Origin: Fimbriosthenelais zetlandica
Lineage: Eukaryota
Reading direction: 5' to 3'
NCBI GenBank assembly: GCA_977030845.1
Contig: OZ365112.1
Span: 34,472,001 to 34,536,000 of the forward strand
Length of the DNA: 64,000 nt
Below the pieces are notes generated by a model. It did no database searches. It was not told the DNA's origin and saw nothing but the letters and a program-made list of their open reading frames with translations. Below, piece after piece: positions 1 to 64,000 of the stretch. Numbering within the stretch: position 1 is the first letter of the stretch; each line of letters begins with the position of its first letter. Position numbers and translations under genes: made by a program.

Positions 1-423
1 CACGTAGCCCACAATGACTTGAATGTCTTCTCCCATTGGTGAAGGAATGGATGTAAGGAAATAGATGATTGTGGATGAGGGATGGAAGAGTTAGGCTGAG
101 GTTAGGTAAGGTTACTACCCACAGCCACTCTGGCCGGGTCAGTGGAACGCGGCCTACCTCTGTATATTTGTGTTCCATGCTCTATGATCTTATCAAGCGA
201 GTAGTATAGGGGGCTGGTTGTTTTCTTCAGGGTATAAATTTCTTGGATTAATTTTAAACTATGGAGTAATGGTACAGCTACTATCTTTTATCTACGAGAA
301 AAGACAATGTTCATGCAAAATATTTGATTGAAGTATTATCTTAATTAAAAAGTCAAAAGTTAATTAGTAGCAATTCAAAAATCCAAAGTTCATGCGAAAT
401 ATTGTCCTAAAGCTTAACTAAGT

Positions 424-3400
424 TTAACTGCTCTCATCTTCCAGTATAATCCGCTTGGTGGCCTGGACTTCCTCGGGGGTGGGTGGTTCGGCTGGGGGGG
501 TAGCTTCCCTCTTGAAGAGCAGTTGGCGAGCCCTGGACCTTGTCAAAGGCCCTGGGTGGGAAGCTAAGTTACTCAAGTCCTCTTGAGTAGGTGCAGGGAG
601 AGTGGGATCCAAGGGGTGAAGCATTGAGGGTGCAGGGTGATGAGATGTGGGTTCATGTAGAGTTGAATCCTCACAGCTGGTAGCAGGTGTAGATTGTAGC
701 GGCAGGGGTAGATCAGGTGGGGGTCTCACTACAATCTTGGTGGCAACAGGTGAAGGAGTGAAGGGGCCAGCCCTTTTCCTACTTCGTGGGGTAGAGGTCA
801 TTTGATCCTCAGCTTCCTGTGCCTCCTCCTGACGTCTCAGGGGAGGGAGGAACTGAGTTTCTTCATTAGCAACTGCTGGTGGGGGTGGAGCTTCATGATA
901 GGGTGGCTCCTCTTCCATGGGTGCTTCTGGTGGGTTAACTGGTACGTTAGTTGGTTGGGGGATTAGTACTGGGTCATTTAGGGGCAGAGCTCCCTCCATA
1001 TTGGGAGCCTGCAAGGGAACGGGAACAGGGTGAACATACACATTTAGGTTTCCAGCTGGAGCTACTCTCAGCCCAGCCGGGGGAGGCAATTGGCCGGCTC
1101 TCTGCCTTGCCCTTGCCCTTGCCCTATTGTCACGCCCCTGTCTTGCCCTAGGCTGCCTTCTTCTCAAGTTTTCCCAGTCTGCTTCCCCATCCACCAACCT
1201 TATCCTCATTCTATTAATAACTTTCCTCTCTCCATTTGGACCTCTGAGCATGACAGCAGTCCCTCTCACCCCGGTTACAGTATAACCATGGTCCCATTTA
1301 GGGTCTAGAGGGGCTGCACCTCCAGCCTGCACTACAACTGAGTCACCTATTCTGAGCTCACCTGCATTGGCTCTCTCTCGGAGGCGTCTATAATTAGACT
1401 GCCTGCTCCGCTCAGTCCTTTCAGCCGCTTCTCTAAATGCATGGGTCAATTCTTGCAATCTCTGACTCAGGGCATCCTCCTCTGCCCCTTCTGGGACAGG
1501 GAAAATGCGGGTAAAGGGGGTTCTAGGTTTTCTACCATATGTAAGGAAAAAGGGACTATAGCCTGTGACTGAGGAGACAGAAATACGATGAGCCCATAGA
1601 GTTGGCCCAAGATGATCTTCCCACTCCTCAGGACGGGCATTAATAAATTTTCGCAATATACCCTTGAATGTTCTATGGAATCTTTCTATTTTAGAATTTG
1701 TTTGAGGATGAAAGGGAGAGGAGTGTCTTACATCCACTCCCAGAGATTGCAAATAACCCTTTACAAGTCTATTTTTGAATTCCAATCCTTGATCTGTGAT
1801 AGTGACCTCTGGGGGCCCATTCCTGGGAATGTACTCATTCTCTAAGAAGTGGAGTACATTGGTGGCCGTCTTCTGTGGTATTGGTTTGACTTCCACCCAC
1901 CCAGTGCAATGATCAATGACTGTAATTACATATTTATTACCAAAGCGAGACAAAGGAAATGGACCACAAAGATCCATCCCCACAATCTGGCCTGGGTATT
2001 TTGCTATTGGCATAGCAGTAGGTGGGATCCTTTCATGAGTGGTTCTATTTACAGCACACCTAGCACACTTAGATATGACAGAATAGCAATCCTTCCTCAT
2101 GGTAGGCCATTTGTAGGCCTCCAATAAACGATCTAGCGTTTTTCTCATTCCAAGATGTCCCACCTCACAATGGGCTCTTCTTATGCACCTGAATCGAGCA
2201 GAGGGGGGCAAGACTAACCTGGGATAGGCAGCCCGCCCAGGAGGAGGTTCTAATGTATACAATAGCCCATTTTCTACTGTATACTGATCCTCATCCCTGA
2301 CACCCAAAATATATTCAGGCATCTCCCTTTGCTCTCTGCTGATTTCTGCTTTCTCCAGGTCATCAAACTCCCATGGAATTTCCTCCATTTCCTCCATGGC
2401 CCATACTTCTAATGAACAGAGAGTTTGGCCAGAAGTGGATTCATTTACCTGGGGTCTGATCCTGGAGAGCATATCAGCCCTCTCATTATCCTTACCTCTT
2501 CTATATTCAATAGGTGCACCATACTCCGCAAGGAGTACAGCCCACCTTTGAATTTTTGTATTCTTTATTTCTGATCTGAACAAGGCTTTCAAAGGGCGAT
2601 GGTCAGTGAATATCTTAAATTCAGCCCCATAAAGGTAAGGTCTAAGCTTTGTAAGTGCATAAACGATCGCAAAGCCCTCACGTTCAAAAGTGCTCCAGCG
2701 TAGTGCTGAGCCTGACAATTGCTTGGAGACATACTGTATAGGCCGTTCAATGCCATTCTTGTCTAACTGACACAATATAGCCCCCACACAATAATCTGAG
2801 CTATCTGTATATAAAATATAGGGCTTATTGAGTTGGGGATGAGCCATAACCTGATCAGACATCAAAAGGTCCCTCAGTGTTTCCCAAGCCTTCTGCTGTT
2901 CAGTTCCCCACTTGAACCTTGCATTTTTCTTGGTTAAAATTACCAGAGGATGTGCGACCTTTGCATAATTCTGAACTAACTGGCGATAAAATCCCGTGGC
3001 CCCTAGGAAACTCCTGATTCCGGTAACATTAGTAGGTGGTGCCATCTCTCGGATTGCTCTTACCTTCTCAGGGTCAGAACGTATTCCTCCACCACTCACT
3101 AAATACCCCAAAAGCTTCACTTCAGGTTGGCAAAAAGTACACTTAGATAGCTTTAAAGTCAGATGATATTCTTGGAGCTTTTTGAAAATGAGATAGAGGT
3201 GCTTCTCATGCTCCTGTTTGTTTCTTGAGTATACAATAATGTCATCAAGGAAGACCATTACAAATTTACCAATATACTCAGAAAAAACCTTGTTCATCAT
3301 GCGTTGGAAGATGGCAGGACTAGTTGTTAAGCCAAAAGGTAACTTCAAAAATTCATACAATCCTCTATGGCAAACAAAAGCTGTCTTCTCAACACTATCA

Positions 3401-4251
3401 GGATCCATGGGAACCTGCCAATACCCACTCTTGAGATCAAGAGTAGTAAAGACAGAGCTCCCTGTGAGGCCGTCAAATATATCCTGAATATGGGGAAGAG
3501 GGTGAGCATCCTTTTTAACGACCTCATTTAACTTTCTATAGTCAACACAAAACCGAATAGAACCATCTTTCTTAGGGACCAATGTTATTGGACTAGCCCA
3601 GGGGGATGAGCTGGGTTGTATCACACCTAATTTTAACATCTCCTCTATTTCGTTATCAACTATTTCCCTTTTATTCAATGGTAGCCTGTAAGGCCTTTGA
3701 TTTATGGGTCTAGCATCTCCTGTTTCTATTTTAGCTGTTATTGCAGTAGTAGCTGGGAGAGAACCAGGTTTACTAAACACCATTGGAAACCTCTTTTGCC
3801 AAATGTCAGCATCAGTACTTACTTCTGATACCTGAATATCTTCTTTCCCAGCAATAATGGAATTGTACACTTTGCCTAAAATATCAATTTTGCGTCTGTC
3901 ACAATGAATGACAGCTTGTAGGTTTTCCAATGCATCTCCCCCTAACAGTAAATCATGGTGTAGTTGTTTAACTACATATACAGGAAATTGACACCCATCT
4001 ATATCAATAATGGTTCTACCCAGAGTTGGAAGACTATGCCCACTGAGAGATCTTAAATTTTCCCCTTTGAATAACACTTCAGAACGATGGCTAGCTTTGC
4101 AGATAGCCTGCCATACATTCTGTCTGATCAAACTTCTACTCGCGCCAGTATCAATTAGTGCACATCTCCGTAGGCCTGCCAACCTAACAGAAATGCACAG
4201 TCTTTGATCCGGCGCAGCTATTCCCCCTGTAGGAAAGGGTTTAAATTTTGC
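424..4251 (-). CDS. pol: Gypsy Pol polyprotein (PR-RT-RNaseH-IN) with long low-complexity C-terminal tail
   Basis: Protease LIDTGAS; RT motifs WASPITLVPKKDG, RFCVDYRKLN, LPFGL and FLDDII; RNase H YTDSS and FTDHRPL; integrase HHCC zinc finger, MDLCGP, TDQG and IERFHRT. The ORF track starts at 4182, but the frame is open upstream to a TAG at 4252-4254 and overlaps the end of gag. Confidence 0.96.
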   Translation of the reverse strand, partial: AKFKPFPTGGIAAPDQRLCISVRLAGLRRCALIDTGASRSLIRQNVWQAICKASHRSEVLFKGENLRSLSGHSLPTLGRTIIDIDGCQFPVYVVKQLHHDLLLGGDALENLQAVIHCDRRKIDILGKVYNSIIAGKEDIQVSEVSTDADIWQKRFPMVFSKPGSLPATTAITAKIETGDARPINQRPYRLPLNKREIVDNEIEEMLKLGVIQPSSSPWASPITLVPKKDGSIRFCVDYRKLNEVVKKDAHPLPHIQDIFDGLTGSSVFTTLDLKSGYWQVPMDPDSVEKTAFVCHRGLYEFLKLPFGLTTSPAIFQRMMNKVFSEYIGKFVMVFLDDIIVYSRNKQEHEKHLYLIFKKLQEYHLTLKLSKCTFCQPEVKLLGYLVSGGGIRSDPEKVRAIREMAPPTNVTGIRSFLGATGFYRQLVQNYAKVAHPLVILTKKNARFKWGTEQQKAWETLRDLLMSDQVMAHPQLNKPYILYTDSSDYCVGAILCQLDKNGIERPIQYVSKQLSGSALRWSTFEREGFAIVYALTKLRPYLYGAEFKIFTDHRPLKALFRSEIKNTKIQRWAVLLAEYGAPIEYRRGKDNERADMLSRIRPQVNESTSGQTLCSLEVWAMEEMEEIPWEFDDLEKAEISREQREMPEYILGVRDEDQYTVENGLLYTLEPPPGRAAYPRLVLPPSARFRCIRRAHCEVGHLGMRKTLDRLLEAYKWPTMRKDCYSVISKCARCAVNRTTHERIPPTAMPIAKYPGQIVGMDLCGPFPLSRFGNKYVITVIDHCTGWVEVKPIPQKTATNVLHFLENEYIPRNGPPEVTITDQGLEFKNRLVKGYLQSLGVDVRHSSPFHPQTNSKIERFHRTFKGILRKFINARPEEWEDHLGPTLWAHRISVSSVTGYSPFFLTYGRKPRTPFTRIFPVPEGAEEDALSQRLQELTHAFREAAERTERSRQSNYRRLRERANAGELRIGDSVVVQAGGAAPLDPKWDHGYTVTGVRGTAVMLRGPNGERKVINRMRIRLVDGEADWENLRRRQPRARQGRDNRARARARQRAGQLPPPAGLRVAPAGNLNVYVHPVPVPLQAPNMEGALPLNDPVLIPQPTNVPVNPPEAPMEEEPPYHEAPPPPAVANEETQFLPPLRRQEEAQEAEDQMTSTPRSRKRAGPFTPSPVATKIVVRPPPDLPLPLQSTPATSCEDSTLHEPTSHHPAPSMLHPLDPTLPAPTQEDLSNLASHPGPLTRSRARQLLFKREATPPAEPPTPEEVQATKRIILEDESS

Positions 4252-5414
4252 CTAGGAGGCGGCATGCTATGAATTACAGAGGCCACTACCTCCTGCAATT
4301 GACGGTACCTATGGGGGCACTCCCTAGCGAAGTGGCCCTCTACCCCACACTCATAACACTTATTGGGCCCCCTAAAACGTGTGTTATTTTGCTGGGGTTT
4401 ACCTCTCCCCTGCCCATTATTTCTATTTTGCTCAAAACCTCCCACTTTCTTTTTGTTTCCCTTCTTGTTTCCTTTTTGGAATCCCCCCTGCGCTGCCCCG
4501 CCTCCCCCCACAGCACCCCCTACATTGGCGGCAGCCATAGGCATACAGGGGTTAACATAAGGCATGTAGGGTGGAAAACATGGGTATTGAGGTGCCGACT
4601 GTGGCATAATAACAGTTGGAGGTGGGTATTGCGTCTGACCTTGTGTTGGATTTGCACTGTTTTGTAACTGGCAAATAAATTTTTCGATTCTATCTAACCT
4701 ATTAGTATTAACCGAATGGCCAGTTGGTTGGGGAAGAGCACCAATGTCCATTGGCTCTTCGTTGCGGGCAGCAGCAGATGGCATACCAGCAAGTGCAACA
4801 GTATGAGCTGCAGCTGAAGCTGCATTAATTGCTGCCTGCAAATTTTCAGGTCTTCCAGCAAAAACATCATGCCTGATTTTCTCCTCCCTGAGACCAGAAA
4901 TAAAATGTCGGATCAGCTGTTCCTGAATTAGTTGGTTTTCTAAATCTGCAGCAGGATAAGCCTGCTGCGCTGCTAAAAGAAACACCCTACCATAGGCCTT
5001 GGCATCTTCATAGGGCCTCTGGTGGATTTCAGAAATTTTGGCCCTCAATTGCTGGGCTTCCTCTTCCGACATGAACAGCCTATTTATCTCTGCTCTCACG
5101 TTGACCCAAGTCCTATGGGCAACTGGTGTGTTACCTAAATAACCTGCCACACACCTAGCCAGGGACCCTTGGGCCAACACACCCAACAGTTCGAGAGTCA
5201 GGCCATCATTGGCAACGCAATATGCCCTAGCTCTCTCTATTGCGTCGAGCCATTCTCTTAGCGTCTCTTTGTTGGAGCCATCATTACCTCCTATCATGTT
5301 TCCATGACGCTCCATTCGCCTCCTGCATTCTTTGATAGAGGCATTTCGCTCTCTGAGCTGATCAGGAGTGAGAGCAGCTATTTGCACAGCCGTCAAATTC
5401 CAATTTACATCCAT
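4218..5414 (-). CDS. gag: Gypsy Gag (398 aa) with CCHC zinc knuckle
   Basis: QEQLIRHFISGL capsid-like segment, EPMDIG motif and CYECGVEGHFAREC knuckle; lies directly upstream of pol. Confidence 0.93.
   Translation of the reverse strand: MDVNWNLTAVQIAALTPDQLRERNASIKECRRRMERHGNMIGGNDGSNKETLREWLDAIERARAYCVANDGLTLELLGVLAQGSLARCVAGYLGNTPVAHRTWVNVRAEINRLFMSEEEAQQLRAKISEIHQRPYEDAKAYGRVFLLAAQQAYPAADLENQLIQEQLIRHFISGLREEKIRHDVFAGRPENLQAAINAASAAAHTVALAGMPSAAARNEEPMDIGALPQPTGHSVNTNRLDRIEKFICQLQNSANPTQGQTQYPPPTVIMPQSAPQYPCFPPYMPYVNPCMPMAAANVGGAVGGGGAAQGGFQKGNKKGNKKKVGGFEQNRNNGQGRGKPQQNNTRFRGPNKCYECGVEGHFARECPHRYRQLQEVVASVIHSMPPPRQNLNPFLQGE
4239..4248 (-). promoter_or_regulatory. -1 ribosomal frameshift slippery site AAAUUUAAAC at the gag/pol overlap
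   Basis: Gag frame reads CAA AAT TTA AAC, giving A AAU UUA and U UUA AAC in X XXY YYZ register. The -1 frame (AAA TTT AAA CCC) is the pol frame. Confidence 0.75.
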
Positions 5415-5914
5415 TTTGGAAGAAATAAACTAAAATTTTGAGAATGATTTATGATCAAACTTTCCCCAAAGAAACGCCAAAATTTAGAGAATGCATTACA
5501 ATCAAAATATCCCCAAAGAAATGCTAAAATTTAGAGAATGCATTATATATATTCAAAGTTCCCACCAAAGAGCGCAACATATAGATAAGATAAATCCAGA
5601 TGTGAATCCATGGTATATCCTCGATAGTCAGACACAACACCCCATACTCAATCACATACAACACCTCAAAGCCTCACATCCCCAAACACACAATAATACG
5701 TGGCAAGAAAGCAAGCCTACCTTCACACCCGGTGAGTGGTGAAATCCGTGATGTTGCTGGGACGTTGATGTGAAGTATATTCGCATGGTGATGCAGTGTA
5801 TGTTAACAGGGAGGCAAACAGGGAGTTAAGACCAAGGGAAGTATCTAAGGGGAATAAGGGAATCTGAAGTTAGGAGCCGGGCCATTTTGCAATGGCCTGT
5901 TAGTCTCGTCCGGA

Positions 5915-5923
5915 GGGTCGCCA
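5915..5923 (-). promoter_or_regulatory. Primer-binding site TGGCGACCC (compatible with the 3' end of a tRNA-Arg)
   Basis: Lies 2 nt (AT) after the LTR end ...ACTTTACA and starts with TGG. It is complementary to ...GGGUCGCCA-type tRNA-Arg ends (from recall, not searched). Confidence 0.7.
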
Positions 5924-5925
5924 AT

Positions 5926-6403
5926 TGTAAAGTTGCATAGGGGGGTTGGGGAAGTGGGAGAACAGAAAAGAGTAACAAGGGTTTGAGGTATATGGACTAA
6001 GTCTAAGTCAAGATCAAATCGTTCTCTTCTTCCAAGCTTACAATATATATACCCCTGGTCTCCTCTCTGGACTCCACCCTCTAATTACTTATGCATCCCT
6101 TCCCACTCCCAACCCGCTCAAAACCCCCATGCATATATATCCAAACCCACAACCCTTCCCATATTTGTACCCTAAATCGAGGAGTCAGAGAAGAAGTGGC
6201 AGGGTTTCCAGGAATACACATATAGAGGCGTCCAATAGCAACAGTGCAAGTCATATGTGTATATGATGGGTTAGTAAGGGAGGAGGGTGGAGGGAGGGCA
6301 GCATGCATCGCCCTCGCGCGCCCTCTATGGGGGTGGGTCGAGTTGCTCAGCCAGGGTAGACATGCACCCCTAGCTCAGGCTTGCTCAAGGCCTAGATTCT
6401 ACA
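5926..6403 (-). repeat. 5' LTR of the Gypsy element (478 bp)
   Basis: Minus strand starts TGTAGAATC and ends ACTTTACA, followed by the PBS. The partner LTR is not in the window, so the boundaries rest on termini and PBS. Confidence 0.8.
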
Positions 6404-6615
6404 ATATATCATAGCTGTCTGTCAAGTCAATAAAAATTAATCCACAAATTAAAATCCAAAAACATGGGATAATTGGGACGATTACATGTCTATTATTATA
6501 TCATATTTAATAGTTGTGTTAAAATTCACAGATTATTGTATCGTTTTAAATACAAAATAAATTTTGACCATCAAGTGATTGTCAACAATTTTAATATTGT
6601 GTGAGTATGACTTAC

Positions 6616-6751
6616 TAGTTTTGAGTTGTGGGACGTTGTTGGTGAAGTAGGTGAGGTAGGTCGTCCTGTACGCCGCTTTCTTCTGGGCCAGCTTCAACAT
6701 GCCTTCTGATGGGTCTATTCCATGTATCTCACTGTAAGCGTGCTTCCTTAA
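6616..6751 (-). CDS. Internal exon of a class I SAM methyltransferase (METTL27/WBSCR27-like)
   Basis: Translates LRKHAYSEIHGIDPSEGMLKLAQKKAAYRTTYL, the G(I/L)DPSxGMLxxA motif. Flanked by a tttcag acceptor and a gtaagt donor. Confidence 0.7.
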
Positions 6752-7597
6752 CTGAAAATACAATAATATTCATAATTAAATATCAGACACTATGGCTTTG
6801 TCGGTTCAATGGGGACAGTAGTGGATGGTGGGATGATGGGCCAGAGAAAGGAGGAACTACTAATACGGTTTAATTTCTGGTTCCTCAAGGCTATGGTCGG
6901 GAGAAAACTAGAGTAAAATACTCACCAGTTCCACAAATAGGAGAGACCCAGGAAAGTTGTGCCAATTTTTCGATTTTTCAATATTTTTTAGCATATTCAA
7001 CTTAAATGGAGAACTTACTATAAAGTAGTACTATTTTTTTGCAATATGGGCTGGGTAAATGAAATCCCAGAATTTCCTCATATATAAATACTATATAACA
7101 CATGGTCAACTGGCTCAACTCTCCTTCGGACTGAGGAAAGTTGAGCATGGCGTTAGATGGCTTGGGGAGAGTTGAGCCATGTGTTGTAAATTATTTAAAT
7201 GTATTTAAAACTGAGGCTTGTGGTTTCGTGGTTGGAAGAAGGGGCGTGGGGGCTATGGTGGACCTTCCCAGGTCCTTTCTCTCTTTATTCTCCCTTCTCC
7301 TATTTCTCTATCTCCTCTACTATATCTCCTCTCCTGTTTGCCTTCTCTCTTCTACTTTCTTCTCCATCCCTGGCACGGATTTACGGGCTTAACCTAGGGT
7401 TAACTCTAACACTAACCTGGTGCCCCCACCCCCCTTTGGAAAAATCCTGGATCCGCCCCTGCATCCCCTGTCTGTATATGACTTCTCCCATCTATCTCTC
7501 TTCTCTCATCTTTATTTTGTCGCCTCGTGGGCATTGGCCAATACTCTGGCAAAGATGATGCTATAGTAAAGTGTATGATGTTTAAAAACAAACTTAC

Positions 7598-7738
7598 TTG
7601 TTCATAGTTTCTGCCGACTTGTTGTAAAACCTTACCACATCATCTGATTTCCTCCTTGCTGTTTGGTTAAAGAAACTTGTTGTGGCAAAATAGTTAGCCT
7701 TGTGAGAGTTCTTGTCAACATTGCATGTGGCATCCATG
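7598..7738 (-). pseudogene. Probable first coding exon of the same methyltransferase, with an apparent 1-nt frameshift
   Basis: Reads MDATCNVDKNSHKANYFATTSFFNQTARRKSDDVVRFYNKSAE, then NYEQ in a shifted frame ending at a gtaagt donor. This resembles the YxxWAxxYEQD N-terminus of METTL27-like proteins. Confidence 0.5.
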
Positions 7739-7937
7739 ACTCAGATACCAACTGCAAGCCTGTGAGTAGGCCCTAAATGTTTTTACTGTAAAAATAAATA
7801 CATTCTGACTTAATTTTGCAGTAGCTGGTTTGCGGCCTTTAACCAGTACCATTACACAGAGATAGGAAGTTTTCAGATATGAGTGATATGTTTTCAGTGC
7901 AACCCACTTAATATGTCACACTGAAACTTCTCCTTAT

Positions 7938-8056
7938 GCCGGGTAAACACAGAGGCGATTTTCCCAAGCGATGCAGAGCTATAGTATATTGGGTGTAACT
8001 AGAATTATACTATCACTCTGCATCGCTTGGACGGATCGCCTCTGTGTTGGCCTGGC
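7938..8056. mobile_element. ~120-bp palindromic MITE (PIF/Harbinger-like termini)
   Basis: Imperfect inverted arms gccgggtaaacacagaggcga...aagcgatgcagag and ctctgcatcgcttgg...tcgcctctgtgttggcctggc. Confidence 0.65.
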
Positions 8057-9991
8057 ATAATGCTGGAAAAATGTATATCTGAGGCTCTAGAAATGATAAC
8101 AGCTTGATTTTACAGTTTACTTAAATGAAATTGCCCTGGGAGTGTGAAATACCATATTAAAAAGGTGCATGAGAAGGAGGACACTGAGAAAGACCTTTCC
8201 CTCCCGTTTGAGATTCACCTTTATCAAGGACTAGGGACATGTTATTAGTATTCATCAAATGAGAGCGCCGAGAACAAGTCACAAGAGAGTACTCTCAGTG
8301 AATATCATTATGTGAACTTGGATATATAGAAATTCACAATGCATAATATGTGAAAATAGCAGACTCTATCAACATTACAAAGGGATTTTAAATTCCCCAA
8401 GAAATTCCCCTACGGTGTTTCACCTGAACGATTTTTTGGAGTTCACTCTTCCACTTTTCTCCAGAATTGTCAATTGTGTTAAATAGAAAGCACATGAACT
8501 TTTCGACCAAATATGAATAAAAAGGAAATATGAATAAAATAAAATAAAAATCCATGAGAAATTAATTTAATTGTGTTTAAATTAGGCCTATAAGGCCTAT
8601 ATGCAGAAGTGTTCGTCACGGTGAGAAGCATGTAAAAGTTTAGTCTCCCGATCTATTTAGAAATAGGACCCAGACTGTCATAGCTATTATAGCGTATGTG
8701 TGTGTGTGGGGGGGGGGGGGGGCTACTTTTTCAGATTTTCCTTCTTGAAAATATAAAGAATGGTAGACCTAGCACTAGGCCTAGCCTATGTGTGGGCCTG
8801 TAAATAATTCCAATAAAGAGAACATGAAATTTGATAGGTATATATAGGCCTAGACCTTGTGACTTGTAGGCTATAATGGATTTCTATTTCAGTGTGCATA
8901 TTTCCAATTGTATTATTTTAGTACATATCTCATATATATAATATGTCTGATAGGCCCAAAGGTTGTACTTGGCCCGAACGATCAGGTAGGCCCTAGGCCA
9001 ATGTAGGCTTACTTTTTGCTTTTTTCTTAAAAGGAATAGGGTAGTATTTTTTAAGTGTAAATCCTTGAAAGGGGCCTGATTATGAAAGCAGTAAACGAGC
9101 AGACTATGAAAGGCAGGCCTACCGGTACCCACTTTCATTGGGAGTGCCCCCCTCTGCAGTAGTTTTGCTCAGCGAGGACTAGCGTTGTAACGGGTCGGTA
9201 TGTCTGCCTGTGTGTTTTACCATTTTCCCACTTCCTTTCTGATTATGGACTGATGGCGGGCAGCAGCACGCCTGCTTTCCCTCGCCATTAAAACTCATCT
9301 TTATCGAACGACTCAGCCCAAACTAAGGTAAGATCTATCAGGTAAGGTATTTATCTATTAAATTGGAGTAGTAGGCCTACATGTTCTAAAATGTAGTGTA
9401 TCTAACGTTATTAGTTGGTCTTACTCTACTACCCATACCGGTACTTGTCTTGTATGGTACGGTATGGTTTGCCGTTTTGGTTTCAACTCTTTCCCGAATC
9501 TGGGGGACATCTAACTCTGTATGAACAGGGACACTATTCATGCCTCCCCTATCTGGGCACACTTACTATTTAAGATAAGTTGACAGACTTGTCAATATGC
9601 TGTTCTTTATGTTTGTTTTCTGACAATTCTGTTTTTCTCAATCCCGATGCACGTGGACGCACTAGTCAGTCAGCCGAGCATAGACCCTGTACCGTAGGCC
9701 TACATTACATGAAAAAATAAAAAACCATTTTCAGCATCAACAAGACATTCATATGAAAGGCCTTGAGTAGTGTTGATCATTGTTTTTTGAATTTTTATTA
9801 TATCTCTATTGGTTCAAAAGTTATCGCTGATTTTCGTTTCCAATAATGGCGGAATAGTGTCCTAGGATAGATAGTAATAGATATCTTTTTTCTACTTTTA
9901 TATTTTTCTACTAGTTTTCCCTTATTGAATGATCCCTAGACTGAAAAGATGATTTACCCATATCTGACCATTCAACATTTGACCAGTAATT

Positions 9992-10093
9992 ATATCTAAT
10001 GGGCCTCATGGTCACTGTAATCGTACTCATCTGGGGTGTCAAATGACGCCCCAGATGAGTACGATTACAGTGACCACGAGGCCCATTAGATAT
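9992..10093. repeat. Near-perfect ~100-bp palindrome (hairpin element or MITE)
   Basis: atatctaatgggcctcatggtcactgtaatcgtactcatctggggtgtca followed by its reverse complement, with about two mismatches and a 2-3 nt loop. Confidence 0.9.
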
Positions 10094-10476
10094 TTATTAC
10101 ATACGTGAACAACCCATTTTTGTTTACTTCGGACATTCACTTACTTTTGTACTTTTTTGAAGTAGAAAACGGCCAAAAATCATGGTAACCCGCGGTTTTT
10201 TGGTGTCCGGCGTGTCCTGCCATCTTTGTTTTGTATTCATACGCGTTGCCAATTTACGCAGCGGATACACTTCCGTTATGTTTAGACATTGTTTTTTCTT
10301 TAAAAAAATCTAAAATCTAACTTATTTTATGCATCAACTGTTAAGACTACTCCATTGAAAGTGATTATACTGACTCTGCTTTCTCTACATCGTTCTACAT
10401 TAATCTTTTAACATGGAAACTATTTTCTCTATTAGGCCTAGCCTACCCGACCGGGTACCCATCGATGTTCATTTCA

Positions 10477-10664
10477 CCGGGCCCACACAGCTTCGATTTT
10501 CCCAAGCGATGCAGAGTAAGAGTAGGCCTATATTCCTAGTCACACCCAATGCTTGTAATTTTGTCAGTGATTAGCCTTAGCTAGGTTTAAAGGACTGTTA
10601 AAATTACAAACACTGGTTGTGAGTAGAAATATACTCGCTCTTCATCGCTTCAGTGTGGGCCCGG
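10477..10664. mobile_element. MITE related to 7938-8056
   Basis: Termini ccgggcccacacag and cagtgtgggcccgg. Shares the core cgattttcccaagcgatgcagag with the 7.9-kb copy. Confidence 0.65.
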
Positions 10665-11142
10665 CATTAGGCTGGTGGCGTCATCGCCAACCTTGTCAAC
10701 GTATGTAGCCACGGTGATATGACACTGTGACGTCGCGCCCCTAGTGACTTGACAACGGACTGGGATGACAGTATAATGGCTGATTTAATAGATAAATACA
10801 AAGAAACATTTTCCAAACCTATATCTAAGGCTTCTGTTCCCTTAAAATAGTGTGTGATAAAAATTGCCAGTTTGAAAGAAGTATATTTCCTTTAGAAACG
10901 ACAATTTGTATTTCCGGCAGCTCCGGTTGTCAAACAAAGATGGCGGACACGTTTATTTTCTCCCGATTCACATTAGTTTTTTCCTGATTACAGTATCGGC
11001 GGACTTATTCCTTTGGATATGCGCCATATATAAATGAGTTTTATTGTTGTGCAAATTTTTCGGATTTAGCGGGAGTGCTTTTCCAAGTGGTGCAGGGGGG
11101 ATGTGTGGCTATCTTGCCGGTTATCCTTGGCTCAGATGACCG

Positions 11143-11196
11143 GAAAGTAGTTCCGTCATAATCACACGGGCGTGCGATTATGACGGAACTACTTTC
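11143..11196. repeat. Inverted repeat with perfect 21-bp arms
   Basis: gaaagtagttccgtcataatc, a 12-nt spacer, then gattatgacggaactactttc. Confidence 0.9.
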
Positions 11197-12444
11197 ATAA
11201 TTGCACCCCATAATCGCACGGTTATAATCACACACATATGTAATAATGACTTAAATAATTGACCTAATTAGATCAATATGGTTATTGAAGGTTAAAACTA
11301 ATATCTATGAGTGAAAGATGCTAGATCCCTAGGCTTATGTTTGTCTGCATAATATGGAATTGACTGGCAGTCACGACGAGTCCTGTTTATTGACCATATA
11401 ACTATAATTGAACTCAGAATGAGTGTGGATACAACATACCATAAATTAGCACAACTACCGTCAATTCAAAGTGAACAACTGTATTTCTTATCCTGAAGCA
11501 CTGATAGATCTTTGGATACTTCTTACAGTACATCAACCATCAATTTCCTCTGATAAGTCTGTTCCTCAGTTGCACTTGTGTGTGGTGATTTTCTGCCCCA
11601 AGTAAAGTACTCGGTCTTTCATCCATCAGGACGATTTGTTGCAGTTTGTCACATGGCTATGTTTGTGTTCCCCTTTAAGTTAATATGATAAGGAGGACTA
11701 CTGCCCACAGTGCAGTGGTAATCCATATGAGATATTATGATCAAATCTAACGAGAGGTTAACCCAAGTGACGGATCACCAGCCAAGAGAGTTTGATTTTA
11801 TCTTTATACCACATCACAACCCTAAGTAATAGGCTAAAAATTAGTATGATACCTCCAAGACTCTGCCTGCTGAATGTCGCCATCTTTGATGTGCAACCGA
11901 CGTCAGGATATAACAGCGATGTTGATGACACACTTCTCCAATTATACTGGTTTAGATTAAGGCCTGTGATGGGAGCAAACGTCACTATGGCTGAGGTTGA
12001 CGTTTCTGATAACAAGGTATGGGCAGTGGGGATCTCATCCATGATATTATTAACATTTTGTTGCACAGGACCTTCCCTCACCCTGAATGTCCGGACATTG
12101 TTGTTTGGGTCCAGGACAGTAACATTGCACACCCTGGATACAACATCAATGCAGTTGGGGTGCCAACTTCTCACAATCTCCAATCCACCTCTCACTGACT
12201 CCTCAATTGTGGCCCCAAGCTTGGTGACCACCCGCACCCTATTCCGGGTAAAGCCAACCCGGGCCATGCAGTGCTGGAGATGGTGTCCACAGCTGTCGTC
12301 GAGGCCCAAGGTCCTCATCTCTCCTCTAGTGCTAGTGCTAGTGAATGGGCAACTGCCCTAAGTATGTCAAGCTGGTGCATGGGCAACTGCCCAGAAGGTT
12401 TTAGATGTTGGGGCAACATACTTTCGATGTTTACAAGTGCCAGG

Positions 12445-14480
12445 CTAATTGTGGATCTCTAAATCACCACTCACAATATCTGTCACCAACTCTGCCTCAG
12501 TGATCTCGCACAATTCATTGTCATTGTCATAATATTTATTTGATGGTGACCTTTCTGGGTCCATGTCAATGACGACTCCTCCAAAGCCTTTTATTTCAGC
12601 ATTAACCACGCACTGATGTACAATGGGTTTGCCAATGATCAACTCTGGAGCCCTCATGCACTCAGAGATCAGCACATTCTGCTGGCATTTCCCCTTGGAG
12701 GATTTTCAGATGTTGAGACAAATCATTCACATTGGCCTTGGAGAGAGCAAGCTTTGTGGATGGCTGGTACCTTAGAATCTTGCACCAAATATTTATTTGT
12801 GCTTTTAAGATTGCCTTTGCTTTTGTCTTGGACATCAACGCTATCATTTGTATGTCATCTTATGTGGCCCAAAGACGTTTTTATAAGCCAACTCCAACCA
12901 TTCCTCCATTCGCTCCTTTGAAGCATCATCTTTGGACTGAATTTTAGCCTGAGGAGTGTGCAACCTTTCTGCAATTTGTTCTTTGATTGCCTTCTTTTTT
13001 TGCTTCTCAAAATTTTACCAGCATCCTTCACTGCACAGCTTATGTTCTTTTCTTTCTCGGCTGTACCAACCATGTGCCAGTCTTGTTAACCTGGAAGAGC
13101 ACTTTAGACTCAATGAAACCAGGTGTAGCATTTCTAGCTCTTTGTAGGGCCGAGTCAGCAATTGCAAAGACCCCTTCACCACTTATATTGGTGGCACTGC
13201 AGGATTTAGCCTGCTCCTGTAACACATCTGATGGTTCCCAGAATTTGGTAGCTGTGTGTATAGCTGTCGACTAACGACAAGCAGGCATGCTCCACAGAGA
13301 TTTTGCAGAAGATCCTTAATGCTGTCTTGTTTCTCCTTTCGAAGCAGTAATTCCAACACCTTGTCTTATCTTTACTTTGAAATCTTAGAAAAGTGATGGT
13401 GGATCACTGGTCAACAGTGGAGTTGCATCTTCTGTCCACATTTGGAGTTTGTCACGTGCCTCTTCAAAGTATGGATTCATTTCCAAGATTGTTTTATCTG
13501 ATCCTACCAGTCTCATCCAGGGACCGATAATCAATTTTCCAATAAGCTCTAGAGCTCTGGTGGTAGTTTGGAGGTCAGACAACTTAAGTGCATTGGAAAT
13601 ACACACTTGAACGACGTTTGTGCATTGCACAGCATACTTATTTAATGGCCTACCAAGTCGCTCCTCCAATTTACTGTCAACAGCTTGATTGGTCATACAT
13701 CTGCCAGTCATTGTATTAGTGATCTTAGAACAGATGTTACCAGGCATGTTTCCTGTTTTCTCAACTGTAGCAATCCCCTCTGTAGTTGTCTTGCCATAGG
13801 CATCTGCTGAGCCACCAAACTGTTGGTTAAGTCCAAGAAGATAACTCTTATCACTTGATGCAACCTCAAACTCAACGAGATGACCAACTTTATTTGTCTC
13901 ATATTTGAGGGTGTGGTTCTCAGTATTCTTCAATTCAGATACTACCTGTTGTCTGGAAAGAGATTTCATTTCTCGAGACATTTTATTTTGAGTCATGATT
14001 GGTCACGGCCTTAGTGAGAATTCTAATGGTGTCGAGAGTCATGACTTTGTGCCACGCCTTTGCTTTGAAAGTGATAGTTGCCTCTGATGTGAGGTGCATA
14101 TGTTTTTCCATCAACTTTTGTTTTAATTGCAGCAGAAACTTCCATCAACTTTTCCTTTGATTGTTCCATTTCATTTTGAGATGAGAGTGCTCTTTCTCTA
14201 CATCCTTCAGCTTTTCTTTGAGGTCAGCATTTTCTGTCAGCAATATCTCAAGTTCAAAATTTCTTCTTCTCAGTTTATCATTCTCTTCTCCCAATTTGGT
14301 CAAAGCAAGTTTTTTGGTCTCTGTTGTGAAGCCCTCCATTTGTCCACATGCTGCAGCATCTTCAAATGTAGTGGGGTCAATGGACAGGGTTTCTTCACTC
14401 TTGCGCTTCTTTTGTTCATTGGCAACTGCACTATGGAGAGAGAATGGTGTAGCAAATAGTTGTGCCAGTTTTTCTGGATT
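12445..14480 (-). pseudogene. Degraded DNA-transposon transposase, superfamily not assigned
   Basis: Collinear frameshifted ORF pieces: N-terminal coiled coil (14145-14339); core with ITNTMTGRCMTN and LELIGKLIIGPWMRL (13385-13996); SATNISGEGVFA...ESKVLFQVNKT (13040-13225); Tudor/Spin-like C-terminus LIIGKPIVHQC...DIVSGDLEI (12445-12675). Confidence 0.55.
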
Positions 14481-14509
14481 TTTTTTTTTTTACCTTATCT
14501 ATGATTACT

Positions 14510-15581
14510 ATCAATAACAAAAGTCTGCGCCGAAAAGAGCGCTCACAGTGCAGGCTTGGGTCGACACCAAGAACAAAAGCTACAGCATCTTTTTTTTCTA
14601 TCCATGAAGCTTTGACCACATTGAACTTGTAGAACCTTTTACCACTTTTTTGGTTTGGCATCTGCATAAATATTTCAAACATAATCTCATTTGTGAGCAA
14701 TTCAGGGTAACTGCACAAAGATGAGTCAAAACATTCTTTCCTGGGAAAGGGAGAGGGTAAGCAGAGGTGGGGTGAGGAGAGGGTGTGCCACCACCGGGAC
14801 ATAACTTGCTCCAATGCGCAAGAGGGCTTCCATACGTTACTAGTCTTATTGAGGTAATTTTCCTATGGAAATTCGAATTCTTACAAAGCCCCATGATTTT
14901 TAACGTCATCTGCCAGATGTACCAACCCATGAACAATGTAGACAAGAGCTTGATTGCCATAGATCTGGGCATAGTGTTTGGTAAACTGCACCAGAAAATG
15001 CTTAGCTTGATCGTTGTAAGTCTGACAAAGCAATGGGTTTACAAGAAAATTGATGCCAGTGGAGAGTAGCATAAAGTTATCATACATCTCATCTGCTATG
15101 ATGTTCTTCAAGACAACCGGGCCTAAATACAACAAGGACATCCACAGCTTGGTGGCTTTCCAGTGATTTATCTCAAGCAGGCTCCAAGGTTTTCTCGCAA
15201 ATTCCACTGAAACATGAGAAATGAGAAGCATTTATATGGCAAGTATCTGTTGTGCACCTAATCGAAACATGAGCGACCATTTTTTTATAATGATCAATTT
15301 TATTTCATAATACCGAGGCAAATTAAGTGTATGTAATCAAGTGGAAAACTTGTCACCATGCCAATTGGCAGCATTGTCATCTGTCTGATTTGCAAAGGAT
15401 TTGTTTTCAGTGCAGCATCTGGCTTGGGATATGTCATTCTCCCGTCATACACTCCTTCCTGTGTACATGTGTCACAGACTGAATAACCAGAATAAAGCTT
15501 TGTCTGCTTTACAAAGGAATGTGCTCGAGTGTCACACACAATTTGACAGATACATTATATATCTGATCGCCAACATGTAAA
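14510..15581 (-). pseudogene. EnSpm/CACTA (CMC) transposase, C-terminal part, degraded
   Basis: VCDTRA, FPLDYIHLICLGIMK, LLYLGPVVLK, NFMLLSTGI and YIVHGLVHLADDVKNHGAL motifs, typical of animal EnSpm transposases; several frameshifts. Confidence 0.85.
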
Positions 15582-17971
15582 TAGTCAGGGAGACTATTAA
15601 GTTCCGTGGGAAAATGATGATTAAAATATCCCACCTATATAGAAATGTTCTATAGACCCTCAGGAACAAGAAAAACCATGTTGTCAATCTTGAATTTGCT
15701 GCAGAGGGCGGCCATCTTGGATTTCCATGGCAACAGTGCATTTTTTAAAGAAATTATAAAAAAAGGATGTTTTAGGGCATTACTTGATCAGAAATTGTCA
15801 TAGAAAGCTAAAATTTGGTATGTTGGTGTATTATGCCAAGTTGCATTTTGGGATGGAATTTAGTTGACCTTTGCCAAGGTCAAGGTCATTTGAAGTGACC
15901 TTGAACCTCTAAATTTGAGCAAAAAACCATATAGGACCTTATTCCAATACCATCCATTGCCTCATTATTGTATAGAATAGTTAAAAGTTGGTATATTCAT
16001 GTGTAGTAATATAGGAGCTTTGGATGGGGAGGTATTATGTGGTAGTTGGACTGGTTGTTACCATGGTAACCAACACTTTATTAAAAAAATCATTTATAAC
16101 AGACTGACCCCCGTGAAACATGTTTTACTCGAGTTTTAGGAGTTTAAATAGAGATAGAGACTTTATATTTGGTAGAGTGATGTATCATACCGAGATGCAT
16201 TCTGGGATATAATTTGGTTGACCTTTGCCAAGGTCAAGGTCATTTGACGTGACCTTGAAACCCTAAATTTGAGCAAGAAACCACATTGGACCTTATTCCA
16301 ATACCATCCATTGCCTCATTATTGTATAGAATATTTAATGTTGGTGTATTCATGTGTAGTAATATAGGAGCTTTGGTTGGTGAGGTATTATTTGGTAGTT
16401 TGAGTGGTTGTTGCTATGGTAACCGGCACTTGATGAAAAAAATCATTTATACCAGGCTTACTTACCCCGGTGAAACATTTATTTTCTGAGTTTTAGGAGT
16501 TTAAATAGAGATAGGGACTTTATATTAGGTAGGTTGATGTATCATGCCGAGATGCATTCTGGGATATAATTTGGTTGACCTTTGCCAAGGTCAAGGTCAT
16601 GTTACGTGACCTTGAAACCCTAAATTTGAGCAAGAAACCACATCAGACCTTATTCCAATACCATCCATTGCCTCATTATTGTATAGAATAGTTAAAAGTT
16701 GGTGTATTTCTGTGTAGTAATATAGAAGCTTTGATTGGCGAGTTATATGTGGTAGTTTGAGTGGTTGTTGCTATGGTAACCGGTACTTTATGAAAAAAAA
16801 ATCATTTATACCAGACTGACCCCGGTGAAACATTTCCTGAGTTTTAGGAGTTTAAATAGAGATAGAGACTTTATATTTGGTAGGTTGATGTATTATGCCA
16901 AGTTGCATTTTGAGATGGAATTTAATTGACCTTTGCCAAGGTCAAGGTCATTTGAAGTGACCTTGAAACCCTAAATTTGAGCATAAAACCATATAGGACC
17001 TTATTCCAACACCATCCATTGCCTCATTATTGTATAGAATAGTTAAAAGTTGGTATATTCATGTGTATTAATATAGGAGCTTTGGATGGGGAGGTATTAT
17101 GTGGTAGTTGGACGGGTTGTTACCATGGTAACCGACACTTTATTAAAAAAACTCCTTTATAACATACTGACCCCCGTGAAACATGTTTTACTCGAGTTTT
17201 AGGAGTTTAAATAGAGATAGACACTTTATATTTGGTACGTTGATGTATCATGCCGAGATGCATTCTGGGATATAATTTGGTTGACCTTTGCCAAGGTCAA
17301 GGTCATGTTACGTGACCTTGAAACCCTAAATTTGAGCATAAAACCATATAGGACCTTATTCCAACACCATCCATTGCCTCATTATTGTATAGAATAGTTA
17401 AAAGTTGGTATATTCTTGTGTAGTAATATAGGAGCTTTGGATGGGGAGGTATTATGTGGTAGTTGGACGGGTTGTTACCATGGTAACCAACACTTTATTA
17501 AAAAATCCTTTATAACATACTGACCCCCGTGAAACATGTTTTACTCGAGTTTTAGGAGTTTAAATAGAGATAGACACTTTATATTTGGTACGTTGATGTA
17601 TCATGCCGAGATGCATTCTGGGATATAATTTGGTTGACCTTTGCCAAGGTCAAGGTCATGTTACGTGACCTTGAAACCCTAAATTTGAGCATAAAACCAT
17701 ATAGGACCTTATTCCAACACCATCCATTGCCTCATTATTGTATAGAATAGTTAAAAGTTGGTATATTCATGTGTAGTAATATAAAAGCTTTGGTTGGCAA
17801 GGTATATGTGGTAGTTTGGGTGGATGTTGCTATGGTAACCGGCACTTTATAAAAAAAAAATCATTTATACCAGACTGACCACATACACGTGTAATACCTC
17901 TATTTCGACTAATTCCAGTATGCAGAATTCATTTCTGATGTTATTTTTAACATTCAAGGTCATCCTGACCT
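15582..17971 (+). repeat. Left inverted arm: ~250-bp unique terminus, six ~354-bp tandem units and a short inner segment
   Basis: Marker ttgacctttgccaaggtcaaggtca recurs at about 15864, 16217, 16575, 16926, 17281 and 17635. Confidence 0.92.
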
Positions 17972-18066
17972 TTAAAGGTCAAAATCAAGGTCAATTTTAT
18001 GTATAAATATTTATTAATCCATTACTCTCCACTTGGTAACAGTAGAACAAATTTAACACATCCCAT

Positions 18067-21000
18067 TTAAGAATTGTCATCATCATCGTCGTCATCCTCA
18101 TCGGTGTCATCACAATCATCATCTGTTGAAATGAGAATTGCTGCATTCTCACAAGGATCCTGGCTGTCATCACAGCAGGTACAAAAATCTGTGCAATTAA
18201 GACCATTCTTCTTGCAATTGCACTTGTTGTTTGCACAGCGACTTTTGTCACAACCACACTTTACCAATTGTGTGACAGCATCGGGAGCAGGAGGCAAATT
18301 TGTCATGATTGGTCTGAAATGGCCTTGATCCACATCCCAGCCAAAGTTCATTGGATCTGGAATTTCAGGGTTTGGTACAATGTCATTGTACCAAATCATG
18401 GCTTGATAATGGGCTCTTAATATAGCAAAGATAAGTGCAGCCCGAGTTGGTGGAAGACTTTCAGCTTCTGCTTGCTTTTTCTCGAACAACCACCATCTTG
18501 CCTCTGCGACATTCGTCATTTGCTTTTGTGGAAGATAGAGTCTGCATACATATGTTTCAAGGGATGCAAACATAGTTTCAGAAGGTCTCTCTCTCACACC
18601 CAACTGCGCAAAGGCATGAAGCATTTCATCATCATCATCAAGGTCATGAAAGACCTTCCAGCATTTCACCTTTCCCTTGCCTGCAAATCTACCTGTAATG
18701 TCTGCTCCGGACAAAGCGTGGAATCCCGGTAGTGCTGCTGCTTTGCAAGGGCCTAAAGAATTGTATATTGGCTCTATGGGTATTATTCGGTGCCTGTGTC
18801 CAGTCCCTGTTACAAAGCAAGTATCTTTTGCCAAATTTGGGAAGCGCCTGATGGCCAGGACCAGGACATCCGTATCAGGGGAGTGTATTGACACCGAGGT
18901 AGCACCATTACTTGTTGCTTCAACAGCATGCAACAATAACTTTGTGTCGGCTTCTTCTTGACCACTTGCTAGTCTGACTTCCCTGTGCGAAGCATCTGCT
19001 TGATTGCGCCATGCAACTACAACTTTTTTTTCATTCGCTTTAGCATGGTAAAGAACTTTCTGTGATAGATATGTAGTAAGTTCATCCTTAGTTTCCACAT
19101 GGGAGAGTAAGGTCCGCATATTCAGCCGACCAATTGATGTTGTGTCTGTGATATGGTATGCCACTGCTTTACTTCCTGCTAGACGCTTCTCACGTGTTGA
19201 ACTTTTAAGTGAGACGTCAGCGATATCGTAGCGGTCAAACACGAGGTGGATTTCATCGTATTTACTGTACTTCTGCCAAAGACGTTTAATGAAGTGTTGT
19301 GCCAGGTGTGAGCACATCTGGATCCAGTCTGGTTTATCAAGTGCCTGGAGATCTGCCATGCCATCAATAACTGCAATGCTTTTGCATGCAGATTTGGGCA
19401 AGGTGTCCATTACAACTTCCATTTCCTGATGCTCTTTACCATGTTTAGGCAAGGCTTCAAGGATGGCCATCAAATCACTCTTTGACGTGGTTTGAAGTAG
19501 TGAACCATCTGATGCGAATAGTGCTCTTGGAACAACTGAAAACTCATACTTTCCAACAGCATGTTTGAGGTCAATATCTCTTGCTTTGGACACCACCAGC
19601 AGCCGAGCAAATAGGGCCCTGTCTTCTTTAAGTTCTACTAGTTTGTCTCCTTCCTTAACTTTAGCGGACCATGTTTGCAGCTTCAGCTTCTTCATTGGGG
19701 CCCAGAGGTTCACACTGCCAGTTGTGATTCTCTCTGAAACAAACTTTGCAAACATCTCTTGTCCAATTTCTGTTCTCCTGCTAATGTCTTTTTCTATATC
19801 CTCAGACATGACTGCTTTTGTTACGATATTTATCAAATGGTGGCTTTCTTCAGTAAAGGGGTCAGAGAATTTCCCGATGGTATGAAAGAGATCTCTGACA
19901 TTCTGGTCGTGTCGGTTGAATTTTGCAGTTGCCAGCTCATGATGTTTTTTAGTTGTAGTAGGTGTGAAGCTGGCCATTTGCTGAGCTTCTTTTGTTATGT
20001 TAGCGAGTTCTGGTGCAGCAAGGAAAAACCTAGTGCGGGCAGCAGCATTTAATGTGATGCCAGTCAGGCCTCCAGCAACTTTCAAGGTTCTGTTCACTTG
20101 CTCCAGGGCATGGTCAGCACCAATCGCACAAAAGGGCACAACATTCTTGTTGACCACCCAGTTGCCCTGCATAAATTCTGACCATATTTCTGGATCAGAC
20201 TCAGAGAGTGATTTCATATCTGCCAAATACACAGGGATAAGTCGTGCATAGTTCAACCTGTCATGTGCAAAGTAGTACTTCACAAAGGCCTCTGTTGTTG
20301 CAAGGTGAAGTTTCCAATCTCCAGTTCTCACTGCCCTTATATACATTATCATTTCCAATACCATTTGCATGTATTCGCGAATGGCCTTGGCAAGTGGTCC
20401 CTTGCAGACATTGTCATCAAAGGATTTCATCAACTTCAAGATTTCCAGTGAATCAATCATCTGAAGAAGCTTTTCATGTGATATTTTCACACCTTCATAG
20501 TCTTCCTTTCTGCATGCCTCATTGAGAAGATCTGCTTTTGTTTTGCACTGTTGGAGTACATCTGGATGCTTCTTAAAAAAAGCATCACCATACATTTTGA
20601 ACAAAGCTTGCAATGAGATCAGGTGAGCTTGAACCCCTCGTTTCACGTGTCTACCTTCAAATATTTGCCGAACAGTGGCTGGACCATACAGATCAGCTTC
20701 CACCCAGCATAAATCAAGACCGCTGTTGTCTATGTATGTTCCAATTGCTCGTAGTTGAGCCATGACTGTGTGAAGTTCGCCTGGGCGAAGAATGAACTGA
20801 TTACAATCCTCACGAGCCATTTGCAATTCCTTCGCTGGCTTGTACAGACCCATGTCAAGAGTGATCACTGTCTTACGCTGTGGGCCAACGACTTTTGCAG
20901 AGATGCCTTGGGCTTGCTTCAAGATAGTGAGTAGGGTGTTCCATTCATGAGCTGGGGCAGCGAGCAGTGGTGGGACGTGCACACCCGTGACTGGGTTAGC

Positions 21001-22837
21001 TTTGCTAATTATTGAGTTGTATCCGGCCCAAGTAGGTATATATCTCCTTGACTCTTGTGAGGCTGGCTCATTATGATCAGTTCCACAGAGAGATTGGCCA
21101 AGGAGCCACACCATATCATCTTTAGAGCTAATCTCATTGTGTTCAGACATAGCAAATGTTGGGTACGTTGGACTTTGGGGTTTAAAATTCTTTGCCATGC
21201 CACAGGTAAGAAGGTTTACTTCAGAGAGATTTTTCAGTAAATTTTCTTCTTGTGATCCTGACAAGTCTAAGCGAGTAAGTACAAGTTCTGGTTGCCGTCT
21301 CTGATAAATGGTCATAGCAGTGCCATGGAAGGTGTTCTTTCCATTTGGTGTGTCCTCTGAGAAGTCTATATTGTCAACAGCAAAAAATATATGTTTGCCT
21401 GGGATGATATCTGCTGGAACATATATTCCATCATTTTCCTGGACTCTCTTCAACACAGCATTCGCTATTTGAGTTTCTAATATCTGGAGTCGCTCATATG
21501 ATACAGAGACTCCGAATCTGTGCAGGAGATTGATCATCTTCTTACCACGTGTTGCCTGGCGGATGGCTACACCAATACCAAGCTGTTGAGGCATTTCAAA
21601 ATGTCGTCTTACCTCATCAGACTTACTCTTTGTCTGGTAATCTGACAAATGCAAAGACATTGTGGTTTGGGCAAGAACCTGTGCTTTTTTTTCAACTGCT
21701 ACTGTTTTGCTCTGAGAAGAAAGATTTGACTTTGTTCCTTGCAAAACCCACCTGAAAAATGTGTATAGCTCTGAAGGAATGTGAGCATCAGTAACATTAG
21801 AGAGTGACCCATCAAAAGTCCACTTTTCTGCTTTCTTGATGGCTTTTCTCAGAATGATAGATGCTTCAAAGAGTGTCCTTATGTCAGCATCAGTAGTTGT
21901 ATCATCTGATTCAGAAACAACATTTACTGGGGCATCTCTTGTTCTTTTCAGACTGATTAGTTGTGGCTGATTTCTTTGTTTTGCTGTGTGGAACTCTACC
22001 TGGGGAATTTCAGATGAAATTATCTTTTTTATCTTTTTCCGATAGCATTGAGCATTCTTTACACAATTTGCCATCCTTATATTCTCATAGGCTGCGTGCA
22101 CGTTGGTCATTGAGAGAATTTCACCATTGAGGAGAGCCTCTTCAACCAAGCTAATAAACTCAATGTCCGCTGCTAATTCGTTCGCTGCTTGTGTGGTTGA
22201 AGTGTCTAAATTCTGACCGCGCAGAACATTGGTGACATGGGTCGTCCAGCATTTGTTGTGGTACTGAATGTCTATTGCATGTGCATCATTTGGATCAATT
22301 GCAGAGTTAAGCTTCACGCGGAACTTATCGTTGCTAGCTTTATCAATTGCTGAATGAAGATGCCATCCAGCAGTATCAGTTCGGACTTTGGATAGTGGGC
22401 AAGATCTTGTAGGCTTTTCATCACAGAAGAAACACACATTGCTGTTGTAAGGCTTTGACTGGGAACGAGTAAATGAATTTGAAGAATCTGAAGCTAAAGG
22501 TAAAGCACTTGTGCTAGCTCGCTGGCATATCTGCTTTTCATAGCGCTGTTTTGCTCTTTTGCACATTACAGCATGGCAGGTCTCTTGGTAGCAGGTTCTG
22601 TGCCAAGTTGCACCTTGTGAGAGGAGGCTGTCTGCTGTTGCATCACCGAGTCTGCGGTTTCTCAGGAAAGTGTTTGTCACCATACTGTGCCCGCTGCTTG
22701 ATATATTCTAAGATGGTTTCATGTGTAGAAGGATTTTCAACAAGTTCTTCAGATGTTGACTTCTGACATACCAAGCACAATTGGAAGTTTGTGTCGTATC
22801 TTGGCACCTTAGCAGCAGGTGGATGGGAAGCAGCCAT
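18067..22837 (-). CDS. Academ transposase-XPG-Cys8 polyprotein (1538-aa ORF 18067-22683, plus a frameshifted N-terminus from ~22837)
   Basis: AVDNIDF, ITLDMGLY, LRPGELH, YFAHDRLNYAR and GADHALEQ core; XPG/FEN1-like EEADTKLLLHA and FHALSGADITGRFAGKGK; terminal CGCDKSRCANNKCNCKKNGLNCTDFCTC. The upstream frame MAASHPP...CLVCQK...QYGDKHFPE joins by a frameshift near 22660. Confidence 0.88.
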
Positions 22838-25800
22838 CCTTTTTCCTAGCAAAAAGGTAGAAAATGTGTGACTGCTCAAAAGGCATTCTGTATTACCTCA
22901 ATCATAGGGGTCGCAAAAACCAAGTATTAAAAATATAATTATATTGATGTACCTAACTCTCAGCATTTCCAGTGGCTACACTAATGCTTATAATCCATGT
23001 AGGCCATGGTGCACTGCCCATAATTATGAAGCCTAGAAAATAAGTTTCGTTCCGACCTCGGGGGGACTAAAATTTTTTGGTGGTTTTAGGGTGCCCTGGT
23101 CATGTAGAACCCAGGTTCAAAAGTCCTGGGCTGCCTCTAAAAGTACTCCTAAAACAAACATAGTCACATATTAGCCTACATGTGGCTCTATAGTGGTGGA
23201 CAAAGACCACCCTTTATTCAAATGTAAAGCAAAGGGGAAAAAGCAATGGTGCTGGGCTGATGAATTGAGGTGAGTCCAGTGTCCAGTTAAGTGCGACCAG
23301 AACTCACCTGGGGGCAGCACAGTAGCCCTTCAAATCAATATCACCATAATTATAGGCCTATATAGGCTAGTATCACATTTAGGCCTAAAGATGATTATAT
23401 TTACAAATATTTTCTGAATATTATCAATTTTTTGTTGGAACGCCATAAATGCTTGTGACTATGCCTATACACTACCGGTACGCTTACTTGTGGGATTCAT
23501 AAGCAGAGATCTATATTAATTGTCAAGGAAATGCTATAGACTTTTTTTGCCTACAGGCCTAGGACTTAGCCTCTAGGTCGAGACCTATCTAGGCCCTATT
23601 TTTTTTAATGGGCACAGGCATAGACCAGGCCTACTTAGGCCTACCGGTAGGCCTAGGCCTATCGTAAAGCATAGGCCTAGGCCTATATTTTAGGCTAAAG
23701 TCTACTTTATCGATGCCAATGATTATAGAAACTACTACACTACATATCTAGCCGCTGATTTTAGTATAAGCTCGATTATTAACTTAGGCCTATTAGGGCC
23801 TAGGCCTATTTTTTTATGCCCAGCATAGGGCATACTTATTAGGACCTTTTTGAAATATTTTAATGAATACCCCGGCCAACTCACGATTTTGGGTTTATTT
23901 TTTGGAAAATAGATTTTAAAAACACATAAATAAAAAAAGGAAAGAAATTAAATTACTCAGGGGCTTAAGGCTTAGGTCGTCTCTGATTGGCTGACACATT
24001 TTCTCCCATACAAGGTGTTTAAAAATGGAAATAATTATAGGCCTGGATAAAAATCAATAGTGGACAATCCTATGGTAAAAAGTTTCAAACATGTATAGTT
24101 TGTCGCTGCCAAATAATATACTATGTCACAAGACGTGGCTGCGAGGCTAACTTTAGGCCGAAATCGGGTTACAGGAGGCGGGGGCTTGTTTCAAAGTACA
24201 TCAAGTCTGGCTCAGTCCATGTCCTCGCGTAAATTTTTTGACAGTGACAGTGATTTATTTAATTAGTTTTGGCGATCGAGACAGACATTATATTAGACGA
24301 GGAATATATTGGAGGGATTCAGGATATTTCCATCCGCCATTCTATTATATTTTTTACTTAATTTCGAATTTATTGAGCGCCGTAATTTATTACATCGCCA
24401 AAAACCCCCCCACCTCGTGTGCCACAGCACAGGAAGTAGCCAAGCTCACGAAAGTTGAACAAGTGGAATCGTTTTACATGGGAAACAAGTGGAATTTATA
24501 TACGTTTCCGGATACATGTCTAAAGAATAGACTGCAATCAGTGCAGGTAGGCATATATTACGTATGAATATTGAAATATAAATCGTTGAACATGTCTATA
24601 GATCTAGATCTATCTAGGGTTAGGCTCTGCCTGGCAAAAGCAACGGACATGAGTCATGACACATGACCTAGATAATCATCATAGATGAATTCACCCCATG
24701 TTAAGAGTAATAAGCCTACATCGTAGGCCTACATGCTAATCCCAAACCCTAATCAAAGTTAAGATAGGAAAAATGAATAAACATGAATTTCTGGAGACAA
24801 CGGGCATGTTTGGGCCTCGGTCTCTCGACGAGTCTCGATCAGTCTCGGTCTCTGACTCTGACTGCGCCTTGCAGGTGCCCCGGCAGGTGCTCGTACCTAG
24901 GCCTAGCTAGTATGACTACCGGTACTTACAGTCTTACTAACTTAGGCCAAAGCCCATGGATTGTTACTTATAATTATATCTAGGTGATTTTGATTTTCAT
25001 AAGGCAGCTTGCATAATCTCTCTGTTCTGACCCAAGTATTTATATGAAACACAAAATTAAAGTCCCGGTACCGCAAACGAAAAGCATGTGACCAGACACA
25101 AGTATACCCGTTGCCATGAGTTGTTAGAAACATGAAGCGACGTCATTTCTCGGGAGGTAGGCCGACATGTACAATGTCAACGTTGTACTGATAAACGTAA
25201 ACATTGTAAAAATATCAAGGAAACTTTCCTAAAACTTGCTTTTTTTTCGGGGGAATGATGGAAATCTATTCTAGATATCTGTTGTTTGTGACAGACCTAA
25301 ATACATCTATTTGTATTAGGCTAGAGCCGAAATTATGTTTGACTTGCTACAAAGGCAATGGCGTCTGATTTAGCATGTCAGTCTCAGGAACATCTAATTA
25401 ATTATTGAGTTATGTTGGCATAGGAAGAACATTATTAGGACTGCAAACTAATCAGCCGCGTATTTGCAACAATTTACAACTAGAATTTTTTAGTCCCCAG
25501 ACGACGAAACAACCTGAACGATATGGGCAGTGCACCATGGGCATGGCCGATACTATGCTATAGACTAGTATAGTCTATGATCGGCCCCTTCTAGGGTTAC
25601 ACAGGCTCCACCCAGGTATGGATACTCTATCTACATGGCCTAATGAATGAGTCTTTTCATTATATTTTAGGTTACACACATCAGTTCTAGTTTAGCATAA
25701 AATATTACTTACTATTGTCCTGTATCTTGTACCGATGTATCGAGTTGCTGTGTGCAGTTTGTTATTAATAATTTGTAATGAGTGACGTCACATAAAGTTT

Positions 25801-25919
25801 CTATGACAGGCTTGTCATGGTACATATTGGTCAGTGTCGCACATTGAATAATAAGAGACATGGCAGTGGATAAATGTACAATGTCATGATAATTATATGA
25901 GCATTTACCCTCATATATT

Positions 25920-26890
25920 AGGTCAGGATGACCTTGAATGTTAAAAATAACATCAGAAATGAATTCTGCAATAAATAGAGGTATTACACTTGTATGTGGT
26001 CAGTATGTTATAAAGGATTTTTTAATAAAGTGTTGGTTACCATGGTAACAACCAGTCCAACTACCACATAATACCTCCCCATCCAAAGCTCCTATATTAC
26101 TACACAAGAATATACCAACTTTTAACTATTCTATACAATAATGAGGCAATGGATGGTGTTGGAATAAGGTCCTATATGGTTTTATGCTCAAATTTAGGGT
26201 TTCAAGGTCACGTAACATGACCTTGACCTTGGCAAAGGTCAACCAAATTATATCCCAGAATGCATCTCGGCATGATACATCAACGTACCAAATATAAAGT
26301 GTCTATCTCTATTTAAACTCCTAAAACTCGAGTAAAACATGTTTCACGGGGGTCAGTATGTTATAAAGGAGTTTTTTTAATAAAGTGTCGGTTACCATGG
26401 TAACAACCCGTCCAACTACCACATAATACCTCCCCATCCAAAGCTCCTATATTAATACACATGAATATACCAACTTTTAACTATTCTATACAATAATGAG
26501 GCAATGGATGGTGTTGGAATAAGGTCCTATATGGTTTTATGCTCAAATTTAGGGTTTCAAGGTCACTTCAAATGACCTTGACCTTGGCAAAGGTCAATTA
26601 AATTCCATCTTAAAATGCAACTTGGCATAATACACCAACATACCAAATTTTAGCTTTCTATGACAATTTCTGATCAAGTAATGCCCTAAAACATCCTTTT
26701 TTTATAATTTCTTTAAAAACTGCACTGTTGCCATGGAAATCCAAGATGGCCGCCCTCTGCAGCAAATTCAAGATTGACAACATGGTTTTTCTTGTTCCTG
26801 AGGGTCTAGAGAACATTTCTATATAGGTGGGATATTTTAATCATCATTTTCCCACGGGACCCTAAAATTGTCTATTAGTCTCCCTGACTA
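25920..26890 (-). repeat. Right inverted arm: inner segment, two ~356-bp units and the terminus
   Basis: Reverse complement of the left arm; marker tgaccttgaccttggcaaaggtcaa at about 26218 and 26574. Confidence 0.92.
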
Positions 26891-27600
26891 AAAGCCGTTG
26901 TGTGGGAGATCTTATAATTCATCCACAAATTGAGAAAGAATAGCATTGATATCCGTTGACTTACTTTCCCCAGAATATAAGCCAATGATAAAAGGTTCCA
27001 TACCTTTTTCCAAAACCATACCTAGTATGGGCCAAAACTGTCGATTGGTGCTTCTGTGTAGAGGCAAACTGTCAACATTTACTTGTAGGTAAATTGTTTC
27101 CTTACATTTAAGTTCAATGCAGTGATTCAGTGCCCTCAATAGGTTCGACTTAATACCAAAATGGTAGTACTGTCCCCCAGCTATGTCATATATGTCCTCT
27201 CTTGGGACATTGCAAGTCTTTAAAAGTGTCCTGGGATCTTTAGGTAACTGAGGATGCATTGGATGTAAAATATCAAGGATTTCCCTCAGTGACTTTTGAG
27301 TTTGGTGATTTTTTACAGCCCATTTCCTCATGGCTTCCACTAGATGACTTTCATGATCATCTTAATCACACTCGTCATCAGAACTGAATAAGAACCTTTC
27401 AGTTTCATCAGTGTCTCTATTCTCTGATACTCTGTCTTACTCTTTCTGGTACCTCTCTGATATTAGGTCTACCAGCTGCTTCAGTATATATTTCATATTT
27501 TTCAGGAGTTGCCTCACCATCCACATTAATTTGATCTGCTTGATTTACATTATCATTGCCAATATGCTGGCCTGTTGCTAGGCAAATTGGCAAATGCATG
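26891..27600 (-). pseudogene. EnSpm/CACTA transposase, N-terminal part (continues at 15581)
   Basis: LPKDPRTLLKT, GGQYYHFGI, LQVNVDSLPL, QFWPILG and PFIIGLYSG...FVDEL. Collinear with the 14510-15581 piece across the Academ insertion. Confidence 0.87.
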
Positions 27601-28432
27601 TCGGTTGCTGGGCAAAAGGTTCATTTTACAAAGATAAATATACCAATAAATTGCTGGGGTAGGTGTGATTAAATTCTTGTTGCGACTATTATTTATGCAT
27701 TTTCCTAAGCAAATTAATAAACTCTTGTTGGTTACTAGGCAACAGATTCATTATACAAAGAAACTGTGCATGCATGCCATTGAATTCCTCGGGGTTGCTT
27801 TTAGGAGGGTAGTTGTGATTAGATTATACGTAGGACCATTATTTATAGAGATAGTTAGGTGACATTTAATGGGTGGAATGGTGGCCATTTTGAAATATGG
27901 CCGTTACCATGGTTACCAGTGGTCAGATTTTGGTATCACAAACATGTGTTGTTTTCTTGCCTCAACTGGCCCGAATGGTTTTTCCACTTCTTCCTTTTTG
28001 AATAATTGATCCATTTTTGGACACAATTTTACCACCTTCTTGTGCTTGCGTTCAGTGTCTTCTTTTCTTGGCATAATGGCAGAATCAATGATATTCCAAA
28101 ACGGGAATCCAGCAAAATTTATCCAGTCGCCAAAGTACCTCATCAGGAATAAATTGATTGAAGGAGCCATTGTTTATGGCATGATTATGACCTTCCTTAA
28201 CCATCCCCCCCCCCCCCATATAATTAGACAGACTGTAAATTTACAAGAAATTTTACTGTGGGTACAGCTAATTTTTTCTTAACATAAAAATTCCAACGGG
28301 CCTGCCAAAGATTTGAGCAGGTGGTACTGACTTCTGAAGAGGTCCATAATGATGCCACAGACGAGTTCAACCACCAACACGGTAAAATGTGTGGAAGAAA
28401 ACATTGATATTGCATGATATCGATAATTCCTC

Positions 28433-28744
28433 TTACGTCATGAACATATGACTTATGACCTCGAAATCCAGAATCTTAGATGTTTGGCTGTCCATCAAAG
28501 TGTAAGTGCCATATTTAGCACAAAATCCTGGAGAGTCGCATTGACCGTCTCCTATTATGACCACTTCACTTCTTTGTGCCATTTCAGCCGTAATGACAAG
28601 TTTTTCATGTCGCCGTGTCCCTGCTATAATAGGGAACAGCAACTTCCCATGGTGCTGAAAGAAGACCTGTGGGGTGTGTATAGCTAGGCCATAAAAAGTA
28701 GCGATTTCATGGATCCTGGTATGAGTGGCACCAGCAAACAAGCA
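28433..28744 (-). pseudogene. Kolobok-like DDE transposase exon fragment
   Basis: LFAGAT...LLFPII...VIIGDGQCDSPGFCAKYGTYTLMD...KILDF, bounded by an AG acceptor and a gtaag donor. Confidence 0.7.
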
Positions 28745-28799
28745 CTGAGAGGAGGACTGAAGACTGGTTGAGATAGCCAGACCTCCAGGTGACTTTACA

Positions 28800-29300
28800 A
28801 CTCATAGCTATCTAATTCAGTACGGGAGTCTTTTCAGCTTTTGACACACAGGTGGTCGAGTATTTGGGCAAAGTGTCGTATTTTTGGCGCATTCTGTCTG
28901 TTGTTGTTGGCTTAAAATCTCCAGCATATCCATGTTAAGGTCTTTAAAGGTGCCAATGTTTGAAAGCCTGAGGGTTGTGAGGCGATTATGTAAGGCCTTG
29001 GCTTCTTTTTGTGCTGCTAAACGGCACTGAATTTCGTCTTTTGTCTCCACCATTTTCTTGAGATCATCCATGTTCCCATGTGCTTTTTGAAACTAACTTG
29101 AGAATGACTAGTGTCAAGAGATGGCTATCTGATTCAGGGAGGGAGTCTTTTCTGCTTTTGACTTTAGACTTGTTTCATGAAAACATGTCACATATAGGGA
29201 GCCTTTTGCTGGCTCCAACACTTTCAGGGCTGAACAACAGGTGTCAAGGTGACAATTTAGTTCATTCTAAGACTTATCCCAAGTCTCATTGATTTTGTCT
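28800..29300 (-). pseudogene. Helitron/Pif1-related remnant, homologous to 43000-43330
   Basis: Shares gtcgagtatttgggcaaa, atgttaaggtctttaaaggtgccaatgtt and atggctatctgattc with the Pif1 remnant at 43 kb. Confidence 0.5.
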
Positions 29301-29330
29301 ACAAAACCCATCTGGACCCATCATTGAAAT

Positions 29331-29560
29331 TTAATCAATTGTGAGAAGTTTCATCTCACACATTGTAGCCCCCACACATTGTGCAACTGCACCAGTTGCT
29401 GTTTCCCAGTCTGTCCTTTTCATCATCCGCAGAAGGTAATTTTGGTATTTTTTTAGTCCATCTGTATTGTTTGGCCTCTTTGGGTCCACCACCTGGGGAC
29501 ACTGAGCAGTCAGATCCAGCCTTCGGTCCATCTCCCACAAGGAGCCTTGGAAGGAACATG
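29331..29560 (-). pseudogene. Cys-rich fragment resembling the P2X7 C-terminal-like accessory protein of Kolobok elements
   Basis: DRLGNSNWCSCTMC motif, followed by a frameshift; lies upstream of, and on the same strand as, the Kolobok fragment. Confidence 0.45.
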
Positions 29561-29932
29561 TATATGTAATGGTATCCGGTATTTTAGTGAAAGGGGGAGG
29601 TACAATGATTTAATATAATAATAATTAATTAATAAAATAATTAATACAATATAATATTTTATATAAATCATAGGGGACTAGATAAAATAATACTTCCCGA
29701 ACAGTTCCCTCAAGAAAAACTTACCTTTTTAGTAGAATTTAACTATATTAGGCTATACTTCATAACAGGCTACTGTCGTAGTGGACTCGAAGGACAACTA
29801 GCAGACGTCAAATAGGATGACCGCCATGAAATTCTCAGAGCTCAGGAGTGTCAACATAATCTCCCGCATAAACGAGACACAGAAAGCAAGCCATTAAGAG
29901 GCATCCCTAGTAAAGGTGTGAAGTAAGCAGAC

Positions 29933-30050
29933 ATGGCTGTACCTGTGGCTGAGGACTGGCAGGAAGGGAAGACGCTGGGACAATGCGTGTCTCACATGTG
30001 GCAGTCAAACATACTGACAGATGTCATCTTTATCTTCCCTGCTCATGAAG
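29933..30050 (+). pseudogene. N-terminal fragment of a BTB/POZ protein (BTBD2/3/6-like)
   Basis: MAVPVAEDWQEGKTLGQCVSHMWQSNILTDVIF matches the DWQxGKTLxxCxxxM...DVxF start of these BTB domains, then breaks off. Confidence 0.55.
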
Positions 30051-31700
30051 ATTTAGCCCTTTCCAGTTTAACTCGTCCTTCATTCGAGGAAGCAGTACAC
30101 ATAGAATTTATACTGAATTCTATCTCAGCCAAAAACCATAGAGTTGGCCGCCTCTATGTCTCCTTCTGATTTTGTCGGGCTCTTTTCATGTGTGAGGGGT
30201 GTAAAGGGTATCTGTTTGTCAGTGGGGATGAATGAGGATAGGGACGTTCCCAAAATTGTCCCTGTACCCTTGAGAGGGCAGCACATGTTGAGTTCCTCCA
30301 CCGTTATAGTGGGCCTTTGTAGCGCCTTCTTGACGTCATCAAATGGTGTGTGCAGTGAGAGTATATCCTCACCCCTGCAGACTATGTGCCAATATATTTT
30401 CCTGTATGGTTCCAGACATCATGTTGTTACCAAAGTCATCATGCGGTTACCAAACTTTTGTTATCAAGTTGATCAAACGTGTTTTGAGGCAATTCAGTGA
30501 AAGTGAATTCCTAAGTTTCCTTGTGTTTATTCATTGTCCACCTTTTCCTTTCCATCCATGTTGTGTGCATCCTTGTCATGGGAACTTCTCTCACACGTGA
30601 TTTGATGTGAGAATAGTCTTTTCGTACCCCCCACCCCCCACACACATGACTGGCAGCTCACAGAAAATAATTCCCAAGATTACCAAGATTCTGTTCTGTT
30701 TTCTGTGCAGCATTCTTTAGTTCAAACAGTCTAAATATAACAATGTGTTTCTCAGGTACCAACTGCACATCCTATTCATTTCTGAAGTTCTATGGTTGTC
30801 TTGTTGCATGCAGGGTTCTTCAGAAGGAGCAACAATCTCGAGGTTACCATGTGCTTCAGTGGAGACATTGAATTTTGACACTGACAGCTCTTTGAACACC
30901 TATGTGTTAAACTTTGCCCCAGAGCTGGCTTACCAACTGCACATCCCCCCACAGTCTGTCCTTCATGTGAAATGAGGTCCATGGAACACATCTGACTGGG
31001 CATAGTCTGCCTCTCGATACACATCTTTCTCTCGCAGAGGGTCTGTGTTATGTACACAGGTTTTAGGCTGATTGTAATTGGTGACCCCCCACACTTGAAT
31101 TTTTCTTTCTTTATTTATCGTTTTATAAAATATTTACCTATACCCTGCCTGGTTTTTGTTGTTGAACGGGTTGGCCTCACAAGGTTGCCCTCACAAGGTT
31201 GGCCTTCAGGAGCTGAATGGGGGAGCATGCTACAGAGGTAGAAGGTTTTATCACGCCCGCATCCAGCATCTTCTGGAGGTGTTTTTCCTCCTCCTCCTCC
31301 TGAAACCCCAGGGGGTCCGCCGCATGCGTTGCCGGATGGGCATCCCCGCCATGAAGCCATCTGTCCTTCTTTGGAAGCGGGATATTTCTATGCAAGTGCA
31401 TCCATGGTCAAAGTTAACTTACTTCAGTTACTTTCCCTTCCACAGAGATTTTCGTGCCAGTGCCAATGTCCCCAGCTCAATTCAAAGGCCTGAATGGACT
31501 TGTGGGGTTGTTTTGTCACAGCGGCATCTTCCCATGTGTCCATTATCTTTGGATGCAAATGTTTTCTTGTTTTCATCGGTGTACTGGAAAACTGCTGGTT
31601 CATATTGCTGGAAGAGTTGGTCATTCGCAGATGTTAACCAGTGGCAGAGGATGCCCCCTCAGAGATTGCCTTTCTTGGAGTTATGTGAATGATTTGTAGG
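30050..31700 (-). pseudogene. Heavily degraded Gypsy pol remnant
   Basis: GDAHP...PLGFQEEEEEKHLQKMLDAGVIKPSTS (RT N-terminus) at ~31230-31350; downstream pieces have many stops and large deletions. Confidence 0.6.
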
Positions 31701-34700
31701 AATTCCTGAATTTCATTATCTGTGAGGTCGTGGGTATGCATGATTTGTACCAGACAACATAAGTCACTGTCTGGGGCACAGCAGATTGGATTGAGTATTG
31801 AAAAATAAGGGTGCATGCACATGGGTTTGTTTATGTTTGGGAGAAATCTGCCATCTTGGTTTCTCCCGATGTAAACAAACAATTTTCTGTCATATTATAC
31901 CATTACGATTGTGACCAGGCCCTTTTTTCTAGAAGTCATCTGAATGTTGATTCAGTACTGATATCATTTCAAATAACATTGGTGATTTTTAAAAATTGGA
32001 TAAGTTTTTCATGTTTAATCCGCCCATAGTATTTATCTCAATACTACAATTTACCTTAGAATAATTAATTATACTTGTAAGCTGTATTGTTAATAAAACT
32101 TTTAAAATTAATAGTTGTACCTGTGTGGTAGACCTTGGCGTGTTGGTAGGAAGTTTGGAAAAAAAACACCCGCCACTTTTTGGTCGGGTCCTCACTTGCT
32201 GACTTGAGACAGCTTTTTAGTGTCTGGCTTGGGTCCAAACTGAATTTCACAGAAAGAAATTTAATTCATTACTTTGATAAATATGAAAAACATAGAAAAA
32301 GAGCGAGGTCCCCACTTCATTACTTTGTCTTGTTATATGGAGGTGTTCATTGGCTCCTCATTTAGCTCTGCTTCCTAATGAAAATAATGAAATATTAGAT
32401 TCCAAGGCCACATAGGCTGGGTGGGATTCCTCATAATTTAAATTTTAAATCTTGCATACCTTCCTTTTTTGCACTTGTTCTTCCATGGATTTTGGCTTTT
32501 TAGTATCCTGAAGCTTTCTCTGAATTCGATTATTAACAGTCGTCAATCAAAAACATGGGCCTATTATCACCTGAACTATCATCTGATTCTGTACTGATAT
32601 CATGTCAAATAACATTGGTGATTTTTAAAAATTGGATAAGTTTTTCATGTTAAATCCTCCCATAGTATTTATCTCAATACTATAATCTACCTTAGAATAA
32701 TTTATTATACCTACAGCTTTCTTTTCGGAGTTATTTAGAAGCATTCCAATACACATATTCAATACCGAATCCAATACACATTATATATATGCATGCATCA
32801 TAATAAATAATAATTACAATGCATGTCTATGCATAAAAATCCCTTTCCTCGACAAATGTGTTTGCAGAGGTTAATGATTTGACCCAAATAAAAAAAATAA
32901 TAAAATTCATACATAGAAAATATATCATACCATAAAATTATTTATTTTGAGAAAAAATTTGTTATTTTTCCCTGTCTTAATACAATTCACTTGATTCATA
33001 ATAATTTGGTCTTCGATGGTAGTGAAGTATTCCAAGATGAGTGTCCCTTGTTTCTTTGTTTCTTTGTTTTTTGTTGTGCACCTTTTCCTTTTCCACCCCT
33101 CTTTTGGGCAGCCTTGTCATGGGAGCTTCTCTCACTTGTGATTTCACATGAGAGAAGTCTGCTCCTCCAGCAGCTTGTTGACAGCCAGTCAGCCAGTACA
33201 TTGATTCAAAACCAGGTGCCAGTCATGCGCTGGATACCAGTCAGTCAAAACCAACATTACATTTGAAATGAAAATTCAGCTTAATTAGATATAAGAATAA
33301 TATAATTCAAGTTGCATGTGAACAATTTTTGAAAGAAGCCATTTTCTAGTGATACTGGACCCCACAGGGAAGCTAGAGAGTGTGTATAAGTTCAAGTACT
33401 CCAGCAAAGTAAACTTGAGAAAGGATGGAAAGAATAGTTAATGCATGAACCTATGTTGGTGGATATGGAGCAGGAAGATGAAGATGTTCCAGATGAGGAA
33501 AGTTCGACTCAATGTCATGGAAGAGATGGAGAAAATCTATTAGCACAATTGATAGATCAGGGTATAATTTGCCTGATATTGCATTGCATATTATGATGTA
33601 ATATGTTGTATTTATAATTCTGTGGGTGAAGAACTGATTCTTTGAAGATCCATGGCTGGCAAGCCTCCTACGAAAACATGGGCCCATATCTCCAAGAGAC
33701 AATTCAAAATAGTTGTATTTGGCAAGGACGCCACAGGGAAGCTAGAGAGTGTATATATACATGTACATTTTTGTTATTGAAGGAGGAAACTTTACAAAAA
33801 ACAATACTGCTTTTCAGCATATTTTCATGCAATCCTAGACATTAAATTTGCATCGAAGGAACTTGTATAACAATATTTACAGTAATCAGAATCTACAATT
33901 TGCAATTTAACAATAAATTAGGTAATTGCTGTTGAATTCAACACCCAGAAATGGAAACTTTTTTTTCATGTCAAGGATAAAATACGATTTCCTCTGTGTA
34001 TCGCTTCCTGCTCATTATCTATATAGACTTGCACCTATCAACTACTGTGCCCTGTGTCTGATCTAGATCCGGTGTATAATATCCGGCAATTGATTTGTTT
34101 GCTTTGGAAACGAGTTCTTTTGCGAGATGGGAGAGCAGAGGCAGGTTTGCAGCAGATACTGCCTCAGCTGGGTTCTTGATAGAAATGCACTTCATATAGT
34201 AAAACCTTGCGTCAAAAGACTTGGTGCTGTCTGTGAGCCATCAAACAGATTCTGGCCACTCGTGGTGAATAGGGGAATAAGTGCTTAACTCTGGACAGAC
34301 CTTGGCAACATAATGCAGTATATTCAATGGAGAGGTTAGTTCTCTTCCTTTCCAGAATGATAAGACATAAATGGCCATGTTGCTTTGTGGCGCATCAGCA
34401 GTTGACCCTTCTTGCCATGGGATCAAGGTCTCAAATAGCATAACTCTCAGCCTCACTGATCGCGTCACATACATGCACAGGGCAGACAAAATCCACCATC
34501 AAGGGAAAGGCTATACACCTTCTATACACCTAAGGCTATTCTCCATGCCTGTGAACTGATGCCCATGCCAGGTATTCCTTTTGAACAACATGTTGCACGG
34601 TTGTTCACAAACAAGTGATTGGGATCAATGACAACCTGTACGGGATTTCCACAGATTGTAACTGGTTGAGCGTACCACTGATCAATAACAAACTTCAGTT

Positions 34701-35344
34701 TCTACAATCCATGGACATGAATCTAATTTAAAGTATGCAGATTCTTCATACTTTTGTTTTTTCTGTGTGCCATACATTGGTTGCATATAAAATGTTTGTG
34801 CACATCTTTGAAAGGGGAGGTCCATAGAGGAGAAGCCTATCTTCCAAGAGAACAATAAGTTAACCCTGGGTAATAAAAAATTGTCAGAAAAATGTACCTG
34901 CAGTTTTTCTCTATCTATGAATACAGAAAATAGTTTTAGCTGTGGTTGCGCTAGGGGGTAAAAACTATTAGCCAGTTTGGTGAAAATCTAGCAAAAATGG
35001 TTCGCCAAATTTCGCCACAGTTTCAGACTACAAAATGTCAGGTTTGTTGATATGTATTTAAGCACCGCATTTACCTGCATTTAGTCGTTAATTTTGAAGC
35101 CATTTTAAACAACTTGTCAAGGTACATGTTAATATTTTGTACTTGTAATTCTATCATATTAAATTATAATATAGGATGTAGCATATGAATGACACAGTGG
35201 CACACAAATAAAACCAATCCATTATAATTTGATGAAAACTTATATTTTTATTTGAGGTTTCATTGAATAACACACCGCAAGTCAAATATACTGTACATAT
35301 AATTGGCAGACTGGCTAGTAGTGCCATAAGACTTGATATTATAT

Positions 35345-36468
35345 TGTAGAATCCCGAAGGATTCTAGGGTATGGAAAATGCCCAAAGTGCCAAATATTTT
35401 CCCGCATCTTGTGCGCCCATCACGTTTCCCCATTATATGATGGAGTCAATGATTCTCATTAGCGGGGAGGGAGCGTTAGGATAGGGGGGTGTATAGGATT
35501 TCAGGATTTTGGCATCTGACACCTCGATAACCGGATATCTGGAGGGACGCATATCCTGGTTAGATTATGCTAATGGGCGTCCCTCTTGGTGTGTGTGTCT
35601 ATAGACGCTGGGAAAGTTTAAATACCAAAAGCAAAATTAATAATTTCTCCCTGGTATTGTCTATATAAATTCAGTTATCATTATCAAATATAATCATCTT
35701 TGTTCCCTTACTTAATATTATAATAAGTTGTTTTTCTAAATACCTTTTGGATTGTTTCAATAGTTCTTTGCAATCGATAAGTTTTAGGATAGCATCATGT
35801 TTGTAATCATGTATGTAGGCCTACTTACTCAATTGTTTGTATTTATGTATCATGTTTTAATTTGGTATCATGTATGTTTGTGTGAATGTTTTATTGTTTT
35901 ACATGTAGATATGCCTGTGCATCGCAGACTACATGTATCAACCACTTTTACTTAAACAGGTTGTTTGTATGTATGGATATTATATTGTATACATGTATGT
36001 AGCATGCCTATGTATTGAAGCTTGTATTTACGTTTGATATTTACTATGGCATATTTGTATCAGTTAATAATGTAATATGTAACACCATGATAATCTAGCA
36101 GTCAGGGATGGACCCGAGAAGGGGGTTCATGCCTGGACAACGGTCAATATCATATGGATAGTTCACGAAGACCGTTGTAGGTGGCGTGGGTGTAGACCCC
36201 GGAAGCCCCTGTGTGTCGGGCTCCCTGATTGGCTAAGCTAGATTTGACCACTAGAGGGTGCAACAATCACCCACGTCTCAATAAAAGGGGGGTGAGAGTT
36301 TGTGCTCGTCCTCTTGTGCTCGGGCTCTTGTGGCCGAGGCACTCTTACCCTCTTGCTCTCCTGAACCAACGTAAACATGACTTGCCTCGTTCCTTCACTT
36401 TAGTATTTTTAAAGTCGTGGGCTTCATGGACCCATAGAAATGGGGGACTAACAGTCCCAGACTTTACA
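35345..36468 (+). mobile_element. Solo LTR (1124 bp) with ATAT target-site duplication
   Basis: Starts TGTAGAATC and ends ACTTTACA; ATAT at 35341-35344 and 36469-36472; AATAAA near 36280; no PBS follows. Confidence 0.88.
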
Positions 36469-36641
36469 ATATGACACAAATCTCACATGTCACATGTGTA
36501 GGCCTTAACCTGTGGACAGATCCAAAGGCTGGAGATCATTGAATTGGTTTTCTGTCAGTGTGAGAGAATACTGGATTTCTGGCTGTCTACCATTTTCTTG
36601 GCCTCTTTGACCATATTCCTATATTGCCCCCTATCATTTTT

Positions 36642-36935
36642 CTATTTCCACATTTTGAAAGCAAGTTTGTACGGGAATTGTCCATAGGGGGGGCATTCCA
36701 TGGAAAGCATGACCAACTGATTAACATGCTCTACCTTTAGTTTATTCCTCGAGTCACTCTTTACAACTACATAACGGCTAACACCGCGTTCACAATTACC
36801 AGACGTGACTGGGATTGTGAGGGCCACTGACAACAGTTTCGCCACATTGGGGAATACATCCAAGTTTTTCTTAATGAAAGAACAGTAGAAGTCTTCCATA
36901 CTCTCATAACCGGTTTTGAGCTTCTCTAGGAGCAC
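36642..36935 (-). pseudogene. hAT transposase C-terminal dimerisation domain fragment (ZNF862-like)
   Basis: FPNVAKLLSVALTIPVTSGNCERGVS...KSDSRNKL...NQLVML...AFKMW. Confidence 0.8.
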
Positions 36936-38426
36936 CCACTCTTGCTTGGCTGCAATTACTAAATATCATAGAAATGTCTACGATCTGTATTATATAGAGA
37001 CATGCATCGATAAAATTGGAAAATTATTTAATTTTTAAAGGTAGGTCAATTGGTAGCTATTGGCTTGAAGCATATAATTAGAATGGTCCCAAGTGAAAAT
37101 AGTCAGTACCATGGACTAAATTATTCATCTAATTGTCTACAATATAATGGGCCCACCACGGTAGTGTAATGGTTTTTCTTTTGAAGTTTCTTTCTGGCAG
37201 AACATGCAATAATCCCAGTAATTGGTTGTGTGGAACTTCTTAAAACTGGTTCGGTTTGGGAGGTACCAGGTCGGGGACTAGTGTGTGGATCGCATGAGCC
37301 TAATGGCACATTTTGTATGCTGCTTTTCTGAATTTTTGAATTTTACTTTATCTGTAAACCAAGGGGAGGTCGATAGAGGAGAAGCCTATCTTCCAAGAAA
37401 ACAATAAGTTAACCCTGGGTAATTGAAAATTGTCAGAAAAATGTACCTGCAATACTTTAATAGTTTTAGAATGAAAGTTATACCATAGATCCAAGATCAA
37501 AGTTAGCATTGCATGGAAGTTGGGATACTCCCCTTGATCACAATGCGTCAGTGCCTCCAGCACTGTCTCAAGAATCACACTAGTTAATGTTGCTGCTATG
37601 TTTTCCACAGTAACATCTTAATATTTTCTGCTACTGTAAGTAGGCGCTCGTTTCCAAGCATAAGCCCAAACTCGAACAAAACCTGGAGTAAGCAACACAT
37701 TAACATTAATCTGGCATGATTGGACATCCTTAATTAAAATGTTAAAAGCTATAAGCCGAAATTTTATTGTATGAAATTTAAATAAACAAGAAAATAATAA
37801 AGAAAGCTTGCATTATGAACTGTGAACTGTCTGTTAGACAGGGATATTTCTTCAGAACTGCTGAAATGCTCCCATTTGGAGCTTTCACAAGCATGTGCTC
37901 GTGCCATCTGAAGGTGAAAAAATGCTTCATTAGTTTTCAAGAAACTTTGAAACTTGTATTGAAGGTAGTTACTGATGAGTTTTTCTTTCTTCCTGGCAGA
38001 ACATGCAATAATCCCAGTTAATTGGTTGTGTGGAACTTCTTAAAACCAGTTCGGTTTGGGAGGTACCAGGTTGGGGACATGTGCTGAATGGTACATTTTG
38101 TATGCTGCTTTTTGAATTTTACCTTTATCTGTAAACCAGTATTTGACCATTTTCCATCCAAGGGGAGGTCGATAGAGGAAGAGTAGCATTGCAGTATGTC
38201 CCATTATGCCTGGGGAAAGTAGAAAACAAAGCATTTTTTTTCCTATGCATTTTAGAATTGTCCAAGGTAAATATTGTCTGTCCACTGTGCAAGCAACCGC
38301 TGGTAATAGAAATATATACTAGCCATCATGTTATCATTAATAATCCCATTTCCCTCTTTACTCTTAAATCTTTTGAGCCTCGACTGTCAGAGGATCCGAC
38401 ACAGAAAATAAACTTAAGTATTGAAC

Positions 38427-39345
38427 TTAAGTATTGAACAAGCACCTTCCAGTCAAGTGCGGTACTGTTCCTCCCACTTCGAATACCTTCATCACTGCTG
38501 CCCATGTACAGGGGCTTTCAAGTACCTCACACATATGTACCTCATTTTTATACTTGGTATATGAATCCGGTATACATGTGCCCATCCCTGATTGCCATCC
38601 TGACTGCATTGTCCAACTTCCTGCCAGTATTGTAGGACGGATGTTGGCGAACCCCAGTGTATGACTACATACGTCATCGACCTGCACTCCAAGCCCAAAT
38701 GACATGGTAGCCCCCAGGATATGTATATTCCCTCCAACCTCGCCATGAATATAGCCTTTGCAGCTGGCATGGCATAAAATCACCATTCATTCATTCATTC
38801 ATTCATTACCTTCTTCTCACTCTCTATATGACACCAGCTGTCTGCATCGACCCCAGAGTGATAAATCTCAAACAGCCTTTGCTCAGGTTCATATAATCCT
38901 TGAAGATAGCTATTTTCATCCAACTCATCAGCCTGCCAGTGGTACACTTCCTTGCACACTCGTATATTGGGCATATAATATATGATTGTCTTTGGTAAGG
39001 ATGTGCTGTGTTTTCACAGACTTGTCAAAAGCCACAGCCGAGTGGATTTGTGATCGTCTTTCACCGTCGTCTGACTGATGTATAGGTTTGGCCTATGGAC
39101 GAAAACAGATAATGGATCCTCATATGGTTTTTTCATTTCTTCTTATGTTTAAGAAATGTTTTGAAGTTATGTGCTTTGGTGAAATGTAAAATCAGTATCT
39201 TCATGTAGCATAATGATTTATACATTTGAAAATGTCTTATCTTGATTTTCATGGTTATAGTTCCAGTCAAAGCCATGACTGGAACAGGGAGAACCGCTAC
39301 AACATTTTGTACTTGCCTGTACGCAGGTCGGAAATCCAAACCCCT
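38427..39345 (-). pseudogene. RecQ-like SF2 helicase remnant (AcademH-type)
   Basis: DFRPAY...VPVMALTGTIT after a cag acceptor; KTIIY segment; ILGATMSFGLGV and WGSPTSVLQYWQEVGQCSQDG (helicase motif V/VI region); frameshifted. Confidence 0.7.
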
Positions 39346-39758
39346 GAAACATGAGTGTCATAAAAAATGACTAATTTTCATTCTCATAAGTACATTAGGT
39401 CTAACCCCTATGTGAACAACTATAAGTTGGAATATAATTACCATTCAGAAATATAAATAATGGCGATCTCCGCCTACATGGAGGAGTCTAGGCCCCCAGA
39501 CGCCATCGGTGATGTTGGTGGGCCTATACTAGCTGTTCTTTGTTTAAAAAGGCAGCTTTGGCGTTTGTGTCTGTCTTTACACCCATTGCAGTTTATCAGA
39601 AACATGCATCAATTAAAAAAAACCTTGTGACCACCTCCCAGTCTTTTAGCTTTATGTCAACATGGTAGCTATGGCTTGGTTATAGGTAAACTAAAACTAT
39701 GGGAGGTCACATACACACACAAAATTTATAACCATATTAAACTAATATTGGGCGTCTG

Positions 39759-39883
39759 TGGCCACCCTAATTGACACAGTACTGTGTCATTGGCCACCCT
39801 AATTGACACAGTACTGTGTCATTGGCCACCCTAATTGACACAGTACTGTGTCATTGGCCACCCTAATTGACACAGTACTGTGT
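39759..39883. repeat. 32-bp minisatellite, ~4 copies, each with an 18-bp palindrome
   Basis: Unit tggccaccctaattgacacagtactgtgtcat, containing tgacacagtactgtgtca. Confidence 0.95.
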
Positions 39884-40093
39884 AGAATATCGATGTACTG
39901 ACTACTTATTGACACAGTGCTGTGTCAGTAGCCATGGCCTTTATATTATTTATTATTTGTTTTCAGTATCTATACATGTACTACCCATTAAAACGCCAAC
40001 TGATAATAGATTTTTGTTTCTACTTACATGGACATTATTTGGTGTATGTTGTCACAATCCCTCTATAACCGGTCTATGAGGAACAAGTCCTTT

Positions 40094-40641
40094 GAAGTTG
40101 ATTTCAGCAGGTGCCTTTTAGCCGTTAGATCCTATCATCAGGGTAACTGTGCAGTGAAGTTGATTTCAGCAGGTGCCTTTTAGCCGTTAGATCCTATCAT
40201 CAGGGTAACTGTGCAGTGAAGTTGATTTCAGCAGGTGCCTTTTAGCCGTTAGATCCTATCATCAGGGTAACTGTGCAGTGAAGTTGATTTCAGCAGGTGC
40301 CTTTTAGCCGTTAGATCCTATCATCAGGGTAACTGTGCAGTGAAGTTGATTTCAGCAGGTGCCTTTTAGCCGTTAGATCCTATCATCAGGGTAACTGTGC
40401 AGTGAAGTTGATTTCAGCAGGTGCCTTTTAGCCGTTAGATCCTATCATCAGGGTAACTGTGCAGTGAAGTTGATTTCAGCAGGTGCCTTTTCCCTGTTAC
40501 ATCCTATCATCAGGGTAACTGTGCAGTGAAGTTGATTTCAGCAGGTGCCTTTTAGCCGTTAGATCCTATCATCAGGGTAACTGTGCAGTGAAGTTGATTT
40601 CAGCAGGTGCCTTTTCCCTGTTACATCCTATCATCAGGGTA
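40094..40641. repeat. 62-bp minisatellite, ~8.8 copies, two variants
   Basis: Unit gaagttgatttcagcaggtgccttttagccgttagatcctatcatcagggtaactgtgcagt; copies 7 and 9 carry ttttccctgttacatcc. Confidence 0.97.
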
Positions 40642-41419
40642 AATATGCAACCAACTTTACTGTGACCTGTGAATGGTCTGGAATGGTCTGGGAGTCATTG
40701 GTGCGGACTTGGAACCTGATACTTGTAGTATACCAGATTGTTAACAACCAAACTATGTGAAAATCACTAGTATGCATTGGCTGAGACTTCCCATTTTCCT
40801 TTATTCTGAAAGTGACATATTTGTACACCTTTTCCATAACTTTCTCGAACCATTTATTTTTCTCATATTTTCATAGGCCTTGGGAATCATCATTATAGGA
40901 TGCAACCAGGTATCTATAGTCTCAGAGAATACGGTGGTTCTGAATTCTATTTTCCTCTAAAATGTGCTGACCTGCTAAAACGTAGACATGATTGTAATTT
41001 TAGCAGCTGTACCACGACCTAAATTAGGTTTGTCTTACTTGGAGCAAGACACTCAATCAATTTTATTCCTCAGACAGCAAAGTATAAGGCCATGAAAAAT
41101 ACTATGAAGCCAATATGAATGCCAAAAATAAAATGTTAAGTTTCAAACCAACCAATCGGGCTGGTACTGGGAATGATAAACATAAAATTTGGTGTGGCCT
41201 ATTGCCATTTTCTCTTGGGACCAACCTCCCCGCTGACTTTTTGGACATAGCCATTTTTCCAGCCCGAAAAAACGGGCAGCTAAGTGAGAGATTACTGTAT
41301 AGATAAAAACTTACGAATATTATTACAGGCAAAAAAAACAGCCATTATTATTTTTAAGACTCATTAAATACATACACTTTACAAATAATCTAATTTGTTA
41401 TGATATTTAGAAATTAATC

Positions 41420-41860
41420 AACGCGAGTCAAGCTTAATCCCTAAATAGGTTACCACTTGCTTTTGAATAATAGTATTTCCATTAGAGAGTAGGTCTAATT
41501 TCAGTCGCCTTTACATAAATCTGGTGTTCGTAAAAAATGGTGTTTTCTTCTCTATACACCAAGATGAGAATATGTACATATCACATTGGATAGTAATTAC
41601 AAAAAAGTTTTCACATGTACTGGGTCAGACTTAACTCAGATTTAATATTTTCTTGTACATCATTAATAAAAAAAATATACAAAATTATGGGGCCCAACGG
41701 AGAACCTTGTAGTACACTTGAGAGAACTGGTATTCTATTTGACAAAAGACCCATTGAATCTTACAACTTGGCCTCTATATTATTGAGCAAATAGTCTATT
41801 ACTTTAACAAAAATCTGGTTCCAATCCATAATTGACAGGTTAAGAAATTTATTCCGTAAA
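41420..41860 (-). pseudogene. Degraded LINE reverse-transcriptase fragment (CR1/L2-like)
   Basis: SVLQGSPLGPI...INDV (the VPQGSxLGP motif) and a downstream TYLGIKLD. Confidence 0.55.
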
Positions 41861-42999
41861 CCAAACACCAGAGGAAACAGTAATACAGTAATATAAAATT
41901 AATCTTTGATACTGAGATATGGCAATAATTTTCATTTTTTGTAAGTCAGAACACATGGGTGAACACGAGCACACATACTGACGAAATATTTCACCAGACT
42001 TTGCACATCATATATTGTTTTTCTTTTTTTTTTCTTTTTTCTTTTTTTTTTGTGTGTGTTTTTTTTTGTTCTCTCACATATTCATGTCTTTACTAAATAC
42101 TGTAACACTGTACTGGTCACTCTTGGAACACAGACTCGTCTGAAGAGTGTACCCTTTGAATTTAATTTCAATAAAATGTCAACAACAACAACAAATAATA
42201 CTTATAATACTGCTTTATCTTAAAAACTAGTGCTTTAGGGGTTGGTGGGCATTGATCGTAACATTTAGAGTGTGTTGAGGCCAGCTCTGTTATGCCATAG
42301 TTTGTGATCCCATCCCCCCTTGCCAATGTCACACAACCCCGAACTAGACTCGATAAAGGAATCTTATCTAATTCAAGTTTGACATAAATTTCAAAAACTT
42401 TACATGGCAGATTCACCAAAGAAATGTGGTTTTAAAATTGTTCTATAAATGAGAGCAAACTCAGGTCTACGTAGATCTATGAGTGATTTGAGTGATTTGT
42501 TAAAAGATTCCATGCTTATGTTCAGACAATGTTTGCCTGACCAAGAGAGATAGGACGAGATTCTTCCCCATGTTCAGTGAACATCGTGGATGGTGAACTC
42601 TCCTGTGCCACGTGTGAACTTGTGTTTGACTAAGTGAACGATGTCAAGGTTCACGGTGTCAAGGTTCACGAGTGCCATGACTTGTACATCATGGATCACC
42701 GAGCACCAAATGTGAAGCCTGTATCACTGGCTTCACTACAAAGGAAGAAAAGATTAACCATGTTAGAATACATTATCTCTACTGCTGTAAGTTTCTGGCT
42801 CTTTTGCTTGGCATATTTTCTGACATGTCTGCTTGGCTTGTTTGACCTGCTGATGTTGATGTTTGAGTAGAGCTTGTACTGCTCTTTTCAGCAAGCGGCT
42901 TTTTCTCAGTGATGAGTTTAGGTTTTTCACCAGAAGTCCAGGTCATATCTGTCTGGCATTCCATTGTCCTCACCTTCCGTACATTGGAAGAAATGACCT

Positions 43000-43880
43000 C
43001 CAGGTGACTCATGGCTATCTGATTCGGGGAAGGATTCTTTTCTGCTTTTGACATGCAGGCAGTCGAGTATTTGGGCAAAAGAAGTGACATCTTTTTTTGG
43101 AGCATTATGTCTGTAGTTAAAGTCTCCAGCTTATCTATGTTAAGGTCTTTAAAGGTGCCAATGTTGGAAAGCCTGAAGGTAGTGTAAGGCCTTGGCTTCT
43201 TTCTGTGATGCTAAACAGCACTGAATTTCTTCTCTTCTCTGGGAGGGAGTCTGTTCTGCTTTTGGCACGCAAAAGGTTGAGTATTTGGGCAAAAGAAGCC
43301 TCGTCTTTTTGGTACATTATGTCTGTAAGTTTGGTGTGTTGGAAGTTCTCTGTCCATGAATCAGATTGTCCTGGTGCACAGAGAGACTTGCCTTCTTTTA
43401 CAGGTGGCAGTTGATATAAGTGACCTACTGTGAGTATTGATATAACGCCAAACAAACTTCTGCTGCCTTTCATTTGGCCAAGGCGTTTGTCTACATAAGC
43501 CAATAGTTGTGAACCCAGAAGTGTCATCTCGTGTGTAGTAGCATACATGGTGTTTAACACGCTTTCAGATATTCTTATGTAGTTCCCTGCCTTTGGTTGT
43601 ATTATTTTCAGTAGGGAGTGAATAGTACAGCCGTTTATGTTAAAGCCTGTTATTCCCTGTTGTTGCTGTCAGAAAGGCTTTGGTCCTTTGGTTCTGTGAC
43701 ATTCTGTGACATTTTTAATAGCTTTGTAGTGAACACATTTAATAAGCAATGATTTGCCTACACCCCACTTAAAAATAAGTGAAAGGATTCAGGTTTCTGT
43801 CCATTTGCTTTGTCGAATCACCACTGTCAAATGAAATAAGGTATCTGCTGTTGTTTTTATTCATCTGTTTCAATACTGGT
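43000..43880 (-). pseudogene. Helitron/Helentron Pif1 helicase remnant
   Basis: Degenerate Walker A FLSG..GVGKSLLIK; LTATTG..FNINGCTIHSLLK; LLAYVDKRLGQMKG..FGVISILTVGHLYQLPPV; IMYQKD..FAQILNLLR. The last segment is locally duplicated. Confidence 0.8.
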
Positions 43881-44100
43881 TTCACTGTCCTTGGTACAAG
43901 TCATATAAATTAATGGGCAAACAATTCCACACTTGTTAATTTAATTTAATTTATGTAGGCCTACACAATGTTACACATGTATACACATACAATAGATCAA
44001 CAAGTTTATTAGAATTTATAAACACAATATTGTGTATATTCATTCATGTACACAATGTAAATGTTATTGCATACATATAGAAAATGTATGATTGACAATA

Positions 44101-44742
44101 CACACTGTCACGAATTTTACCACGAATCATCACGGATCAGCCTTCCTTGGCCACCCCTGATTAAACGTGGTCAACCGTAGGTGACATCCCTCATCGTCCC
44201 TGGTCATCCCTAGTCATCCCTGGTGGTTCGCCAAAGTCTACGATCTTCTACGAAAGTTTTGAAATGTTCAAAACTTCCGTAGCCACTCCACGATTCATTG
44301 ACGGATGAATCAAACCTTAGTGGAAACTTAGCTCTTCCCTTCTAAACCCTAGACCCTCCCTGCTAAACCGTGGAACATTCGTGGTTATCCCTGGCCTTCC
44401 CTGAAGGTCCCTACGGCCTGGTTGGACCGTCAGAGTTCGTGAGAGTGTTGTGAGAAGTCTTAGGGCTACCGTGATGATACTTGGTTATAACCATGGACAA
44501 CCGTATACATAATGTACATGATCCCTCATTTTCCCGCACAATTCCTTCATGAAAATGTACTAAAACGCTGCAGAACTTGATGAAAACGTAGCAGATTAAC
44601 CAAGCCCTCCTTGATTGATCCGTATTACAATTCGTGAGTGTGTGACTAGGGAGCCACTATACCACGGTTCATCTGTGGTTCATCCTTGGATTATAAACCG
44701 TGGCAATCCGTAGCTTCATTCGGGACAGTGTGACTGGGGCTT
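44101..44742. mobile_element. PIF/Harbinger-like non-autonomous element (~640 bp)
   Basis: cacactgtcacgaat and attcgggacagtgtg inverted termini; right end gtgtgactgggc followed by ttta; internal ccacg/cgtgg repeats. Confidence 0.6.
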
Positions 44743-44935
44743 TAATTATAGGTTGTATCACCCCAAGTGTACCATCCATGATGTCTAATGTAAATCTTAG
44801 AAGTGAGACGATTTTAACATTTTCCTGTCCCTTTTTTGCCAGGGGCATTTCGTGTTGCTGTTTGGTTGCCACATTTTAAGGTGAATTCTTATTACATGTA
44901 CAATGCACATGTTTCTCCTTACACAATACATTTAA

Positions 44936-45810
44936 CCCTTTAATGCCGACCAATGCATATATGCACTCACGCAAACGTACGAGGAGTGCATATATGCACT
45001 CAAACCTGAATTTAGCCAAAGTAGAGCGAGGAATTTGCTTCAATTTGGTGAAAAAATCTTTCGAAAATTCCAATTAGAAGTGAAGATGGAGCCTTTCAAA
45101 GTTAGCCAGATCAAAATTTTAGCTAAAAGGCGGATTTCCCAGGAGCCGGGATTTTGAACCAGAAAAATGAAAGAAACTTGAAAATGAAGTTTTTCATAAA
45201 AATAGGAATGGGAATGTTTTTATTCATTATTTTTGTATTTCCTATCCGATTTTTATCATGTAAACTTTATTCAGAAGCTGGGAATCAGGACTGGGTCAGA
45301 ATTATTTAAATTTAATATTTCGAGTGTTTCTGTTGCCATGGCAACGGCAGAATTGTGGCTTATTTCATTTTTACCCCAAAATCGGTTACCATGGAAACCA
45401 AAATGGCCACTTACAAAATGGTTTTTTTTCTGAAAATAGTAGTTCATTGAATTAAGTGCAAAAAATTCTGTAGGGGGCAATTTTATGTTTTTTAAATTTA
45501 TTCTTTTTATTTTTTTCATTTTTTGCCTTAAATAATTAAATAGAATGGATCTTTTTTAATGCGATTTTCTTAAATTCTCCTATATTCAAATCATTGTAAC
45601 TTTTTCTATAATTGGGCCACTGATATAGTGGTTACATGTTTGGACTCAGAAGAACATGCTGAGAATTCTGATATAAAAAGTACAAAGCAAAGAATAAATT
45701 GAAATATTTATCTGAAGTGTCAAAAAGTGGTCAAATGGCTATTTTGAGGGCTATTTCAGGGTCCTCATATTGTGGGAACAGTAACTAATATAGGGCTCGG
45801 CATTAAAGGG
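44936..45810. mobile_element. piggyBac-type non-autonomous element (875 bp)
   Basis: 14-bp TIRs CCCTTTAATGCCGA and TCGGCATTAAAGGG, flanked by TTAA on both sides (44932-44935, 45811-45814). Confidence 0.92.
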
Positions 45811-46339
45811 TTAAACAAGTTTCAAGATATTTACATAATTTAAATGTATCAAAAGTGGTTCTTTTCATGGAATATTACGGGAAAACAAAAAGTAAAAAAA
45901 CTTGTAAACTGTGAAGTTGCAAATATCAAAGCATTTTGTGATATACTTCTGTTATGTACAAACAAATAACTTTCCGATTCTGAATCACATGATTTATGTA
46001 TCAAATAAGAAGGACAAACTGATTTTCTTCAGAAGATATCCAGATATATACAGGATAACATTATCTAGAGGGACATTTATAGGTCTTGCAATGGACATGA
46101 GCTGTTGGCATTTTACAATTTCTTCCATATGCTTCATTTGTTGTTGTTTTCTGATTGGTGAGTTTCCTCTGACCAAGGCTTTGATGAAGATAAACAAGCT
46201 AATTTAAAAGCACACTGTCACAGTCAACTTGACTATTATATCCACAACTTTGCACTAACAACTCGACTATGACAACATGAATTGCGGCCCTGATTTGTTA
46301 GGGAGTAGGATTATCTCTATGACCTCCCCTTCCTCTGAG

Positions 46340-46460
46340 TAGGGAATAAATATTTTCAGTTGGGAATACATAGTATAGCTGTTTATGTTAAAGCCTGCTA
46401 TTTCTGTTGCTGTTGTTTCTTATTCATCTGTTTCAATAGTGGCTTCACTGTCCTTGATAA
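46340..46460 (-). pseudogene. Second Pif1/Helitron fragment
   Basis: Similar to 43590-43680 and 43850-43895 (gtttatgttaaagcctg; ttattcatctgtttcaata; ttcactgtccttg). Confidence 0.55.
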
Positions 46461-46898
46461 AATTTTTGTTGATTTTGTTTTGTTGATTATGCACTGGAAG
46501 CACACACCGACTCCCTTGTATCAATCAACTGTCAACTGGCATGAGGCAAGAATCTAACCCAGGCTGTCCTGTACATTATCTTCCTGTTCCATTTCCTCAT
46601 TATCCGCGTGTGCTTCGCTGTTTAAAGATCTTTATACCATACCAAATATTTACATCTAGCACAAAAGGGAGAAATAGGTTTTATATATGTTGATTCTGCC
46701 CAGTGAAGATTCATATAGTGCATGAAAAATATATTATTTATGTACATAATTAACAATCATATTACTACATACCTTATCACTGCAACCACTTCTCCATAGT
46801 TGTAAGGAGCACAAAGACTGTACCATTTTGAATGATGTGGGCTTTTGTGTGAATAAGGCCACTGCCAGTAACAAACCGAGTAACAAACAATATACATG

Positions 46899-47504
46899 TG
46901 TAATGCCCCTAGGTATGTTCTATTGACCACCTCTAGGGTATTAACATTGCAAGGTAAAGCCCCTTGGTGTGGTGTCTCGACCACCCCCAAGGTATTTTAT
47001 AGCTAGGTGTATATATGTAACCACTGTACATAATATCCAATGTTAGAGTTCATACTTTACTCACTTGGTTAGTATGAGTATTGGTGTCTCGCCACTTGAG
47101 GGCGCCAATACTCAGCTGTACAACTTATATGTATTATATTATCTAAAGTAAGGATTTACATCCTTTTTACTTAATTCACACCTTTCATGTTACGGTACAT
47201 TTTTATCCAATGTAATATAAACTGTATACTGTCATGTAGATGCTGGTCATCTTATTATCTTGTCAGTATCAAATATGTAATGCTATTGTACCACCATGTA
47301 TATTAATGTAGGCATGGCCATGACACCCATGACCATGCCAGGTGTGTTTGTAAATCTACTGTACATCTACTGCAAGATTGCCCTCGGCAATAAAGTTGAA
47401 GACGTGAGGAAAAACTTTGTTCTGTTATACATATCCTTCGCTTTGTTACCGAGTACTGGTTCACACAAAGATGGCATAAGCTCCCGAACGCCTAGACCAT
47501 TACA
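46899..47504 (+). repeat. 5' LTR (606 bp)
   Basis: Direct repeat of 53651-54256; followed by AT and the PBS. Confidence 0.96.
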
Positions 47505-47506
47505 AT

Positions 47507-47524
47507 TGGTGCCGTGACCAGGAT
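47507..47524 (+). promoter_or_regulatory. PBS complementary to tRNA-His
   Basis: TGGTGCCGTGACCAGGAT versus the canonical His PBS TGGTGCCGTGACTCGGAT. Confidence 0.85.
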
Positions 47525-48078
47525 ATCCTTGTGAAACAACCCTGAGTTGTAGTAGGAAGGATAGCTGGTAGAGAGTCTGTGCTGTTGTTAAACATAAAAC
47601 AAAATTCTGGAGCTTTGATCTTCAGAACCTTGACTGATGCTGGTTTGAGATCGCTCATTAATGAGGCCCAGGCCTTGGATATGGATGATTAGATCACTCC
47701 TTCAGTGCCTGGTATTGGTACTTGCCCCAAAAGTATGTGCTCAACAGCTCTTGAGACATTGGTGCATAACCAGTTAGAACAGATATGAATGTATTTCAAA
47801 CCCTGCCCCAAAAATGGGGCTAGTGATATACAAAGACAAAATGTCTGGAGAATGGGATAATTGTGACAAACTTCTTGGTTGGAGTCACAATTTATCACCA
47901 AGTTTGAAAAACTTTGGAATGGTTTCTCCATTGAATAGTGTTGGTTGGAGCATTTTTTAGCTATAGTGAACATAGGTGTTGGACCGAGTCTGTCCTGATG
48001 CCAGCTATAGCAATGTTTAGGCCTATATACACATGCATGACAAGTGAAAGCAAATATAGTGACTGTGTAAATGGTCCC

Positions 48079-48350
48079 AAAATAACAATCATTCATGAGG
48101 AATGACCTTTGACAAAGAAGTCTGGTACCCTCATTGTTATTTGAATTGTTCACAATATAATTATGAAATACAATTGTGAAATAACAATCATTCATGGGGT
48201 CCCACCTTTGTGAAGAAAAGGCTGGTACCCTCAATATTAATTGAATGGTTCACAACATAATTATGAAATACATTGTGAAATAACAATCAGTCACAGGGAA
48301 AGACCTTTGTGAAAAGAAGGCTTGTATCCTCAAAGTTAATTGAATGATTT
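48079..48350. repeat. Three diverged 99-bp tandem units inside the LTR element
   Basis: aaataacaatca...acctttg...ggtaccctca...ttgaat recurs at 48079, 48179 and 48278. Confidence 0.85.
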
Positions 48351-51300
48351 GTAACAGATAAAACAATTGAAATATAATAGAGAAATGTAAAATTTCTAAA
48401 GCAGTGAGGAAGCCATGGCAAAATCCAAAGATTTTTGTTAGACCTTCACAAACTGCATTAAGACCTTTTTCTTGGCTAGGAGGTGCAGAGCCCGCCAAGG
48501 AAAGATATGTCAAAAGTATAACACGAGTGGTAAGCTGACGTAATGCCTTCCTTACGTGTAAAGAGAAGGTTATTATAGGTGAAAAGGCCCATTCTGTTAT
48601 ACAGATTGTACTAAATAAGACAAACATTATCTCTGTCAGTGGGAGTTAGGCCTGTTAATGACAAAGCTGGAGACTTTGATAGTGGCCCTCCAAAAACTTA
48701 TATTAAAAAAAACAACTAATGTCAGTCGTCGCCAGGTTGGGGTGTACTGGTGGCTGTAGTTATGCACAAATTAAGGGAAGTTCAAGAGACGAAGGGTTAA
48801 AAATGCCCTCTAGGATTACCGTTGCGAACAACCCTTGTGCTATTAAACATAAACCACAGAGTATTACACATGCACTGATGCGTTTGTCGGGGAATTGGAC
48901 AAAAACCCTTGCAGAAGTCAAGCCTTGTCCATCCCAGGGACTAAGAAGAAAGTTGGTAAGAGGAATTTCGCGACCCCTCTGAATACTCAGGTCTTGAGGA
49001 ACCCCACATATATATGCTCTGCCTCCGTACAAGGGCAGGCAGTGGATCTTAGGACCCTTAGTCCCACCGAATTAGTCAAACAAATTTTGTGTCTCCTACC
49101 ACGGGCTGATGGTAAAGAGCAGTGATACATTCCTGTATTGAAATTCTCCCAGGGAGGATAGTTGGGCATTGAGAGGATAGACTATAGGAAACCCTGGCGG
49201 CGTGCAAGTCCCTTGGTGATAAGATAGCTGTACCAATGATTGATAAACATCTATCTTAGAAATTTAAAATTTCTATGTTTCCCTGGCTGCCAAAAACCAC
49301 CACTGTGACCGACGATGGAGGTAGCGGTGGCAGATGGAGAAAAGACATATAGACTGTAGGTTTATTACAAAATCCCGTTTTAAGTGGCCTGCTCCACCTT
49401 AATTATGCTTGAAAGCGCCAAATCCACTGAACCGCCTTCTTAGGATATGGGAGACAAATGGCAGTGGATAAGTCTCATGACTGGCTGGAGACGGCAGCAG
49501 CATATAGGTGAAGTATTGAATGGTTTGGCCGTATAAGAGTTATTAAAGTTTGACATAAAGGCATTATACACCGCTGGCAAAGCTCGGCTAGCACTGCTCA
49601 TGCATGGATTTTCAGGCAACTTATGGCTAGACAAAACCAAAATAGGCAGGGATTGACAGTCTGGACTGTGGAAAGCCTGGCGACATGCTAGTCCCATGGT
49701 GAGATGATCGCTGTCCCACTGATTAGTCCCGCGGGAATGCCCCCTGAAACTACAAGAAAATGCTACTTAGTGTTCCATAGCAATAGGAATCTCTCTTGAA
49801 GCATCAATGTTCCCATTGGAACACAAATAATTGTTTACCTTTCACAGATTTGTCACCCATCCCAGCGGACACCATCTGTGAGACAATGACCCGGTATAAA
49901 GACGGTTTTTCCTGGTAGAAAATGCTAGGTTAAATTACTCTAACATTTGACTGGTTGGTATCGAGTTTGAACCCAATGACTGCTGCCAGAAATAGCAGAA
50001 GTCGAGGCTCGAGTCGCCAAAACGGGACCAGAAATCATTATGAGTAGAAAAACAAAACATGTCAAATATGCGGGAGTAAAATCTGTCAAGCCTATAGAAA
50101 ATTCTGCAAGCCTATAGAAAAGGTTCCTATTGTAGGGACTAGGGTCAGATTGCTAAGACAGAAAGTTAATGAAAACAAAACTAAATCATCCAGTCTTGCA
50201 TAACTTAAAAGTTATTAGAATACTGAATGAAAATAATTTCATAAGATGACTGCCCCTGTACCATAGATCAATAGGGTCTGGAAACTATTTTGTCGATTGT
50301 TTTTTTGTTTCTTCAGCCCTAAATCTAGGAACATGTATTATGTAGCCTACAGGTGGTCATAAAGTGAAATCATAGAATGATATATGTCTAACCTGGGTTT
50401 ATTCCTGTCCCGAGCTGATGGTTTCTGACATGAGTGCATGGTGAAAGACTCGGAAACTTTGAACTGGAATTTAAACCTAGGATCGTTATAGATGAATGAA
50501 ATTTAGTGGAGATCTGTTCCCGCTAAAATATGAATACTATGCTTGTGTCAAACATAGTGAATGAATTGGCTATAGTAAGGGGAAAGATATATACCAGTGA
50601 ATTACCTGGGCCCCCGAGCCTAAGTACTCATTCAAATTGTTAAAGAACAAGTTAAACAAAACTAAAGCTCTGCACTGACGCGGGAAAGTAAGTGACAGGC
50701 TGTGTGTAGATCCCATGTGCACTTCTATAAAAGAAACATGGTGGTGAGAGTAAACTTCTGACGGTAAAAATCCCATGGATTCTGTCGGCTTTTGAAAGCA
50801 CCAGCACACCAAAAATGACTAAATAGACACTCCGAGTTGAGGCTATATTGTTTCCTCGGATATAGAGATGGTTACTCACACTTTCAATAATGGAGTAACA
50901 TCGACAGTAATTAGTTAATGACCTTACCATATCGTCTGCAGTCCAACAGATGGGTTTGATCATGAATTTGTGAGTGGAACATGTTGTCAGACTGGTATTA
51001 GTACTAGCCCGCTAGTATGACCATGGCAATAACTGTTCTACTAATTTTGTAATGTGTATTGGAGAAATTTGAAATTACACAAATTTTCTCCTACAAATAA
51101 TTATGCTGTACACAGAACTGAATAGTCGGCCCCTCTACATTATAGTCTAGAGGGCGGGTTTGATTGGGTCACCCGGGAGCCTGCATTTGGTGTCTGAAAA
51201 GGCAATCATGAACTGGTCATGTGTAGTTGATACAAAGACAACCTCGGTATATAGCCAAACAAAACAGGTTGATGGACGCACAAGATAGTGCAAAGTCATA

Positions 51301-51944
51301 AATGCAACCTGGTGTTCCGTGGACATGCAAGAATACCCTGTGAAGTACAGGAAAAATGCAATGATTGTCCCGGTAAGAGGGCATTTACCTCTGGAGCCAT
51401 CTCAAAATGTGGTCCGAGGATGAAAACTCCGTTGGAAGTCATTCAACATAATTATCACAGAAATGACCTACATAATTCATCAATTGCTAACAGCCATACT
51501 CCCTCGAGTACTGTTAAAAAACTTTACTCGCTAAAGTTGGAATTTCGAAAAGTGTGATTATAGAAGTTAAACGAGAGCTTGTAAGGCGTGGTAGGCCAAG
51601 TAAACAGTTCAGAGAAACTTTCGTTGCAGAGTCTAACACCACCCATAAAAGTAACGAACTTCGTAGGGTAAGGATGAAGTCTAAACTTTGTATCAGGCCC
51701 CCGGCACAGAGGATAAAAACCCAAGTGACTGTGACAGTGCCTCGAACAATTGTGCAAGACAAATCCCCCTGTAGTTACCGCCGTCCCCGGCGTTGAATAA
51801 ACCGGGAAATTGACGGACAATTATGATAAAGAAATTCAACAAATGGTGCAACAATTAAAGAACACAACGAGAAGACAGTCTATGGATACAGGGCCTATCA
51901 GATCTTAGAGTTTCGGTCGCTCAGCTGACTAGGTATCCTTCATA

Positions 51945-52275
51945 TGATTTGGTAATAGGAGATGTCTGAGGGATAACCCATTCCATTCTTCTAATAATTA
52001 ATGGTCCCCTCTGGCTAGAGGGGCAAGGGGAGTCGAAATCTTGGGTCTCCTAAAACTCATTTGGTAATAAGAAACATCTAAGGGACGACCCGCTCCATTT
52101 TATACAATGGTCCCTATCGGCTGATAGAGTAAGGGAAGTCGAAATCTTAGGTTTCATACTATTCCACTTGATAATGGGAGATATCTGAGGGACGACCCGT
52201 TCCATTATTATGCTATGTTTTATGGTCCCTATCGGCTGATAGAGCAAGGGAAGTCGAAAGCTCAGGATTTCGAGG
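51945..52275 (+). ncRNA. Three tandem ~110-nt units with conserved, covarying secondary structure (unknown structured RNA)
   Basis: Units at about 51947, 52059 and 52166. Hairpin CCCCTCT-GGCT-AGAGGGG versus CCCTATC-GGCT-GATAGAG. Closing stem CTGAG/CTTGG, CTAAG/CTTAG, CTGAG/CTCAG. Confidence 0.55.
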
Positions 52276-53650
52276 ATTTCCTGTTAAAACAAGTGATAGA
52301 AGGAGTAGTCAATGGGCCGGATTCCCGTTAAGACCACTGACCTACACCTTCCCTGGTACATGTTGACCAAAATTACATAATCATGATTGCATTAGTTGAT
52401 TGCTGCGTGCTATTCCTCTGTAATGTCACCAGCCAGTCTGCTCATGATTAAGTTAGTTATAAATGGTCAATAAAAATGTATATGATTTTCACATTGAAAA
52501 ATTTCTGCATTTGAACTGGTCAAATCCCCTCTTCTTAAATTAGATTGGGATACCAGCTAGTGAAGTGGACTGAAATGGGAGTGATTAAGGAACGGTGAAG
52601 ACAATAGAAGTCTAGAATTTCGCCCCCTGATCATTGTTCCCCAAGCCACTAAACAGAAACTGGCTGAAAAGTCCAGATGTAGTATAAATGTGTGAAACAA
52701 TATTTTAACTGTAGAAATACAATATTTTTTTATGAAAATACAAAAAAAATTAATTTCAAAACTGTAAAACATATAGAGCAACAAATGAAGGCACGATAAC
52801 TGCCATTATAAGCCACAGGCCAGAGCCTGCTGAATAATGATTATGTTAAACATAACATTACTTTTGTGCAACATGCTCGGAAGTAATAAAATGATCAACA
52901 CAAATAATCAGCCCCTCCTTGACTTCTGTACAGACAAGAGTGGCTAGATTAGGAATTCGTAATTCAGAACCGAAAGAGACTGGATGCCAATTCTATAAAG
53001 AAGTAGAAGAAAACATCTTTTTCTCTTTTCCTGACATATGCACAACAATATCTCTATGTTACTGAAATACAAAAATGTCGGTAATGCCAAAAATGACTGC
53101 TAGTTTGAGTCTTTTTGTCCGATGAGGTTTGGTTACCCGTTAGCCCAGGTGTTGTCGACTGATATGGTTGGATCGAGCTTCATCATCAGCTTACTGCCAG
53201 TGATGTCCGGAGACTGCCATTGACTCGTCCGATGCTACAGACAGGCCCTCCAGCCTTCGCCAAGGATGTGTCTACCAGCCTCCTACCTCTACATCGTCAC
53301 TCTTCACAATTTATGAACTATGACATGGCCGGAGCCATATTTTAAGCCTCAGGAGCTAACAACAGGAGGCCCGTGCTTCGTGAAAATATGTGTATTTTTA
53401 AATTTTCCTCGCGTCAATTTAATCCATGAACATTTAACACCAGCATGTGTTTAAAACTGCACCAATAACATTAATATTATAGTAACTTTCCTAACCATCA
53501 GTTGAGGTATATTGTATCTGTATAATGTTACCTACAGCCTCACCTGATGTGTAAGTTGCCATTAATGTTTTCATTTATCTAGCCTACGCTGTATTTTAAA
53601 ACAAAAAAAATTTCCTTTGTAAATTTTTTTTCTCCTTGGGAGGGGGGTAT

Positions 53651-54256
53651 TGTAATGCCCCTAGGTATGTTCTATTGACCACCTCTAGGGTATTAACATT
53701 GCAAGGTAAAGCCCCTTGGTGTGGTGTCTCGACCACCCCCAAGGTATTTTATAGCTAGGTGTATATATGTAACCACTGTACATAATATCCAATGTTAGAG
53801 TTCATACTTTACTCACTTGGTTAGTATGAGTATTGGTGTCTCGCCACTTGAGGGCGCCAATACTCAGCTGTACAACTTATATGTATTATATTATCTAAAG
53901 TAAGGATTTACATCCTTTTTACTTAATTCACACCTTTCATGTTACGGTACATTTTTATCCAATGTAATATAAACTGTATACTGTCATGTAGATGCTGGTC
54001 ATCTTATTATCTTGTCAGTATCAAATATGTAATGCTATTGTACCACCATGTATATTAATTTAGGCATGGCCATGACACCCATGACCATGCCAGGTGTGTT
54101 TGTAAATCTACTGTACATCTACTGCAAGATTGCCCTCGGCAATAAAGTTGAAGACGTGAGGAAAAACTTCGTTCTGTTATACATATCCTTCGCTTTGTTG
54201 CCGAGTACTGGTTCACACAAAGATCGCATAAGCTCCCGAACGCGTAGACCATTACA
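53651..54256 (+). repeat. 3' LTR (606 bp)
   Basis: Preceded by the PPT gggagggggg; near-identical to the 5' LTR. Confidence 0.96.
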
Positions 54257-54590
54257 CATGTAATAATATGTGGTGTCAGCAGTAGGGCCGTACAGTATTT
54301 TTGAATGGGGCCTACCTCTTTTCATGTTCCTTATCATTGAGGTTTTTTGGTGCCTATGCCTGCACAGACAGCAGTGTGGAGTTTGGGCATCTTGGTGGCA
54401 GCTGCCTCCAGAAGGCTTCCCCAGCTAAATTGTAGAATGGAAGTTGAAGTAGTTATCCCTCCCATTGATGGCATTGGCTCCTTGAGAAAAGCTTTCATCT
54501 CACACTTGATTCGTGCATATACTACTGCACTGAGTGCCCTTTGCACCTGCTTTGTATTTCAATCCAGGATTAGTTTCCAAGCACTGTTGG
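54257..54590 (-). pseudogene. Transposase remnant (Academ/AcademH-like N-terminal region) that continues at 46898 beyond the LTR element
   Basis: ILQFSWGSLLEAAATKMPKLHTAV on the right flank and KMVQSLCSLQLWRSGCSDK (46770-46898) on the left flank, same strand. Confidence 0.45.
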
Positions 54591-55018
54591 AAGGACCATG
54601 TCTCAAGGGGGCTCTGGGGGAAATTTGAAATCTAGAAGCCCGGAGATGCGTTTTCCCAGCCCCTGTGACAGAAAATGACTGATGCCTCTGAACTCGCCTA
54701 GCGGGGGTTTACTATGTATTTGAACATAGAGACAAATTTTTCCACTCTCTAATAAAGGTCTTTATTATACCCCTTATGTTGACAGCCCATAGGAAAAGCA
54801 TTGGTGATCTGTATGCCACGACCCGGGACCTAACAATATCTGTAGGCCACAGGTTGGAGAGAAATAGTTCCGGTTTGTAAGGCGGTGCTCCACAGCCTTA
54901 CAGCCTTGAAGCCACTGACTGAATGTTTGAAATTGTGATGTACCAACCTTTAATGTAGGAAAATCCGTGTTTATAAGTCTCTCAGAGCCATTATCGTGCA
55001 CTCTTCTGCTTACTTTTA

Positions 55019-55141
55019 TTACTTTTGGGCCACGGCATGACAGGAAAACAACGCCACTTGCGCCTTGACAACGTTGTAGGTCATGGCGTTGTCATAGCTC
55101 ATGTGACTTTGTTTTCCTGTCATACCGTGGCCCAAAAGTAA
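55019..55141. mobile_element. 123-bp palindromic MITE
   Basis: 33-bp arms ttacttttgggccacggcatgacaggaaaacaa and ttgttttcctgtcataccgtggcccaaaagtaa, with one mismatch. Confidence 0.85.
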
Positions 55142-55444
55142 TTTGAAGTTTTGATTACACAATATTTGATTTATAATTTTAATCTATTAAATTTTTATAT
55201 GACCTTACTGTAGATAATTAAGACTAATTACCAATAATAAAGCGAAATAGGGTAGAAATATCTGGAACTATTTTCCAACGATGCATGAGACATGATGAGT
55301 GGAAGAGAATTTACCCCGGCCTCCAGAGAGTTTCGGGAGTGAAGGAAGGTAAAATAGTAGCTCAGATTATCAAAATAAAATATTTGTGTATGTTTTCATT
55401 AATATTTTATGGACTTGTTAATTTATAAGAGGTATAATAAATAC

Positions 55445-55533
55445 AAAACATCCCGGGAAAACATAAGCGGGGCGGTAGGCACCCTCGGTCCCGTCGGACT
55501 GATTTCCCTCGATGAATTTCCCGGGATGTTTTG
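55445..55533. repeat. Inverted repeat with 17-bp arms
   Basis: caaaacatcccgggaaa and tttcccgggatgttttg. Confidence 0.75.
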
Positions 55534-55545
55534 TGTTAATATATA

Positions 55546-55805
55546 TCAGGGTTCCTATGCGGCATTAAAAAGTCTAACATTCGTTCTGAAAAATTTATGT
55601 CCTTAAAAAGTCTTAAAAAATCCTTAAATGCATGTGTTGAGGTCATTGATGATATTACTAACGATTTTTCGATTATTTATCTGGCCATTTTGTCCACTAT
55701 CCATTGTCAGAAGTGTGTTTTAGGTCTTAAAAACGAAGATCATAGGTCTTGAAAAGTTGTTAAAAAAGTCTTAAATTTTATCATTTCCGACCCGCGGGAA
55801 CCCAT
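55546..55805. mobile_element. hAT-like MITE (~260 bp)
   Basis: cagggttcc...cgg at the left end, ccgcgggaaccc at the right end, repeated subterminal gtcttaaa motifs. Confidence 0.55.
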
Positions 55806-56114
55806 TAAAATTATTTTTGTCTCTATACTTCGTGAAATAGACAACATGATAACAAAATGTACCAATAAACAAATCTTTAATTTACATTATGATTACAGAC
55901 ACATCTCATACAATGAAGAGCCAAACAATACGCTTATAGTCCACAAAAAATTTCCAATATGGTGCACCAGAATCCGTCTTTGTCAGTGGCTCTTATCCTG
56001 TCCTTTGTCCTTCCCAAACATATATAAACATCTATAGCCGAGTCTACGCTGAAACTAACAATTTAGGCGTAAAACTAAGTGGACAGCCCCTCCCCCTTTC
56101 CCAGTCACTAGAAA

Positions 56115-56512
56115 TCATAGCCCTCCACACTCCCTCATGTCCCCCAGACTAAAAACATGCCGCATTTCATTCATTCTTGGAGAACCAAGAACTTCACAGA
56201 AAGAGGAAAAATGTGATTGTGCCCCGTTTAACGAGGTAGTGTTCAATAAGTAACCCAAGCTGTACATTAAAAATTCTTCATCTGCAGATGCTTTAATGAA
56301 TGGACAAAAGTTTTCATCATGTGTGATGAACAAACATGAGGATACATATAATTTATTACCTGCTGTGTACTATTCTGTATATGAATTATGAACCATGTTA
56401 AATCTATGTATTCTACAAAGTCCATCTTATTAAAGGCCCCAACAACAGCCTGAGGCATCGCCCAAGAGAGATCAGTCTCTACTCTTCGAGGGATATAGGC
56501 TGTTGTTTGCAA
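56115..56512 (-). pseudogene. MULE-like (NOF-FB type) transposase fragment
   Basis: PRRVETDLSWAMPQAVVGAFNKMDFVEYI resembles the PxxVxxDFSWALxxAVxxAFN motif; a short frameshifted piece. Confidence 0.4.
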
Positions 56513-57416
56513 CTTGAGTTCATTACACAGATTTTACAGAGTAACAGGCCTACAAGAACTTTTTGCCAAAGTGAAAGCAGAAGTGATTTTACAGTTTTTA
56601 AAGACTGCCAAAATTTACATGCTTTTATAAACACTGCCGATTATATAGATCAATCCTTTTACTTTCTACACTTTTACCTCAACATTTTACTTTTATCTAC
56701 ATACTACTTTTAACCCTATTGATTTCATCTTGATGGTTTTGGCACTAGTGTTTTTTATTAATTGTTTGATAATTAAATCACCATTCATTCATTCAAATCA
56801 ACTTATGAGTGGAATACATAATGCAATATATGTATATTAAAAGGTCTTTTTATGTACTTCAATTTATCTAATTCATTCTAAGGTCTAACTTTAAAAATAA
56901 ACTTGCTGGATTGAATAAACTGAAAATATTGGGTTAATTACTTTTTACATCATTATGACGCCATTTACGTCACATGGGTCTTCACAAAAAACGATTTTTT
57001 AAATACACCTTACACAAAGGATTCTTATTTACCATATGTAATCACTTACATTTTTTATCTGGGAGGAAATAGGTCAGGAGTATGAAATCACGTAAATGCT
57101 AATTTCAGGTAACTAATTAGGTCAAAGGTCAAATATGTAGGTCAACTTATAGTCCATCACATATCTTTACACTACATATCATTCATCTTATTCTAGGTCC
57201 TATTGGGTCCAGAAAAATTACAATCAAATTTTACCAATTGGCTAGTTGTTGTGATATTGTGACGTCATTGTGACGTCATGTGATGACATATGACATCCAT
57301 TCATCACATATATGACCACTCCTTACTATGTTCTACAATATGTGTGAAAACCAGATTCCTACCTGTAATAGAAACCCGTTTTTCGAAATTTGTCTAACTA
57401 CAACAATAAGAAAAAA

Positions 57417-57570
57417 GTAAAAATAATAGTGTAGAACAACGAGCACAAAATCTACAACCCCATTTACCCCATAAAGGGGAAATGGGATTAATAAAAAAAA
57501 ATAATAGTGTAGAACAACGAGCACAAATTCGAGAATCCCATTTTCCCCATAAAGGGGAAATGGGATTAAC
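57417..57570. repeat. Two tandem ~78-bp units with a hairpin
   Basis: aaaaataatagtgtagaacaacgagcacaaa...cccattt(a/t)ccccataaaggggaaatgggattaa, twice. Confidence 0.85.
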
Positions 57571-58287
57571 AACCTTAATAAAAAAAAAAAATTGTGCCCC
57601 ACCCCTAATACCAAATACAGCTTCCTATGCCACTGATATTTGATGTCATACTTGAAAACAGGGCAATAAACAGCCAATAATTATAACAAATACAGGTTCT
57701 TATAAATATTCCAAATAAAAGGAAAATGGGTACAGGTTGAGTGATATGATTTATCACGTGAACCATTCTAGTGAGTAAAGACAGTATTTTCATCTCATTT
57801 ACCCCCATCCTTAATTTCTTTTAATAATATTATTTAAAAGCTGTGTATAATCTCTAAAATTGGGGGAAAACTTGGGGCTAACGTATATCCCTCGAGCCTT
57901 TCTACCTCTTGTGATATTTTTAAGCAACCACATAGTCTAGGACCCTGCATTGCAGGGTTCGAAATTAATTTAATTATAATGGAAGCCAACAATAATATCT
58001 GTCCACCGATTGATTTGATGAAAATACCGGTCCTACCACCCAGTTACGCCCCACAGAGTGTCCCATTGACAAATCACAAAGTGACACGTCCAGAATGGTG
58101 GTTGGGCCGGTAAATTTTCAGTTGGGCCTGTATTATTTGGAGGTATAGCCGAGGCTCAGACTTGTAAACTTAGGCCTACATGTAGAGGCATTATATTATA
58201 GCATAATAATGAGGTCATATAAGGCTATAATTATGCTCGTGTGCGTTTTCTTCATGTTTCCTTCATTGAGAGCGATGGTATTATAAT

Positions 58288-60030
58288 CTAGTCATCCATA
58301 ATTTGGCTATAGTTGTAACCAAATAATTTAAAGTCCCATTCAAAGTGTTTGTAAAGTTTCTGTCGCAATGAAGGTTTCACTTCCATCAGGGCTTTTTTAG
58401 TGGCTGCAAAGTCTGACTTTGTAGCATGCATCATAACATCAAATCCTGACATATTGCTGTGCCTGTAAACCTTGTCTATCACATACTGGCCATCCTGGGC
58501 AAAATTCTCAAATGATCCGATAAAGTCATAATGGACCTGACAGGGTGCACAAAGTAAGTAGGACTTCTGCCAGTGCGGATCACTGGCAATCCCGGTATGA
58601 TGATGCAAGAGATAGTTGATGAATTCGGTGAGGCTGAGGTCGTTTTTGTACTCTCTGTTTTTCCTATTATAGGTTGCCATGGCAACAGCAGATGGATGAT
58701 ACTTACGCGGCGGGCGATGTTCGAGTTTATTGCGAAAGGCTGAGAGAAGTCTGGTGAGTGGATGGCGAACAAAGATAAACTTAAAGTAGGACGACATGAT
58801 GTGAGACTGTTCCATTCTGTTGTAGTTCTTCAGACTTTTAATTCCGTACCTGAAACAAAGTACAAATCGTCCCAAGATTGAGTTATGAATCTAAGAGATT
58901 TAATGGAAAGTCAGAATCTCGTGTGAGGACAGCTGTCAATATAAAAGACCACTAAGTGAGTCACACCGAGACCCGGTATTTTCTATCTGCTTTGAAAAGC
59001 TATTTTAACTACTGCCTGTTTTACATAAGTGAAATAAAATAATATATTTATAGAAATATATAGTATAGAAATAGAAAGTTTGTGTGTTTTTTAACTTCAC
59101 TTTCACTATATAAGATGCTCCTATAATCCTAATCTGTCATTATAGAATCAAAATTAATTATAAATTAATTGCAATTTATATTTTAGTTTATGGAGATGCA
59201 GATAAACCGAGATAAAGTGTGGGTTATGACTATGTCAAATGTAATTAAGTTAATGACATGACATTTACATAAGTTAATAATCAATAAAATCACATTTACA
59301 TAAATTTACGCTGTATTTCTTTTTCAATTTTAGTTTCTTCATAATAATGGGCGCCCAATTTTGAGTGATTGAATGGAGCATGTTACAAGTGTGTCCTCGC
59401 GTTTACCTTCGTTGGACTTTATTATAATGCAGTAGTGGTGTTGATTTAGATGGTAGTTGTTTTCCTGACACCGCCATCATCCTCACCTTCCACGTTGAGC
59501 AGCCAACTTTTGGTATGGGACAGTAAACCAGACGGTGTGTCTCATCCACTAGTAATTGGCCAGGGTAATTCTCCTTCATCGGCAGCCCAGCCTCCCTCAT
59601 CTCCTCACAAACACGATCTATCCGCTCTTTCCTTACCACTTGAGTCTTTGAGCCCATGAACTTCAGCTTTATACCTGAGATATTAGGGCCATTGCAGAAA
59701 TTATATCTTAGACCTGTCCATATTAGTTTCATTGCAGAAGTTCTGTCTTAAGAGCGTTTAATCTAAGAATCTTGTAGGCATCAGATGCATTGTAGAACGG
59801 TATCTTAAAACATTCTTGCAAATAATAGTCAAACCTATGGTGAAAACTGACTTAAGATGGTTTACGAGTGTGTTATTCATGGGTCTTGTACTATCTTAAA
59901 TTTGAACTGAGATGAGGCACTCTTGCTTACCTGACTGTATTGTATAGATGATTGGTATTCCAACACTACTGAGAAAGAGACCAAGCAATGCCAGCTTCTG
60001 CACCAAGTAGTGTGTGCGGACTAGGGGCAT
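58288..60030 (-). CDS. Carbohydrate sulfotransferase (Sulfotransfer_2, CHST8-14/HNK-1ST family), 309 aa; exons 60030-59931, 59674-59407, 58849-58288
   Basis: Canonical GT-AG introns with consistent phases (1, then 2), 930 nt in total. N-terminal membrane anchor KLALLGLFLSSVGIPIIYTI, 5'-PSB YCPIPKVGCSTWK, 3'-PB FIFVRHPLTRLLSAFRNK, C-terminal LYKHFEWDFKLFGY. Confidence 0.93.
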
Positions 60031-60890
60031 GTTTTTAGCTGTCCTGTACAATAAATAATAAGTCAAAACAGGGAGAGAATGAACATATTAACGATTTAAT
60101 ATACAATTAATTTTTTGCAAAAATATTATATATCACGAGAAATTGCTGCCAAGTGCATCGATGTGGGCTTGACAGGGACACTTGTCAGTGCGCTGACGTC
60201 GCCAACAGAGAGCTATCCTTGAAGTTATCTGTGTTTTGTGGGGAAAATTCTCAAGGAATAAACACCTAATTTTCAGATTAAGTAAATAATATTTTATTCA
60301 AAAACGCGCCGAGCAACTTAAGGTTTATGCGCACAACTTAGCGCAACGATCTATAGCCCTTTGGCAGTCCGGAGGTTCGGGAGTTCTGCTCGATTCACCC
60401 TCACCAGTCCAAGCTTGCCCTGGAGGCCTCTGTGAGTCGACAGCCCAAGTCCGCTTGGGTTGTTGCTGTATCTGAGCGACCTTGGGCTTCTATTATTGCT
60501 GGGTTTTATGTATTGCCAACTCTCACCTTCACGTTGCTGTTTGTATATGGATTAAGGTAACAAAAGAGCGAGCAGCCTTTGAACTCAAACTTTCAGCTTC
60601 GCGTTTTCTATGAGGGAGTGTAGGCCTATTACTATTTAGTGGCATTATAGTATGTGATAGGCCTACTAATTTTAGAAACACAGCTGGAAAAAAAAATGTT
60701 TGTAAATACTCTGCCTCACCTTGACAATTAGGCTAAAGATGTAGGCCTATTCATTTGTAAGCCAAACAATAGCCAAGGGACGATCAATGAATCTAGGCCT
60801 ATTTCCTTTTGTGATATATTAGTTCCAAGATTTGCCATCAAAAACAGTGAGTGCCTATGATACCGGCTAAAGTTAAAAGTATACCTTATA

Positions 60891-61227
60891 GGGCTCATCC
60901 ACTAGGTCGCAAGGGGCAAGAGATTGCTTGCGATCATGTTATTAGGATCAGAAGCGATCACATAGATGTGGATGAAGTGCCAGCGATCTGATCGCCAAGT
61001 ACAAGCGATCGGATCGCTTGTGTTCATTCACGTAAGCAATTGGATCGTGAAGTTCATGCGATCAGATCGCCCGTGTTAATCCATATAAGCGATCTGATCG
61101 CTAGGTACATTGGGGATCGCTTTTAATCGCACAAAATATTAAACATTCTAAATATTGAGCGATTTGATCGCTAGTGATCGCTTATCGCGGGTGATCGCTT
61201 CACCCTTGCGACCTAGTAGATGAGGCC
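60891..61227. mobile_element. 337-bp MITE with internal AGCGATC/GATCGCT repeats
   Basis: TIRs gggctcatccactaggtcgcaaggg and cccttgcgacctagtagatgaggcc, TA on both flanks. Confidence 0.8.
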
Positions 61228-62646
61228 TATAAGCCTACACTGTAAATGTTTCAAAGAAATATTAGGCCTATATCTTTAGGCCTAACTGTATGGTCTGCCT
61301 ACAAATGACACCCCTAAAGCGCATTAGGAGTGTGTGGGATTATTTTCTAACATTTGTAATCCTCAAAATTGGTAAAAGCAAAATAGGCCTATCAGAAAAT
61401 TAGCATAGGCCTATCCTTTCATCCAGAGAAATTATTTGTCAAATAAGCCTAGGCCATTTAGTAGTGGTATGGCCTATAGGTATATAGGCCTACAACTACC
61501 CATGATGTCACCGATGGGGGGAAACACTGCGCTGGGGAAATACCGTGCTTTCTGATAACTTCATACAAAATATGGACACAACTTCCTGTGACATCATAGG
61601 AAGTTGGGCACAACGTCATATGAAGTTGTGCACTAGTTTATAAGAAGTTGTGCTTACACAACTTCCTGCGACGTCACACACACACACAATCATGGTGGCC
61701 ACCGTGGTGATCGTTCAGAAAAAAGTTCAAAAGTGATCTTCTCCAGGGTTTTTGGAGGCAAAATGTGGTGAAAACAAATGCCACTATATAAAAGTATGGC
61801 TGTGTAAAAAATCAAAACAATCTGTCCAGCGGTTTGGGAGGAGTTACATATAATCACACTTTTCGAGTTTTTAACTCCTATATTACAAGTACTTTTGTGC
61901 CAAAACTCTACCAACAACCACACTCCCTCCCACGGAACACACTCCCTCGCAACGAACATGCTTTCTCCCACCAAACATGCTCTCTCCCACCAAACTCCCA
62001 TAACTTTTCACAGGTTTTCAATAACTTTTGACATTATAATCTTTTCAAGAGTTTACACAACCACCATTATATTTTATTCGCAGATTCCAGGATCAATTTT
62101 AGGTAGCAAGACACTCGATTCTATTCCTTCCTTTTTTCAGAATTATAAGAGTAAAATTCTCAATGATCAGTGTGAGCCTAGTTGGTCTGGAGGTAGAATA
62201 CTGGGCATATGGGAGGCCGTGATTCGAGGGTTCTATTCAGGGTCTGGCAGCTGGCTTTTCACAGTGGTCTAGATGAAATATTTTGTATTATTTAAACATT
62301 TTGAAAACCTTATGGACATTAGTATACCATGTCACATACACCTATGGATGCTGTTTATGGCCATGTAGAGTTGTTAGTGTGTAAAAGTTCTCACCTTTAA
62401 TAGATGTGTGTGTACTCAATGCGTGACCAACTGGTAGTGAGAAGGGGGGAAGGCTTTAGGCATATGGAAACTAAAAAGGGTTGTATAAGTGTGTACGTTA
62501 TGGGTTGGAAAGGTCACCAGACAGAGGAGGCGTCTGCTTTTAGGGTTTTATGGGTCTTTTATGTCTCCATGCCGGTAGTAAAACAAAGGGCATGTTGATT
62601 ATTTAATGACAATTCTAGGTGAATATTATGTGTTAATTCAGGTTAA

Positions 62647-64000
62647 ACAGGTGCTCACTTGAGCAATCTAATAAAGATTAAAACACTGCCATTAACTCAA
62701 GCAACATTAAAGTGTGTTGTCCTAAACACTAGATCTGTATGCAACAAGGCACTTACCATCTCTGAACATCTGCTTGAAATGAATTGTGATCTTGCATTCC
62801 TGACAGAAACTTGGTTGAGGCAATCAGACAGTGCTATAATCAAGGACCTATGCCCTCCTGGGTACAGTTTCAAATCAGGACCCAGATCTGGGAAACGGGG
62901 TGGTGGCATAGGACTTCTCCATCGTGATACGATGAAACCAAAGAGACTGACCCCTGGGGTACATATAACATCTTTTGAGTCAATGATTTTCACAGTATCT
63001 AAACCAACGTCTTTGTTACTTGGCATCATTTATCGGCCTCCAAAGGCCATATCTGCAACCAATGACGTGTTCCTAGCAGAGTTTGAAGACCTGCTCTCCG
63101 CGCTCTCCTGCCTACCAGCCAAAATGCTGATCTGTGGGGACTTTAATATCCACATGGATCAACCAAACATCCCATCAGTCAGGCAGTTCACCAACCTACT
63201 TGACACTTACAACGTATGTCAGAATGTCGTAGGCAGTACGCACTCTGCAGGACACACACTGGACCTAGTCCTCACGAAGAATGAAGACTTCCTTTTATGT
63301 TCTGCACCGACTGTTCTGGATATGACAATCGCTGACCATAACACAGTCGTCTTCGACATCTGGGGAATGAGACCAAAGCCAAAAATAATCAAATCACAAG
63401 GACGCGATTATCGTAACTTAGACAAGGACCTGTTCACGGAAGATCTCCTCCAGGGTATCAACAATATAGACATGGACGATAGCATGGAAGACGTCTTTGT
63501 CAACTATGATAAGGCCATACAACTATCCTTGGATAAACATGCCCCTCTAGTGACACGCCAGAGGAAAGTCAGACCTTCATACCCTTGGTACGATGAGCAA
63601 CTCCAGGAGTTAAGATCAATCCGACGGTCTGATGAAAATCGCTGGCGGAAGACTAAGCTCCATGTTCACCGGCAGATCTATGAGCAGTCTCGTGATAATG
63701 TCAACAGCTACTTGCCGACAGCCAAATCACGTCACTATGCAAGCAAGTTCTCTTGTGGCGACCAGAAGTCTACATACAGTGCACTGAAGTCCCTCCTGAA
63801 GGATGATCCCCCGCTGCTCCCTGAGTCGAGTGACTTGTCTGACACATGTGAGAAGTTCTCTGACTTCTTCACCCAGAAAATTGCAAAGATTATGGCAGTA
63901 CTTGATTTGAGAAGCCAATCCACCCTGTCAGACATTCCCATCCACACTGTATCCAAACCACTGGAAATTCTGGATCCTGTTGACTCAAGCGAGTTACAGA
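62647..64000 (+). CDS. CR1/L2-clade LINE ORF2, APE endonuclease and linker; open to the window end
   Basis: Frame open from 62647: LNTRSVCNK, DLAFLTETWL, RGGGIGLL, IIYRPPK, ICGDFNIH, THSAGHTLDLVLT, IADH, LDKHAP, PWYDEQL, FSDFFTQKI. Missing from the ORF track because it has no stop in the window. Confidence 0.93.

What the first reader, a model, noticed from the sequence alone, without database searches (positions are those of the whole stretch)
51945..52275. Triplicated, covarying structured-RNA motif in a non-coding LTR element
Three ~110-nt units differ in sequence but keep their base pairing. Between unit 1 and units 2/3, four consecutive pairs of one hairpin change compensatorily (T-A/C-G, C-G/T-A, T-A/A-T, C-G/T-A) around an invariant GGCT loop. 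A second CCAT..ATGG hairpin keeps its stem while the loop length varies. The closing stem's middle pair is G-U, A-U and G-C in the three units. GA(C/T)..CCC, GGTCCC and AGTCGAAA are conserved, and AGGGAC/GTCCCT offers an alternative or pseudoknot pairing. This pattern suggests selection on RNA structure. Its place in a young element lacking gag/pol suggests a cis-acting packaging or dimerisation signal, or an unclassified ribozyme; both functions are inference. It does not fit the canonical hammerhead core.
Basis: partly seen in the sequence, partly recalled or inferred. Interest (0 to 1): 0.75.

Follow-up and report, generated by a model that had tools for sequence, protein, structure and literature searches.

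The report
Triplicated folded RNA module after pol
A retrovirus-like jumping gene of this animal and its gene-less derivative both carry, just after the polymerase gene, three tandem ~95-base stretches that keep one Y-shaped RNA fold despite about 25% sequence change; this is most likely a protein-docking signal on the element's RNA, a new example of a known kind of signal, and its function is untested.

Summary
Three units (51958-52050, 52070-52156, 52177-52271, + strand) share one fold: a two-part closing stem, a GAC/GUC-CCC/GGG helix and a three-way junction with two hairpins. Of all pair cells, 95% are standard pairs, and six pairs change on both sides. RNAalifold recovers the same fold without guidance.

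New context:
- The host is a 7.4-kb non-coding LTR element (LARD) read on the + strand.
- Its autonomous partner is an 11.6-kb three-ORF Ty3/gypsy element. It carries the same triple block about 130 nt after the pol stop codon.
- The block is the best-conserved segment between the two: 98% identity, against 95% for the LTRs and 86% for the end of pol.
- A sister gypsy family carries one unit at the same place and strand, with the same fold and further compensatory changes.
- G·U pairs favour the sense RNA.

Weak points:
- Single-sequence folding is no better than shuffled controls.
- Only two families could be sampled.
- Rfam gives no match, and the junction nucleotides are not conserved between the families, so a ribozyme is unlikely.

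Best reading: a multimerised cis-acting protein-binding RNA module, comparable to the RSV direct repeats, CTE or packaging signals. The function is inferred.

The parts
46895..46898 (.). Target-site duplication CATG, 5' copy
   Evidence: Same 4 nt at 54257-54260
46899..47504 (+). 5' LTR, 606 bp, TGTAATG...CATTACA
   Evidence: Aligned with the 3' LTR, 4 differences; repeat D1
47507..47523 (+). Primer-binding site (TGG...), 2 nt after the 5' LTR. It sets the element's sense strand as +.
   Evidence: Read from the sequence; the primer tRNA was not identified
51560..51785 (+). Remnant of the 3' end of pol, 86% identical to the autonomous partner
   Evidence: blastn against L082
51862..51874 (+). 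13-nt box ACACAACGAGAAG, about 96 nt upstream of unit 1. It is a hallmark that follows pol in the whole gypsy clade.
   Evidence: 366 genome copies against 9 for the reversed control. It lies downstream of 23 of 23 pol ends on contigs C1 and C10. It, or a variant with one or two changed bases, is also present in contigs from other samples.
51946..52269 (+). Whole triple block (3 x linker + unit), 98.1% identical to the block in the autonomous partner; the sequence on both sides is dissimilar (no BLAST match upstream)
51958..52050 (+). Unit 1, Y-shaped fold, hairpin B CCCCUCU-GGCU-AGAGGGG
   Evidence: CM R1 108 bits; pair counts
52070..52156 (+). Unit 2; its minimum-free-energy fold equals the consensus fold
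52177..52271 (+). Unit 3
53638..53647 (+). Polypurine tract GGGAGGGGGG, 3 nt before the 3' LTR
53651..54256 (+). 3' LTR
54257..54260 (.). Target-site duplication CATG, 3' copy

Best explanation
Each unit is a roughly 90-nt Y-shaped domain of the element's sense (genomic) RNA. From the outside in, it has a 5-bp outer stem, a small bulge, a 6-bp stem, an asymmetric 3' bulge, a 7-8-position helix, and a three-way junction. The junction carries a variable hairpin A and a 7-bp hairpin B capped by a GGYU tetraloop. The module sits about 130 nt after the pol stop codon of a three-ORF Ty3/gypsy element and has been triplicated in this family. The non-coding derivative in the window keeps it, and that derivative must borrow all its proteins.

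I read it as a multimerised cis-acting protein-binding platform that full-length RNA needs in order to propagate. My rough split is:
- nuclear export or cytoplasmic accumulation of unspliced RNA, like the RSV direct repeats or a CTE: about 0.25;
- Gag/NC-mediated encapsidation: about 0.2;
- a reverse-transcription role: about 0.1.

Shown: the fold, its covariation, its strand, its position, and its retention in the derivative. Inferred: protein binding and every specific function.
For: - Fold and covariation in three paralogous units that differ at 27% of paired positions.
- With all genomic copies and the sister family there are 13 distinct rows: 94% of cells are paired, 12 pairs change on both sides, and 0 of 500 shuffles reach this.
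- Unguided RNAalifold gives the same helices, and 10 of 27 pairs have compensatory changes.
- The sister family (66% aa identity in the integrase C-terminus) has one unit about 190 nt after the end of the pol match, on the sense strand. The hit scores 20.8 bits with E 0.007, and its MFE fold has the same architecture.
- In the sister unit, hairpin B has three G·U pairs. The sense strand folds at -23.2 kcal/mol, the antisense strand at -13.3.
- G·U occurs in 13 pair columns, A·C in 3.
- The autonomous partner carries the block between pol and ORF3.
- Identity between the block in the window and the block in the partner is 98.1%, against LTR 95%, pre-LTR 90.6% and pol end 86%. The probability of 6 or fewer differences in 324 nt at the LTR rate is 0.002.
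- The spacing from box to unit is 90-96 nt in both families.
- Gag has a CCHC knuckle and ORF3 has a basic stretch and zinc-finger-like motifs, so element-encoded RNA binders exist.
Against: - Folding energies are not better than shuffles.
- Effectively there are only four independent sequences from two related families, and paralogous units are not independent.
- The CM-fitted alignment leans towards the structure it was built on.
- The near-identity of the block between the derivative and its partner includes loops and linkers. That fits recent template-switch recombination at least as well as selection.
- More distant relatives (pol 57% identity or less) have the box but no detectable unit.
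- There are no transcript, probing or binding data.
Confidence: 0.55

Rival explanations
1. The block has no function of its own. It is a tandem repeat in a fast-rearranging spacer, its hairpins are kept by mutational mechanisms (templated quasi-palindrome correction, unequal recombination), and its high identity between the derivative and the partner reflects recent template switching between co-packaged RNAs.
For: Loops and linkers are as conserved as stems between the derivative and the partner, and the boundaries coincide exactly with the array. Segment identities along the derivative form a mosaic from 73% to 98%, which suggests recombination. Folding z-scores are unremarkable.
Against: The sister family keeps the same multi-helix architecture as a single, non-repeated unit with different stem sequences. 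Covariation occurs in four separate helices, not in one palindrome. G·U asymmetry points to one strand of RNA. Quasi-palindrome correction predicts perfect DNA palindromes, not G·U pairs.
Confidence: 0.2
2. It is a DNA-level regulatory array: tandem transcription-factor sites acting as an enhancer or internal promoter for the downstream ORF3.
For: The block lies in the pol-ORF3 spacer. In related elements from other samples this spacer holds TATA-like and CCAAT-like strings upstream of ORF3 (read by eye).
Against: Compensatory changes and G·U pairs are not expected for factor-binding sites. The derivative keeps the block but has lost ORF3.
Confidence: 0.1
3. It is an exonuclease-stalling or RNA-stability element: tandem three-way-junction domains, like the duplicated xrRNA and dumbbell domains of flavivirus 3' UTRs, that protect or generate a 3' co-terminal sub-genomic RNA carrying ORF3.
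For: The units are tandem three-way-junction domains upstream of a downstream ORF. This is an analogy from my own knowledge of flavivirus 3' UTRs; no tool result supports it.
Against: No flaviviral or plant-virus xrRNA family matched in Rfam. The one candidate pseudoknot (AGGGAC/GUCCCU) competes with covarying helices and is absent from the sister family. The derivative has no ORF3 to express.
Confidence: 0.07
4. It is a self-cleaving ribozyme of an unclassified type, repeated in tandem as in retrozymes.
For: Tandem units of about 110 nt in a non-autonomous LTR element recall retrozymes. A CUGA...GAAA pair of strings is present.
Against: No ribozyme family matches at E up to 10. CUGAG is a stem strand that covaries and reads CUAAG in unit 2. 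Junction and bulge nucleotides are not conserved between the families. Self-cleavage inside a genomic RNA that must be copied whole would be harmful.
Confidence: 0.03

Closest known systems
Direct repeat (DR) elements of Rous sarcoma virus
   Same: They are repeated non-coding cis elements of about 115 nt in the 3' part of a retroelement genome. They act on unspliced RNA (transport or accumulation), with reported pleiotropic effects on replication, and at least one copy must be kept (review PMC3856414).
   Different: There is no sequence similarity and no Rfam model to test. The DRs flank src rather than lying head to tail after pol. The host here is an invertebrate Ty3/gypsy element. Function here is untested.
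Constitutive transport element (MPMV/SRV) and the RNA transport elements of IAP and related retroelements
   Same: They are structured cis RNA with internally repeated protein-binding sites that let intron-containing full-length RNA leave the nucleus through NXF1 (PMC3856414). That multimerised copies act more strongly is from my own knowledge.
   Different: The CTE is one long stem with two internal loops, not a Y-shaped junction. It lies next to the 3' LTR. No homology was detected.
Rev-response element with Rev (complex retroviruses)
   Same: It is a structured RNA bound by an element-encoded basic protein (PMC3856414; PMC4829213 abstract). The partner element here encodes an extra non-env ORF3 with a basic stretch and zinc-finger-like motifs.
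   Different: Nothing shows that ORF3 binds RNA. The RRE is one large multi-stem domain within env. This is an analogy only.
Retroviral packaging signals with G-rich tetraloops bound by NC zinc knuckles (e.g. HIV-1 SL3 GGAG; from my own knowledge)
   Same: Both have short stable hairpins capped by a GG-containing tetraloop (here GGCU or GGUU), present in several copies. Gag here has one CCHC knuckle.
   Different: Known packaging signals lie in the 5' leader, not after pol. The loop here lacks the 3' G.
Retrozymes (non-autonomous LTR elements or tandem repeats carrying hammerhead ribozymes; from my own knowledge)
   Same: Both involve a non-coding LTR element with repeated small structured RNA.
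   Different: There is no hammerhead core. The units lie inside the element, not in the LTRs, and the coding partner shares them.

Membership tests
Hammerhead ribozyme | Unpaired catalytic core CUGANGA ... GAAA ... UH around a three-helix junction | tested here: not met
   The CUGAG string is one strand of a stem that covaries (G-U, A-U, G-C) and reads CUAAG in unit 2. The junction strands are GUU, U and CAA. No Hammerhead model matches at E up to 10.
Other curated self-cleaving ribozymes in Rfam (e.g. HDV-like, twister, pistol, hatchet, hairpin) | A match to the family covariance model | tested here: not met
   cmscan of 51700-52500 against all 4227 families, permissive filters, E up to 10: only a chance osmY match. 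Gathering scan of the whole window: nothing. No separate descriptor search for the HDV double pseudoknot was run.
Self-cleaving ribozyme (any) | Site-specific self-cleavage | not testable with these tools
   Needs in-vitro transcription.
Conserved structured RNA | Base pairs kept through compensatory changes in independent sequences | tested here: met
   12 of 29 pairs change on both sides, 94% of cells are paired, and slid controls give 30-49%. Unguided RNAalifold: 10 of 27 pairs are compensatory. Limitation: two families only.
Conserved structured RNA | Thermodynamic stability above shuffled sequence | tested here: not met
   z = -1.07, -1.27, +0.06 for the units and -1.65 for the sister unit.
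Non-autonomous LTR retrotransposon (LARD) | Two LTRs, PBS, PPT, target-site duplication, no gag/pol, and an autonomous partner with matching ends | tested here: met
   The partner has 93-95% identical LTRs plus gag, pol and ORF3.
Ty3/gypsy (the partner element) | pol domain order PR-RT-RNase H-IN | tested here: met
   Pfam domains in that order on the 1434-aa ORF.
CTE / RTE / RSV-DR type post-transcriptional element | Rescues export or expression of an intron-containing reporter; binds NXF1 or another export factor | not testable with these tools
   This is a functional definition. Only position, repetition and structure resemble these elements.
Small-RNA-derived module (tRNA, 5S, snRNA), as in Cassandra, Helenus and Ajax (PMC10886601) | Similarity to a small RNA gene | tested here: not met
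   ARAGORN finds no tRNA in the window. There are no Rfam hits.

The most novel reading that the evidence does not exclude
The three-ORF gypsy clade is a 'complex' retrotransposon with a Rev/RRE-like axis. Its conserved non-env ORF3 (basic stretch, two CCHH zinc-finger-like motifs, coiled coil) would bind the post-pol RNA region (the 13-nt box and/or the Y-shaped units) to control the export or fate of full-length RNA. The gene-less derivative would parasitise this by keeping a triplicated binding platform.
Probability: 0.1. Interest if true: 0.8.

Novelty: new member of a known kind. Interest (0 to 1): 0.45.

Why it matters
Cis-acting RNA signals are well mapped in vertebrate retroviruses. 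I know of few in invertebrate Ty3/gypsy elements (own knowledge), and two literature searches found no description of this module.

This locus offers a compact, testable candidate. It is a defined fold with natural compensatory variants. It exists in one-copy and three-copy versions. A non-coding derivative must depend on it in cis, and the partner element supplies candidate binding proteins (Gag with a CCHC knuckle, and the zinc-finger-like ORF3).

If the function is confirmed, the module would show how non-autonomous LTR elements are recognised by their helpers. It would also give a new RNA family for annotating this clade.

Tried and rejected
- **Rfam.** The permissive scan of the region and the gathering scan of the window found nothing relevant.
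- **Hammerhead, kink-turn, T-arm-like and tetraloop-receptor readings.** I considered these by eye. I dropped them because the strings involved are strands of covarying helices.
- **Own-genome searches.** Two covariance models and two patterns found only this family (42 units at about 14 loci) and one sister family (9 loci). Only 150 candidates are scored per CM search, so weaker relatives may have been missed.
- **Post-pol regions of 19 further gypsy families.** I did not try to read those letters by another route.
- **Related elements from other samples** (L084-L090, pol 57% identity or less). They have the 13-nt box or a near-exact variant, but no CM hit after pol. Three of these contigs end within 300 nt of pol.
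- **Metagenome pattern scan.** It returned 35 stretches, about the number I estimated by chance. Only one scored with the CM, on a GC-rich contig that I did not examine further.
- **Complement of the 13-nt box elsewhere in the element** (a cyclisation idea). None was found in the element: the 12 matches at up to 3 mismatches (about 16 expected by chance) are the box itself and sites outside it.
- **ORF3 as an envelope protein.** Rejected: it has no hydrophobic segments and no Pfam env domain.
- **ESM Atlas search of ORF3.** It gave only weak leads to C2H2 zinc fingers.

Full report
**What is there**

The window is part of a 447-Mb eukaryotic (animal) assembly. Positions 46899-54256 are an LTR retrotransposon read on the + strand.
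- It has two 606-bp LTRs with 4 differences.
- A TGG... primer-binding site lies 2 nt after the 5' LTR.
- A GGGAGGGGGG polypurine tract lies 3 nt before the 3' LTR.
- The target-site duplication is CATG.
- No sense-strand ORF reaches 90 aa.

**The observation**

Three tandem units lie at 51945-52275. I aligned them (A3) and wrote down the fold that the complementary segments imply. It has:
- a 5-bp outer stem and a 6-bp stem (UCUGAG/CUCAGG type);
- one unpaired G opposite a GAAAU/G bulge;
- GAC/GUC and CCC/GGG separated by a 2x2 loop;
- a three-way junction bearing a CCAU..AUGG hairpin with a variable loop and a 7-bp hairpin capped by GGCU.

On this structure 95.3% of cells are standard pairs, against 27-50% for slid partners. 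Six pairs change on both sides. Units 1 and 2 differ at 15 of 56 paired positions, yet the pairs hold.

RNAalifold, run on an unguided MAFFT alignment of four units and the sister-family unit, predicts the same helices. Folding energies, however, are no better than those of shuffled sequence. I weigh it lightly, because the helices are short.

**Not a known RNA**

Rfam 15 gives nothing relevant, even at E up to 10. ARAGORN finds no tRNA. The hammerhead-like CUGA is a stem strand that covaries.

**Copies**

BLAST, two covariance models and two patterns find about 14 loci in the genome, each with three units that are 97-100% identical. These copies add little independent information.

**The autonomous partner**

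LTR searches revealed 11-12-kb versions with 92-93% identical LTRs. One of them is G000:C38:107694-119301 (loci L079 and L082). It encodes:
- a 659-aa Gag with one CCHC knuckle;
- a 1434-aa PR-RT-RNase H-IN pol;
- a 706-aa ORF3.

The triple block lies at L082 871-1184, about 130 nt after the pol stop codon and about 730 nt before ORF3.

Identity between the derivative and the partner varies by segment:

| Segment | Identity |
|---|---|
| LTRs | about 95% |
| Pre-LTR | 90.6% |
| End of pol | 86% |
| Stretch just upstream of the block | no BLAST match |
| Sequence after the block | no evident similarity in the alignment |
| Triple block | 98.1% (6 of 324 differ, no gaps) |

At the LTR rate, six or fewer differences has probability 0.002. 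The block is the best-kept part of the element. Because its loops and linkers are equally conserved, recent template-switch recombination is a live alternative to selection.

**A sister family**

A search with the integrase C-terminus showed many related families at 53-71% identity.

The model finds a single unit there, on the sense strand, about 190 nt after the end of the pol match (20.8 bits, E 0.007 in 66 kb). Its minimum-free-energy fold has the same architecture:
- the outer and second stems have different sequences;
- the GAC-GA-CCC/GGG-AA-GUC region becomes a continuous 7-bp helix;
- hairpin B becomes CCCUGCU-GGUU-GGUGGGG, with three G·U pairs.

The sense strand folds at -23.2 kcal/mol and the antisense strand at -13.3. 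Nine copies of this family carry the unit.

With this family included there are 13 distinct rows: 94% of cells are paired and 12 pairs change on both sides. G·U appears in 13 pair columns and A·C in 3. That places the structure on the sense RNA.

Between the families, the conserved letters cluster around hairpin B (UGG-N-CCC, the GGYU loop, G-N-G-N-AA). The junction and bulge letters differ, which argues against a catalytic core.

**Wider clade**

About 96 nt upstream of unit 1 lies a 13-nt box, ACACAACGAGAAG.
- It occurs 366 times in the genome, against 9 for the reversed control.
- It follows all 23 pol ends that could be cross-checked on contigs C1 and C10.
- It, or a variant with one or two changed bases, also follows pol in related elements from other samples.

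Those more distant elements (pol 57% identity or less) show no detectable unit. The Y-shaped module is therefore documented in two sister families only. The spacing from box to unit is 90-96 nt in both.

**ORF3**

ORF3 is not an envelope gene. It has no hydrophobic segment, a basic stretch, and an ~80-aa region with two CCHH motifs. That region is shared with the ORF3 of related elements (E 2e-14 to 1e-6).

**Interpretation**

Shown:
- a conserved multi-helix fold on the sense RNA;
- a fixed position after pol;
- multimerisation in one family;
- preferential retention in a derivative that depends on proteins supplied in trans.

Inferred: it is a protein-binding cis signal.

The closest analogues are the 115-nt direct repeats of Rous sarcoma virus and the CTE/RTE class of export elements (PMC3856414). 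A packaging role through the Gag knuckle is about equally plausible. A ribozyme is unlikely.

I file it as a new member of the known kind 'retroelement cis-acting structured RNA'. It is of moderate interest, and its function is open.

Noticed in passing
window 51862-51874; also L082 783-795, L083 minus strand (box starts at base 213 of the reverse complement), L084-L090: A 13-nt box, ACACAACGAGAAG, lies just after (once overlapping) the pol stop codon in every family of this gypsy clade that I checked, and (exact or with one or two changed bases) in related elements from other samples. It occurs 366 times in the genome against 9 for the reversed control. It is not a polypurine tract, and no complement was found in the 5' leader. 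Its function is unknown.
   Followed up: partly
L082 1915-4035 (G000:C38:115914-118034): The autonomous partner encodes a 706-aa third ORF that is not an envelope protein. It has a basic stretch near residue 75-86, two CCHH zinc-finger-like motifs at residues ~285-348 that are conserved in the ORF3 of related elements, and a coiled-coil-like tail.
   Followed up: partly
window 48080-48371: A second tandem array lies inside the derivative: about three ~100-nt units, each with a long internal inverted repeat. It is absent from the autonomous partner. A weak CM hit on the minus strand (E 0.21) is probably chance.
   Followed up: no
L082 1319-1404; L083 minus strand ~1720-1640: A pair of ~70-nt direct repeats (GTTAGTTCGC ... 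GGCGCCACC) lies downstream of the units in the partner. Similar strings appear in the sister family, where only one exact GTTAGTTCGC was confirmed. The repeats are missing from the derivative.
   Followed up: no
L087 ~7150-7250; L089 ~7150-7300: In related elements from other samples, TATA-like and CCAAT-like strings lie upstream of ORF3. This suggests an internal promoter for the third gene. I read these by eye only.
   Followed up: no
window 424-5414 (- strand): Another Ty3/gypsy element with intact gag (398 aa, zinc knuckle) and pol (1252 aa). No copy of the 13-nt box lies near it, so it probably belongs to a different clade.
   Followed up: no
L084, L085, L086: Public contigs that carry the closest pol relatives end 180-300 nt after pol. 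Assemblies may break there, possibly at repeats.
   Followed up: no
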